The translations under genes and the position numbers were made by a program. From Hypanus sabinus (taxonomy: Eukaryota), in the NCBI RefSeq assembly GCF_030144855.1, contig NC_082732.1, positions 30,690,001 to 30,754,000 of the forward strand: DNA of 64,000 bases, read 5' to 3'. This document shows positions 1-64,000 of the stretch, piece after piece. The notes beneath the pieces are model-generated. The model worked only from the letters and a program-made list of their open reading frames with translations, was not told the DNA's origin and searched no databases. Positions within the stretch are counted from its first letter, which is position 1, and the number at the start of each line of letters is the position of its first letter.

Positions 1-1330
1 GGAAGTTACCAAGAACACTCTCTATTTCTGTTTTGCTTGATGCCCTGGTTGCCGGCACACAAAGCAAATCTTCTGTGTCCTTGCAGGAACTATATCCACC
101 ACAGCCACATTTTGACCTCTCTTCCCTCTCTTTCCACAGACCATGAAACTATTATGGCATCGTTGGATCCCACAGTTATCCCCAATTCTAAAACTTAACA
201 GTCAGCTGAACTCAGCCCTTCCCTGAGCATTTTCAGGAAAGACTGGATCATCTCCCTGGATTTCCCTGGCATGAGTATTCCTTATAGGCCCAGTATTTTT
301 GCTCTGCATTGCCCATGGTGTGTTCACTGGCTTCCTGAACAGCTGACTTTATGATTCCCCAGTTACTCTCTCCTTGTCCAAGTCATGGCTTCACTTCTTC
401 CTTAAAATTCCGATATCTCTCCTCATTACTGGCATTCCCATTACTTGGCCATGGTCCATCCTGCACTCCTGGAGTCATACTGCCCCATGCATTTCTTGGG
501 AATTTAGCTTTGACCAATATGTTTATGTCTTCGGGGTACATCTGGTGGACTTTGATAATTTCTTCTAATTTTTGCCAAAATTCTGCATTGCTACACGCAA
601 GTCTAAGTGAGGGCAATTCACATAGAATGATCTGCTTTTCTCCTGGGATAATGGGCCTGTGGATGGTGATGATCAGTGTGAGAGGCTGGATGGAATCATC
701 AGGGTTTTGAGCCTGCTGTTGCCTAGTTTCTGTAGGTGCTATTTCAACAAGCAGTACCGGGTATGACTTCCTCTGTTTGTGGGCATTTCCCCACTCTTCA
801 ACTTCCTGGTCCATCACCACCCAATCTGCCCTATCACCTTCCTCAGCAGTTACTCCCTTGGCTGCTGTTTATTCCACGTACCTTTCAGTCTGCCTAGATC
901 CCTGACTAATTCACTCTTGTGTTCTAATTGATCTGTCTGTTTTTCATCCACATCTCTCTCCGTAACTTTAATCTGTCCAGTTCTACTTGTACAATGTCTC
1001 AGTTCTCTGTATTCATTCCTTTCTTTCTGTAGCTCTTCTATTTGTTCTGTATATTGTGTGATTACTGACATTTTGTTCTCTCTTATAAATACACATGACA
1101 AAAAGTCACTGCTGCTTTATCCCCCTTCCTCCTTGATTAGCTTTTCCTCCACTGCCACTGTTCCTCTGAGCTCCAGGTCTTAATCCACCAATACTTTGCC
1201 ATTCCCTGTTCAATCATCTCAAGTTGATGGAGTATATACTATGTGAGTTCTGTCCTCTTCATAATTGAGCCTGTGATGTTCCTGTATCCCATTTATGTAG
1301 AAAGTTAAATGCTTCTAAACTATTGCCCAT
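1..1330 (-). pseudogene. gag: Endogenous retrovirus gag, disrupted by stops and frameshifts; the element continues past the window edge
   Basis: Starts aagATGG GC AAT AGT = MGNSLEAF at 1330. ORF 850-1101 is coiled-coil-like. ORF 383-820 is capsid-like (HRPIIPGEKQIILCELPSL...FWQKLEEIIKVHQMYP). In frame past the stop it reads NWGIIKSAVQEASEHTMGNAEQKYWAYKEYS (MHR-like), then CFVCRQPGHQAKQ at 66-28 (zinc knuckle lacking the last Cys). It lies downstream of the PBS and LTR. Confidence 0.8.
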
Positions 1331-1711
1331 CTTAGGCTTTGATTCTGAGGTTTTCCCAGATACAGTCAGACACACACAAAAATTCCCTGAGCATATCCTC
1401 TGGCATCCTGAAAGTGTTTTCCACACTACCCAAGTGTTTTCAGTAGCCATGCTACACTTAACCTACCCAGTGAGTATACACTCACCTCCCTGGCATCCAG
1501 AATGTTCAGTGACCACCTTTCATAACTGATGGCCCTGTCTCAACAAATTATCTGGCGTCTAGTAGCTGGTTCCCTGCACCAAACAAGCACAGGCTCACCC
1601 ACACACACCACAGCATTTTCACAACTACCTCTCCAGCTCTCCGCTGAGTTCTTCAATTCTTCATGACCCCAATGTGTCCAGATTCAAGCATGGGGTGTTA
1701 TGATCACAAAC

Positions 1712-1720
1712 ACTCACCCT
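1712..1720 (-). promoter_or_regulatory. Candidate retroviral major splice donor
   Basis: Minus strand AGG|GTGAGT about 50 nt downstream of the PBS and upstream of gag, the usual position. Confidence 0.5.
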
Positions 1721-1766
1721 TCTTACACTGCTGAGGCTGCTGGCTTTGTAATTGCGTCACAAGCGT

Positions 1767-1784
1767 ATCCTAGGTGAGCCCCCA
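1767..1784 (-). promoter_or_regulatory. Primer binding site, tRNA-Pro type
   Basis: TGGGGGCTCACCTAGGAT matches the MLV-type PBS TGGGGGCTCGTCCGGGAT at 14/18 positions, and 3 of the 4 mismatches fall in CpGs. It is preceded by ...AACA-TT, like the MLV CA-TT-TGGGGG junction. Confidence 0.85.
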
Positions 1785-1786
1785 AA

Positions 1787-2391
1787 TGTTGTGACTGTGA
1801 TCTAAATCACCTGAGAGACACTGGAGTTGAGGATATGAAAATCTTTATTCACGACAACAAACAGATATTCTTGCAGAGACACGCATGGTAGAGACTTACA
1901 AACACATTGCATTATTATACCTTTTATATTAGAGTTAACAACATGTGAGTCAATACAATCTCAAAGTTACAATGACATCTTTTAGTTCAATATTTTGGGT
2001 TGACAATCCTTTCAATTACATATCTACAGTGGGAGATACCTCTGAATGTTCAAACACCCTTGTTGACACTGATATTCTAAAAACTTCTGAAGACAGAGAG
2101 CCATATGCCTGATTACACCATTGTAGCCTTCTCACCATAGGCCTGTATTGAGTTAACTACTACTGTGAATACAAACTAACAGCATCGTAACACGACAATG
2201 CATGTGAATAATGATGGAAGAGGTAATTTCCTGTCAGTAAACACATCCAGGGTAAATAGGATTCGGGTAAACACAAACATAAAAGTTTGCAAGTTCCTTC
2301 CACGGGAATACAAAGGCAGCAATTGTATGGACACCGACACACCCAAATTTACTGTTTGCTAGTAAATAATAATTTAACTCACACCAGTATC
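1787..2391 (-). mobile_element. ERV 5' LTR; upstream boundary uncertain (~2192 or ~2391)
   Basis: Ends in CA 2 nt before the PBS. Minus-strand TATAAAA at ~1922-1928 and AATAAA at ~1844-1849 lie in U3-R-U5 order. Confidence 0.65.
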
Positions 2392-2404
2392 AGCCTAGAT
2401 CATG

Positions 2405-2870
2405 AGACCTTAAGACAGAGGAGCAGAATTAGGCCATCTGGCCCATGGAGTCTGTTCTGCCATTCAATTGTGTCTGTTTTTTAAAATTTCCTCCTCAACC
2501 CCAGTTTCTGGCCTTCTCCCTATAACCTTTGATGCCATGTCCAGTCAAGAACCTATCTCTGCCTTAAAAACACCCAACGACCTGGCCTCCACAGCTGCAT
2601 GTGATAACAAATTCCACAAATTCACCACCCTTTGGCTAAAGAAATTTCTCCACATCTCTGTTTTGAAAGGGCGCCCCTCTATCCTGAGGCTGTGACCTCT
2701 TGTCCTAGACTCTCCCACCATGGGAAACATCCTTTCCACATCTACTCTGTTTAGACTTTTCAATATTCAAATGGTTTCAATGAGATCCCCCCTCATCCTT
2801 CTGAATTCCAGTGAGTACAGACCCAGAGCCATCAAATGTTCCTCATAAGATAACCCTTTCATTCCTGGTA
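2405..2870 (-). mobile_element. CR1 LINE 3' fragment
   Basis: ORF 2545-2763 reads RTRGHSLRIEGRPFKTEMWRNFFSQRVVNLWN, the CR1 ORF2 C-terminus, followed by the 3' UTR. Confidence 0.92.
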
Positions 2871-3859
2871 TGAAAATTTATTAACAAAATTTTTTAAAAA
2901 AACAACAATACTGTATAATACAAAATAAAGAAAATGTTCATCCAGGACAGATATTGATGTGGGAGCATCCTCCCAAATATATATTTATTTACTTATATCT
3001 ATAACGTGCATGCAATCATTAGAGTTGATTGTTACGTAACCAATGCAGTTTACTTCATTGCATTTACTCACAACATTGAAACAGTTTTATGTAGAAGATC
3101 CTGTCCCAGAAAACAAATGTTTATGCACTTCCAAGGAAAAAAACGTTGAACTTTCTTCAATGTCATGTTCTAAGCAGCTAACTGAAAGCTATCTGCTCGT
3201 TCTCTGTCTGCATGGGGGTTCTCCCACATCAGTATTTGTCCTTCCTAATGAGTTCAATATGTTCTTCTCCAATGTTCGTTGTCCATTTCCATTCTCCTTC
3301 AATCCCACACTCGGTAGAAAAAATGTTAACAAAACAATTCCTATCGGCTAATTCAACAAACCTAACTTAATCAATTGAATTACTATTTTAAACAACAAAA
3401 AATGAAATACCAGATTGTATAATCTAATTAAAGGAACACTTATTTCATTATGAGAAAATCTGCAGAAAATAAAATACACAACAGCATAACTGTATTAATA
3501 AAATAATGCATAATCTTAAACCAGGGTATTACACAATATTGATTGCAACTATAGCTATGACTATTTTTGGGATGCTAAGTGACAACATCAGCTTGGTCTG
3601 CCAGCTTGAACTCAGTCACAATGCTGCAAGTAACTTAGTCATTTTGCCTGATTTGATACAAGCCATTTAACACAGCCCCATTGTCTTAACATTTGGCTAA
3701 CACGAATGCAAATTGTTCATGGTCACCATTTTGCAAATCATGTCTCTTAGTCTGTGCTTCAGAGACAATGTTGTTTATTTGCAAAGGTGTTTCTAGCTTT
3801 AATTTACTGCTTGTAATTTACAGTTTACATTAAGGACTGAAGACTGGTTGTTGTTTGTA

Positions 3860-4040
3860 TTCACAGGCAGACAATCTCTGAAGAGTTTCAATAATGGCTG
3901 TGGTCACCCATCTTGTAAAGGCACTGCCCAGAGGCAATGCAAACCACTTCTATATAAGAATTTGCCAAGAACAATCATGGTCAAAAGACCATGATCACCC
4001 ACATCATATGACACGGCACATAATAATGACGGTGAAGATA
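3860..4040 (+). mobile_element. RTE-related SINE or short repeat, copy 1
   Basis: Contains GGCAATGCAAACCACTTC...TTGCCAAGA, resembling the RTE/Bov-A motif. Matches 13335-13500 in reverse complement. Confidence 0.65.
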
Positions 4041-4097
4041 TTCACATAACTCCAGAATACTCCCTAACAGTTCAGGATGTGATCAAATGCAAAAGTA

Positions 4098-4185
4098 CAG
4101 GGTCTTGTTGATGGGTCTCAGTCTGAAATGCTAACCTATAACTCCCCTCTATGAGCTCCTCCAGCATTTTGTGTGTATTGTACAG
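4098..4185 (+). mobile_element. Penelope-like terminus with degenerate hammerhead motif
   Basis: ttgttgatgggtctcagtctgaaatg...ctcctccagcattttgtgtgt, shared with other copies in the window. Confidence 0.6.
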
Positions 4186-5334
4186 GATGTGTTGTTCATT
4201 TGGACGAAGGGGGGTGGGTAGCAGGAGCCATGTGTAGACCATTTACCCCAGCATTTACTGGTTGGTCGGAATGCCCCATTTAGTGCTTAAAATATTAAGT
4301 GCTCTTTTGTAAGCTCTCTTTTTAATTTGTCTCAATGCATGGAAACTCACCAAACTAAATATATAGTGAATTTGGCACACACATCAGCGGTACTATCAGA
4401 CATAATAGCTATTGATTTCTGCACTGTAACTTAGATGTACTTGCATCACTCAAAAAAGCATTCAGAGCAAGATTCCTAGATGAGGCCAAACCTATATTCT
4501 GCTTGGTAATTTAATTATAATAATTAGTAGAATTAGCAAGATTAATTAATTACATTTTTATGTTTAATCTGTTAATCTAAGTAGGGCTATGGTTCACAAA
4601 AGGCAAACAAGGAGACAAACTGTGGCCTTGTAAATTGCATCTTGCACTTGTGTCTATAAGGGAAGCACAGATGGACTTTGCAGGTTAATTGACGTTGACA
4701 GATGCATTAATATGATAGATTCCCAAGTCACCTTATGTAGACTCTTAACACAAAGTCCTGAAAGCAAATTACTCTACTGTATTTCTTTTTCAGCTCTAAT
4801 TTTAGGCAACATCTCCCAGAAATAAGGAGATGGGGTGAGTTTTAAAGACATTGGACCATGCAGTTGTCAACCACTGTATTTTTTTAGAGGGAATTGCTCT
4901 GGTATTTTAACTGATTATTTTAGTATGAATTCCTGATACTTCCTTTCCTAAGACCATGGTCTTGTGGAATCCTTCATCTGCCTCAGTCATCCTTTTGAAC
5001 TCCCAAACATGATAATTGAAATGCTGCTTCTTAACTTCTTCCATCTTCTATTCTCTTTACTCAGCTGAAGCTTGATATGTGAGCTTTGAACCATCACCCT
5101 TTCAGATATAAAATACATTTCAAAAGATGTTAGTGAAATTTGATTTGTCAGGGTTTGCTTGATTAGCTGCAAATATTTTGGTACGTCGAGAGGTTGGTAA
5201 TGTTACTATGGAAATGCCAGTACTTTTTTGCTTAATCAATATAGAGACAGGGAAGAAGGCTAAAACCTATCATCCACTCCAACATCTCATACGGTGTGCT
5301 GCCCACAATGTCAACATATCTCAGTTCATACATT

Positions 5335-5640
5335 CTGTCACTGAGTCTGAGCTATCGGTTCAAACCCACTCTACATAATTTAGGTTGGCAGTCCAATGTT
5401 GGAAAGGCTTGCTTCCATATGAGGCATTAAACAAAGGTCTTGCTACTCAGGTGGATGTGTAAGACACTGTGGCTGCTGTGTCTATCTTAATGAACAGCGC
5501 AGTAAACATCTTAATTATTTACTAATCTCATTTGCTGTCTGTGGATCTTGCTGTGAGCATCAGTGGCTGTCATGTACATCTGAACAACAGCCATTTTGAC
5601 ATCAATGGGTGTTACTATAGAAGTAAAGGCACATTACTTA
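5335..5640 (+). mobile_element. DeuSINE (SacSINE1/AmnSINE1-like) relic
   Basis: Head ggttcaaacccactc. Deu-domain motifs gcattaaac..ctcaggtggatgtg.aaga and ttgctgtctgtggatcttgctgtg. Confidence 0.65.
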
Positions 5641-6127
5641 CCATAATTTATTAATTTAAAAATATTGAAAGTGTACCAAACTGCAGTGACATAGCCTTTT
5701 TATTATAGTAAAATGTCCCAAGATATTTGATGCTGAGCTACATAGAATAATGTATCAAGGAGTAAGATTTTAAAGAAGAGAAATTTGGAATTTTGAAGTT
5801 AAGCACCTAGGCAACTAATGAGCAGCAAAGACAAACCAGGAATGTAACACCAATGCCCATATCAAGGTTAACTATCATTATGGACCATCATTTTTCATCT
5901 TATCCTGCTTTTCCTTGAAAACAGATGATGAAGAGCAGACAAGAGAAAATCTGTAGATGCTGGACAAAAGTGCTGGAGAAACTCCGCAGGCCAGGCAGCA
6001 TCTATGGAGAAGAGTGCAGCCGACGTTGTGGGCCGAAACCCTTTGGCAGGATAAAAGAGGAAAAATGCTGAAGAGTAGATTTAAAAGGTGGGGGGAGGGA
6101 AGAGAGAACCATCAGGTGATAGGTGAA

Positions 6128-6309
6128 CACAAAGTATACTGCAGATGCTGTGGTCAAATCAACACATACAAACAAGCTGGATGAACTCAGCAGGTCGGGC
6201 AACATCCATTGAAAGGAGCAGCCAACGTTTCGGGCTGAGACCCTTCATCAGGAATTTTCAATGGATGCTGCCCGACCTGCTGAGTTCATCCAGCTTGTTT
6301 GTATGAGGG
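6128..6309 (-). mobile_element. Nested fold-back Penelope-derived mini-element
   Basis: Arms 6165-6214 and 6256-6305 are complementary at 49/50 positions. Direct repeat GATAGGTGAA flanks it at 6118-6127 and 6310-6319. Confidence 0.8.
6220..6255 (-). ncRNA. Minimal hammerhead ribozyme motif (core intact, stem I 5' arm disrupted)
   Basis: CTGATGA-A-GGG tctcag CCC-GAAA-CGTT; the cleavage triplet would be GUU. Confidence 0.65.
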
Positions 6310-7559
6310 GATAGGTGAAACTTGAAGGGGGAGGGATGAAGTAAAGAGCTGGGAAGTTGATTGGTGAAAGGGGCATAAGGCCATAGAAGAAAGAAAAAGG
6401 GGGAGGAGTACCAGAGGGAGGTAATGGGTTAGCAAAGAGATAAGGTGACAGAGGTAAAGGGGATGAGAAATGATGAAGGAGGTGGGGTGAGGGGCATTAC
6501 CAGAAGTTTGAGAAATCGATGTTCATGCCATCAGATTGGAGGCTAATCAAATGGAATATGGGGTGTTGTTCCTCCAACCTAACCTCTACTCCTTCCAGGT
6601 GAAGTGACACTTCACCTGTGAGTTTGTTGGTGTCAGATACTGTGCCTGGTGCTCCTGGTGTGGCCTCCTGTATATTGATGAGACCCAACACCAATTGGGA
6701 GATCGCTTCGCCGAACACCTATGTTCCGTCCACCAGAAAAAGCAGGATCTCCCAGTGGCCACCCATTTCAATTCTCCTCCCCCCTCAAGTTTCACCTGTC
6801 ACCTTGTGTTTCTCTCTCTGCTCCCCCCCCCCATCTTTTAAATCTACTCTTCAGCTTTTTTTTCTCCAGTCCTTCTGAAGGGTTTCAGCCCGAAATGTCA
6901 ACTGTATTCTTTTCCATAGATGCGGAGTTCCTGCAGCATTTTGTGTGTGTTGATGAAGTGTAGTCCATCATTGGATATTTGGTGCCATGTTCTCCTTTAC
7001 CAGTGGTTTTGCTGTGGAGCACAACTTTGTGAAACCACTTTTAAGGAGACCTCTGCACAGTGTGTTTATTTCTAGGTGGTATACTTGATGATGGAAAGAT
7101 ATCTGTGTGTGCCTAGCTGTCATCCTTCACAACATTAGGAGGAAACAAAAAAATATTGTCGAGATTAATGAAAAGAAGACAGGGCTGCCTTTTTTCCCTC
7201 CTAACTATTCCACATCTAGGATCCAATGCATTGCATTTTATCTCAAAATATGGTTTTGATGCCGTTACAGATTGACAGATTTACAAGCTGTCAGATGGAG
7301 CTAACATAGCTTGACTGGAAAGTGAATCACAAATACAAGACAATGGCAAACTTGTCTCTAGCCCCACAGATGAATGACTAAAGAGGCTTTGTAATCTGTT
7401 TGTTTGACTTGGACACGCAAGTTCGACTAATAGTGACTTGTACTATGCATAGTGCTGACTGTATTTAATATTCAGAACCTGAACGGAAGCGATAGTAGAA
7501 ATATGTTCATAGAATAAGATAGGTTTGAGCCTGGCCATGGCGTAAAGCTATGTGATAAC

Positions 7560-7900
7560 TTGTTTTGGATGGTTTATTAATTCATTGAAGAACCGAGCTG
7601 GAGTTGTGTAACATGCTCATTTTTGGCCAGCATGTTCAGTGGTGCTGAGAAGGATTTCGAGGTCCTTAATTGGGAAGGCAAATAACATGTTAGGAGGATG
7701 GCATTCAAAGCAGGAAGGTGAGACCACCAGAAAAGAAGGATTGCATACAGTTTTAGTCTCCTTATTTAAGGAAAAATATATGTACATAGGAGACACTGCG
7801 TAACTGTAAACGGGATACTTTGTAAGGAAATATTTAACAGATTGGGTGATATTTTGCTCAAGTTTAGAAGTATGAGAGACAGTTTGTATGTTGAGAAGCG
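7560..7900 (+). mobile_element. Old CR1 fragment
   Basis: ttgcatacagttttagtctccttatttaaggaaaaatata resembles the CR1 segment encoding CVQFWSPYLRKDI. Confidence 0.5.
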
Positions 7901-9639
7901 GGGTTTACACTAGCAGGCAAAATGAAATGGCAATGAAGGATAGTCAGAATATTCTAGCCAATGTATGACTGAGTTTTGGCTTGGTACTGACAGTGGAGAA
8001 AGCTCCTCTCCAATTGCTTGGATGTACAGGGTTTCCCATTACAACTAGATTGCCAGTGTCTGCCAAGCTGACATGATGTTCTGGTCTCGAAACACTAGAA
8101 TGATATTTGCAAGGCTATTTAGGGACTTACGGTGTAAAAGACATTCTTCCCATTGTTTTCATTTGGTCCTCATATCTTGAGTGTTCACGTAGATATACCA
8201 TAGCATAGAGCTCAGAGGATGCATTTTTAACTTAGAGCACCAGAAGAAATTACACATGACAGGGATGAAGAAATGGCTTACCTGTGGATGTGCCTGAAGA
8301 ATATCAGAACTCACTGAATTTCACTCAAGGTGCGAACCTAATACTGTTGGGAGTAAAATGAAGCAACATGAAGTGGTAGAAATGTGCATAACAAAATAGT
8401 AAAACCTGGCTATCTTGTACAAAACACAACTGGCAAATTTGCAACAATCTCAGACATTTTCCTATTAGGTTGCATGCAAGAAACTGAAGACCAATAACCC
8501 TCTTCCAGTTACGGTGAGTTTAGGATGCAAAGTATAATTTAATCTGGGCAAGCTAGTAGAATTCAGTATCAATTTTAAATTCATGGGATTCTGTCCTTTT
8601 ATTTTTCCACTATAAATTCCTGTCTGCAACATTGTAATGGGAATTGCCTACAGAAATGTGCGATGTTGTGATGACACCTTCCCACAGTGTTGCAGCGAAG
8701 CACTCTAACTGGCAGGAGGGCATAATTATCGGATGACAGCTTTCGGTAGGAAGGTACCCTTATTCATGTGGCATTGGAAATTTTAACAGGAAACATCCAG
8801 AAGGATGGAAGGGAATATATCAAGACTTTAAAAAAAAATGTTGTATTGACAGTTTGGACCATTGTGAGACAGTGTGATAATAAGTCTTTAAATGAATTAT
8901 TCTTCCTGTGGCCCTTGTATTATTACTTGCTGTAGTTTATTGTCACTTACCTGTGTTGTGATCATTGTCTGATGATGGTGGCACATTTCTTACCTAAGTT
9001 ATCCCTCAGCTGCTGCTTCTGTTTTTCTCCCCCAAAGTATTTACAATGAATAAAATAAACACATTTTTCCCATCTCTCTGTCCAGCAATGCGAAGCTGCT
9101 ATGAAAATGTCCTCAAGGTAAAACATATCTCATTGCTAATAGACAACAATGAAGATGTTTACTGAGAGAGAATGCTTTACCCTGATTGATATTGTGACAG
9201 TTCATAGCAGGACTCTGAGAGAATTTTTCCATATAAACTTATTTTAAATTCATACCAGAAGCTCTCAGCCATGATTTAGCAGCAGATGTGATGTGGGATA
9301 TAATGAGACAGACTGGGAGGTGTTTGGATATCAACACACTAGGTTCCTGACTCCTATCTGCAGAGAGCAAATAGCTTGATGTGAGGGTTCCTCTGATTTG
9401 CATTGGGGACAAAACTCTCAGAAGCAAAGGCTGGTTGTGCTGTACTCTGTTTGCCTGCTGTTGGTGTCAAGGGATTTTACCACTGGCACTTTCTGTTCTT
9501 GTATGAATTTGATTAATGGAGATGACTGGAATTACTGATGTTGTTCAGTGACTTTGCTTGACAAGACATAAGGCTAATCCATTGTTTGACTGGAATTTTT
9601 TTAAATAGCTGAATCAAAGTCATGGAATTCGCAGAGGGG

Positions 9640-10215
9640 AGGAATCTGCAATTAAGCCAGCCGAAAGTGGGCCTTGCAGTTGTCCCAACAGTGGTCCCTG
9701 CAGGTGTTGCTCGGCACCAGGATCAGACACAGTTTGAGGATCGATCCCGTTTAATAATTATTTTGCTCTCAAAAATCTTTCACCTGTTGAGAGGATTGGC
9801 CCTTTGTTGGATCCTGTTCCACAGCTGGTTGGTTGGCCCTCACTCTTGTGTAGATGTGGAACTGTGAGCCCTGGTAGCTCAGAGTCCTTGCTGTCCCTTG
9901 TTAGTGAGGGAGAGAGCCTGTGGCCTGTCGAACTGTCGGTAAACAATCGTTTTTGTTGACTGTAGATCATGGTCTGACTTTGGGGGTTTTGCTGTTGCTT
10001 GGTGGGTGGTGGGCACTGACGCTTCCTGCTGAAATGAGTGGGTGGGGATGGGGGAGGTTGATGCTTTGTTGCTGCTTCTGCCTGGAAGGGGGGAGAGGGG
10101 AGAGGGGGCTTTGGGGTTCTAACATTTTTCTGTTATTCATTATTTTGGGGCTGTTTTTTGTAGCAAGAATTTCAGGCTGTATACTGTATATGTTCTCTGA
10201 CATTAAAATTTGAAG
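9640..10215 (+). repeat. Probable LINE 3' UTR-type interspersed repeat
   Basis: G/T-rich body ending aagaatttcaggctgtata...tgacattaaa, similar to the tail at ~50640-50810. Confidence 0.4.
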
Positions 10216-10274
10216 ATCATATCTGAATCTAGCCCTACATTATGTAATTTTTATAAAGCCCGGCTTCTAAGTAG

Positions 10275-10885
10275 GGTTATAAGAACATAACAAATAGAAG
10301 GAGAAACCCATCTGGCCTAACTCATTATTCAATAAAATCACGGCTGATCTGGCCATGGATTCACCTCCACGACCTTCCTTCTTCTCATAATTCTTAATTT
10401 CACAACATTGCCAAAGTGGCAAATATCAAAAATGTATCTTAAACACTTTATTTATTTATCCACCTAGCTAATTAATTGATTAATTAATTAATTAATTACA
10501 TTTAATTTTTTTATTGAGAGATACAGCACTGTAACAGGCCCTTCCAGCCCAATGAGCCTGCACCACCCAGTTACACCCTTAAGACAAATTAATCCTCTCA
10601 CCAGTACATCTTTCAACTGTGGGTGGAAACCGGAGCACCCTGAGGAGATCTAAGTGGTCATGGAGAGAATGTACAAACTCCCAACAGACGATGGTGGAAA
10701 TTGATTCCAGGTCGCTGACACTGCAGTAGTGTTACACTATTTGTCATGCTACCATCACAAAGTAGCCTCTGAAGCTTCCTTGGACAGAGAGTTCCAAAGG
10801 TTCACTATGCTCTGGTAAAGAAGTCTCTCCTCATCTCACTCCAAAATTTATCTCACCCCATGTTCTGAGGCTGTGTCCCCGAGCC
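10275..10885 (-). mobile_element. CR1 3' fragment interrupted by a V-SINE
   Basis: ataagaacataa tail, followed after the SINE by gagttccaaaggttcactatgctctgg. Confidence 0.6.
10505..10755 (-). mobile_element. V-SINE (HE1-like)
   Basis: Reverse-complement V-domain gtggaaaccggagcaccc..gagaatgtacaaactcc plus a tRNA-like head. Confidence 0.8.
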
Positions 10886-11560
10886 ACACACACAAAATGC
10901 TGGAGGAACTCAGCAGGCCAGGCAGCATCTACAGAAATGAATAAACGGCCGACATTTTGGGCTGAGACACTTCTTCAGAACTGGAAAAAATGTTTGAAGA
11001 GTCAGAGTAAGAAAGTAGGGGGAGGGAGGGAAGAAACACAAGATGAAAGGTGAGATGGGGGAGGGGGCAGAGAGTGAAGTGAAGAGCTGGGAAGTTGACT
11101 AATGAAAGAGATACAGGGCTGAAGAGGGGGGATCTGATAAGAGAGGACAGAAGGTCATGCAAGAAAGAAAAGAGGGAGGAGATGGGAAATAAGGTGAGAG
11201 AGGGAAATAGGAATGGGAAATGGAAGGAGGAGGGGCATTACTAGAAGTTCAAGACATCGATGTTTGTGTCATTAGGTTGGAGGCTACCCAGATAGAATAT
11301 AAGGTGTTGCTCCTCCAACATGAGTGTAGCCTCATTGTGACAGTAGAGGAGGCCATGGATGACATGTCAGAATGGGAATGTGAAGTGGAATTAAAATGGG
11401 TGACCACTGGGAGATCCCTCTTTTTTCTGGCAGAGTGTAGTTGCTCAGCGAAGCAATTTCCCAATCTGTGTCAGGTCTCGCTGATATACAGGAGGCCACA
11501 CTGTAAGATACGGTATATGACCCCAACAAACTCAAGGGTGAAGTGTTGCCTCACCTGAAA
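10885..11560 (-). mobile_element. Penelope-like element 3' part (GIY-YIG remnant and terminus)
   Basis: ORF 11249-11464 reads GNCFAEQLHSARKKRDLPVVTHFNSTSHSHSDMS. Degenerate hammerhead at 10947-10982. Confidence 0.88.
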
Positions 11561-12285
11561 GAACATCATCATCACTTTGGATCAGGGAAAATGCCAGGAC
11601 TTAATGCCATGGATCTCTGTCAGAGTCATAAATGGACCACCTTACTCCTCCCATTTGCTAATCCATTTCGGGATGCTATTTGCTTTCAATTCCCAACATT
11701 CTTCTCCTACCCCACCTCCACATTGACCCCTACTCCATTCCACTCTCAATCTCATCCTTATTTATGGTGACACCAAAATAAATTGTCCATCCTGCCATGG
11801 CTGGTAATGTTCCTTTCTGTGGATTGGCAGCTCATTAGGATGGGAGGTTGTGATAGGAAGTATCCAAGACCTGAGGCCTCTTGACAATGTGGCCTGGAGT
11901 CTCAGCACCCCCATGTGTTGAAGATTTATAATATTTGGAAGTGTTGAATTTGGGATTTATAAGCCATCAGCTTAAAATGGGCTCCTGACTTCACAAGGTT
12001 GTACCAGCCACTAAAACAAATCAACAGTTTCTTAATAGCGTTACTGAGAATAATTAACAAATATTAATTAAAAAGCTGTTGCAACAATGTAATAATTAAT
12101 TGACAATATTTCACTAAAATACATAAGCCAGCCTTTAAATATCAGCTGCGAGTTTGAAGCAACTTGCTTTCCAATAAGATCAACTAAAAAGAATGTCTTT
12201 TCTCTTGTTAGGATCCAGTCTCTTTGAATGAAAGTTTGTTCAATTATTATATTGTAACATCTTTTTAGTCAACTGTGTGTAGCTC

Positions 12286-12500
12286 AACACACACAAAAAT
12301 GTTGGAGGGACTCAGCAGGTCAGGCAGTGTTCATGGAGGGGAATAATGTTTTGGGCCGAGATTCCTCATACGGATGAAGGATCTCAGCCGGAAATGTCAA
12401 CCGTCTGTTCCCTTCCACAGATGCTGCCTGACCTGCTGAGTTCCTCCAGAATTTGCGCGTGTTGCTCTTGACCTCCAACATCTGCAGAATCTCTTGTGTG
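12286..12500. mobile_element. Fold-back pair of Penelope termini
   Basis: caacacacacaaaaatgttggagggactcagcaggtcaggcag is inverted against ctgcctgacctgctgagttcctccagaatttgcgcgtgttg, with hammerhead remnants in the centre. Confidence 0.8.
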
Positions 12501-12539
12501 TAAACATACATGTGTAACTGTTGTCTCATAGTTTCAGTG

Positions 12540-12810
12540 ACACAAGTTCAATCCTGATTTTCAAGGCTAATTGTTCAGAGTTTGCACCTTCTGTCTGTGG
12601 CCCTGAGTGTTTCCCCAGATTTCCCCCCGCGTCCGAAGATGTACAGGTTTGTAGGTTAATTGGTCATGCAAATTGTTCCTAATATGTTGTGAGTTGGTAA
12701 ATTTGAGTGGAATTGAAGGGAATGTGGGGAAATATTTTTTAAATGTATAAATTGGATCATTAGTGCAAATTCAGTGGGCCAAAATGTGTGTTTCAATGCT
12801 ATGACTCCAA
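12540..12810 (+). mobile_element. V-SINE, degenerate
   Basis: gttcaatcc B-box, gagtttgcaccttct, taggttaattggtca. Confidence 0.7.
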
Positions 12811-13334
12811 TGTGTCAGTAACTTTCTAGTGTGCTAATTGCCCTCTGTGAAAATCACCTCTCTGCAGATGACAGGTAGGAGAATAAAGGAGTGGATGTAT
12901 GAGTAGAACAAAATGAGTTACAGCAAAATTAGTGGGGGGGTGGGAAGTGGCATCAATGTGCTACCTCTGAGACCTGTCAAAGCTCAACGTTGTAAAGAAG
13001 TATGGAAAGAGGAAAGGTTCAGAAGTCTACCCCAATGCATTTGAGCTAGCCTCTCCTCTGCTTTTTGCATCCTCTTTAAAACTATTTTTAAAACTCTGCG
13101 CTCACTAGTCTAATTTTTGCCAGATCATGTTCGTCTATTAATCCTGAGCCTACTGACACACTGGTTCTTTACCTGACATTCTAATGTTCAAATCTCTTGC
13201 TGGCTTGCCTCCTTCCTTATAATCCTTCCATAATCTTATGCTCATGCAGTTCCTGCCTCTGGTAACCACCATATGCCAAAGCAGGTTAATATTTGATGTT
13301 TATGTTACTGATTGCTGTATACGTACTCTTCGCC

Positions 13335-13690
13335 ATTATCATCATCATCATCATTATGTGCCGTGTCATATGACATGGGCAATTGTGGCCTTTCCATGAC
13401 CATGATTCTTTGTCTTCTGGGCAGTGTGGTTACAAGATGAGTGTCCCCAGCCATTTTTAATCCTCTTCAGAGATTGTCTGCCTGCCGTGAGTGGCCGCAT
13501 AACCAGGACTTGTGATATGTACCAACTGCTCATATGACCATCCACCACCTGCTCCCATGGCTACACGTTACCTTGATTAGGGGGAGCTAAGCAGGAGCTA
13601 CACCTTGTCCAAGGGTGACCTGTGGGCTAGCAGAGGGAAGGGGTGCCTTATACCTCCTTCGGTAAAGACGTGTCTCCACCCCACCACCCA
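13335..13690 (-). mobile_element. RTE-related SINE or short repeat, copy 2, with simple-repeat tail
   Basis: Reverse-complement match to 3860-4040. (CAT)n at ~13338-13354. Confidence 0.65.
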
Positions 13691-14142
13691 AAAGTCTTCG
13701 GCACATATATTTAGCTAGGGTGCCTAAGGCTTTTGCACAGTACTTTAGTAATTTTATGTATTGCACTGTGCTGCTGCTGCTGCAAAAAGTTCATGGCATA
13801 TGAGAGTGATGATAAATCTGATTCTGATATGGGCCTCTTTTGAGGATTGTGAGTGGGGAGGGAGTGGGGAAACAGCAGAGAGACATTCTGTTATGAATCA
13901 GTAAGCCAATTGTTTGGAGTCAAATGACCTTTCCTGGTGTTTCAGGGCAGGATGTGGTGGCACCCACACCACCCTCGCCCCGCACTTGGCACTCCTTTTC
14001 TGCCACCTGTCCCACACCCCTCCCACAGCGCTCCACCCTCACCATTCACAACATCCTTTGCTCCCACCAGATATACAAACTCACTGTCCGCTCTACATTG
14101 ACAAGTATAGTACTGTCTTAGGCACCCTGTATATATATGTGC
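13690..14142. mobile_element. Element bounded by Tc1-like TIR sequences, including a ~55-bp hairpin at 13690-13744
   Basis: aaaagtcttcggcac...gtgcctaaggcttttgcacagtact, with an inverted partial copy agtactgtcttaggcaccctgtatatatatgtg at ~14109-14141. Confidence 0.5.
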
Positions 14143-14319
14143 ACCAGGAGAGCTGGTCTGTGGATGAAGAGAAAAAGAAAATTGGGATAGGTCTTGATGT
14201 AGTCTCCTTCCATCATATTTGAATATTCTTCAAAAACTTACTGATAAAATTCTCCAGTAAAAGAAGACCAGTTGTGGGAGATAAGTAACAGCAACCCAAT
14301 GGCCATGGAACCTGAAGAC

Positions 14320-14450
14320 ATCCTGAAGAAGGGTCTCGGCCCGAAATATCAGCTCTTTGCTTTTTTCCAGAGATGCTGCCTGACCTTCTGAGATCCTCCA
14401 GCATTTTGCGTGTGTTGCTTTGGATCTCCAGCATCTGCAGATTTTCTCAT
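14320..14450 (+). mobile_element. Penelope-like terminus with intact hammerhead core
   Basis: CTGAAGA-A-GGG tctcgg CCC-GAAA-TATC at 14323-14350, followed by the conserved terminus. Confidence 0.8.
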
Positions 14451-14774
14451 GTTCAGTGGCCATAGAACCTGCTACCTGGCATGAGACCTCATGATGGTCT
14501 CATCAGGACTGCTAATTGATATTGGATCTACTCCTGCAAGTTTCATGAATGATCTAATCCTATTATTGTTTGACCATCCCACTCCTTGTCATGAAGGTAG
14601 CGTCCTGCCTTCCCATGCTCAGGGAGCATCTTAGTCAAATGGATGATTGTTGGCCAATCAGTCAAACAGAAGAGAGCTGGACTATGCACATCTACGTTTA
14701 TGTCATTCTACAGTTGCACAGTGGAGATCATCCTAACCTACGTCACTGCAAGGTACAGAAACTGCACTGAGGGT

Positions 14775-15290
14775 GACAGCAGGTAGTCAAAACTGTCTAA
14801 TGCATCACAGGCACCAGCCTACTCTCCATCAAGGACGTATATACAGAGAGGTGTCAGAAAGGGGCCAGTAAATCATGAACGATCCCACCCACCCTGCGCA
14901 TGGATTATTTGTCTCACTCTCATCAGGGAGGAGGCTATGTTTGCCCACTCCATGGCCACCAAACTCAAAAACATTTACCTTCCCCAAGCAGTGAGTGATC
15001 AACACCACCACCCATTAACCTACCCCTCTACACCCCAACCACTACAACTTTATCATTTCCTGTCAGCCATCTTATAGACAGACACTCCAGTGCCAAGCTT
15101 CACTTTATGGGCATACAATCAATCTATGTATATATATAAAAGCTATCTAATGTATTTATATTTGTTGTATTTTTTGATATTATTGTGTTCTTTATATTTT
15201 TTAGCTGTATTGAATTTGGAGTAACAATTATTTCATTCTCCTGTGCACTTGTGTACTGGAAATGACATCAAACAATCTTAAATCTCGAAC
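14775..15290 (+). mobile_element. Rex1/Babar-type LINE 3' fragment
   Basis: Encodes ITGTSLLSIKDVYTERC...IMNDPTHPAHGLF, like the Rex1 RT C-terminus, followed by the 3' UTR. Confidence 0.75.
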
Positions 15291-16212
15291 ACCTTTCAGT
15301 TTATCAAGTCAAACCATTTTCCAGCTAACAAATAAAATGTTTCTCCTTTCAGAGGCCATTTTTGTTTGTCTTTTATGTTTTTCTTGGTATCCTGGAAATT
15401 AATCTTCAATTCCTGCAGTCCCCAGAACAAGCCTTAACCCTGAAGAAGCAAAACAGAAGTACTGTTTACCATGTAACAACAGTGTAGGCTTACAAAAAAC
15501 TGCATTTTAGCCAAGAGCTCTAAGCATCTGGAGAATTGCACTGAGGTGCAATCTATTCACATATGTTCTCTGGTGTAGTTCAAATTTCCAAGAAAAAGTA
15601 TATCTGTGGCTCAGACAGAATACAGGAAGTAGGGCAAATCTTCAGGTACATTTTGCAGAATGAATATTGAGCTGTGCACAATATTAACTGTTGCAATACT
15701 GAAATTAGAAAGAGAGGGAGAGAGAGTGAGCAAGAGGGATTGTAATTGAGGTTATTTTAATTGGAAGTAGTGTAAAAATAAAAGGTGCTATATCCTCTCA
15801 AAGGCTTTGTTGGTGTCCAATGTTGTGTAATATAATTGTTTACTGAAGCTTAATTCTACTATATATTATACAAATTAACACCACATTTTATATAATGAAA
15901 AATGTATGAGCTGGTTTGCTCTGTCTATTTACAGGATTAGTGATATATATTACTATTAATTATTGTTTCCTAAGAGCTTTTTAATTAAACACATATTAAT
16001 AATTTATAACACTGTTATTATAGTGTTATTAAACAACAGGGATTTTTATAGTTAATGTGTTACTCATTTGTTAAACATTACAAGCTGATTTATGACAGTC
16101 ACTTAAAATGAAGTGTTCAGTTTTTGTAATATTTTCTAATTGTAGCCTGCTTCCCCATCTAAATTACAACCAGTTGATGCAAATCACCTCAAGACCCACT
16201 GCAATGCTACTC

Positions 16213-16289
16213 CCCTCCCAGTGTTCCAGAGCCCTCCGCAGTTCTCTGGTCTGTCTTGTGTCCAACTTGATCTCCAGTGCCTCAACCCA
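16213..16289 (+). repeat. Unclassified ~80-bp dispersed repeat (second copy at 19125-19210)
   Basis: ccctcccagtgttccag.gccctcc.cagttctctggt..gtcttgtgtccaact..atctccagt.cctcaaccca is present at both sites. Confidence 0.75.
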
Positions 16290-16734
16290 TTTTGTTTCAA
16301 ATTCTTCCTTTTCAATCTTCCAGTTCAATGCTCTCCTGTATACAATGTCTCCTCAATTCTTCAAAGTAATCTCCCCTGCATTGACTACATCTCGACTTCC
16401 CGCTGCTTTGGGAAAGTAGTTAACATAGTCAAGAAACCTTCCCACCCCAATCATTTTCACTTCTCCCCTCTCCTGTTGAGTAAACAATAGAAAAGTCTGA
16501 GGGTATAAACCACTAGACTCAGAATAGCTTGCATCCCACTGTTTTCAGATGTATGAATTGACCCATCATACACTAAAAAATGAACTCTTGATCTCCCAGC
16601 CTACCTTGTCATGGCCCTTGTACTTCATTTGGCTCCTTGTACAATATCATGTGACAGTAACAAACCAATACAAATACTTTTCTTCAATACTCCAATCCCC
16701 TCTCCTGTGTGCTAAGCTTTCCTGTGCTCTAATA

Positions 16735-17450
16735 CACTCCCATTTGGCCAATCAAGACTGCTCCACCATTTCATCATGGCTGATCCAATTTTCCTCTCAG
16801 CCCCAATCTCCTGCCTTCTCCCTGTATCCCTTCATGCCCTGACCAATCAAGAATCTATCAACCTCTGCCTTAAATATACATAGACCTGGCCTCCACAGCT
16901 GCCTGTAGCAAAGAATTGCACAGATTTGTCATTCTGTGGCTAAAGAAGTTCCTCCTCAGCTCTGTTGTAAATGGATGCCCCTCTATTCTGAGGCCATGTC
17001 CTCTGATCTTAGACTCTCCCATCATAGGCAACATCCTCTCCACATCCACTTTATTAAGGCCTTTCACCATTTGATAGGTCACCCCTCATTCTTCTGAATT
17101 GTGGTGAGTAGAGGCCCAGAGCTATCATATGACAAGCCATTCAATCCTGGAATCATTTTTGTGAATCTCCTTTGAACCTGCTTCAGTTTCAGCACATCCT
17201 GCCTAAGATAAAAGGCCAAAAGATGAATAATACTCCAAGTGAAGACTCATCAGTGTTCAATAAAGTTTCAGCATTACATGCTTGCTTTTATATTCCAGAT
17301 CTCATGAAATGAATACGAACATTGCATTTGCTTTTGTCACCAGACTCAACCTGCAAATTAACTTTTAGGGAATCCTGCACAAGGTCCCCCAAATCCCTTT
17401 GCACCTCAGTTTTTGTATTTTCTTTCCATTTAGAAAATAGTTAATCCTTA
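16735..17450 (-). mobile_element. CR1 3' fragment
   Basis: ORF 16870-17082 reads KIRGHGLRIEGHPFTTELRRNFFSHRMTNLCNSL. Confidence 0.92.
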
Positions 17451-17769
17451 TCCAAAGCTACAATCTCACTCTCCCGTGTGCCATCACCTTCCTAGTGTCT
17501 AAAGACTCTAATGTTCCAAAATTCCTACTGGGCTAAAATGTCTTTCCAGATGTTCCAGCACACTTTAATGCTCCAAACCTCTATCCATTGCCCCACCCAT
17601 TCTCCAAGTCTACAATCTACTCCCCAGGATTTCCTTTTTCTTGTTGCAGCTTTTGTTCAGGGCTCTAAACCTCCTCACAAAACTTAAATCCTATCCACAA
17701 TTTTCCAACCTTTTCCTCAGTACTCTCCCCATGAACCTCTGTGCATTAATTAGGGAAGCACCCTCACTA

Positions 17770-18365
17770 CATCCACCACAACAAGTGGTATTTCGTAGTG
17801 ACCGTTCACTTTAACTCTATGTCCCTTTCTCATTCTGATTTTTTGGCCTATGGCCTTCTCTGCTGCCATGATGAGGCCATTCTCAGGTTGGAGGATCAAC
17901 ACATTATATTCCATTTAGGTAGCCTTTACCCTGTTCTCATGACCATTGATTTCTCCAACTTCCAGTAATTTTCCCCCCACTCCCCCTTCTCACTTTGTCC
18001 ATGCCCCATTCTGGGTCCCCTCTCACCCCTTCTCTTACCCTTACCTACCCATCACCTCCCTTTTTTTTTACCCTTCTCTGTACCTTCCTCCCATGGTCCA
18101 CTCTCCATTCCTATCAGATTCCTTCTTTTTCTGCCCTCTACCTCTTTTTCCTAACATCTTCCAGATTTTTACTTCATCATTCTTCCCCCACACATATACC
18201 TTCCCCCTCACCTGGTTTCATTTATTACCTGCCAGCTTATGCTCCTTCCCCTCCATCCACCTTCTTATTCTGGCTTCTTCACGTTTATTTTCCAGTCCTG
18301 GAGAAGGGTCTTGGCCCAGAACATCGACCTCCAGAATTCCTCCACCATTCTGTATGTGTTGCAAG
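17770..18365 (+). mobile_element. Penelope-like 3' part
   Basis: GIY-YIG tail (HFNSMSLSHSD...RLEDQHIIFHLGSL), pyrimidine-rich UTR, and degenerate hammerhead at 18294-18330. Confidence 0.82.
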
Positions 18366-19271
18366 ATACCTCTTGTGCAAGATTCGTCAACTTTTACTTT
18401 CAAACAAAATGGAATATATAATTGTCCTTCACTTTGAAGATGCCCATTCTTAGTTGGCAACATTTCCCAAATTTTCGAGGGCATAAATACCTTGTGGAGG
18501 TAACAATTGCAAATGTTTCACTGGGCACCTAATCATGGAAGACACTTTCTTGCAGTGGATTCCAATGGAAGCAGACAATGATCATACCTAATTGAGTTGG
18601 AAACCTGGAGGTAGTCATAGGAGAAGGCCGAGTTAGAGCAGGCAGCCCTTATTTGTATTTTAGAAGTTCTGTTAGTAACTCCTGCTAGGATAGGTTGCTG
18701 TTTCACTCATCATTCTCCTCATATGGGACCAAATCAGCAATCATTTCATAGAATAATTGCTGCTTTGTTGTAGACTGCAATCAAACTCTAAATCCTGATC
18801 TTCCTCAGTCTCACACTCTATGAATCATTCTCCCCTCAGAGGGTCAGTAGAAGTTTTATGTGTGCTGAAAGAAAAGGAGGATTAATTAGCTTAAATATAA
18901 GATCTTGTTCATGGCAACTATTACAAAACACAAATGCATAGCATGTCCTATGTTATAGGAAGTGTTATAACTAAAAATGCCTTCAACATTTAAACTAAAA
19001 AGCCATGTATGTTGGATCATCGAGTTAATCTAGTGATTAACTTGGTCCTACAGACCCAGCAGTCCAGCTCCTGTCTAGAATTTTGGTCTTGAATATTACC
19101 TGGATCTGAGGTGGCATGCTCATACCCTCCCAGTGTTCCAGTGCCCTCCACAGTTCTCTGGTACGTCTTGTGTCCAACTCATTCTCCAGTATCTCCAGTA
19201 CCTCAACCCACACAAATAGCCCCTGAATATTTGCCTCATTTCTTTGTACTTCTCCTGAGAACATCTGTTTC

Positions 19272-19400
19272 CTACTTAAGCTTTGTTCACAATACTCCTT
19301 ACGTTAAAATAGACACATCTCAAACCGTACATCCGAGTGTGTCCCTTCTCTATCACCTGCCTTTGTTGTTCCCCTTGCTTGTAGAAAGTTCTTCGTTTTT
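19272..19400 (-). mobile_element. CR1 fragment, start of the ORF2 endonuclease
   Basis: ORF 19276-19545 ends GLRCVYFNVRSIVNKA, the APE motif I of CR1 ORF2. Confidence 0.75.
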
Positions 19401-20129
19401 CCATTATGACATTGGGGATCTCTAATCTAATGAAGAGACCATCCTGGTCTGAAGACAACCTTCTTAAGAAAGACTGCTTCCCCGAAATATTGACACTAGT
19501 TCTCTTCCCATAGATATATTCTGATCTGCTGAGGTTTTCACTCATTTTCTGTTATTGTTTTACTATAACAGATCTTTTCCTACCAGAACAGTACCACAAT
19601 TTTATACAACCTATCTTAGTCTCTCAAAAATTAAAAAAAATCTGTTCTAATCTCTGTATTAGGAACAGATCAGAAAAACAAAAAACTTAAAGGAATTGGA
19701 TTTTTCCCTGAAGAAGAGCAACATTCCCTTTGACCCCTGGGGATCTCTGGCCCACGGTCACTCCAAATGGAAAATTCGGCATGGTATTGAGAATCTCAAG
19801 AGCACATACTGGGAACGCACAGAAAATGCTGCATAGTGTGTACCACTTTACAAACTATTCATGCTCCCTCCATCAGTTAGCTACCTCTTACTCCTTTCAT
19901 GGAAGAGTCTGAGGCTCCAATGTTAGCCTCATTAGCCACCTCAGACCCTACAAAACCAGAGTGGAAGAAATATTCTTGGTCTCAAGAGGCTGCCCAAGAA
20001 GTCAAAGAAAACAGTGAGAGAGCTGTATTCAGGGCACTACAGTACCTGTGTTGTGATGACAGATCTTTGCCTCCCTGTAAAATGCCCTGGGTCTAGTGGT
20101 GGATATGGGCCAAGCAGAAGGGAAGGTAG

Positions 20130-20265
20130 ATAACAAAGAAGAAAGTGAATACTTCCTTTTATATTCACAGCCTTTGCTGCTGTGTAAAAAAATGTAGCAG
20201 CCAATTTGCACGTAGCAAAATATCTCACAAGCAGCAATGGACAAATATAAAACAATCTGTATTAA
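20130..20265 (-). mobile_element. DeuSINE relic
   Basis: Minus strand cattgctgcttgtgagatattttgctacgtgcaaattggctgctaca, the Deu-domain 3' motif. Confidence 0.65.
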
Positions 20266-20269
20266 TCAC

Positions 20270-20565
20270 CAAATCAGAATCAGAATCAGGTTTACTATCA
20301 CCAGCCTTTGTGGTGAAATTTGTCTTTGCAGCAGCAAGACGATGCAATATATAATAATAGAGAAAAAACATGAATTATGTTAAGTATATACATTAAATTG
20401 TTACATTTATAATGTATTACAAAAATAAAAATAAATAAGTAGTGAGGTAGTGTTCATGGGCTCAATGTCCATTCAGAAATCGCATGGCAGAGGAGAAGCT
20501 GTTCCTGAATTATTGAGTCTATGGCTTCAGGCTCTGCCCTGTTGGTAGCAATGAGGAGATGGCAG
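20270..20565 (-). mobile_element. Rex1/Babar-type LINE 3' end
   Basis: aatcagaatcagaatcaggtttact tail and aagctgttcctgaat. Confidence 0.65.
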
Positions 20566-20669
20566 GGCATTACACTTTAGATAGAAACAGAATTGGACTT
20601 AGCTGTCACAGTTGCTGTCAGCCACTGAAGTAGCAATGTAGGAGATGTTTGGCTTCCATGTAGCTGTAA

Positions 20670-21930
20670 CGTTAGCTAATGTTGCTCTGTTGTTTAAGAA
20701 ATGCTCTAAGAATAAGCCAGTGAATTATTGGCTGGTGAGCCTGAAATCAGTAATGGGAAAGTTATTGGAAGCGATTCTAAGGGATTCGATATATAAGTAT
20801 TTCGATAGGCAGGGACTGCTTAGGGATAGTCAACATCATTTTGTGCGTGTTAGTCGTGTCTAACCATTCTTATAGAGATTTTTGAGGAGGTTATCAGGAA
20901 AGACGATGAAGACAAAGTGGATATGGTCTACATGGACTTTATCAGGGCATTTGACAAAGTCCAAAATGGGAGGTTGGTCAAGAAGGTTCAGTTACTTGGC
21001 ATTCAAGATGAGAAAATTAATTAGATTAGACATTAGCTGACTGGAGGCCTGTGACTAATGGTGTGCCACAGGGACCAGTGCTAGGTCCATTGTTGTTTGT
21101 CATCTATACCAAAGACTGAATAATAATGTGGTAAACTGAATCAGCGTACTTGTGGATGACACCAAGACTGGGGGTGTAATGGACAGCAAGGAAAACTATC
21201 AAAGCTTGCAGCAGGATCTGGACCAGTTGGAAAAATAGGCTGAAAAATGGCAGATGGAATTTAATGCAGACAAGTGTGAGGTGTTGCACTTTGGGAGTAC
21301 CATCCAGGATAGGTCTTACACAGTGAGTGAAAGGGCACGGAGGAGTGGCGTAGAACAGAGGGATCTGGGAATACATTGAAAGGGGCTTAATTGTGTGTAG
21401 TCTTGGTCACCTACTACAGGAAAGATGTAAATAAGATTGAAGGAGTGCAGAGAAAATTTATAAGGCTGTTGCCAGAACTTGAGGAACTGAGTTATGGGGA
21501 AAGGTTGAATAAGTTAGGATTTTATTCCCCAAAACATAGATGATTGAGGGGAGATTTGATAGAGGGATACCAAATTATGAGGGGAATAGATGGATAAATG
21601 CAGGCAGGCTTTTTTCCACTGGGGTTGGGTGAGACTACAATTAGAGGTCATGAGTTAAGAGTGAAAGGTGAAATGTTTAAGGGGAACATGAGAAGGAACT
21701 TCTTAACTTGGTGGTGAGAGTGTGGGACGAGCTACCAGCACAAGTGGTGGATGCGAGCTCAATTTCAACATTTAAGAGAAATTTGAATAGGTACATGGAT
21801 GAGAGAGGTGTGGAGGGCTATGGTCCAGCTGCAGGTCGATGGGAGTAGGCAGATTAATGGTTCAGCACAGACTAGATGGGCCAAAGGTCCTGTTTCTGTG
21901 CTATAATGTTCTGACTTTATGACTCTATGA
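20670..21930 (+). mobile_element. CR1 LINE, degraded RT through the 3' tail
   Basis: Encodes NVALLFKKCSKNKPVNYWLVSL, YMDFIRAFDKV, GVPQGPVLGPLLFVIY, VDDTK and WQMEFNADKCEVLHFG. Tail is tgactttatgactctatga. Confidence 0.95.
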
Positions 21931-23109
21931 CCCAGTGACCCAGCAGGACAAGAGAGAATAAATCCTTAATGAAGCTATTACTGAAGAAAAAAATCTTTAG
22001 GATGCTTGTTCGAAAAGGAAAAACCAGCTTTGATTTGTAGGATGGTCTTCCGTAGAACAGGCACCAGTATAAATGTCAATAAAAGGACAAAAGGTAATGA
22101 GCAACTTCCAGTGTGTTTTCAGTCTCTGAAATCAACACCTTTCTGTAGTCATTTGAATCAGGAGTTCCATTTCCTTTTCACTGGGCAGCAGTTGCCAAGA
22201 ATCTGCAAGAAAATCAATTGAAACTTCTGGCTGGAAGCATTCAGGATAGGAAATAGCCTTTGAATAGCTCTCCCTCAGATTTATTGTCACTTCTCTCTCA
22301 TTCTTCCTATCACTAGTTAGGACTAGATGATTGTTTCTGTGGAACAGTTACACACAGCATACAATCAACAGAGCTAAGCAATCTCACAAGCAATAGATCA
22401 GTTCTTGGCTTTGCAGTGTGCTGCCACATCCACTTGTGAAAAGCAATGGATGATTAAACACTTCACTGGAGGGGAAGGCTCCACAGATATCCCCATTCTC
22501 AATGACATTGGGGGATCTCTGACCTGACAAAGGGACCAGCCATTCTTATGAAAGGCTTCTTACATAAAACATTGAAATTACAGTATTTCTCTTCCCACAG
22601 ATATGGCCTGATATGCTGAGTTTTTCCTCATTTTCTGCAGGGAGCCCAGCAGATCAGTGCAAATGAGAAAGCTGAAGCATTTGCAAGAATCGTCAGCCAG
22701 CAGTGCTGAGTGGATGATCTACCTTTGTCTCCTCCAATGTTCCCCAGCATGATAGATGCTAATCTTCAGTCAATTTGATTAATTCCACATGATATGAAGA
22801 AATGGCTAATGGTTACGGATACAGCAAAGACAATGGGCCTTGACAATATTCTAAAAACAGGACTGAAGATTTGTGCTCAAGACTTGCCATACCCTTGGCC
22901 ATGCTTTTCAGTACAGCTGCAACACTAGCACCTACCCAACAATGTGGAAGATCACCCAGTTATGTTCTGTCCACAAAAAGCAGGACAAATCAAAGTTAGG
23001 CATTTACTACCACATTAGTTTACTCTCAGGAGCAATGTGATAGAAGTATAATTGATAGTTGTGATGTGGCACCTACATATCAACAACCTACTCACAGAAT
23101 CTTAGCTTA

Positions 23110-23340
23110 AGTTTTATTTATTTATTTATTGAGATACAGCGTGGAACAGGCCATTCTGGCCCTTCGAGCAATGTTGCCCAGCAACGTCCAGTTTAATCCA
23201 AGCTTAAACACGGGACAATTTACAATAACCAATTAACCTACAAACTGGTGCGCCTTGGACTGAGGGAGGAAACCGGAGCACATGGAGGAAACCCACATGG
23301 TCACAGGGAGAACGTACAAACTCCTTACAAACGTCAATGG
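23110..23340 (-). mobile_element. V-SINE nested in the ancient LINE
   Basis: gggaggaaaccggagcacatggaggaaacccacatggtcacagggagaacgtacaaactcc and a (TTTA)n tail. Confidence 0.88.
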
Positions 23341-23879
23341 GAACACCAAAGTTACTTGGGGAGAAAACCCTCTACTGGTTGGAATCATACCTTGCACAAA
23401 AGAGAATGGTTGTTCTTGTTGGGGTCAATTTTCAGAGCCACAGAATATCTCTGCAGGAGTTCCTCAGGTTGATATCCTTGGTTCAAACATCTTCAGTTCC
23501 TTTATCAATGACTTTCCTATAAAATTAAGATCAAACATAGGAATGTGCGCAATCTTTAGCACAATTTGTGACTCCCAGGATAATGAAGCAATCCACATCC
23601 AAATGTGCCGATGGGTGGCAAGTAACATTCTCACCACATGAGTGCCAGTCGATCACGTGCAACATAAGAAAATCACCCTTGGACCTTCAGTGGCATTGCC
23701 ATCATTGAATCCCTTCCTATCAATATCCTAGGTGTCGAGATCCACCAGAAATTGAACTGGAGTAACCATGTATGCAATGTGGTTACAAGAGCAAGTTAAA
23801 AGTGCGGAATCCTGCAGTGAGAAGCTTATCCCAAAAACCTGTCCACTATCTATAAGGCAAGAGAGTGGAATATATTTCA

Positions 23880-24380
23880 CATACAAGGATATGGAGGCTT
23901 TGGAGAGGGCACAGAGGAGGTCCACTAGAATATTGCCTGGATCAGAGTACATTTGTACAAGGAGAGGATGAACAAACTTGGAGTGTTTTCTCTGGAGAAT
24001 GAAGGGCTTAGGGTCAACCTGATAGAAGTACATATAATTATGAGAAGCATGCACAGCGTTGACAGTCAGAGTCTGTTTCCTTAAAGTACAGATGTTAAGT
24101 ACTAGAGGACAGCAGTTTAAGGTGAGGGGGAGTTTAAAGATGATGGACAAGGTAGGTTTTTCATGCAGTGGGTGGTAGATACTTGGAAATATACTGCTAG
24201 ATGAGGTGATAGAAGCATTATGATAGCAATGTTTAAAGGGCATTTAGACAAACGTACGAACAGGCAGGGAATAGAAGAATATGGACCATGTGCAGGCAGA
24301 TGGAATTAGTTTAAATTGGCATCGTTGTCAGTGCAGATTAGGCCAAAGGGCCTGTTCTTGTGCTGTATTCTATGTGTTAT
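23880..24380 (+). mobile_element. CR1 3' fragment, nested
   Basis: Encodes KDMEALERAQRRSTRILPG, followed by the CR1 3' UTR ggccaaagggcctgttcttgtgctgta. Confidence 0.88.
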
Positions 24381-24967
24381 TCCTGGATGAATGCAGCTTA
24401 AACAACAGCTAAGAAACTTGACACCAATCAGGATATAGCAGCCTACTTGCTGTGCGCTCTATTCTTAACCATTCACTCACTACACTACTGATACACAGTA
24501 GCAGCAGTATATACCTTCTACAGAATGGTGCAGCCGTTCATCAAAACTCCTTAGACAACACCTTGCAAGCCAACAGAGTCTATCAGCTCAAAGGACAAGG
24601 GCAGCAAAAGCATGGGAACACCACCACCTGGATAATGCCCGCCAAGCCTCACCCCATCTTGGGGTGGAAATACAGTATTTTGTCATTCTATCACTGCCTT
24701 TGGTCAATATCCTGGAACTCTTCTGAACAGCATTGTGTTGTGCACCTATACTAATATGTGTACATACCACATCTTAAGAACTTCAACAGCTCAGGAAGGC
24801 AGCTCAACACAACCATCTCAATGGCAATTAAATATTGGTTCAGCCTGGAACAAAACATTCATATGAATTATATAAATTGAGATGGTTATTCTTTGTATAC
24901 ATACACAGTACTTGATCAATGAGAGTACAATGGCTATGAAGGACATCACTGCTGAATCAAATTCTGG

Positions 24968-25005
<38 letters not shown>

Positions 25006-25062
25006 CCCCTCTGTCTCTCCCCCACTCCCCCATCTTCTCCTTCTTCCCTCTCTTCTCCTCTT
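24968..25062. repeat. (CT)n and pyrimidine-rich microsatellite
   Basis: Seen directly; it abuts the assembly gap. Confidence 0.95.
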
Positions 25063-25205
25063 NNNNNNNNNNNNNNNNNNNNNNNNNNNNNNNNNNNNNN
25101 NNNNNNNNNNNNNNNNNNNNNNNNNNNNNNNNNNNNNNNNNNNNNNNNNNNNNNNNNNNNNNNNNNNNNNNNNNNNNNNNNNNNNNNNNNNNNNNNNNNN
25201 NNNNN
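25063..25205. other. Assembly gap (143 N)
   Basis: Run of N. Confidence 0.99.
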
Positions 25206-26169
25206 TGCACAACACACAGATGCACTCACGTGCATTTTGCTGCAAGAATCATGGAAACCAATCAAGCACTGACTAATTTTATTCTCCTGCCTTCCCAACT
25301 TCAACCCAGGAGCAAGGTTTTCAATCCCAGCTTCCATTCAGCATGGCCATCCAGAACATGAATCAAAGGCAGGTACCCCTTTTCACTTTGTGTAGATCAA
25401 AATGACAACATCCCTGAATGTGAGACAGGCAGATTCACCACAAAGTGCATCACAGCTTAGCTCAATCTGTCCTCTTCCAAATCTGTGAACATGCAAAATT
25501 AATAGTGATGAAGAATAAAATCCCTGGCTGACTTTCCGTTCAGTGTCACAGATACTCCTGTTACATCCTCCATTAATTTTGAGGCCTGTTTGAGCTAAAT
25601 AACCTGTTGAAAATTCTCAGAGAACTGAAAACAAGCTACAATTAAAGACAAGCCACTCTCACGCTGATAATGTTTAAAAAAAAATCTTGGCAAGGGACAA
25701 TAATCCCAGCCTTAGCCCCATTACTTCTATAATTCCTAATGGCAGATTTCTCCTTGGCTGGCAGTCCACAAGAGAAAGTAATTCTAACTCAGGAAGAAAT
25801 AAAAATGTGCTGATCCTAGCTTTTTTTCAGAATTCGATTTGACTTAATGTCTTGGCCAAATGCCCGGCTTTGCATTAACTTTGTGCCACAGATAACCAGC
25901 TCTCCCAGAATGCCACTGTGCAAGGAGAAACAATTCACTAATGAAATCTCCTCACAAGACAAAATGGTAAACACACATGGAGCTACATCTGTAATTCATA
26001 ACTCCTTGAGCTTTCCAATGTCCCAGTTTCTATTTTAATATTTGATGTTGGTTTATGTTTTTTTTTACTCCATGGTCAAACTTGTAACTGTAACTGTGGA
26101 AAGAAGTTAAGTTTTCTTCTTACCCAATGTCACACCTCTGGATATATTGTCCTCCTCAGTCATTGCCTA

Positions 26170-26400
26170 CATCTCTGTTTGAAAAGATTGTGGCTCAAAG
26201 CCTCAGTCCAATGAATTGAGCAGATTATCTTCAATGCTGAGGGATGCTGCCCTGTCAATGGAGCCATCCATCAGATCAGAAATCAAATTGGAGCCTCAAT
26301 ATTCTTCTTGGTAAAAGATTCCACAGCACTATTTCAAAACTGGGCAGAGGAGTTCTCCCCTATTTCTTGAGCAAAAACTTATCCCTCAGCTCATCTTACT
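26170..26400 (+). mobile_element. DeuSINE relic
   Basis: gctgagggatgctgccctgtc...gtaaaagattccacagcactatttc...ggagttctcccc...ttatccctca. Confidence 0.75.
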
Positions 26401-27867
26401 GCTTGAGTATTTAGTTCTTAATAAGTCTGAACTGTCAATGCCAGAGGCATTTTCATGAAAAGAAGTTGCATGAGTACCAGATTACTGAATATTTATTTCT
26501 CCCAGTCTTCTCTTTCATTTCTGCAGGCTTTTAAAACCCTAGATTAGAGCTATTTCTTATGATTCTACTCATCAGCTTTCCTGCCCTTTTGTCTTACTTT
26601 GCCTTTTGGGAAATTTCTTATTTGTCAATATGAAGGATTGCCTGAAAAATTGGAAGCTTCTTATTTACTCGATCTCATGTTAGCATCCGAAAGCTCCGGG
26701 TCATGACTGGCAATGAATATGTGCAGGGTAAAGTTCCCTCCACTCTCTTCTGCCAGTCACTCCTAGGTCAAGAGTAGTATTGCTCATAATTAGAAATATA
26801 TTCTTTACACTGTCACATCAATTAACCTAATTCTGAAACTCAAAGTGGTGAATGACAGAGTTAAAAGTACTAAGAATGGTCAATCAGCCCAAAAAGCTCC
26901 CGTTTCTCTCACTCAGCTAAATGCCCCTTAGGTGCATCTCTGTTATCTAACAAGTGGTTCTGAGTTCAATATTCGAATTCTTCTTGTTTACAAACTTCAT
27001 CCTGAAATCCTTGTGAGATTTGTTAATGAGTCACTTACATTATGGCTCCGGTATTAAAATCCCTAGAGGGGTGCTTATTGAATCAACAATGTTGCCACAT
27101 TGCAAGCCAGCCATCCAGAGACTTCTTGGAATATGATGGTTAATATTGTTACCTTGAGGGCCATGATTGTGTTCTGGATCCAAACTCATTAGAAAATAGA
27201 TTGAAATACATTTTGTAACCTTGCTGTCGTACGCTGGTCATGCACTTTCATCTGTGTCTATCAGTCATGAGGCAAACATTGTGCAGAATGCAAATCAAAT
27301 ACGAGTGTGCAAGGTGAATGCAGGGTCTATGGATACTGAGCCAAAAATCTGTAGACTAAAGTGAGCCAAAATTCTGTACACAATCTGGTGACGCAGACGG
27401 GAGTGAATCCTACTGTCAGAAGGCACAACAGTCTGCTACGGAAAAGGATCAGCTGTTCCCTTTCCATTTTCAATAGGAGTTAAATAAATGATTTATCAAG
27501 AAATGGTTAAAGAAAGTTGACCCCAGCAGCTTCCTTTGTTCATTGAATTTGGTTTTCCTTTTCTTTGTTGATTGATTGATTATTAGACAACATGACATTG
27601 GAGCAGAATTAGGCCAATCGGCCCATCAAATTTTCTTTGTCATTCGATCATGGTGATTTATTTTCCCTCACAATGCCATTTCTTTGCCTTCACTAATCGA
27701 GAAACCTGTCAATCTGCACTTTAAATTATCTGTTCTCCATAGCCATCTGTGGCAGTGAATTCCATGGATTTACCACCCTATGGCTAAGGAAATTCCTCAT
27801 CTCTATTCCAAAGGAACATCCTTCTATCCTGAGACTTGGCCCTGTGGTCCTAGATCCTCTCATAATT

Positions 27868-28165
27868 GCCGGGGCTGTACGGTAGTGTGATAGTCAGTGC
27901 AATGCTTTACAGTGCCAGAAATCAGGGTTTGGTTCCTGCTACTGTCCGTAAGTAGTTCTTACGTTCTCCTTGTGACTGCTCCAGTTTCCTCTGAGTTTCC
28001 TCCATGTTGTAAAAATGTACAGTTTATAGTTAGTAAGTTGTGGGCAGGAAACATGATAACAGTTGCAGATTTCCCCCACTGCATGTTTGGACTGTGTTGA
28101 TTATTGACTTAAGCAACACATTTCACTGTATGTTTTGATGTACCTGTGGTAAATAAAGCTAATTA
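27868..28165 (+). mobile_element. V-SINE-related SINE nested in CR1
   Basis: tRNA-like head ggtagtgtgatagtcagtgcaatgctttacag, then cgttctccttgtgactgc, and an aataaa tail. Confidence 0.75.
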
Positions 28166-29052
28166 TTATCGTTATTGAAAACGTCCTTTGTATGTCCAGG
28201 TTTTTCAATATTTGGTTAAGTTTCATTGAGATCCCACCTCATTCTTCTAAACTCCAGTAAGTGCTGGCCCAAAGCCATCAAATATTTCTCACGTTAGCTC
28301 CTTCATTCCCAGGATTATTTTTGTATACCTCCTCCGGACCATCTCCAGTACCACCACATCCTTGCTTAGAAAACTGCTTGTATCACTCTAAATGTGGTCG
28401 AACCAACACCTTATAAAGCCTCAGTATTACATCCTTATTTTTATAAGTGAATGCTAACATTGCATTTGCTTTCCTCACTACGACTTAACCTGCAAGTTAA
28501 CCTTTAGGGAATCCTGCACTAGAACTCTCAAGTACTTTTGCACCTCCAATTTCTGAATTCACTCCCCTTTTAGTAAAATAGTCCATGCCTTATTCCTTAT
28601 ACCAAAGAGCATGACCATACACTTCCCCTTACTGTATTCCATCATCTGCTTTCTGCCCATTCTCCTAATCTGTCCAAGTCCTTCTGTAAACTCCCTGCTT
28701 ACTCAATACTAACTGCCCTCTATCTATCTTTGTATCATACACAAACCTGGCCACAAAGTCATCAATTCTGTCATCCAGACCATTAACATATACAGTAATG
28801 TTAAAAATAGCAGACCCAACACCAATCCTTGTGGAGCATCACTAAGTCACCAGCAGCCAACCAAAAAACACCCCTTTTGTTTTCACTGTTTGCCCCCTGT
28901 CAGTGAGTCCATCTTCTCTCTCTGTTCATGTAATACCATAGTGCCTATCTTGTTTAGCAGCCTCATAAGGGCACCTTGTCAAAGACCTTCTGAAAACAAA
29001 AGAAAACAACATGAACTGACTCTCTTCTTTCTATCCTGCCTGTTTATTTCCT

Positions 29053-29255
29053 CAATAACAGAGAAGAAGAAATATGAATGTAAGCTACCCAATAATATAC
29101 AAAAGGATTGAAAAAGTTTTTTTCAGATATTTATAAAGAGGCAAGAGTAGAAATCAAACCAATAAAAAAGACGGTTGGAGAGGTAGTAATGGAGTCCAAA
29201 GAAATGGTGGACAAACTGAATATGTATTTCAAGGCAGCCTTCACTGTGGAAGGTA
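29053..29255 (+). repeat. Inverted duplicate of 29663-29884
   Basis: Near-identical in reverse complement. ORFs 29108-29320(+) and 29640-29834(-) share FFSDIYKEARV..VGEVVME.KEMVDK.NMYFKAAFTVE. Confidence 0.9.
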
Positions 29256-30259
29256 TTGTTCCTCAAACAATTTGTCAGGCAAGATTATCCTTCAAGAAAA
29301 CTATGCTGACTTTGGACTGAAATTTGATCCTTCAAAAAGGACTCTAATATCTTCCCAGCCTCTGAAGTCAGACTATAATTTCCCGTCTTTAGTCTCCCTC
29401 CCTTTTTAAAAAGTGGAGTGACATTTGTAATTTTCCAATTCTCCGGAATCATTCCAGAACTTAATGAATCTTGAAAGATCACTACTAATATCTCCACAAT
29501 CTTTTCAGCTGCCTCTTTCAGAACCCTAGAGTTTAGTCCACCTGGTCCAGGTGACTTATCTACCTTCAGACCTTTCAGCTTCCCCAGCACCACTTCCTTA
29601 GTAATGGGGAAATACACTCATTTCTGCCCCCTGACTCTCTCAAATTTCTGGAGTGTTCCTGGTATCTTCCACAGTGAAGGCTGCCTTGAAATACATATTT
29701 GGTTTGTCCACCATTTCTTTGTACTCCATTACTACCTCTCCAACCACATTTTTTCTTGGTCTGATGTCTACTCTTGCCTCTTTATAAATATCTGAAAAAA
29801 AACTTTTTCGATCTTTTTGTTGGGTAGCATACATTATTGGGTATTGTGTAGCATACGCTCATATTTCTTCTTCTCTCCTTATTGCTTTTTCTGTTGCCTT
29901 CTCATGGTTTTTAAAAGTCTCCCAACTCTCTAGTTTCCCATCAATTTTTGCTATATCATATGCCTTCTTTTGCTTTGCTATCCCTTGCATGCAAGGGTAA
30001 ACCTCATCCTTCTTTTAGAAAGCTACTGTTTCTTTGAGATGATCTAATCCTGTGTCTTCCAAGTTACTCCCAGAAACTTGAGGCATTTCTGCTCTACTGT
30101 CATCCCTGATTGTGTCACCTTCCTATCAACGTTAGCCAGCTCCACTGTTGTGCCTTTGTAGTTACCTTTACGGAACTGTGATACCGATACATCTGATTTT
30201 AGTTTCTCCCCCTCAAACTGCAGGGTGACTTCTATCATGAGCATTGCCTCCTAGGGGTC

Positions 30260-30810
30260 CATAGAGTCATAGAAGGATGCAGCACAGAAACCAGCCCTTT
30301 GGCCCATCTAGTCCATGCTGAACCATTTAAACTGCCTACTCCCATTGACCTGCACCGGGATCATAGCCGTCCTACCATCCATGTACCTATCTAAGCTACT
30401 CTTAAACGTTGGAATCGAGTTTGCATGCACCACTTGTGCTGGCAGCTCATTCCACATTTTCCTGACCCTCTGAGTAAAGAAGTTCCCTCTCATGTTCCCC
30501 TTAAACTTTCCACCTTTCACCCGTAACCTATGACCTCTAGTTCTAGTTCCACCCAACCTCAGTGGAAAAAGCTTGCTTGCATTTACCCTATCTATACCCC
30601 TCAAAGTTTTATATATCTCTATCAAATCTCCCCTCAGTCTTCTACGTTACAAGGAATAAAGTCCTAACCGATTCAATCTTCCCTTATAACTCAGAGCCTC
30701 CAGTCCTGGTAACACCCTTGTTAATTTTCTCTGTACTCTTCCAACCTTATTTACATCTTTCCTGTAGGTAGGTGACCTAAACTGCACATAATACTCCAAA
30801 TTAGGCCTTA
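30260..30810 (-). mobile_element. CR1 3' fragment, younger, of a different subfamily
   Basis: ORF 30308-30625 reads TRTRGHRLRVKGGKFKGNMRGNFFTQRV. Tail is catagagtcatag. Confidence 0.93.
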
Positions 30811-30959
30811 GAAGTCTTATTTTGCTTTACTTTAAGCTCCTTCGTCAACGTTGGTTCACCTACACATTTGTATAGGTGCACGACACACAGATACATCCAG
30901 AATTGCCTTTCACGAGTGGGCTTGACCAGAAGCTGCTCTAAAAAGCCACTTCACTGGCG

Positions 30960-31450
30960 TAAACACAAGAGATTCTGCAGATGTAAGAAATCCAGGCTAA
31001 CACACACAAAATGCTGGAGGAACTCAACAGGTCAGGCAATATTTGTGGAGGGATAAATAGTTGACGTGGCAAGCTGAGGCCCTTCGTCAGGACTGGAAAA
31101 GAAGGGGAAGAAGTCAAAATAAGAAGGTGGAGGGAAGGGAAGGAGAAAAGCTGGAAAGTGATCAGTGAAGCCAGGTGAGAGGAATGGTTGGTGGGTGAGG
31201 GAGGGAGGATGAAGTGTGAGTCTGGGAGATTATGGGATGAAGAAGGTAATGGACTGAAGAGGAAATCTGATAGGAGAATACAGTGCACAATGGAGGAAAG
31301 GGAAGGAGGAGGGACATCAAAAGGAAGTGATACACAGTTGAGGAGAAGAGACTGGGTAAGAAGGGAGACATTGTTGGGAATGGGAAAAAAGAGAAGGTAG
31401 ATGGGTCAGAATTTACCAGAAGTTAGAGAAATAGATGTTCATGCCGTTAG
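30960..31450 (-). mobile_element. Penelope-like 3' part
   Basis: Conserved terminus. Hammerhead remnant agtcCTGACGAagggcctcagcttGCCAcgtcaact at ~31058-31095. Confidence 0.85.
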
Positions 31451-32000
31451 ATTGTACTCGCTGGAGTTCAGAAGAATAAGGGGAAATATCATTGAAACCT
31501 ATCAAATACTGAAAAGTGCAGTGAATATTGTAAGATATAGTGCAGTAATCAAGATGAATTGCATTTTTCATATTAATGAGGTTTGCTTTAAATGCATATG
31601 TAGCTTAATTGAATATGTAGCTTTAAATGAATATGTAGCTTAATTGTGTTTTTGTAGATAGCATAGACAAGAAAAGGATGTTTCCTATAGTGGGGGACTC
31701 TGGGACCAGAGGGCATAGACTCAGAATAGAAGAACATCCCTTTAAAACTGAGATGACAAGGAATTTTCTTACCACAGCATGGTGACTCTGTGGAATTCAT
31801 TGCCACAAACGCCTGCCGTTGGGTATATTTAAAGTGGAGTTTGATAGGTAATTGATTAGTAAGGGCATAAAAGGTTATGAGCAAAGGCAGGAGAATGGAG
31901 TTGAAAGGGATAATTAATTAGCCATGATGAAATGGTGAAGCAGACTTGATAGGCTGAATAGCCTAATTCTGCGTCTATATTTTATGGTCTTATGGTGTAA
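31450..32000 (+). mobile_element. CR1 3' fragment with a ~140-bp AT-rich insert
   Basis: Encodes LYSLEFRRIRGNIIETYQILK, resumes at ~31660, and ends in tttatggtcttatgg. Confidence 0.88.
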
Positions 32001-33784
32001 ATCATGAAAGGGGAGAAAAGGGGAAGATGTGTCTGATGCTGGAATCTCTTAGAAGTTGGCTGAAATTGTGGACAATGCAAAGGCTGGTTCAAGAATTAAG
32101 ATCTTTCCATTCTGGTTAACGTAGCATAATGAAGAGGAACTGGGATTGCAAGCATCCTATTTTTGAATGCTGTGAGTGTTATTAGAGTTCCAAAACAGGA
32201 TCTGCAGTGTACCCGCACATTTGTGGCTTATTAGTGAGGATATTAGCACATCTGCAAGGAACGTCAGCTGGAAATATTTACAGCAGGAAGATCACTATGC
32301 CAGTCAGCATGCAATGCCAATTTGATGTTAGCACTCCTACTTTGAAGCAAAACTTATCTCAAATAGGGAAATATTTTTGCCCAAGCTCAGTAAAGAAACT
32401 CATCTAATGTAATTATAATTATAATCCCAATGTCCCATTTCCTGAAAGTCTAATACCTTCTTCTCCCTCTGTCATTGGCCTTCACAATGCAAAGACAGAA
32501 GCTTATAAAAATGAATAGTTCAAATCAAATTTGTATAAAATATCATGCCATTTAATCATTCAAAAGTCTATGAATCATTTTTGTCCATTTCCTTGTCACC
32601 ATTCCCTTGTCACCATTCCCAACTTTGTAGAGTACTACTCCCGTGGCTGATTACTTGAAGTGAAGAGGCTGCAGATGGTCATAGGGGAAAACCTCAGGCT
32701 ACACAGAGTGCAGTATTTTAAAGGGATGATAAGTATGAACAAAAGCTTTGATGAACTGGCAGCATCAGGAAGGCAAATTTTATTTTCTTGAGGAATCACA
32801 CTCCAAAGGCACTCTGTAAAAACCTGAAGACTGGTATGACAGTTTTAGGCATGACAGATATGAGATTCTTTAAGTCCTCTTGAACACTGTAATCCACATC
32901 AATAATCGCAGCAACTACAGAAGTCTGAGCTTTTGTTTCCACTACAAGATTTGGAAGTTGAATAGCTATTGCTGCTCTTTCTGCAATCGAAGTTTGAGTA
33001 TTAACTGTGAAACACTGCTTTATGATTGGGTTTATGTTGTTCAGAGAGCCCATTCCCCTAATCTGTCTAAGCCTGATGAAGTACCTGTTTTCCAGTTAGG
33101 ATGGTGTGTGACTTAGAAAGGGGTATGTACTGTTGGTAGAGGGTTCCAATGCCCCTGCTGACCTTGCCCACCTCAGTGGTAGTGGTTAAAGGTTTGCGAG
33201 ATACTTTCAGAGTAACCTTGCCGAGTGTAGATTGAATCATAGTGCTTCCATTTATGGTGGAGAAAATGCATGTTTATACAGGTAGTTGGGTTGTGAATTA
33301 AGAAAGCTTCTCTTTCCTAAATGGTGTTGAGCTACTTGTGTTGTTAAAGATGCACAAGTCCAGGTAAATGAAGAGTAAACAAATTTCACAACATCTGCCA
33401 GTGATATTAAACCTGATTCTGCTCTGAGCTTGCATGATCATGCACCTGGCCTGTATCTCCTAGAGAGCAACTCCTAGGCCATTGGGTAACATTAAGAACC
33501 TTGGAAACCATTGCCTTCCATGCTATTCCTTTCATTTTTACAGGTCAACGTCAGTTGGCCTGCCAACAATGGATTTTAAGAGGTGCGAGCTGACTTTGAA
33601 CAGCAGAGGTTAGCTTTAACTGGTGCTAGCCATTTATGAAATTGGTCCCATGTTGATGTGGCTGGCCAGTCAATCTTGTGGTTACCAGAGGACTGAATGT
33701 TAAAGTGATTACATTTCCCATGCTGCTGATGCCTTCACTGCATTTATGGGTATGGACTGATCAAGCGGTCCTGGACTCTCAGCA

Positions 33785-36700
33785 TTCAACAGTGCAACAC
33801 ACTAAAGGCACTTCAGCCTATGATGTTGTGCTGACCTCTATAAATGTACTTCATGATCAATCTAACTTTTCCCTCTGACATAGCCCATAACCCTCCATTT
33901 TTCTTACACCCTATCTTAGAGTCTCTTAAATGTCCCTATTGTATCAGACTCCACCACCAACCTATATTAAATACAAGACTTTTCTGTGACATTTTTATTA
34001 AATTTTCCTCCGCTTGCTTCAAACACATGTCCTCTGAGGTTAGAGTCAAAGTGCACTACAGCACGAGAACAAGCTGGTCAGCCTTTCTAGTCAATGCCGG
34101 ATTGGTTTTCTGCCAAGTACCATCTACCTCAACCCAGATCATAACCCTCCATACTTGTGTCCTCCATGCACCTGTCCAAACTTCTCTTAAGTGTTACAAT
34201 TAAGCCTTCATCTACCACTTCCATTGGCAACTGATTCCACGCACCCACCACCCTCTGAGTGAATTAGTTCTCACACAGATTCCCTTAAATGTTTTCCCTT
34301 TCACACTAACCCTTAAATGTTTTCCCTTTCACACTAAACCTATTCTCTAATCTCTTGAAATTCTAATCTCATCCAACCTGAATCAAAAGCCTGTATTCAT
34401 TCACCTATCTATCCTTCCCCATAATGATGTATATCTCTATAAGATCTCCCCTTATTCTCCTGCACTTCAGGGAATAAAGCCCTAATCTATTCAATTTATT
34501 CCAGTAACTCAATTCCTCAAGTTCTGTCAAAATCCGTATAAACTTTCTCTGCACTCTTTCCATCTTATTCATATCCTTCCTGTATGCAGAAGACCAGAAC
34601 TGCACAAAATAAATTTGGCCTCGTCAATGTCTTATAAAACTTCAACAAAACATCCCAACTTCTATACTGAGTGCCCTGATTACGAAGGCCAATATGACAA
34701 AAGCTTTTTTTAAGACTCTATTTACCAGAGATGCTACTTTCAAGCAAACATGGATTCCCAGGACCCTCTGATCTACCATACAGTTTAGTACCCTACCATT
34801 TACTGTATAAGCCTTATTCTAATTTGTCCTCCCAAAGTGCAACACCTCACACTTGTCTGCATTAAGTTCCATTTGCCATTTTTCAACCCATGATCCAGAT
34901 CACTCTGCTAGCTTTGGCTGTTTCATCTATCCGTCTCATGCTCTTATACACCTTTATTATCCTCTCATCCTCTGTCACTCCAGAGAAAAACCCTAGGTTG
35001 CTCAAACTTTCCTCATAAGGCAAGTCTTTTAATCTAAGCAGCATCCTGGTAAATCTCTCTCAAGCTTCCACATCCGTCTATAATGAGGTGGCCAGAACCA
35101 AAATACAATATTCGAAGTGTGGTCTAACCAGAGTGTTATAGAGCTACAACATAACCTTGTAGCTCTTGAACTCAAACCCCTGACTAATAAAGGCTTGCAC
35201 ATTAAATGCCTTCTTAATCACCCTATCAACTTGCATGGCAACTTTGAGATATCTGTGGACTTGAATCCCAAGATTCCTCTGTTCCTCCACACTGCTAAGA
35301 ATCCTGCCATTGACCTTGTTATCCACCTTCACCTTCGATCTCCCCAAGTGTATCAACTCAAACTTTTCTGGATTGAATCCCATCTGTATTTCTCTGCTCA
35401 TCTCTGCAATCTGTCTCTATCACTTTGTAACTTATGACAACCATCTACACTTTCCACAACACCTCCAATTTTTCATGTCATCTGCAAAATTACTGACCTA
35501 CACCTATATTTCCTCATCCAAGTCATTTATTTAAAAAATCACAAAGAGCACGGTCTCCAGAACAGACTCCTGCAGAACACTACTAGTCACCAACCTCCTC
35601 TGCCTTCTGTGGGCAAGCCAGTTTCAAATCCACACAGCCAAGTCCCCATGGATCTCATGCCTCATGACATAGATGAGCATCCCATGGCAAGCACCTTAGT
35701 AAAATCCACATACACCACATCCACTGCTCTACCTTCATCAATTTGTCCTGCCACCTCCTCAAAAACCTCCAAGGCTTGTGAAGCATGATCTGCTCTTCAA
35801 GAGCCATATTGACTAACCCTAACCCATATTGACTAATTAATCAAGTGTTCATAAATTCTGTCCCTAAAAATCCTCTCCAATAGTTTGCCTACCACAGACA
35901 TAAGACACATTGGTCTTTTTCTCAGGATTATTCCTATCAACTTTTTTGAGCCATGGAAGAAAATTGCCATCCTCTAGTCTTTAGTACCACCTCTGTGGCA
36001 GGGGAGTATCATAATCAGTGACCACCCCCCCCCCCCAGCAATCTGTTTCCTCGCTTTCTGAAATAACCTGGAAGGTTAGCCCTAGGGACAAATCTGTCTA
36101 GACCCGGTGAGGGTCTAGATACATTATTTAGCTTAATGTTTTTAATAAGGTCTAACACTCCCCTTTCTTAACCTTGATATGTTCCAGTACATTAGCCTGT
36201 TCTGTGCTGACCCAACATTCACTAACGTCCCTCTCCCTAGTGAACACTGAAGCAAAGTCCTCATTAAGGACCTCCCCATCTCCTCTGCCTCCTGGTATGT
36301 TTCTTGTTTTATTCCTATGCTGTCCTACCTTTATTCTAGTCTCCCTCCTGCTCTTCACATTTATGCAGAACACCATGGGGTTTCCCTTAATTCTACTTGC
36401 TATGGACTTCTCATGTCTCCTAACTCTCCTGGGCCCTTTCTTAAAATTCTTCCTGGCTATGTTATAACTTGCAAGAGCCCTTTTTGATTTCTGCTTCCTA
36501 AATCTTAAGTATACTTTTTTCTTTCTCTTCACTAGATGTTCCACCTCTCTTATCAACCAATGTTCTTTCACCCTTTCATCCTTTCCCATTCTCAGTGGGA
36601 CAAACTACCCTGAATCCAAGTGGTTCTAAACAACCTCCACATTTCTGCTCTGCATTTTTCTGAGGATATGTTTGCAACTTAAGTTCTTGCCTAATGCCAT

Positions 36701-36960
36701 TGTAATAGTCCTCCCCAATTAAATTCTTTTCCACAGGGTCTTCTCTTATCCTTGTACACAGCCATGCTAAAGATTGAGGAATTATGGTCACTATCTTTGA
36801 AATGCTTGCCCACTGAGTGGTCTATCTTGCCTAGTCCCTGATACAGTATGGCTGATGACAACCTCTAGTCAGCCCGTCAACATAGTGGGTCAGGGATTCT
36901 TCCTGGACACACCTAACAAATTCAGCCCCATCTAAACCTTTGCATTGTGAAGATGAAGTT
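33785..36960 (-). mobile_element. Nested or adjacent CR1 fragments
   Basis: ORFs 34405-34605 (QFWSSAYRKDMNKMERVQRKF), 35144-35401 (QMGFNPEKFELIHLG) and 36152-36589 (EVLNEDFASVFTRE). Confidence 0.9.
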
Positions 36961-37126
36961 ACCCTTTTAATTTTGCACCTTTTGATACTTGATTAATATT
37001 AAATTGATATTAACTTATATTAAATTGAATATAAACTAATGTTTATGTTCCAGACTACCTTGCTCCTAACCTACCTCATGCAATCCTCCCAGTATGTCCT
37101 TCTTTATTCCTTGTCATCATACAATA

Positions 37127-37677
37127 CACTCAGTACTTTATAGTGTCTTTATAGGTATCTCCTATCCCTAATAATGTGGACATTGAGTGTATGTCTGCAG
37201 TCTTCTGCTGCTGGAGCCTATCCACTTCAGCATTCAATGTGTTGTGCATTCAGAGATGTTCTACACTCCACTGCTGTAACATGTGATTATTTGAGTTACT
37301 GTCACCTTCCTGTCAGCTTCGACCAATCTGGTCATTCTCCTTTGATCTCACTCGTTAACAAGGCACTTTTGCCCACAGGATTGCTGCTCACTGGATGTTT
37401 GTACCTCATTCTCTGTGAACTCTGGAAATGGAAATCCCAGGAGATCAGTAGCTTCTGAGATACTCAATCCACCCTGTATGGTACCAGCAATCTTCCATGG
37501 TCAAAGTCACTTAGATCACATTTCTTCCCCATTCTAATCTTTGGCCTGGACAACAGCTAAACCTCTTGACCCTGTCTGAATGCTTTTATCCATTGAGTTG
37601 CTGCCACATGATTGGCTAATTAGATATATACATAAATGAGCAGATGTACAGGTGTACCTAATAAAGCGGCCACAGTG
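37127..37677 (-). mobile_element. Tc1/mariner DNA transposon, internally deleted
   Basis: TA-flanked. Right TIR aggtgtacctaataaagcggccacagtg; degenerate left TIR cactcagt...ttataggtatctcc. From ATG 37532 it reads MGKKCDLSDFDHG(fs)IAGTIQGGLSISEATDLLGF...CGQKCLVNE*DQRRMTRLVEADRKVTVTQI, a Tc1 DNA-binding domain. Confidence 0.88.
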
Positions 37678-38904
37678 TACATATTTACCTTTGCCACTCC
37701 GTGCAATTCTGAGTTCATGTTGTGAATTGGAGTGGAAAAAGCAGACGGAGTAATGCTAAGGTGTTGTACTGCAAAGCAGCAACTCAAAGTTGTAGAGTTT
37801 GTAATATATAGTTTGATTGCAGTCTATCCCTGTTGGTATCAATAACAATGGACGAAAATTCCTGTTTGGAACAGTGTGATAGACGCAAGCCTCCTTTCTG
37901 TTCCAGTAAATTGAATTTTGCCTGAACAGAAATCAATTGTACTTCATGCTCTGACTCACTGGTGATCACAGCGAAGGCTGGCAGCACATAGTCCCCCACT
38001 GCCTTCTGTTGCCTTTCTGTCCCAAACCCTCACCTCTCCACCTCTTATCTAACTTTGCTTTTATTTGTTTCGATTGTGAAGCCTCAAGTGGCTGGCTGTA
38101 TCTCTCAGCACAGATCTATCTCATGTGCTTGACAACAGTGTAGTGCTGCTGGCCTTGTCAAGGTCACCGGATAGCTCTTCCTTCCATTAGCCTGCCTGCC
38201 TACAGTTTGGTCATTAACTGGTGGAAAACTGCAGCGTTCCAAACAACTTGTCTAACGTTTCAATCCTAATGACAGAAAGTTAAAAATTACCCTGCACAGA
38301 ACAACAGAAGCTAAAATTTATACCGCAGCTGTGGCATTTGACTGAAATGATTAACAAACAAATCACACTGGTGCCCAAGACATTAGGCACAGAAGCAGAT
38401 TTTAATGAATGTCTTAAAAGTCTGGGAAAGACAAGTGGAGAAATTTAAGCAGGAGATTCCAGTGCTTGAGGCCAAGATAACAGAATTCACGTAGGCCAGA
38501 GGTGGTATAATGCACAGTTCTCAAAGGGCTTCAGGAGCGAAGGAACATACTATGATTGGAGGTGCTGGAGAAGGGGATGGGATGAAGAGGAGGAAAAGAG
38601 ACAGGGGAGAAGTGGGAAGGGATTGGCAAAACCAAAGATAAATTTAAGCATTATGAGGAGGAATTTAAAATCGGAGGAAGAGGTCTGAAAATGGGATTCT
38701 CTGTTCTGAACTTATCCTATGTAAGCACAATGTACAAGCAGTACTCAAAGTTGAGTTTCTTGTCATATGCACAAGTGGATGCATAGCTGCAATGAAAAAC
38801 TTCACAGGCACATAGCATAATATAAGTAGCATTCACAGACAAACATGAATAATGCATAATTTTTTTTAAAAGAAAATACAATTTGTATCCTTCTGACGTC
38901 CAAG

Positions 38905-39110
38905 ATGCCGGCCAATGGTGCAGTAGCATCTGCTCCGGACGTCGAGGTGAGTGGTCCCGGCTTTGAATCCTGCCGGCCCCTTGCATACTTTCCATCCCTG
39001 CTGGTTTGAGAGTCGAGCTAGCAACTCAACTCATAAAAAACAGACAAAAAGTGCAAAAGAAACAGTAAGTTTGCTGCCTGAGACACTACAAGGTGCGGAA
39101 CGGAACAACT
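38905..39110 (+). mobile_element. tRNA-derived SINE, third family
   Basis: A-box-like tggtgcagtag and B-box-like tttgaatcc, then gagtcgagctagcaactc; CpG sites are retained. Confidence 0.6.
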
Positions 39111-39804
39111 GTGATGTCTAAAATATGAGGGATTAAGTTCAAACTCCTCTCTGGTAAATCGTTGGTTCTCTGTTGCTGAGGAAGTGCTGCATACTAGTTG
39201 GTGTTAAAGGTCTTGCAGAGAGTAGGCTGTTCACTTTTCCTCATCACTTGATATTCATCAAAATAAACCAATAGTTGTTCCTCTTATTGCTGTTTGCAGG
39301 ACATTATTGAGTTCTAAACAGCTGATATATTTTCATTTCAAAGGAAGGATGAAACCTTTGACAACGTGGCAACCCCTCAGTACAGCCATGTATGGTCAGT
39401 CTATATTCACTGAAGTACATGACCTGAGCTGAAGCCTGCCGATATTTAACTGGCACCAGAGGGCTACTAACTGATCCAAACTGACTTGAATAGGATGGGT
39501 TTATAGCAATATTTGACCCAGGGAACCAAATGTATGAATATAAAATATTTATTAAAGCAGGAAAAGAGAAATCAAAGATTAATGTACCAGTTTCACAGAA
39601 AATAATGGAGACTGATGATAACTTTTTAATTATGCATGAGCTCAAATCTTGTTCTGACCCAGTTGTACCAAGATGACTCCTTTTATTGTTCAAGTATTTG
39701 ATGTAACGCACAGAACTGACATTGCAAGGACATTGACTTGGAACCACTCCAGTTGTACCTGATAATCTGTCTATCTGAACCGAATCGTGTCGAGGTCTTT
39801 TTCA

Positions 39805-40070
39805 GGGCAGGCCAGTAACATAGTGGTTAGTGTAATGCTACTACAACGCTAGAGACCTGGGTTCAATTCTCGCCACTATCTCCAATGAGTTTCTATGTTC
39901 TCCCCGTGACCACATGGGTTTCCTTTGGGTGCTCCAGTTTCCTCCAGCATTCCAAAAATGCACGGGTTAATTTGTTAATTGGTCACATGAGTGTAATGGG
40001 GCGACACGGTAGGCCAGAAGGGCCTGTTACCATGCTAACTCTCAAAACAAAATAAAAAATAAAAATAAAA
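39805..40070 (+). mobile_element. V-SINE
   Basis: A/B boxes, tgttctccccgtgaccacatgggtttcc V-domain, and an A-rich tail. Confidence 0.88.
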
Positions 40071-40394
40071 CCTGCCAAACCAAAGATAACTTACACAGAG
40101 AGGAACTACACTTTAAAATAGTTCTTCAATATCTTTACATTCACCTGAAAAAGTAGCAGTGGCTTTGATTTAATATTTCTATCAGCTGCCTCATTTCTTA
40201 GACAACTATGGTGCTGTCTGTGGAAGACTGGAGAGCAGATATAGATACAGTAAAAACGGCAAGTCTTTTTGTAACGTATCTAGATGTTGGCATTAGTTGA
40301 CATCAGTTATGTTGTCTGATTCTGTGCTCTATAATAGGCTGGGTCATTAAACTGAGACCCCATCTGCCTCCTCAGGTGGACATATACTGTGTAG

Positions 40395-41110
40395 AGTTCT
40401 GTGGCATTGATAGGTGGATAAGGTAAAGGGCTGAAGAAGAAGGGATCTGATGGGAGAGGATGGTGGACCGTGGAATGAAGGGTTGGAAATGGAAACCAGA
40501 GGCCATGAGAGCGGGAAGGAGAAAAGAAGGAGTGGGAAAGACACCAGAATGGGGTAAAGGAAAAATAAAAGTTGAAGAGGAGGAGAAAGAAACAGCGGGG
40601 AGTGATTACCAGAATTAAGCAACTAGATATGGATAAAAGAGGAAAACGATGCATATCCAAGTTCTCCTCTACTCTCACGATGAGGACAAATACAACACCT
40701 CGTATTCCATCTGGGCTGTCTCCTACCTGATAGTGTAGATATCAATTTCTCTAACTTCTGGTAGCCACTCCTGTTTATCCTACCTCCTCACCTTCTTTTG
40801 TTATCCTCTATTCCATGGCCTCTGGCCCCTTCTCATCTCCTCCCCCAGCCTCATGACCTACCCATCATCCCCCTCTGTTTCCCCACCTCTTTCCCTTTAT
40901 TCTGTGATCCACTGTCCTCTGATCCGATTCCTTCTTCTTCAGTCCTTTACCTCTTCTACCTATCACCTTCCAGCTTCTCACATCACTCACTTTCTTTCTC
41001 CTCTCCCACCTACATATTCAGGCTTCCCTTCCAGTCTTGATGAAGGATCTCAGTCTGAAGCTTTGACTGTTTATTTCCCTCCTGACCTGCTGAGTTCCTC
41101 CATATTGTTG
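40395..41110. mobile_element. Penelope-like element with inverted halves, next to a DeuSINE relic
   Basis: Purine-rich minus half at ~40395-40640 and plus half at ~40660-41110 with a hammerhead remnant at 41032-41069. Deu motif ttaaactgagaccccatctgcctcctcaggtggaca lies just before. Confidence 0.8.
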
Positions 41111-41639
41111 GATCCCTTAATCTGGGAAGTCAGTAGTAAACCAGATTTGGGAAACATTAGGTACTTGAGGACCTATCTGCAACTCCATGGGTGACATTAT
41201 GAACTGTGCGTAAATAAATTACACTAACTAAAGACCCAAGTTGTATTGTGGACAATGTACTTTATCACATTAAGCAATTACATTTCATTTAAAATTAACT
41301 TCCAATGCACCCAAATAATTGCATCCTGTGAAAGAATTTGGAACCCATTACCTGGCTGCTATTGTATTATTGTTTGTGGGATTTTTTGCTTTTCACAGCT
41401 TCCATTAGTCACAAGCATTCCAACACTGGGTACATTTAAAAAGATTGTATTGGCTGTAAACTACCTTAGGATGCCATGATAAAGATCCATTAGAAATACC
41501 AGTTCATTTTTTCTTGCTTTCTTTGCTGCTCTGTATTTACAAACCACTTAAGCATAGAGACAATCCTGGAACAAATCTCACTTGGGTTTGAGGATCAGTT
41601 GGTTTCTTACTGTAGGAACAATGAAATCATAAAAGAGGT

Positions 41640-42160
41640 ATTTGTGAAGTAATTCTAGAAAGTGAGAAGGGAAGGAGTGAAGAGCTGGGAGGAGGATATT
41701 ATTCTGCCTCTTGAACCTGTTCCATTGTTTCATTAGATCAGGCTTTATCCTCGCTTCGATTCCATTTATCCATCGCAGTTTGTATCTCTTTAGTGACTTC
41801 ATGTTACAAAAATCTATCAGTCTCAGTTTTGAAATTTTCAACTAACCTTCCTAGCCTCAAGTGCTTTTGAAAGAGAGTTTTGCAGATTTGTTCTAAATTT
41901 TATATAAAATATCACCTGACAGCGCAGTTGAAGAGCCTGGCTTTACTTTTGAGGTAGGACCTTTATTCTGGATTCCCTGACCAGGAGGGAGCTTCTTTTT
42001 TTCTCCGTCTACCCTAATCATTAAATCATTAAGTCCTTAAATCATTAGACATCACAATAAGATCACCATGTAATCATCTGCACCCACAGGCCAAAGATAT
42101 TCCTGTGTAGGCTCTTCACATAATTTAACCCTTGCTTCATTTTGGTGATTCTTTGCGAAA
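41640..42160 (-). mobile_element. Old CR1 3' fragment
   Basis: Degenerate CR1 3' UTR and C-terminal motifs (aaaaatctatcagtctcagttttgaaa). Confidence 0.55.
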
Positions 42161-43130
42161 GAAGCAGCAGAGGGTCGTAAATTTAGTTGGATCCATCTTA
42201 GCTACTAGCCTAAAAAGTACCCAGGACATCTTCAAGGAACAGTGCCTCAGAAAGGCACCATACATTACTAAGGACCCAGAACATGCCTTTTCTTACTGTT
42301 ACCATCAGGAAGGAGGTACAGAAGCCTGAAGGCACACACTCAGTGATTCAGGAACACTTTCTTCCCTTCTGCCATCTGATCTTTGGATGGACATTGTATT
42401 GAATTGAATTGACTTTATTTCTTACATCCTTCACATACATGAGGAGTAAAAATCTTTATGTTACATCTCCATCTAAATGTGCAATGTGCAATCATAGTAA
42501 TTATAACAAATATTACAGTCAGCGTAACATATAAATACACTCAAATCAGCATGAGTTAAGCAGTCTGATGGCCTAGTAGAAAAAGCCCGTTGGTCCTGGC
42601 TTTGATGCTGCAGTACCTTCCCAGATGGTACATTGTGGTTGGGGTGACTCAGGTCCCCAATTTCACACCTGTCTTTGTAAAGGTCCTGAATCATGGGAAG
42701 TTCACAACTGCAGGTGCACTGGGCTGTCCACACCACTCTCTGCAGAATTGTGTGGTTAAGGGAGGTATAGTTCCCATACCAGGCAGTGATGCAGCCAGTC
42801 AGGATGCTCTCAATTGTGCCCCTGTAGAAAGCCCTTGGGATCTGGGGGCCTATATCAAACTTTCTCAACCATCTGAGCTGGTGTGTACAGACCAAGTGAG
42901 GTCCTTGGTGATGTCCATGCTAAGAAACTTAAAGCTCATGAACATCATCTCATCACTCTTTAAATTATTTTATTTCTGCATTACTCATTTAATTTAACTA
43001 TTTAATATATATACTTACTGTAATTCACAGTTTTGTCTATTATTATGTTTTGCATTGTACTGCTGCCATAAAGACAACAAATTTCATGATGTATGCCAAT
43101 GATATTAAAGCTGAATCTGATTCTGATTTT
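42160..43130. mobile_element. Rex1/Babar-type LINE (+) with a second copy (-) nested at ~42398-42937
   Basis: ORF 42473-42895 reads LRKFDIGPQIPRAFYRGTIESILTGCITAWYGN. The inner copy has an (AATTG)n tail; the outer tail is tgaatctgattctga. Confidence 0.88.
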
Positions 43131-44179
43131 TACAATATGACAGTGACTACATTTTAAGCAAACATATTTTATTGGTTATAATATGTTTTTGGGATACCCC
43201 GAGGTCATGAAAGGCATATTTTCATAATCATAATTCTTAAATTCCGTAATTTAAAACCCTTATCACAGTAATAGGCGCATCATCACAGAAAGACTGTGAA
43301 AGGAAGTGCATTCATGTCACGTGCATGAACATTAAATCACTCTTTGGGCTGCACTTTGTACTGCGCCTTCACTTTATATCCATCCTCAGCTTTCCCTTTT
43401 CTCTTCAAGGTGTTACTATTGATTAAAGCTTTGTGAAGGCTCGCCTATTGAAAATGTTAAATAATCAGAATTAGGTTTAGCAATAAATACCTCAGGCAGA
43501 AACAAATTCAAGTCATTCTTTTGAAATGATTCTGGAAGTGGTTTAAGATTGGTTTAACAAATGAGTTCAGCGTAGGAGTGTGGAGAGAGAGAGAGAAATC
43601 AATGTCAGCTTTCTTTTGATGCCTTTTGACTACAGTACTTGTGGCAGAATTGATCTGAATTTCTTCAGATGTCCCTTGAAACATCTATATTGACATTGGC
43701 CTTTCATTCTTCGAGATAAATGAGATAATCAAAGTACAAGAAATTCCAAGTCACTGAAAAGACAACAATAGTTGTACGTGGGGTAAGATAGGGAGAAATT
43801 TGAACAGCCTCCACTGGTTCTCAGTGGATGTGGACCCACAGAGCTTATCAACAAACTTCACTGAAACTGACAACTGGGTGTTTTATGAAAGAAATGAAGG
43901 ATGCCATCGGATACAATGTGGAAGCTGCATTTATGAACATGAAGCTGAGTTGCATTCTGGGGTCTGAACTGACAGTGTCTCATTTTATAAACATGAATTG
44001 GAAATACACTCCATCTTGAGCACTGAACACTCTTCAGTCATTAAAAACGGATTGTCAACTGCGCGCTGGTCAACTGGTACCTGCCTGATGCTTCCTAATG
44101 TTATTAATTTTAGTGGAGAACAGATGAGGTTGATAAAAATTTCTTCCAACTTTGATAATATTGTATATGACCACTGTTT

Positions 44180-44645
44180 ATTGTTCTACATACAAGATAT
44201 ACAAATATCGTAATTAGATCCTAACATGCAACTTAGTAGGTGTATGAGTTTTTTTTTATATGTAAGCCACCCAAACTCCTTGCTTAGATTCCAGCCTATA
44301 GCTCACAACTTGGCACCAATTTATATAGCGCCTAGACCCTTTGATAAAATTCTAGCCCCAAACTCATTCTTAGGGAACTTTTATTCCATATATAAATCAC
44401 CTGAGCCCCTCATTAGATTGTGGCCTATTGGCCTCAACCCTGTTGGTATTCTGTCTTTCTATGCAGAAGTTACCCGAGTTTCTCAATTAGATTACACTCC
44501 CAGGTCTGAGTTATTCTACATACAAAACCTAGATGGCTGCCACTAATGGTTATAAGTTATTCTATATTTAAACCACCTAAACCCCTTGATTAGATTTTAG
44601 CCTCTTATTGTCTCTTGGGTGCCCATTATTCTATATATAAACCAT
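44180..44645. repeat. Degenerate ~60-70-bp tandem array
   Basis: Recurring ttattctatatataaaccacctaaaccccttgattagatt-like unit, about 7-8 copies. Confidence 0.7.
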
Positions 44646-45149
44646 GAAAGCTTCAAACTTCAAAAATCTGATAAAATTTTAACACCTTGGCAACATCACC
44701 AAACAGCTTCAGACTATTTCAGGTTCAGAGGGAAAACATTGAAATGTTCTTTATAATTATTTTTTATTATTGATTCCTAATTTTGGAAGGAACTCTTGCT
44801 GTAGTGGTTGGAGGAAGAATGGGAATGACATGTCCCTCATCAAAACAACATCGTTCTCGCACTGGCTGTGTGAAAAATTCATTGCTTTGATTGATAAGAT
44901 CTCCTTGAATAATCAGAATGAGCAATTGTGGCACATGTCTGGAGATTTGTGATCTAAAAAGGGAGTTCTGTACTGCCCAGCCTGGCTCCTACAGAAAGTA
45001 TTAAATATTAAAATTGCAAGTGCTCTCAATTTGTGCTTGAATTGCAGACCTGTCAAGCTATGTGCTTCTGGCATCAATTGAATAAGTTTTTTTATGACTT
45101 TTTGTGTGAGCTTTGTGCTAGTCAAGGTTAGTAGTAGTGTTAATGATCA

Positions 45150-45490
45150 TAAATAGAATACCTTCCCTTGTAGGCATCAAGAGTTCAAAGGTCAGAGGTT
45201 GAGTAAATCACCTTCTTTCTTTCCTCTGCATTGAACTTTCTCAGGGCAGGTAGAACAAGAGTTACAGGTAGATATAGAATAAAGCTCTCGTACATTGTCC
45301 TATCAAAGAAATCCAGGACAGGTACAATAGTGGCTAGGTACAAGTAAAGTTTCCTTCGCACTCTCCCAGGGAAGATGTGTTGCAAGTTTGATACAGAATC
45401 AAGATCCACCATTGTATACAGTGAACTCTCACAGTCCCAACTCAGAAAGGTACTCTGCTTTTGCATTGCCCCTGAGATGGTACAAGTGAA
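45150..45490 (+). repeat. Degenerate ~60-65-bp tandem repeat
   Basis: Recurring agataYagagtaaagctc..tacattgtcctatcaaa...ccagggcaggtaca. A related fragment lies at ~26720-26825. Confidence 0.6.
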
Positions 45491-45749
45491 AATTTAAACT
45501 GAATGCACACTGTAGGTTGTAAACCATGCAGCACATTAACAGCTATAAAAAGAAGAACGTAAAACATGCCTGGCATTTTTTGTAACTTCTCACAACACAC
45601 TTAAATATTTCTACCCTTTATAGGAAATTTGGAAAACAGTCATTTTTGTGATGTGAAGAAGATGGCAACAAAATACAAAATGCAGACCCTTGATAATGTA
45701 TCGGGATAAAAATCTCCAGGACATTTCCACCAGACAATGAACATCTCCA

Positions 45750-46440
45750 TCAAACTAGAATTTAACCATCTCACTTTGGACATTTGATATCAATCCTATC
45801 ATCAAATTCATCGGAGTCAGCACTAATTGCAATTCTCAACTGGACCAGCCACTTAAGTACCATGACTACAAGAGTAGGTTATATCCTGTCCTATGATGAA
45901 TGGTTCATTCTTAAGAGCCATTGCAGTCTACATAACACAATTCAGAAATGCGATTGAATAAGCTGGGTAACTTCAGGTTCAACAACACTGAAGAACCTTA
46001 CCATCATCCAGGACAAAATGATGTTCTAGATTGGCAATTCATCCATCATCTTAAATATCTCTGCCCTCCGCCATCAGCAATCAGTGACTGCATTGTGTAC
46101 CATTTACAAGTTACAATTCAGCAACTCACTAAGGCTCTTCTGCCAGCATCTTCCAAAACCCAAAGACCTTACTACCAAGCAGGGCAAGTCAGTGAACCCA
46201 TACGAACTGCATCCAATTGCAGTTTTTTTGTTTAACACACTCTCTTAAATAGGAAATTCATTACTGTTCCTTCATTATCACTGGGTAGGGATTCTGGGAT
46301 TCTAAACCCAAGAACCCCTACCCAGTGCTACACTGGGACTTCACTCAGCATGAATTTGAGAAGGTGATTCACCACTACATTCTCAAGGGAAATTAATGAT
46401 GGCCATTAAGCATCAGCCTTGATAGTGGCACCCACATTGT
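45750..46440 (+). mobile_element. Ancient LINE 3' region (same family as 22330-24850)
   Basis: Shared motifs aactggaccagccac, cagcatcttccaaacc and caccactacattctcaagggaaatta. Confidence 0.65.
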
Positions 46441-49400
46441 GTAACTATAAGCAAAATCACCAAATGTAAATCTCCTCCTCTTTTTTATATAGTAAGTTGC
46501 AATCATTTCTCCATTTGGGAGGGAAGTGATTCTTCAAGTTATTCAAGACACCAACTCCAATACTGCAACAATTCATTAGAATTGTACTGAGTGTTTCAGC
46601 CTGGATCTTAATCTTACTCTCTCGAATGGGGTTTGAACCCACTGCTCGTCACCAGACCATGGAAAATTTAAGAGTCTGAACATTTTGGATAAGGTACTCT
46701 GCATCTGAGTGCCAAGCTTTAACTGTGGCCTTTAGGGTTCTGAAAATTCTAATATTTTTGTCAAATCACTGTGATGCTTTCAATAGGTACATCTTCTAGC
46801 CTTGTTGCTTTCATTGTTTTGGAACTCTCTATGGAAGCATAACATCTTCACCCAGTTAACTCCCTCATTTCAAGTCTCAATTGGCCTTGATAAAAAAAAA
46901 GCAATATGCTTTTTTGCTAACAACTCAAATGCTTTTTTTTGCATTATGCTAATACTCGATAAATTTGATGGACATGCTGGCAGTGTTTTGAATTGGTAAT
47001 AAAAGTGTGAGTAACTTGAGACCTCACCGGAGCATCTATCACTTCAATAATTGTCATCTTAATGAAAGTATTCTTGGTAGAAGCCAAATGGGAGTGTTTT
47101 AAATAACATCCAGATTTTTTATGCCTCCTAATGTGTTATCACACCATGACAGTAACAGAATGTGCCTTTTTTTAATATGACATATGTCACAAGATGTTAT
47201 GCTGTGATATGACATAATGTCACAGCAGAAACATGATCACTCCGTGCTTTTTTAAATTCCATCCCAACCCTGTTAAAGTAATTAACATAATTATACATGG
47301 AATAAAAATGGTCAAAGAACTGCATAATGTAACAAAGTGAAACAACACGCTGGGCACCTCTGTTAGATGAAGTTGATCTCTGCTGATGTAAAGGTTCCAT
47401 TTAATCTCATTCTGGTGGAACTTGGCAACAGGAGGGAGGTTCCTTCTGGGTTCAGCCGCTGATTGTCATGAGTGGAACAGGGCCATATAGTTGTTGGATG
47501 AGCTGGCTGATCTTGCCTGAAGCAGAATTTGCTTTCCTGCCGTTAGCCACAGTGCCCTTGAACATGGAAGAACAAAGTCAGGATTCTTGGAAGTACACCT
47601 CAACTATCCACTGATCTCTGCTAAAAAAAAAAAGAAGAAGAAATCAACCACATGATGGGAGAGATAGGATTGAGCTAATTTGTGTTATCTGATTGTTTAA
47701 ATGGACTTGTGGCACTTACTGTCTATCCACACACGTCAAGTTGAATGAGAGAAGTACCAGATCCTGGTCAACCGACCATATGATGAATGAGTGTAGTGCA
47801 AGGAGCCCTGTAAATGAATCCCTTCCCTTACCAATTAGTTTAGGAGAATTTATGTTAAGCATTATCTTCTTCATTTTTGGCAACCCTCTAAACTTCCCAA
47901 AATCAATAGTTTGAAAGGAGTTTTATCAAATTATCTTGTAAATACTTAAATTGCTATTGCTGAGAGATAATCTGAATAAACTTTTAGGAGTTGTTTCTGA
48001 GTTAGTTTTGTGGATAATGGAACTCTGTGATTATATAATGCCCAAGATTCTACAGTTCACATTGTACCAAGAAGCACACATTTGGGACTCTGGTGTATTG
48101 AGATCACAGTCCCCTGAGAGAGCAAGAAAGAACAAACTGTCTTATATCACACTGTTCCAGAGCTCAGCAGATCTCAAAGCATTTATATAATTGAAAAATG
48201 CTTAATAATATAGTTAGAAGTCTGAAATAAAAGCTGAAAATGTTGAAAACACACATCAGGTCAGGCAGCTTCTATGAAGCAAGAATTCAAATTAACATTT
48301 CAGATTGAGCACTCTTCAACAGAACAGAAATATTATTATTGTTATAACATAGGACAACTTATGAACATTTATAAAATGTTCCATCCGAGATGCCAGGTGA
48401 GTTTTGGTTTAATATCCCGGCCACCTCTCCTTCAGTGCCATACAAGCCTATGGAGTAAAGGTTTGATCTTCATGAGCCTCTAGCTCAGAAATATGAATAT
48501 TACTTCCCAGTAGCTCTTTTGTACAAGATACCGTTTCTTGTAGATGTACATGGTACCACTTCGTGTTGCAATATTTATTAATAATTTATTTGTCAATAGT
48601 GAAATTATCTTGGTCTCTACAGTGCAATCTTGGAACATGAAATGGTACCAGTGGTGTTTGTCCATAACCATCAAGCAAACTAAGGAGAAATATTTTCATT
48701 CGGTGATGAATTTATTGTCATGGATGATGAATTTACACATTTTTGGACATAAACTGGGAGTGGGCCATTGTGATTGAGAATATGCATCAGATTGTTGGCA
48801 CATGCACAAGGCCCAAGTGCTATAAAATGTGATGACTTTCTATATATACTGTAGTCGTAGGTGGAACAACAGTGTTCTAATGGGTCCAAAGCAATCATGA
48901 GCAACATGTTACACGTTTGCCTCATGGACAGTGTGCAGGAAAGTGAAAACCCCTTGATTGTTTACAAGTGCCCAGTAGAAAGAAAGTGAAAGGCCACTAT
49001 GTATAAGAGAGCAGGTGAGCTGCCACACCAGGAGCTTCCTCACACTGCTAATCGTCTGGGCTGTTAAATCTAGTTCATTTCTAAACATCTCCTGCTGCTT
49101 TCCCCTTTAAAGAAAGTATAAAAAACATTAAATTCTTAACCTGATTAATTTGGACTATGCTAGACACTTACCTACCAAGAGAGGTTTCAAATAAATTTAA
49201 CATGAAAAATGAGTAACAGAAAGAGCTTGGGAGCCAGCGGACAGTGATTGATAGCAAATTAAAATCTGTCTTCATAGTCAGTGGCTACAGTCTCCTCTTT
49301 GCAGCTTGTGAATCGACACAATTGGATGGATGTTCATGGTTGACAGGTACCAATTCCAAGTTAAATTGTGCATCTATTAGACAGGCAGTTTTAACATCAG

Positions 49401-50024
49401 ACAGTGATAGGAGCACACGATTTGCTAGGAGGCACATTGGACACAAATATTTCCTTTTATTAATTTAACTTACATCTCTCGTATCCTGAATTTACTTCTC
49501 TGTGTCTTTACTTAAAATTACCTCTCGACCCCTTGTACTTAATCCTTATCCCCATAGTGCACACAACTTTCAAATTGTACTCCCTTGAATGCTGTCCCAA
49601 TGGATCACGGTAAATTATTGAACTATTTAATCATACTTCAGTTACTGAAACCTAACTGGCACACAAAAGATAATTGCATTTCTATAATGCCTTTTGTAAC
49701 CCCAGAGTATCTCCAGTATTTTACTGCCAAATAATTGTTTTTGGTGTGTAAACACTGTTATCAAGAAGAGAACTCTACAACCATGACTCAATATGGAGAC
49801 ATCGAATGACCAAGCAGTCTGTTTTAGTGATTCTGCGTGACAATTAACTTTAATCACTATGGTAAGGAAGACACCTCTGTTCTGTGAAATAGTACAACAG
49901 ATTCAGATCAGATGAAGTCTCGGTGTTATTACCATACCCAAGACAAAGCAATATGTTCTCTCTGTTGCATGAGTGCTCTCCTGACTCAGCTGGCAGATTT
50001 GACACAATAACAATGTTGTAGTAT

Positions 50025-50405
50025 GCCCAGTATCACCAAAAGTATTTCCAACATCACAAACAGTTTGAGAATCCCAGCATCACTAACTTTGTGGGAATTT
50101 CAGCATTACCAACCTTGTGGGAATTTCCAACATCACCAACAGTGCAGGAATCTAAATGTAGTGCAGGATTTCCAGACTTGCTAACAGTGCACGATTCTCA
50201 TTGCTACGTGTGTGGAATTGCCGATGTTGCCAACAGTGTAAGGATCTGAACATCATGGACAATGTAGCATTTCCAGTTTTATTTATGTGCTGTTAAGTTT
50301 CTATGTTCTATATGTTCTATATAACATTTACACCAATGCAGGATTCCCAATATCAATAATACTAATGGATTTCCAACTTTATTTATATCAATCAGGATTC
50401 CCAAT
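50025..50405. repeat. Degenerate ~25-bp minisatellite
   Basis: Recurring ggaattYccaacatcaccaacagtgY unit, about 10 or more copies. Confidence 0.8.
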
Positions 50406-50884
50406 GTTTCATTGCAACTTAGTTCACCTCATGTGCACATCACAAAGCTTACCTGTGGAAAATTCAAAAGGTTTGTATTGAGCTAATAATGTTGCATTAT
50501 TCCCCACCTTAAATTTAGCACTCCTTTCATAGAGGAAGCTTTTGTCTGGCACCAGGCTACAGGCATTGTCTTTGCAATTCAGTTTGGAGCAGTCATTTCC
50601 AGTTCAAAACATAGGAGTCATAGGCAATATTCCTACTCATATTTTACTGCCTTTTGCACACTGGTTGAACACCCAAGTTGGTGGGGTTTTTCATTGATTC
50701 TGTTATGGTTATTATTATGGGTTTATTGAGGATGCTCACAAGAAAATGAATCTCAGGGTTATATATAGTGTCATATTTGTACTTTGATAATAAATTTACT
50801 TTGAACTTTTAGATAGATTAAGATAAGATTTTTGATTATCAGTTGGGGTGTAGGTGTTGGGCAAAGCAGTCTTTCATACTAATA

Positions 50885-51580
50885 ATAGTTCTTTATTGAT
50901 CCCAAAGGAAATATCCATGTGTAGGATTGCAAGTGTACAGATATACAAATGTACAAATACTAGAGGAGAAGTAAGAAAGAATTAAAAAAAAGTTACCTCA
51001 AACAGTCTAACATGAGGGGGTCATCACTTTCCTAGCGGTAGGTTGACTCATTACAGAGCCTAATGGCCGAGGTTAAGAATGACTTTGTATGGTGCTCTTT
51101 GGAGCAGCGCAGTTGTCTTAGTCTAGTACTAATAGTGCTCCTCTACTCAGCCAAGGTGGCATGCAGAGGGTGAGAAACATTGTCTAGAATTCCCAGGATT
51201 TTCCATAGGATCCTTTGTTCTACCACAGCCTCAAGTGTGTCCAATTTGATTCTTATAACAGAGCCAGCCTTTCCAATCAGTTTATTGAGCCTGTTGACAT
51301 TGCCCATGTGATGCCATTGCCCCAGCAGGCCACCATATAGAAGATTGTACTGGTGACAACATGTGAACATGCCTGCATACTCCAAAGGACTCAGGAAGTA
51401 GAGGCGACTCTGGCCCTTCTTGTACACAGCCTCTGTGTTGGTGCTCCACTCGAGTCTGTCATCCAAGTGCACCCCAGGAACTTGTAGGTCCTCACCACAT
51501 CCATACCCTCACCATCAATAATAAGAGGGAGCAATGCCAGCGTAGTCTTCCTAAAGTTCATCACCATCTCCTTTGTCTTA
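50885..51580 (-). mobile_element. Rex1 LINE 3' fragment
   Basis: ORF 51143-51472 reads HLDDRLEWSTNTEAVYKKGQSRLYFL...ILDNVSHPLH. Confidence 0.9.
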
Positions 51581-52264
51581 CCTGGAGTATCGAAGTTAAT
51601 TTAAATCAGTTTTCACTTGTGCACTGTGAAATTCACCCACACAATAAGAGGAACTTAAAGAGCAATGGCGGAAAATTGGCGTTTTATATCTGCAGAGAAA
51701 ATATTTCAGAATATAACCTTCTGTAATGCATGTTTTAACAAAGATCCCACAGTGACCTGCTGGAAACAAGGTATTATACACAGTCAGGTTACACACTGAA
51801 CGGTGAAAGATGTCCACTGATAAGCCTATTTTGACATTGACTGTAGCTAGACTAAAATATATTATTCTTCAAAGCATTCATAGTGAATTATAGTTTCCAT
51901 TGTGGCCTGAATTTAAAGAGACAGTGTCTTTATTTTCCAAACACTTTCATTTGTTTGCAAGTGTTTATCTTTTTTTATCCTCGTTTGCTGACATTTTCTG
52001 GGAATAGATTCACAGTTGGCAATTGCAGTAGTATTTCACTACATAGTCATTTATCAAATAGGTGTGTTAGGATATTGGCTGTGTAACTAGCGATTCTGAG
52101 GACTTGTTGAAAGGGAGCAATGAAGTAAGATTAAAGGAGATTTGTGTAGAGCACTGGCAATGGCATCAACCTATTGGGCTGAATAACTTTCTTCTGTACC
52201 ATAATTTCAAAGTAGTACACTGTCCATACTTCAACACAGTGAATTTTGCAATTCAATTAAGTAA

Positions 52265-54085
52265 TTCTCAAGTTCAATTTTATTGTCATTAAACCGTACA
52301 CACATATACCATCAAATGAAACAACATTCCTCCGGTTCAAGGCGCCCAACATAATACATGCAGGATAAATCATACCCAACACGTAAGTAATGGTACCACA
52401 AATAGATTAACAAATAATAAGGAGCATTCATGTCACAAGTTAAAAACTAAACTGTATAACGGTACTGGTGCTGCATATGTGATGGTGGAAGGGGGTTCAG
52501 TATTCTCACAGCCTGGAGGAAGTTGCTGTTCCCTATCCTAATAGTCCTTGACCTAATGCTATGGCATCTCCTGCCTGATGGTAGAACATCAAGGAAATTG
52601 TTGGACGGATGAGAAGGACCATTGACAATGCTGAGGGTTCTGCGTATGCAGTGCTTTTGATAAATTCTTCTGATGGGCAGAAGAGAGACCTTGATGATTC
52701 TGTCAGCAGTCCTTGCAATCCTTGGTAAGGACTTACAGTCACATGCCTTGCAATTTCTGTATCAGACAGTGCTGTATCTGGTCCAGACACTCTTAATGGT
52801 GCTCCTGTAAAAATTGATTAGAATTGAGGAGGGGGGGAGGAGAGGCAGCCTCGCTCACCTCAATCAACTCAGGAAGTGGAGATGCTGTTGTGCTTTCTTG
52901 ACCAAAGTGAATTGAATTGACTTTATTTCTTACATCCTTCACATACATGTGGAGTAAAAGTCTTTATGTTATGTCTCTGTCTAAATATGCAATACACAAT
53001 CGTAGTAATTTATAATACATAGAGCAATCAATGTAATAGAGAATACACTATACAGCGTGAGTTAATCAGTCTGATGGCCTGATGGAAGAAGCTGTCCCGG
53101 AGACTGTTGGTCCAGGTTTTTATGCTGCGGTACCGTTTCCCGGATGGTAGCAGTTGGGATAGATTATGGTTAGGGTGACTCGGGTCCCCAATTATCCTAC
53201 GGGCCCTTTTTACACACCTGTCCTTGTAAATGACCTGAATCATGGGAAGTTCACAACTACAGATGCACTGGACTGTCCACACCACTCTCTGCAGAGTCCT
53301 GCAATTAAGGGAGGTACAGTTCCCATACCAGGGAGTGAAAAAAAAACAGCCAGGATACTCTCAATTGTGCCCCTCTAGAAAGTTTTTAGGATTTGGGGGC
53401 CCATACCAAACTTCATCAACCATCTGAGGTGAAAGAGGCACTGTTGTGCCTTTATCACCACACAGCTGGTGTGTATAGACCACGTGAGTTCCTCAATGAT
53501 GTGGATGCCGAGGAACTTCAAGCTGTTTACCCTCTCAACCCCAAATCCATTGATGTCAATAGGGGTTAGCCCTACTCCATTCCTCCTGTAGTCCACAACC
53601 AGCTCCTTTGTTTGTTTAACATTGAGGGAGAGGTTGTTTTCTTGACACCACTGTGTCAGAGAGATGACTTCTTCCCTGCAGGCCACCTCATTATTTTTTG
53701 AGATAAGGCCAAGCAATGTGGTGTCATCGGCAAATTTAATTAGCCCATTAGAGCTGTGGGTGGTGACACAGTCATGGGTATACAGGGAGTAAAGGAGGGG
53801 ACTCAGTACACAGCCCTGAGGGGCTCCTGTATTGAGAGTCAGAGAGGTGAAGGTGAGGGATCCTTCTCTTACCTTTAGCTGACGATCTGACAGGAAGTCC
53901 AGGATCCAGCTTCACAAGGCTCTAAGCTTCTTGTTGAGCCTGGATTGAACTATGGTGTTGAATGCTGAACTGTAGTCGAAGAACAGCATTCTCACATAAG
54001 TATCCTTCTTCTCCAGATATGTAATGTCTAGTGATGTTGAGGGACCAGGTGAGGTCCTCTTTTATGTGTACTTCCAGAAACAACA
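52265..54085 (-). mobile_element. Nested Rex1/Babar-type LINE fragments (inner copy ~52908-54020)
   Basis: ORF 53375-53716 reads LTQWCQENNLSLNVKQTKELVVDYR..KFLGIHI; ORF 53028-53285 is also Rex1-like. Upstream it encodes KFADDTT. Confidence 0.92.
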
Positions 54086-54444
54086 TTCTGGTAGTATTTG
54101 GGGTAAAATTGTGAATGAACTTGCTTGTTTCTGGCCCAGAACTAACAGCAGGATTGGAAAAAAAACACACAACTTTTTTAAGGTAATAGGTTTTTAGGGT
54201 CTGATTTGTGTTAGTAGGAATATTACCTATGACATTAAAATGTCTCCTCAGTTTTTGTAATAGAAGTTTTAGATTTCTGCTAAAGCTTTGAAGCCGAAGT
54301 ACTTTACTCCCCTTTGGAATTTAATGCTCTTAATTTTGAGATAGTAGAGTCTTTGTTTTCAACAGCACTGATTGGTTGCATGTGAATGTGAAATTCAATT
54401 GAATATTAACCTTTCTTTCTGATAAAAGCATTCAAAATGTCGTT

Positions 54445-54580
54445 GGCAACACGAGTGAATCTGCAGATGCTGGAAATAAATAAAAAAGCACAAAATGCTG
54501 GCAGAACTCAGCAGGCCAGACAGCATCAATGGGAGGAGGTAGTGACGACGTTTCAGGCCAAAACCCTTTATTAGGAGGGT
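54445..54580 (-). mobile_element. Penelope-like terminus
   Basis: ctgcagatgctggaaat..aaaatgctggcagaactcagcaggcc..gacgtttcaggccaaaaccc. Confidence 0.8.
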
Positions 54581-55527
54581 TAAAATGTCATTGCATGCCC
54601 GATGGAAATCCTCCCCCACCCCTTTAGCCCTATAATATGCCTTCTACTGCTCTCAATAAAGAATAATGACTTAATTATGAGAAAATGCTGGGAGAACTCA
54701 TCAAGTCAAGTAGCATCTGTGAAATGGAATAAACAGTCGGCATTTTGGGTGTAAATGACTTTGACATGGTGCAGGAAATTGCTGTAGATTAATTTAATTA
54801 ATTAATTAACAAAGAAGCAAAAAAAAAATCTGAAAGAATATATGTAACAGAGTAGGACTGAACTTGACCAAGAGAAAATTTAGTCTTCTCTTTATCTTTT
54901 GTCTTCACAGTGTCTCTATGGCTGCTATGTCCACTCTTCCATTATCCCCACTTTCCACCGGAGGTGCTATTGGCTTCTTCAGGTAGGAGATGATTTGATA
55001 TTATTTTGTGAAATGTGGCTATGAAAACTAGCCCATATAGCACTGCAAGATAGTGTTTAGTGTATTTCTACTACCATCTGCTCATTTGGGGCAGAATTTT
55101 CATTGCGACTCTTTGGTGGAATTCCTTTGCACTTGGCTTTCACATCATTGGATCAGCCAGATTCCTGATTACTTCTGCCCATTGAAAATATGTTCCTTCA
55201 GATGCTTTTCAAATATCTGTTTGGTTCCTTGGTTTTGTAATATTTCTCAAAAATAATGTACTAACTTGAGACATTAATGTAAAGTACTGTAACTTCTTGG
55301 GCCCCTTTTTGTTTCAGTATTTCTTGGCAAAAGCTCCTTGTGCTGGATTTCACATTATGGAATTGAAACAACAATTAGCAGATTAATGTAATCATTGGTA
55401 TGGTCAAGGTGGACTAAAGAGCCTGTGTTGTGCTACAAAACTCAATGAATTGCACTGGGGAAATGGGACAGTAAAAATCTGAGGACATGGTTCCTTCCAT
55501 GGTCTGAATGAAGCGTACAAGTTCCAG

Positions 55528-56460
55528 AAGGCACTTGGAGTATTGTGAGCAGGTTTGGGCCTCTTATCCAAGAAATGATGTGCTGGCATTGGAGAGGGTC
55601 CAGAGGAGGTTCATGAGAATGAGCCCAGGAATGAAAGGGTTAATGTATGAAGAGCGTTTGATGGCTTTGAGCATCTACACTGGAGCTTAGAAGAATGGGG
55701 GGATCTCATTGAGACTATTGAATATTGAAGTCTAGAAAAAGTGGATGTGGAGAGGATAATTTCTTTAATGGAGGAGTCTCGGACCAGAGGGCACAGTCTC
55801 AGAATAGAGGGACATTGATTTAGAACATAGTTGAGGAAAAATTTCTTTAGCCAGAGGATGGTCAATCTGTGGAATTCATTGCCAAGTCACTTTTTATACT
55901 TAAGATGGAGGTTGATAAGGTCTTAATTATTCTGTGCATCAAAGTTATGGGGAGAAGGCAGGAGAATGGGGTTGAGAGAGGTAATAAATCAGTCAAGTCA
56001 AGTCACTTTTATTGTCATTTCGACCATAACTGCTGGTACAGTACATAGTAAAAATGAGACAATGTTTTTCAGGACCATGGTGTTACATGACACAGTGCCA
56101 AAACTAGACTGAACTACGTAAAAAACAACACAGAGAAAGCTACACTAGACTACAGACCAACACAGGACTGCATAAGGTGCACAAAAACAGTGCAGGCATT
56201 ACAATAAATAATAAGCAGGACAATAGGGCAAGGTGTCAGTCCAGGCTTCGGGTATTGAGGAGTCTGATAGCTTGGGGGAAGAAACTGTTACATAGTCCGG
56301 TCGTGAGAGCCCGAATGCTTCGGAGCCTTTTCCCAGACAGCAGGAGGGAGGAGAGATTGTTTGAGGGGTGCATGGGGTCCTTCATAACACTGTCATAATG
56401 GAATGATGGAGTAGGCTCAAAGGGCTGAATTCCTAATCCTGCTCTTATATCTTATGGTCA
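55528..56460 (+). mobile_element. CR1 3' fragment with a nested Rex1-type 3' end (-, ~55992-56392)
   Basis: Encodes HLEYCEQVWASYPRNDVLALERVQRRFMRM. The insert begins (AGTCA)n ctttttattgtcatt, and the CR1 tail resumes at ~56393. Confidence 0.9.
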
Positions 56461-56979
56461 AATGTGGACTGCTGTCATTTGACAGTGTATCAATCAGGCA
56501 GAATGATAATCTATCTTGGCCAGTAGTATACTTCAGGTGTTGTATATTGGAGAGGTATATATCAAGTGCTTATTGTTCAGAGTGTATTGAATATTGTATT
56601 TATTGGGTTGGAAGTGACTTTCAGCTATGGATTATGTGAGGCAATGTATGTGATAGATGAAGTTTGCACTTAGTGTATAAAGGTGAGATGTGTAGTTAGT
56701 TGGGTATGTGGTGAACGGGATCTGCTTAAGTAGGTACTTATTTCAGGGAATCCACGGGGATGGTGTAAATTAGCAGTGAAAAGACATTGAAGAGGTTCAT
56801 ATATCACTTTGGATGGTTAGACAGAACATATACTAGTGTAGTATATATTTGATGAGTTGCTTCGAAAGCAGTCTTATATAAAAGGGGTTGCATATCAATA
56901 TAGCTTGAATTTATAAATTACTGGGGTGTAAATTGAGCTGGTTATCAATAAAATGAGTTTGTATCAGGATTTGGTATGA

Positions 56980-57108
56980 ATAAACTGTTCTCAGGCTTTC
57001 AGCCTGGCACAGGTATCGATTTTAACTGATATTTCGATGACAAACTCTGCCATCTTCATGAAGAAACATTGGTTCAAGTTGATACCTGGAAGCCTGAGAA
57101 GAGTTTAT
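56980..57108. repeat. Fold-back element with a hammerhead-like centre (second family)
   Basis: Arms ataaactgttctcaggctttcag / ctggaagcctgagaagagtttat and aggtatcgattttaactgatatttc / gaaacattggttcaagttgatacct. Confidence 0.65.
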
Positions 57109-59500
57109 TTGTCATATATGCCAGAAAAGTGCAAGATCCTTTTTCAGGATCGTTTCTGATGAGGCAGAGTTTATGCATTGTGGTAGAACCAGAGGGTGCA
57201 AATGTGAAAATATTGGATGGATTTTAATCAGGACAGTGCAAATGTTGCTTATCAAAGCTTATTGGAGACATGGATATGGGAGTGATGAATTTCTGAATTG
57301 GGTAGTGGTTTATTAGGCATACAGATGATGATGAATGGATAGAAAATGCAAGATACAAAAAATATTTTCCTTTTATGCTCTACACTCCTTCCTTCCACTT
57401 CTCTCTCCACCCCTTCTTCACTCCTATCCCTGCCACCTTGTTACCCTCTGCTCTTTCTTCTCTTCAGTTTTCTCTTTCTTAATCTTTCCTCTGCTATTTA
57501 CTTACCCCAAATCCCCTAGTTCCTCATTTCCTGTACCACTGTCTGTTTGCTCTTGTGCCTCTATAACGGAGGGAAAGATCCCAGAGAACTTGATAACAGC
57601 ACTGCAGCGGCCTGCTAATTAAAGGGAGTGAGTGGGTGAGAATGGGATTGAATTCCTTTCTGCCAAGTTTTTATCTGTCGAGAAAGGCACAGGCTGTGGA
57701 GCCATTAACAAATGTATCTCAGCAAGACTTCCAAGCTGTGATAGAGAATAAAGGGAGTACCCCTTTCCTCATGACGCCCTGTGGTTCCCCTGCCACATTG
57801 GCATGTTATATACCTTTCAAATGTTTGCACAGTACGGATCAATTTAGATGAAAACAGCTAGTTGTGATGAGGCCCTGTTGGCATGATCTAGATGGACATG
57901 ATCAATAACAAAGGCAGCACAGAGCATAGCAACAATAAAATAATGTACACTGCCAACAAGGAGAGAAATTAAATAATGCATCTTGAGTAAATGGTCTCAC
58001 AACAAAAACAGTACACATAAAGCAGCTGGGCTTTGAGGCACAGTTAACTAAGAGAAGCTATCCTAAAGATAATCCTGATTATCTCTTGCTGTCGCTGGCC
58101 ACACTGCAGCGCTTGATAATCAGAGGATATATTAAAGGCGATTGGCAAAAGAGGCAGAGACAGCATAAGGAAAAACCTTATTTTCACAGTGAGTTGTTAG
58201 GATTAGGAATGCACTGCCTGGCTCAGTGGAAGCTTTCAAAGGGGAATTCGATAAGAAATTGCAGCACAATGAGGAAAGAGGACAGGATTGAACGAACAAA
58301 GAAGAGATGGCACAGTCCAAGTGGACTCCCTTCTGTGGTTTTCTCTGATACTGCACCCATTGTAGTAAGAGAAAAAGAAAAAAAAACAAATGTGTTTGTC
58401 ATTTAGATTCAATTAGTGTATGAGTGAGGGTTTGAAGAACAGTCTGTGCTGAAAGTCTTATCACCAGCTCTGTCAGATCCCATGTTGTAAAGAGACTAGC
58501 CAACAAAGTATCACAGAAAGGTTACATTGCAGGGTAAGGTCATTCAGCCCATCAAATCGGTGCTGCACTGTACGAGAGCAATCCATAAAGTCCCACTCTC
58601 CTGCCTGTGTCTAACAGCTTATTAATTCTTCGAAACTGAAGCACTCATCTGGCAAATATTGCAGACTTCATAGCTTCTCTGTAGTGCTTCGCAGTAGGCT
58701 TTGTACCCTAGATTTTGGGAAACTGCAAAGATCTCACAGTGTGGTAGAGAATGGGTTTGTGAGCATAGTGAGCTGGAGGGAGAAACTAGGGCTCTGCAAA
58801 TTAGTTTGTATTCAGGGAGTAAGAAAGACATAGAGGTTTGAAAGAACCAAGAAGGAAATATTTATTTAAAAACTGGCAGTGTGGTAGTGCCAGTTACATT
58901 GAGAGGGAAAAGTTCCATGGGGATATAGGCTACAACATACTTTTCCTGGGTCTGACTGAAGATAGGGAGATAACTGAATAAGGTGGGGAAATCATCCAGG
59001 AGATAATCTTGAGCAATGAAAGATGAGGAATCAGCTAGGGTCTTGGAGAAAGTTCTCTATTCCTTGTACCATATACAAATGAGGTTATGGGAAGCAAGAA
59101 GAAGGGCAGGAACCAGGATAATAGCTCATCACACAGGTCCATTGGATAGGAATAACCAACAGTCACAAACTCTGCATTGTGAGACCAGGATAAAAAAATG
59201 AGAGGGGTTGGATTTTCATTATCAGATGCAAAATTAAGAATAAATCTGTGTGAAATTTAACTGCCTGCGACTCCCCACCAAGAAATGGCTATTGGCCTGC
59301 AGGGGCAGGTGGGAGTGACCTTGCGCTGTGCAGGGTTGGAGGAAATGTGGGCGAAATTGGGTCTCAACTCTTATAGGGAACACCTCTGCTCCATGTGAGC
59401 CTTCACGGTGCATAACATAGTGTTTATGGGTTCAGTTGCACCATTGCAGTTGGTGAGGACACGCGCCTGCACACAGGCCGCAAAACACAAGCACAAAGCG

Positions 59501-59502
<2 letters not shown>

Positions 59503-59547
<45 letters not shown>
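59503..59547. repeat. (CA)n microsatellite
   Basis: Seen directly. Confidence 0.98.
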
Positions 59548-59548
<1 letters not shown>

Positions 59549-60219
59549 CATCACAGTGTAGGATAATGGCAAAGATGCTTGGATGCAGACGAGACATCAG
59601 AGTTAAATCGGCCAGTGGAGTTCAAAGATGATTGTTCACGGTTAGGAGGTCAGCTGCGAGGAGAGGAGATCTTCTCACCTGCTTTTATTGCATCTGCTCT
59701 GTTGGCTGTTTCCCAAAATATTTTGGCAGATCATCAAAAAGAGAGACTTGAGAATCATTAACAATAATCAGATCTGAGAGAGGTGCAAGGAATATGCAGC
59801 TGATTAAAAGTGACAGCTTTTATTATTGTTTTGGGACTAAGTTTAGAGAAGGTACATGGAGAATATTCTGGAACTCAATTTGCACAGGCTTTGAAGCATG
59901 GACTTTAATAGCTAACAGACTGGAATCATTTTTTCCCTCAAAGATACATGTATAAGCAAACAAATAGATTTGTTTTCTCTTAAACGATGCCAATAGTTCA
60001 ATTGGCAAACCTGCAGTCCCGACTCTTCAGTTTAACCTCCAGTGTAGGCTGTGCTACTGTTCTCCCTTTTCTGCAATGAGTTTACTATTCCTTTAGATGA
60101 TTATTTTTTGCATTCTCTCCTCTTCCCATTGACTTGGATCTCATACTTTAGAATCTTTGGCAACTCATGATTCTCTCCCTAAAATCACCTGCATCAGCCA
60201 ACCTTTCAAATATCTGTCT

Positions 60220-61070
60220 TAGAACACAGAACATCGAAGAGTGCAGCACAGCAACAGGCCATTCAGCCCGTAATGTTGTGCTGAACCAGATAAAAAGCAA
60301 ATCAAAAATACCCAAACTCTACCTACTCCTACCTACATCATGGTCATATTCCTCCACTTTGTTACATCCATGTGCCTATCCAAGCAATTCCTAAAAGCCT
60401 CTAATGTACTTCCCTCTACCGCCATACTGAGCAGCACATTCCAGGCATCCATGACTCTCTAAGTTAAAAAGCATCCCCCTTGAACCTACCTGCCCCCCCA
60501 TCTTCAATGCATGCCCTCTGGTATAAGACATTTCAACCCTGGGAAACAGTTACTCCCTGTCCACTCAGACTATGCCTATCATAATCTTATAAACCTCTTA
60601 CAGATATTCCCTCAGCCTCCGATGCTCCTGAGAAAACAACCCAAGTTTATCCAGCCGCTCGTGTTAGCAAATGCCCTCTGAACTAGGCAGCATCCTGGTA
60701 AATCTCTTCTTCACCCTCTCCAAAGCCTCAACATCCTTCCTACAGGGGGGGTGACCAGAAATATATGCAATACCCCAGATGAGGCCTAACCAGCCTTTAT
60801 AAAATGCAACATAACCTCCTGACTTTTGAACTCAGTGCCTCAACTACTAAAAGCAAGCATTCCATAAGCCTTCTTAACCACCTTATCAACCTGTGTAGCC
60901 ACTTTCAAGGAGCTATCAATTTGGATCCTAAGATCGCTCAGCCGAGCAACATTGTTAAGGACCTTGTCCTTAACAGTGTGTTGTCTCCTTGCGTTTGCCC
61001 TACCGAGGAGAAACACCTCACATTTATCTGGGTTAAACTCCATCTGCCATTTTTGCAACTGGTCTATATC
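60220..61070 (-). mobile_element. CR1 3' fragment
   Basis: ORF 60840-61184 reads KWQMEFNPDKCEV..SLKVATQVDKVVKKAYGMLAF. Tail is agaacacagaacat. Confidence 0.92.
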
Positions 61071-61284
61071 GTGCTTTTGGAATGTGTTGTTTTCCTCATG
61101 CTTCTGTGATGTACCAGAGGATGCCTTTTCTACACAACAGCATGCAGTTTGCTGTCGGTGGGTGACCACTACTTCTTTTTTCAATCCCTCTGTTCCATGA
61201 AGAAGAGATTGCCAAGATATTTACCCTTGCTCGTTAAGCAATAGCTGTTGAAACATGTAAAGCTATGGGGGTTAGGATCAGATA

Positions 61285-62040
61285 TACAAGAGACTACAGA
61301 TGCTGAAACCTGGAACAACAAAAAAACAAACTGAGGGTGGAACTCAGTGAATCAGGCTACATTTAAAGAGGGAAAGGAATAGGATGTTTTAGATCGAGAC
61401 CCTACTTCTGGACTGAGAGCGGAGAGGAAGGATTGCGAGTATAAAGGGGAGAAGGGAAGGGATTAGGTAGGGGCTGGTAGGTGTTTGCTGGACCTAGATG
61501 CAGAGAGGAATGATGAGTAAATGGAGCTCCATGGGTGAGCGGGAGGGGCGGAATTGGGAGATAGGCATTTGGAAAATGATAAGAAATATATAGGACAGAA
61601 AGAACCCGGTTGGGAGAGGGAAAGGTCAGTATCGAACCTGAAACTTGACAATGATAAGTGGAGCACAAGAGGAGCAAATGCTGGACTCTAATTAGTAAAG
61701 GTGATGTGGAACCAAATAAGGGAATGCTGATGAGCAGCCAGAATCCAGATAGAAGAGGAGATAGAAGTGTGGGGAAAAATGCATGTGTGATAAGTGGATG
61801 GAACCAAGGGGGTGGGGGAGCAAAACAGGGTGGTGGAGGAGGGACTAGAGGGGTGTATGGAAAAATGAGGATGGGAGAACCTAAGTAGATGAGAAGGAGG
61901 AAAAGGTAGAAAAGCAGAGGGAGTGGGGATTATCTGAAGTTGGGACATCCAGTGTTCATACCATTGCGTTGAGGAATACCCAGTCAGGATATGAAGTGCT
62001 ATTCTTCAAGTTTGTGTTTTGGCTTAACCAAGAAGTGGGA
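61285..62040 (-). mobile_element. Penelope-like 3' part, older subfamily
   Basis: Terminus ctacagatgctgaaacc..ggaactcag, hammerhead remnant at ~61383-61414, purine-rich UTR and GIY-YIG tail (KLEE*HFIS*LG). Confidence 0.75.
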
Positions 62041-62759
62041 CCAGCTACTAGAAAGTTATGGATTAACAGGAAGGATCTGTCTTTGCAAGAGTTAAGTATA
62101 TATTTCATCTATGTATATTAATACATATACAGATAGACACAAAGAATAGCAAAGGTAAAATCACAAAGCTGTGGACTCATAGACCATAACATCTTCACAT
62201 TGAAATATATAATTCTTCCTTTATCATCGCTACATATTTATCCTTGAACTCCCAGCCCAGGAAAACTGTGTAAGTGCTTTCACTGGAAGGACTGCAGATA
62301 TTCAAGAAAACAGCTCACCGTCAGCTGCTCAAAAAAAATTATGGAGGAATAATAAATACTAGTCTTGCCAGTGATGTCCGTATGCAAAATAATATATAAA
62401 ACAAAGCAGCTGATACTGTTGTATTTGTATTAGTAACTACATATCTGCAATAATCTGGGGCTGTTGCTGGTTCCTTGGCTGATGAATGATAATTAATGTG
62501 ATTCAGATTAATTAGTTTAGCAAGAAATGTTCTCCTGATACCAGGATTTAAATTCTATACTCTTGTTTTCTGTTTTTACCCTTATTATCAATAGGTCAAT
62601 TTGTGTCTCAGCCCCATTTTTGCTTATTCTGACTCTAAACCCACATGGTTCTGAGATTGCAGACTAACTGTGGGTTCTTGCCACAGAACAGTATTAATTG
62701 AATAGCTGCATTCAAAGGTCGTCACACCAGGCTCAAAAACTTCCAAACCTGGTTGTTAA

Positions 62760-63035
62760 ACTAGCATGGTGGTTAGCAAAATGCTTTACAGTACCAACGA
62801 CCTGGGTTCAATTCCCCACTGCTGCCTGCTAGGAGTTTTATGTTCTCCCTGTGACCACATGGGTTGCCTCTGGGCACTCTGGTTTCCTCCCACTGTCCAA
62901 AGGTATACCAGTTGGTGGGTTAATTGGACATTGTAAATTGACCCATGATTAGGCATGGATTAAATCGGGGGATTGCTTGGCGGCATAGCTTGAAGGCCGG
63001 GAAGGGCCTATTCTGCACTGTAGCTCGGTTAAAGT
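62760..63035 (+). mobile_element. V-SINE
   Basis: tagcatggtggttagc A-box, ggttcaattcc B-box, and V-domain. Confidence 0.9.
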
Positions 63036-63106
63036 TAAAAATGATTCTCTACATTCCAATTAAAGATCAACGTGCCCTGGGATAATGACCTGCAAGCTTT
63101 CAGTTT

Positions 63107-63428
63107 GGGTGCCACGGTAACGTAGTGGTTAGAGGGACGCTGTTACAGCTTGGGGCTTTCTGGAGTTTGGAATTCAATTGCGGTGCCACCGGTACATCCT
63201 TTTCCATGGAATACATTGGTTTTCCCCAGGTGCTCTGGTTTCCTCCCACAGTCCAACCATGTGACAGGTAGAATAAATAGTCATTGTAAATTGTTCATTG
63301 ATTAGGTTAGTGTTAAATTAGGGTTGCTGGAGCAACTTGGGTTGAAGGGCCAGAAGGGCCTACCCAGCACTGTATTACTAAATAAATAAATCAATAAATA
63401 AATAAGCACGCACATAAATAAATAAATA
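63107..63428 (+). mobile_element. V-SINE with (AAAT)n tail
   Basis: ggtaacgtagtggttag head and gtgctctggtttcctcccacagtccaa. Confidence 0.9.
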
Positions 63429-63589
63429 ACCTTTTCTGTACAGAAAACTATCTTTGTTTGCCATTGTTGCTGTTGTTCGAGTTTTGATTCCAGGAGATAG
63501 GAATCCTTGAGCTGATTGATCATACAAAGGATCCCATGGCTGGCCTCTCACCAAACTCAATAAACTTGAGCTCACACAAAACTCTACCA

Positions 63590-63900
63590 CCCACACTCCA
63601 ACTCACTCATGACCTGTTTATTAATTGCTCTGAGCACACTGACCTGCATCAGTCAGACTTCAACAATGCAACAATCTGAAATTCTGCACTTATTTAGATT
63701 TATTCCAAAGTGTGAACCGTCCCCCTGTTTCTGTAATCAGCTCTCTTACACACCTTTGATTTGTTCAGGTTCAGCAGTGTTTAGTTGCCTCATCCCTAAC
63801 TTTGGAGTTCTCTCCCTCAACCTCTCCACACTTCCAGCCAGCTCTCCCTGTTTTTTCAAAATCTGCCTCTTGGCTGATGGCTTGGATTACCTCGCCTCAT
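63590..63900 (+). mobile_element. Old L2-like 3' fragment
   Basis: ccctaactttggagttctctccctcaacctctcc resembles the L2 segment encoding P.LWNSLP. Confidence 0.45.
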
Positions 63901-64000
63901 TTTTTTTTTGTGGCTGCATATCAAATATGGTTTGATTATGCAGCTTTTGGGCTCATAGTTTTTCCCTAACAAGAGTTTCCTGGGTTTACAATTCTAGCAG

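Follow-up and report, generated by a model that had tools for sequence, protein, structure and literature searches.

In the accessible text of the survey by Xu et al. 2018 (PMC6001957), clade Huo was defined as the snakehead-retrovirus-related endogenous retroviruses (ERVs), including class III. The whale-shark element Rh_ty_ERV4 and the element Ma_te_ERV17 fall within a block of tips labelled Huo there, the label being taken from the tip order in figure-derived text. Snakehead retrovirus itself was put between epsilon and spuma-like viruses by Jern et al. 2005 (PMC1224870), who, in the sections available, called grouping by primer binding site (PBS) inconsistent. The typical length of target-site duplications was given as 4 bp for ERV1 and 5 bp for ERV3/4 in the available part of Chong et al. 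2014 (PMC4299795), where some SnRV/Ovex1-related ERVs that were left unclassified are also said to possess zinc fingers and GPY/F motifs. Non-autonomous ERVs are represented by MaLR, ETn/MusD and the deer-mouse subfamilies (PMC10089650, accessible text), which have two LTRs, no pol, many copies and an autonomous partner, and by the zebrafish element BHIKHARI (10.1101/2024.03.25.586437, accessible text), which combines a coiled-coil-like Gag N-terminus with the lack of pol. Further background is contained in the accessible portions of PMC10699275, PMC8278194 and PMC4977317.

Here we analysed a 64 kb stretch of DNA, the window (G000:C77:30690001-30754000), together with the 10 kb to its left (L031), a stretch further left (L032) and searches of the 4.04 Gb assembly. 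The initial annotation had read a minus-strand order of TATA box, AATAAA, CA-TT junction, PBS, splice donor, leader, capsid segment and Cys-His box at the left end of the window, and all of these were found in that order (Table 1). The focal element is real and retroviral, an endogenous retrovirus that is old, decayed and now inert. A second (3') LTR was located about 9.5 kb left of the window (L031 509-1 and L032 10000-9827) with a purine tract before it. Two LTRs with TG...CA ends, a PBS and a polypurine tract are thus present in the focal copy, as is characteristic of Retroviridae. The provirus is about 6 kb long, or 14.2 kb when the later nested insertions are included. Its start had been placed at 2391; we found that the 5' LTR starts at 4069 and that later insertions split this LTR into the pieces that align to the 3' LTR. 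Position 2391 falls inside one of the insertions, since the 3' LTR contains nothing that corresponds to 2404-2109, and the 62 other matches listed in the DNA search all stop at or before window position 2121. Judged by motif, the inserted material presumably consists of a TG..CA-bounded solo-LTR-like stretch (about 3533-3029), a very high-copy LINE-like piece (2871-2405) and further sequence without an assignment. The solo-LTR-like stretch had no match among the fetched loci. The rest of the window (5000-64000) is dense in LINE-/SINE-like repeats, and its long frames appear repeat-derived or low-complexity.

Table 1. Features of the focal provirus in the window, listed in minus-strand order.
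Feature	Position	Strand	Basis
Start of 5' LTR (TGTTAGG...)	4037..4069	-	Start identical in 3' LTR and other copies
Later repeat within U3	3862..4036		Missing from 3' LTR; 77-88% matches elsewhere
5' LTR, U3 piece	3537..3861	-	255/312 sites equal to 3' LTR
Later insertions in U3, outside the provirus proper	2109..3536		Missing from 3' LTR; depth of 2401-3000 far above the rest
5' LTR, remaining U3, R and U5; TATA-like AATATAAAAG from 1930, AATAAA at 1849, CA end at 1788-1787 followed by TT	1787..2108	-	263/322 sites equal to 3' LTR
Primer binding site, tRNA-Pro	1767..1784	-	14/18 to the 3' end and CCA of this genome's tRNA-Pro; similar in other 5' LTRs
Splice-donor-like GGTGAGT	1712..1718	-	GGTGAG or a one-letter variant at the same place in several family copies and three sister-family copies
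Leader	1331..1766	-	Shared stops in all three phases (5/5/8)
gag, N-terminal part, coiled-coil-like stretch (by eye)	870..1330	-	Frame broken by stops and frameshifts; ATG at 1330 possibly secondary
gag, capsid region from N-terminal domain to major-homology-like motif, with a single stop inside	251..868	-	Horn-shark Gag-Pol homology, fold model, stop census
gag, remaining capsid and linker, frameshifted	67..250	-	40% over 35 residues to horn-shark Gag
First zinc knuckle, end truncated	31..66	-	Pfam zf-CCHC; second knuckle and protease left of the window
Start of repeat inserted into the nucleocapsid region	1..30		Continues to about L031 9390; family similarity ends at 32-48 and resumes at L031 9385

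The two LTRs of the focal copy differed by p 0.179 and K2P 0.207 +/- 0.020 over 659 sites (K2P 0.188 without CpG-type columns), and in the other two-LTR copies the LTR divergence was 0.16-0.30. The CmiERVs of the elephant shark differ in this respect, with 0.024-0.033 against 0.21 for the focal copy (PMC4422223, accessible text). Two rates, 2.2e-9 and 2.2e-10 per site per year, are quoted in the same available text and give an insertion age of 47 or 470 million years; as 470 million years looks too old, we state the age as tens to a few hundred million years only. A per-year substitution rate was not found in the available part of PMC10587355. The reading as an old and decayed ERV was borne out, and neither of the outcomes named in the initial annotation as refuting it occurred: there is a second LTR, Gag has a capsid fold, and the reverse transcriptase (RT) of related copies did not group with Gypsy.

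The earlier assignment of the PBS to tRNA-Pro also held in comparison with the tRNA-Pro of the genome itself. Apart from 1784-1767, no 18-mer on either strand of the 64 kb window reached 13 matches to the end of this tRNA. Sister-family copies, however, carry two different PBS types behind related LTRs, some of them Pro and others a second type (TGGTGTCAG...), possibly tRNA-Leu. With ARAGORN no tRNA was detected at the one fetched of six pattern hits for the second type. Among loci L101-L138 the copies divided by PBS type into E83, E92, E125, E127, E129, E132 and E138 on one side and E123 and E137 on the other. The putative splice donor at 1718 is conserved, which hints at a 3' gene since lost.

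A leader of about 430 nt followed by a gag start reading MGNS had been proposed. The leader stood, with 436 nt between the PBS and the ATG at 1330, and the start was not confirmed: this ATG was present in 3 of 17 aligned copies. In its columns the second base was T7/C6/G3/A1 and the third G10/A7, whereas across 168 neighbouring columns the most frequent letter had a median share of 0.88. Because so few copies have the ATG and the site is mixed like a decayed CpG, the argument from Gly2 is weak. We concluded that retroviral class is poorly predicted by a tRNA-Pro PBS or by an apparent Met-Gly start.

The capsid frame is stop-free over 161 aa (868-383, minus strand), and shared stops, counted as those common to half or more of 29 copies, were 0 of 26 in it. 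Its openness exceeds chance; the clean frame speaks only for openness in the source of the copies. The capsid region was 39% identical to a horn-shark Gag-Pol (E 2e-18). A structure model of 688-251 (pLDDT 82) matched the MLV capsid best (Z 6.6, 133 aligned, rmsd 3.9), although HTLV-1 and Copia came within 1 Z of it and count as tied. Of the top 12 structural-match rows, 11 were retroelement capsid or capsid-like chains, at modest scores. With Foldseek the same model gave 0 matches at E 0.001 or better (best E 0.12), the top rows still being capsids. In the ESM Atlas, Gag_p24 and Gag_p30 clusters ranked first for the capsid (0.95 and 0.93), which we treated as leads. The model thus points, with modest scores, to a retroviral capsid fold for this Gag piece.

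Profile and word searches were less productive. No Pfam Gag_p30 or capsid profile matched in three frames of the focal gag, nor in 18 intact or partial homologues, while the same scan found 101 other Gag_p30 matches in this genome. A word-based protein search with the 161-aa capsid frame confirmed 0 of 277 candidates, and profile A1 had no capsid match among PDB sequences (best E 0.1); the match of profile A2 to HIV Gag came largely from the homologues' zinc knuckles. A profile built from 15 natural Gag pieces retrieved 18 proteins among 1.84 billion. Of ten clusters looked up, five were named, from horn shark, loggerhead turtle, whale shark, fathead minnow and eel. The best match, from horn shark, belongs to a protein that runs on into RT, and the gag start of Ma_te_ERV17 is of the same kind as that of the turtle protein found with this profile (PMC6001957, accessible text). 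A probable cartilaginous-fish host had been suggested; this is consistent with our data because the nearest named Gag and Pol proteins come from horn shark, smooth-hound and whale shark.

The window edge is not what interrupts gag. The break is a repeat inserted near position 30, and gag resumes left of the window (L031 9385-9090), where the second zinc knuckle lies. The Cys-His box from 66 was recognised by Pfam zf-CCHC at E 0.0088, below the curated cut-off. After another insertion follows a protease remnant (L031 8793-8430), in which the active-site stretch has 62% identity with a smooth-hound Pol across 29 residues. A Gag with a capsid fold, at modest structural scores, is thus followed by an aspartic protease, as in Retroviridae.

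Any pol or env had been expected beyond the left edge of the window. The 10 kb there yielded the 3' LTR and the protease remnant and none of RT, RNase H, integrase or env: a six-frame Pfam scan of L031 detected none of these from the focal element, and the Pol proteins of relatives matched nothing in the left flank beyond the protease. Left of the protease, three non-coding segments follow (L031 8307-7834, 2382-2138 and 1994-510). A nested LTR-bounded element of 5.4 kb (L031 7831-2381), with LTRs 76% alike, stands between the first and the second; it holds a Tc1 transposase remnant as well as an L1-like piece in which a frame of 214 aa is open. In the focal copy the position of pol is occupied by about 1.1 kb of non-coding filler. 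A candidate env remnant at L031 1700-1050 was rejected, as it had no Pfam match, stops shared in all phases and no translated match to the env-like frames of this genome's other ERVs.

The family comprises at least 88 distinct loci in the DNA searches, with paralogue identities mostly of 65-80%. One copy, E119 (L119+L120), matches the focal copy in LTR, leader and gag (69-85%) and also carries RT, tether, RNase H and integrase. In a sister family, which has a different LTR, gag-pro-pol is followed by about 0.9 kb without any env-like frame before the 3' LTR begins. The relatives possess two zinc knuckles and a WIGP-type (GPY/F-like) motif at the end of the integrase. When 20 other loci were read downstream of gag, seven had the filler and no family pol, four had pol remains and nine had neither at the cut-off; the RT at L056 is a Gypsy insertion, and L050 holds a weak integrase piece. 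The seven pol-less copies match the pol-bearing ones up to the end of the protease and, where covered, again after the integrase. Between these points, six of the seven lacked any match to the RT, RNase H or integrase of the family; the seventh, L056, has matches in that interval. The filler occurred in 0 of 25 stretches picked for RT, and 21 of 39 filler loci lay within 15 kb of a gag or 3' match.

Later insertions are numerous in the focal copy and deletions private to single copies are frequent in the family, and one might thus suppose a complete provirus that lost pol after insertion, with no replicating non-autonomous subfamily. We regard this as highly improbable and already largely refuted, because seven further loci, on different contigs, have the same filler in place of pol and it was absent from all 25 RT-bearing stretches. 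Pol loss is common to several two-LTR copies that have a pol-bearing partner, and the copies therefore form a non-autonomous subfamily. In this they resemble the MaLR, ETn/MusD and deer-mouse elements, and the coiled-coil-like Gag N-terminus without pol is also that of BHIKHARI; the focal element differs from all of them in belonging to another retroviral group, in keeping gag and protease and in being long dead.

Env was likewise searched for in the pol-bearing relatives. No Pfam env match was found in the 3' regions of L060 and L133, stops are shared among copies in all phases after the integrase, and the distance from integrase to LTR in E133 is about 0.9 kb. Loss of env is common in ERVs. 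In a close outgroup of the family, E86 (L111+L112), env-like pieces were seen by eye after the integrase. These pieces suggest that env was once present in the wider group. At locus L107 (C18:44327000-44336999) a Gag-like match, 37% identical to horn-shark Gag, lies on the strand opposite to the neighbouring RT and represents either an inversion or a second element.

Target-site duplications of 5 bp, at 4/5 matches or better, were found in 6 of 9 two-ended copies, with the LTR start read one base in for E132 and E130; E92 matched at 2 of 5 bases, as did the focal copy, and E119 gave no clear-cut duplication. In the 5-bp duplication, and in the absence of env as in ERV-L, the family is like ERV3/ERV-L and ERV4 (PMC4299795, accessible text). 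Those groups are without zinc fingers and GPY/F, whereas the family has both, and this combination fits the unclassified SnRV/Ovex1-related ERVs of the same paper.

The focal copy has no RT, and the placement was therefore based on relatives at 65-75% identity. The RT-tether tree contained 45 of 51 prepared rows and was calculated under LG+G4 and rooted on Gypsy; the set is without ERV-L, foamy, beta, lenti and loki rows, and its epsilon labels were assigned by motif. Ten RT rows of the family and the sister family formed a clade (100/100), within a wider group (97/91) that also took in the horn-shark protein, a smooth-hound-containing cluster, one unnamed protein and two further elements from this genome. 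An unnamed fish clade was sister to the separate clade of gamma and epsilon-like rows (100/99). The family's group was sister to class I plus the fish clade (93/87), with snakehead retrovirus branching next, and a mixture model with 31 rows left this order unchanged (89/91). The AU test rejected the family together with the epsilon-like rows (p 2.6e-8), with crown class I (p 0.006) and with snakehead retrovirus (p 0.030), and also all non-class-I rows as one clade (p 0.018). The snakehead row (P0055) equals, in the stretch compared, the SnRV row in the accessible supplement of PMC7947760. We concluded that the family lies near but outside class I, its RT falling, with moderate support, between snakehead retrovirus and class I; in this tree the Huo side forms a grade, not a clade. 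A scan of viral contigs with the horn-shark RT gave no confirmed match. The cluster P0050, with 3,937 unnamed NCBI Pol members, falls in the fish clade that is sister to gamma and epsilon.

The class I-like label of the initial annotation can accordingly be kept in a loose sense only. For it speaks the position on the class I side of snakehead retrovirus in both trees; against it speak the branching outside gamma plus epsilon, the 5-bp duplications, the absence of Gag_p30 and the PBS swaps in sister copies. With class I ERVs the family shares tRNA-Pro PBS, zinc knuckles, GPY/F-like motif and capsid fold, and it differs from them in having its RT outside their clade, in the duplication length and in Gag_p30. 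A basal class I (epsilon-side) lineage, sister to gamma plus epsilon and outside Huo, would agree with these shared features, with the sister position under both tree models and with the MLV capsid as best, though tied, structural match. We nevertheless consider such a lineage unlikely, since support for the branch is unstarred, membership of crown class I was rejected, the duplications are of 5 bp and Gag_p30 is missing despite the 101 matches found elsewhere in the genome. The ranking of the family RT against solved PDB structures, with MLV first, was dropped as a classifier: snakehead retrovirus also ranks MLV first among solved RTs, and the ranking thus does not discriminate.

The protease start and RT motifs of Rh_ty_ERV4 are like those of the family, by eye only (PMC6001957, accessible text), and the RT motifs of snakehead retrovirus and of CmiERV lineage I are also similar in the available text of PMC4422223. 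CmiERV lineage I shares with the focal element a cartilaginous-fish host, the elephant shark (PMC4422223, in the part available), and the Huo elements of whale shark and turtle/eel overlap in hosts with the family's relatives, namely sharks, turtles and eel (PMC6001957, accessible text). Snakehead retrovirus has a coiled-coil Gag N-terminus (PMC2717909, accessible text), and that of the family looks coiled-coil-like by eye. The virus differs in possessing env and one zinc finger (PMC1224870, accessible text), whereas the family has two knuckles and no env was found. For Rh_ty_ERV4 the available text of PMC6001957 holds no account of a pol-less subfamily, of the LTR or of the PBS.

A lokiretrovirus, a BHIKHARI-like element or a Gypsy retrotransposon was also considered, given the BHIKHARI-like Gag N-terminus, the missing pol and the failure to find env. 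By eye, the RT motifs of horn shark and family differ from the Loki rows in the accessible part of PMC7947760 and resemble the snakehead row, and the candidate assignment to Lokiretrovirus was rejected. No env-like match to the paramyxovirus-F-like env, a trait of Lokiretrovirus, was detected in the left flank or the 3' regions of L060 and L133. The family RT is separated from the Gypsy outgroup and placed with the retroviruses at 100/100, in a tree without a Loki sequence, and relatives such as E119 have tether and RNase H. These alternatives are already disfavoured, and we give them very little weight.

Taken together, we think it likely that the focal locus is a provirus of a non-autonomous subfamily within an ERV family that is old, present in many copies and related to the snakehead-retrovirus group, the clade Huo of Xu et al. 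2018. Against the Huo part of this reading, the tree contains no Huo clade, and the two AU results at p 0.030 and 0.018 count against a simple Huo placement. A more elaborate proposal is an unnamed, largely elasmobranch branch that is sister of class I and not part of Huo. Its members would have lost env, spread inside cells, switched between tRNA-Pro and another tRNA primer and given rise to a gag-pro-only parasite, a MaLR-like pair independent in cartilaginous fish, maybe with a non-AUG Gag start; we consider this unlikely.

In the preferred reading, a provirus of a non-autonomous Huo-related subfamily, the subfamily layout is LTR, PBS (Pro), leader, gag with capsid and two zinc knuckles, protease, about 1.1 kb of non-coding filler, a short 3' region, polypurine tract and LTR, the filler standing where RT, RNase H and integrase were. 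A pol-less master copy with intact LTR, PBS, packaging region and purine tract would have been transcribed from its LTR. Its RNA would have been packaged in germ-line particles, perhaps with its own Gag and protease, and by analogy with ETn and MaLR (PMC10089650, accessible text) we infer mobilisation in trans, with reverse transcription and integration by the enzymes of pol-bearing relatives. Movement was probably intracellular, because no env was found in the pol-bearing relatives or in the focal subfamily. No function is indicated for the focal copy.

The suggestion of an unnamed lineage was right in part. The family itself seems to be unnamed, but a similar whale-shark element is present in the 2018 survey; no paper on the focal family was found in the literature searched, with subscription journals, Repbase and Dfam outside its scope. 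We therefore describe a new ERV family of an already known group of fish and turtle retroviruses, not class I proper. For hosts that have been sampled only thinly, this is a further old ERV family that is now mapped, and it spread for the most part as a passenger without pol or env. Since the group lies near the split between class I and the snakehead-like grade, better sampling could help to settle that part of the tree.

Among the DNA matches, contigs from four other organisms cover the LTR, leader, gag and host flank of the focal locus. In LTR, leader and gag they differ from it by about 2-5%, much less than any paralogue does, and they are best read as orthologues. None of the contigs listed from other organisms bridged the LTR start (31-letter rule), and no RNA record was listed as carrying the focal locus. 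Being common to these four organisms at a few percent difference, the locus could serve as a lineage marker.

Other ERVs of the same genome were observed in passing. The 101 Gag_p30 matches belong to young class I ERVs, unrelated to the focal family (e.g. L061-L070, at C26:136485226 and others), with many open frames of about 498 aa or more than 1,100 aa. A second non-class-I ERV family (E84 and E85, at L117+L118 and L115+L116, and L094) groups with frog elements and has kept env-like frames with a transmembrane stretch.
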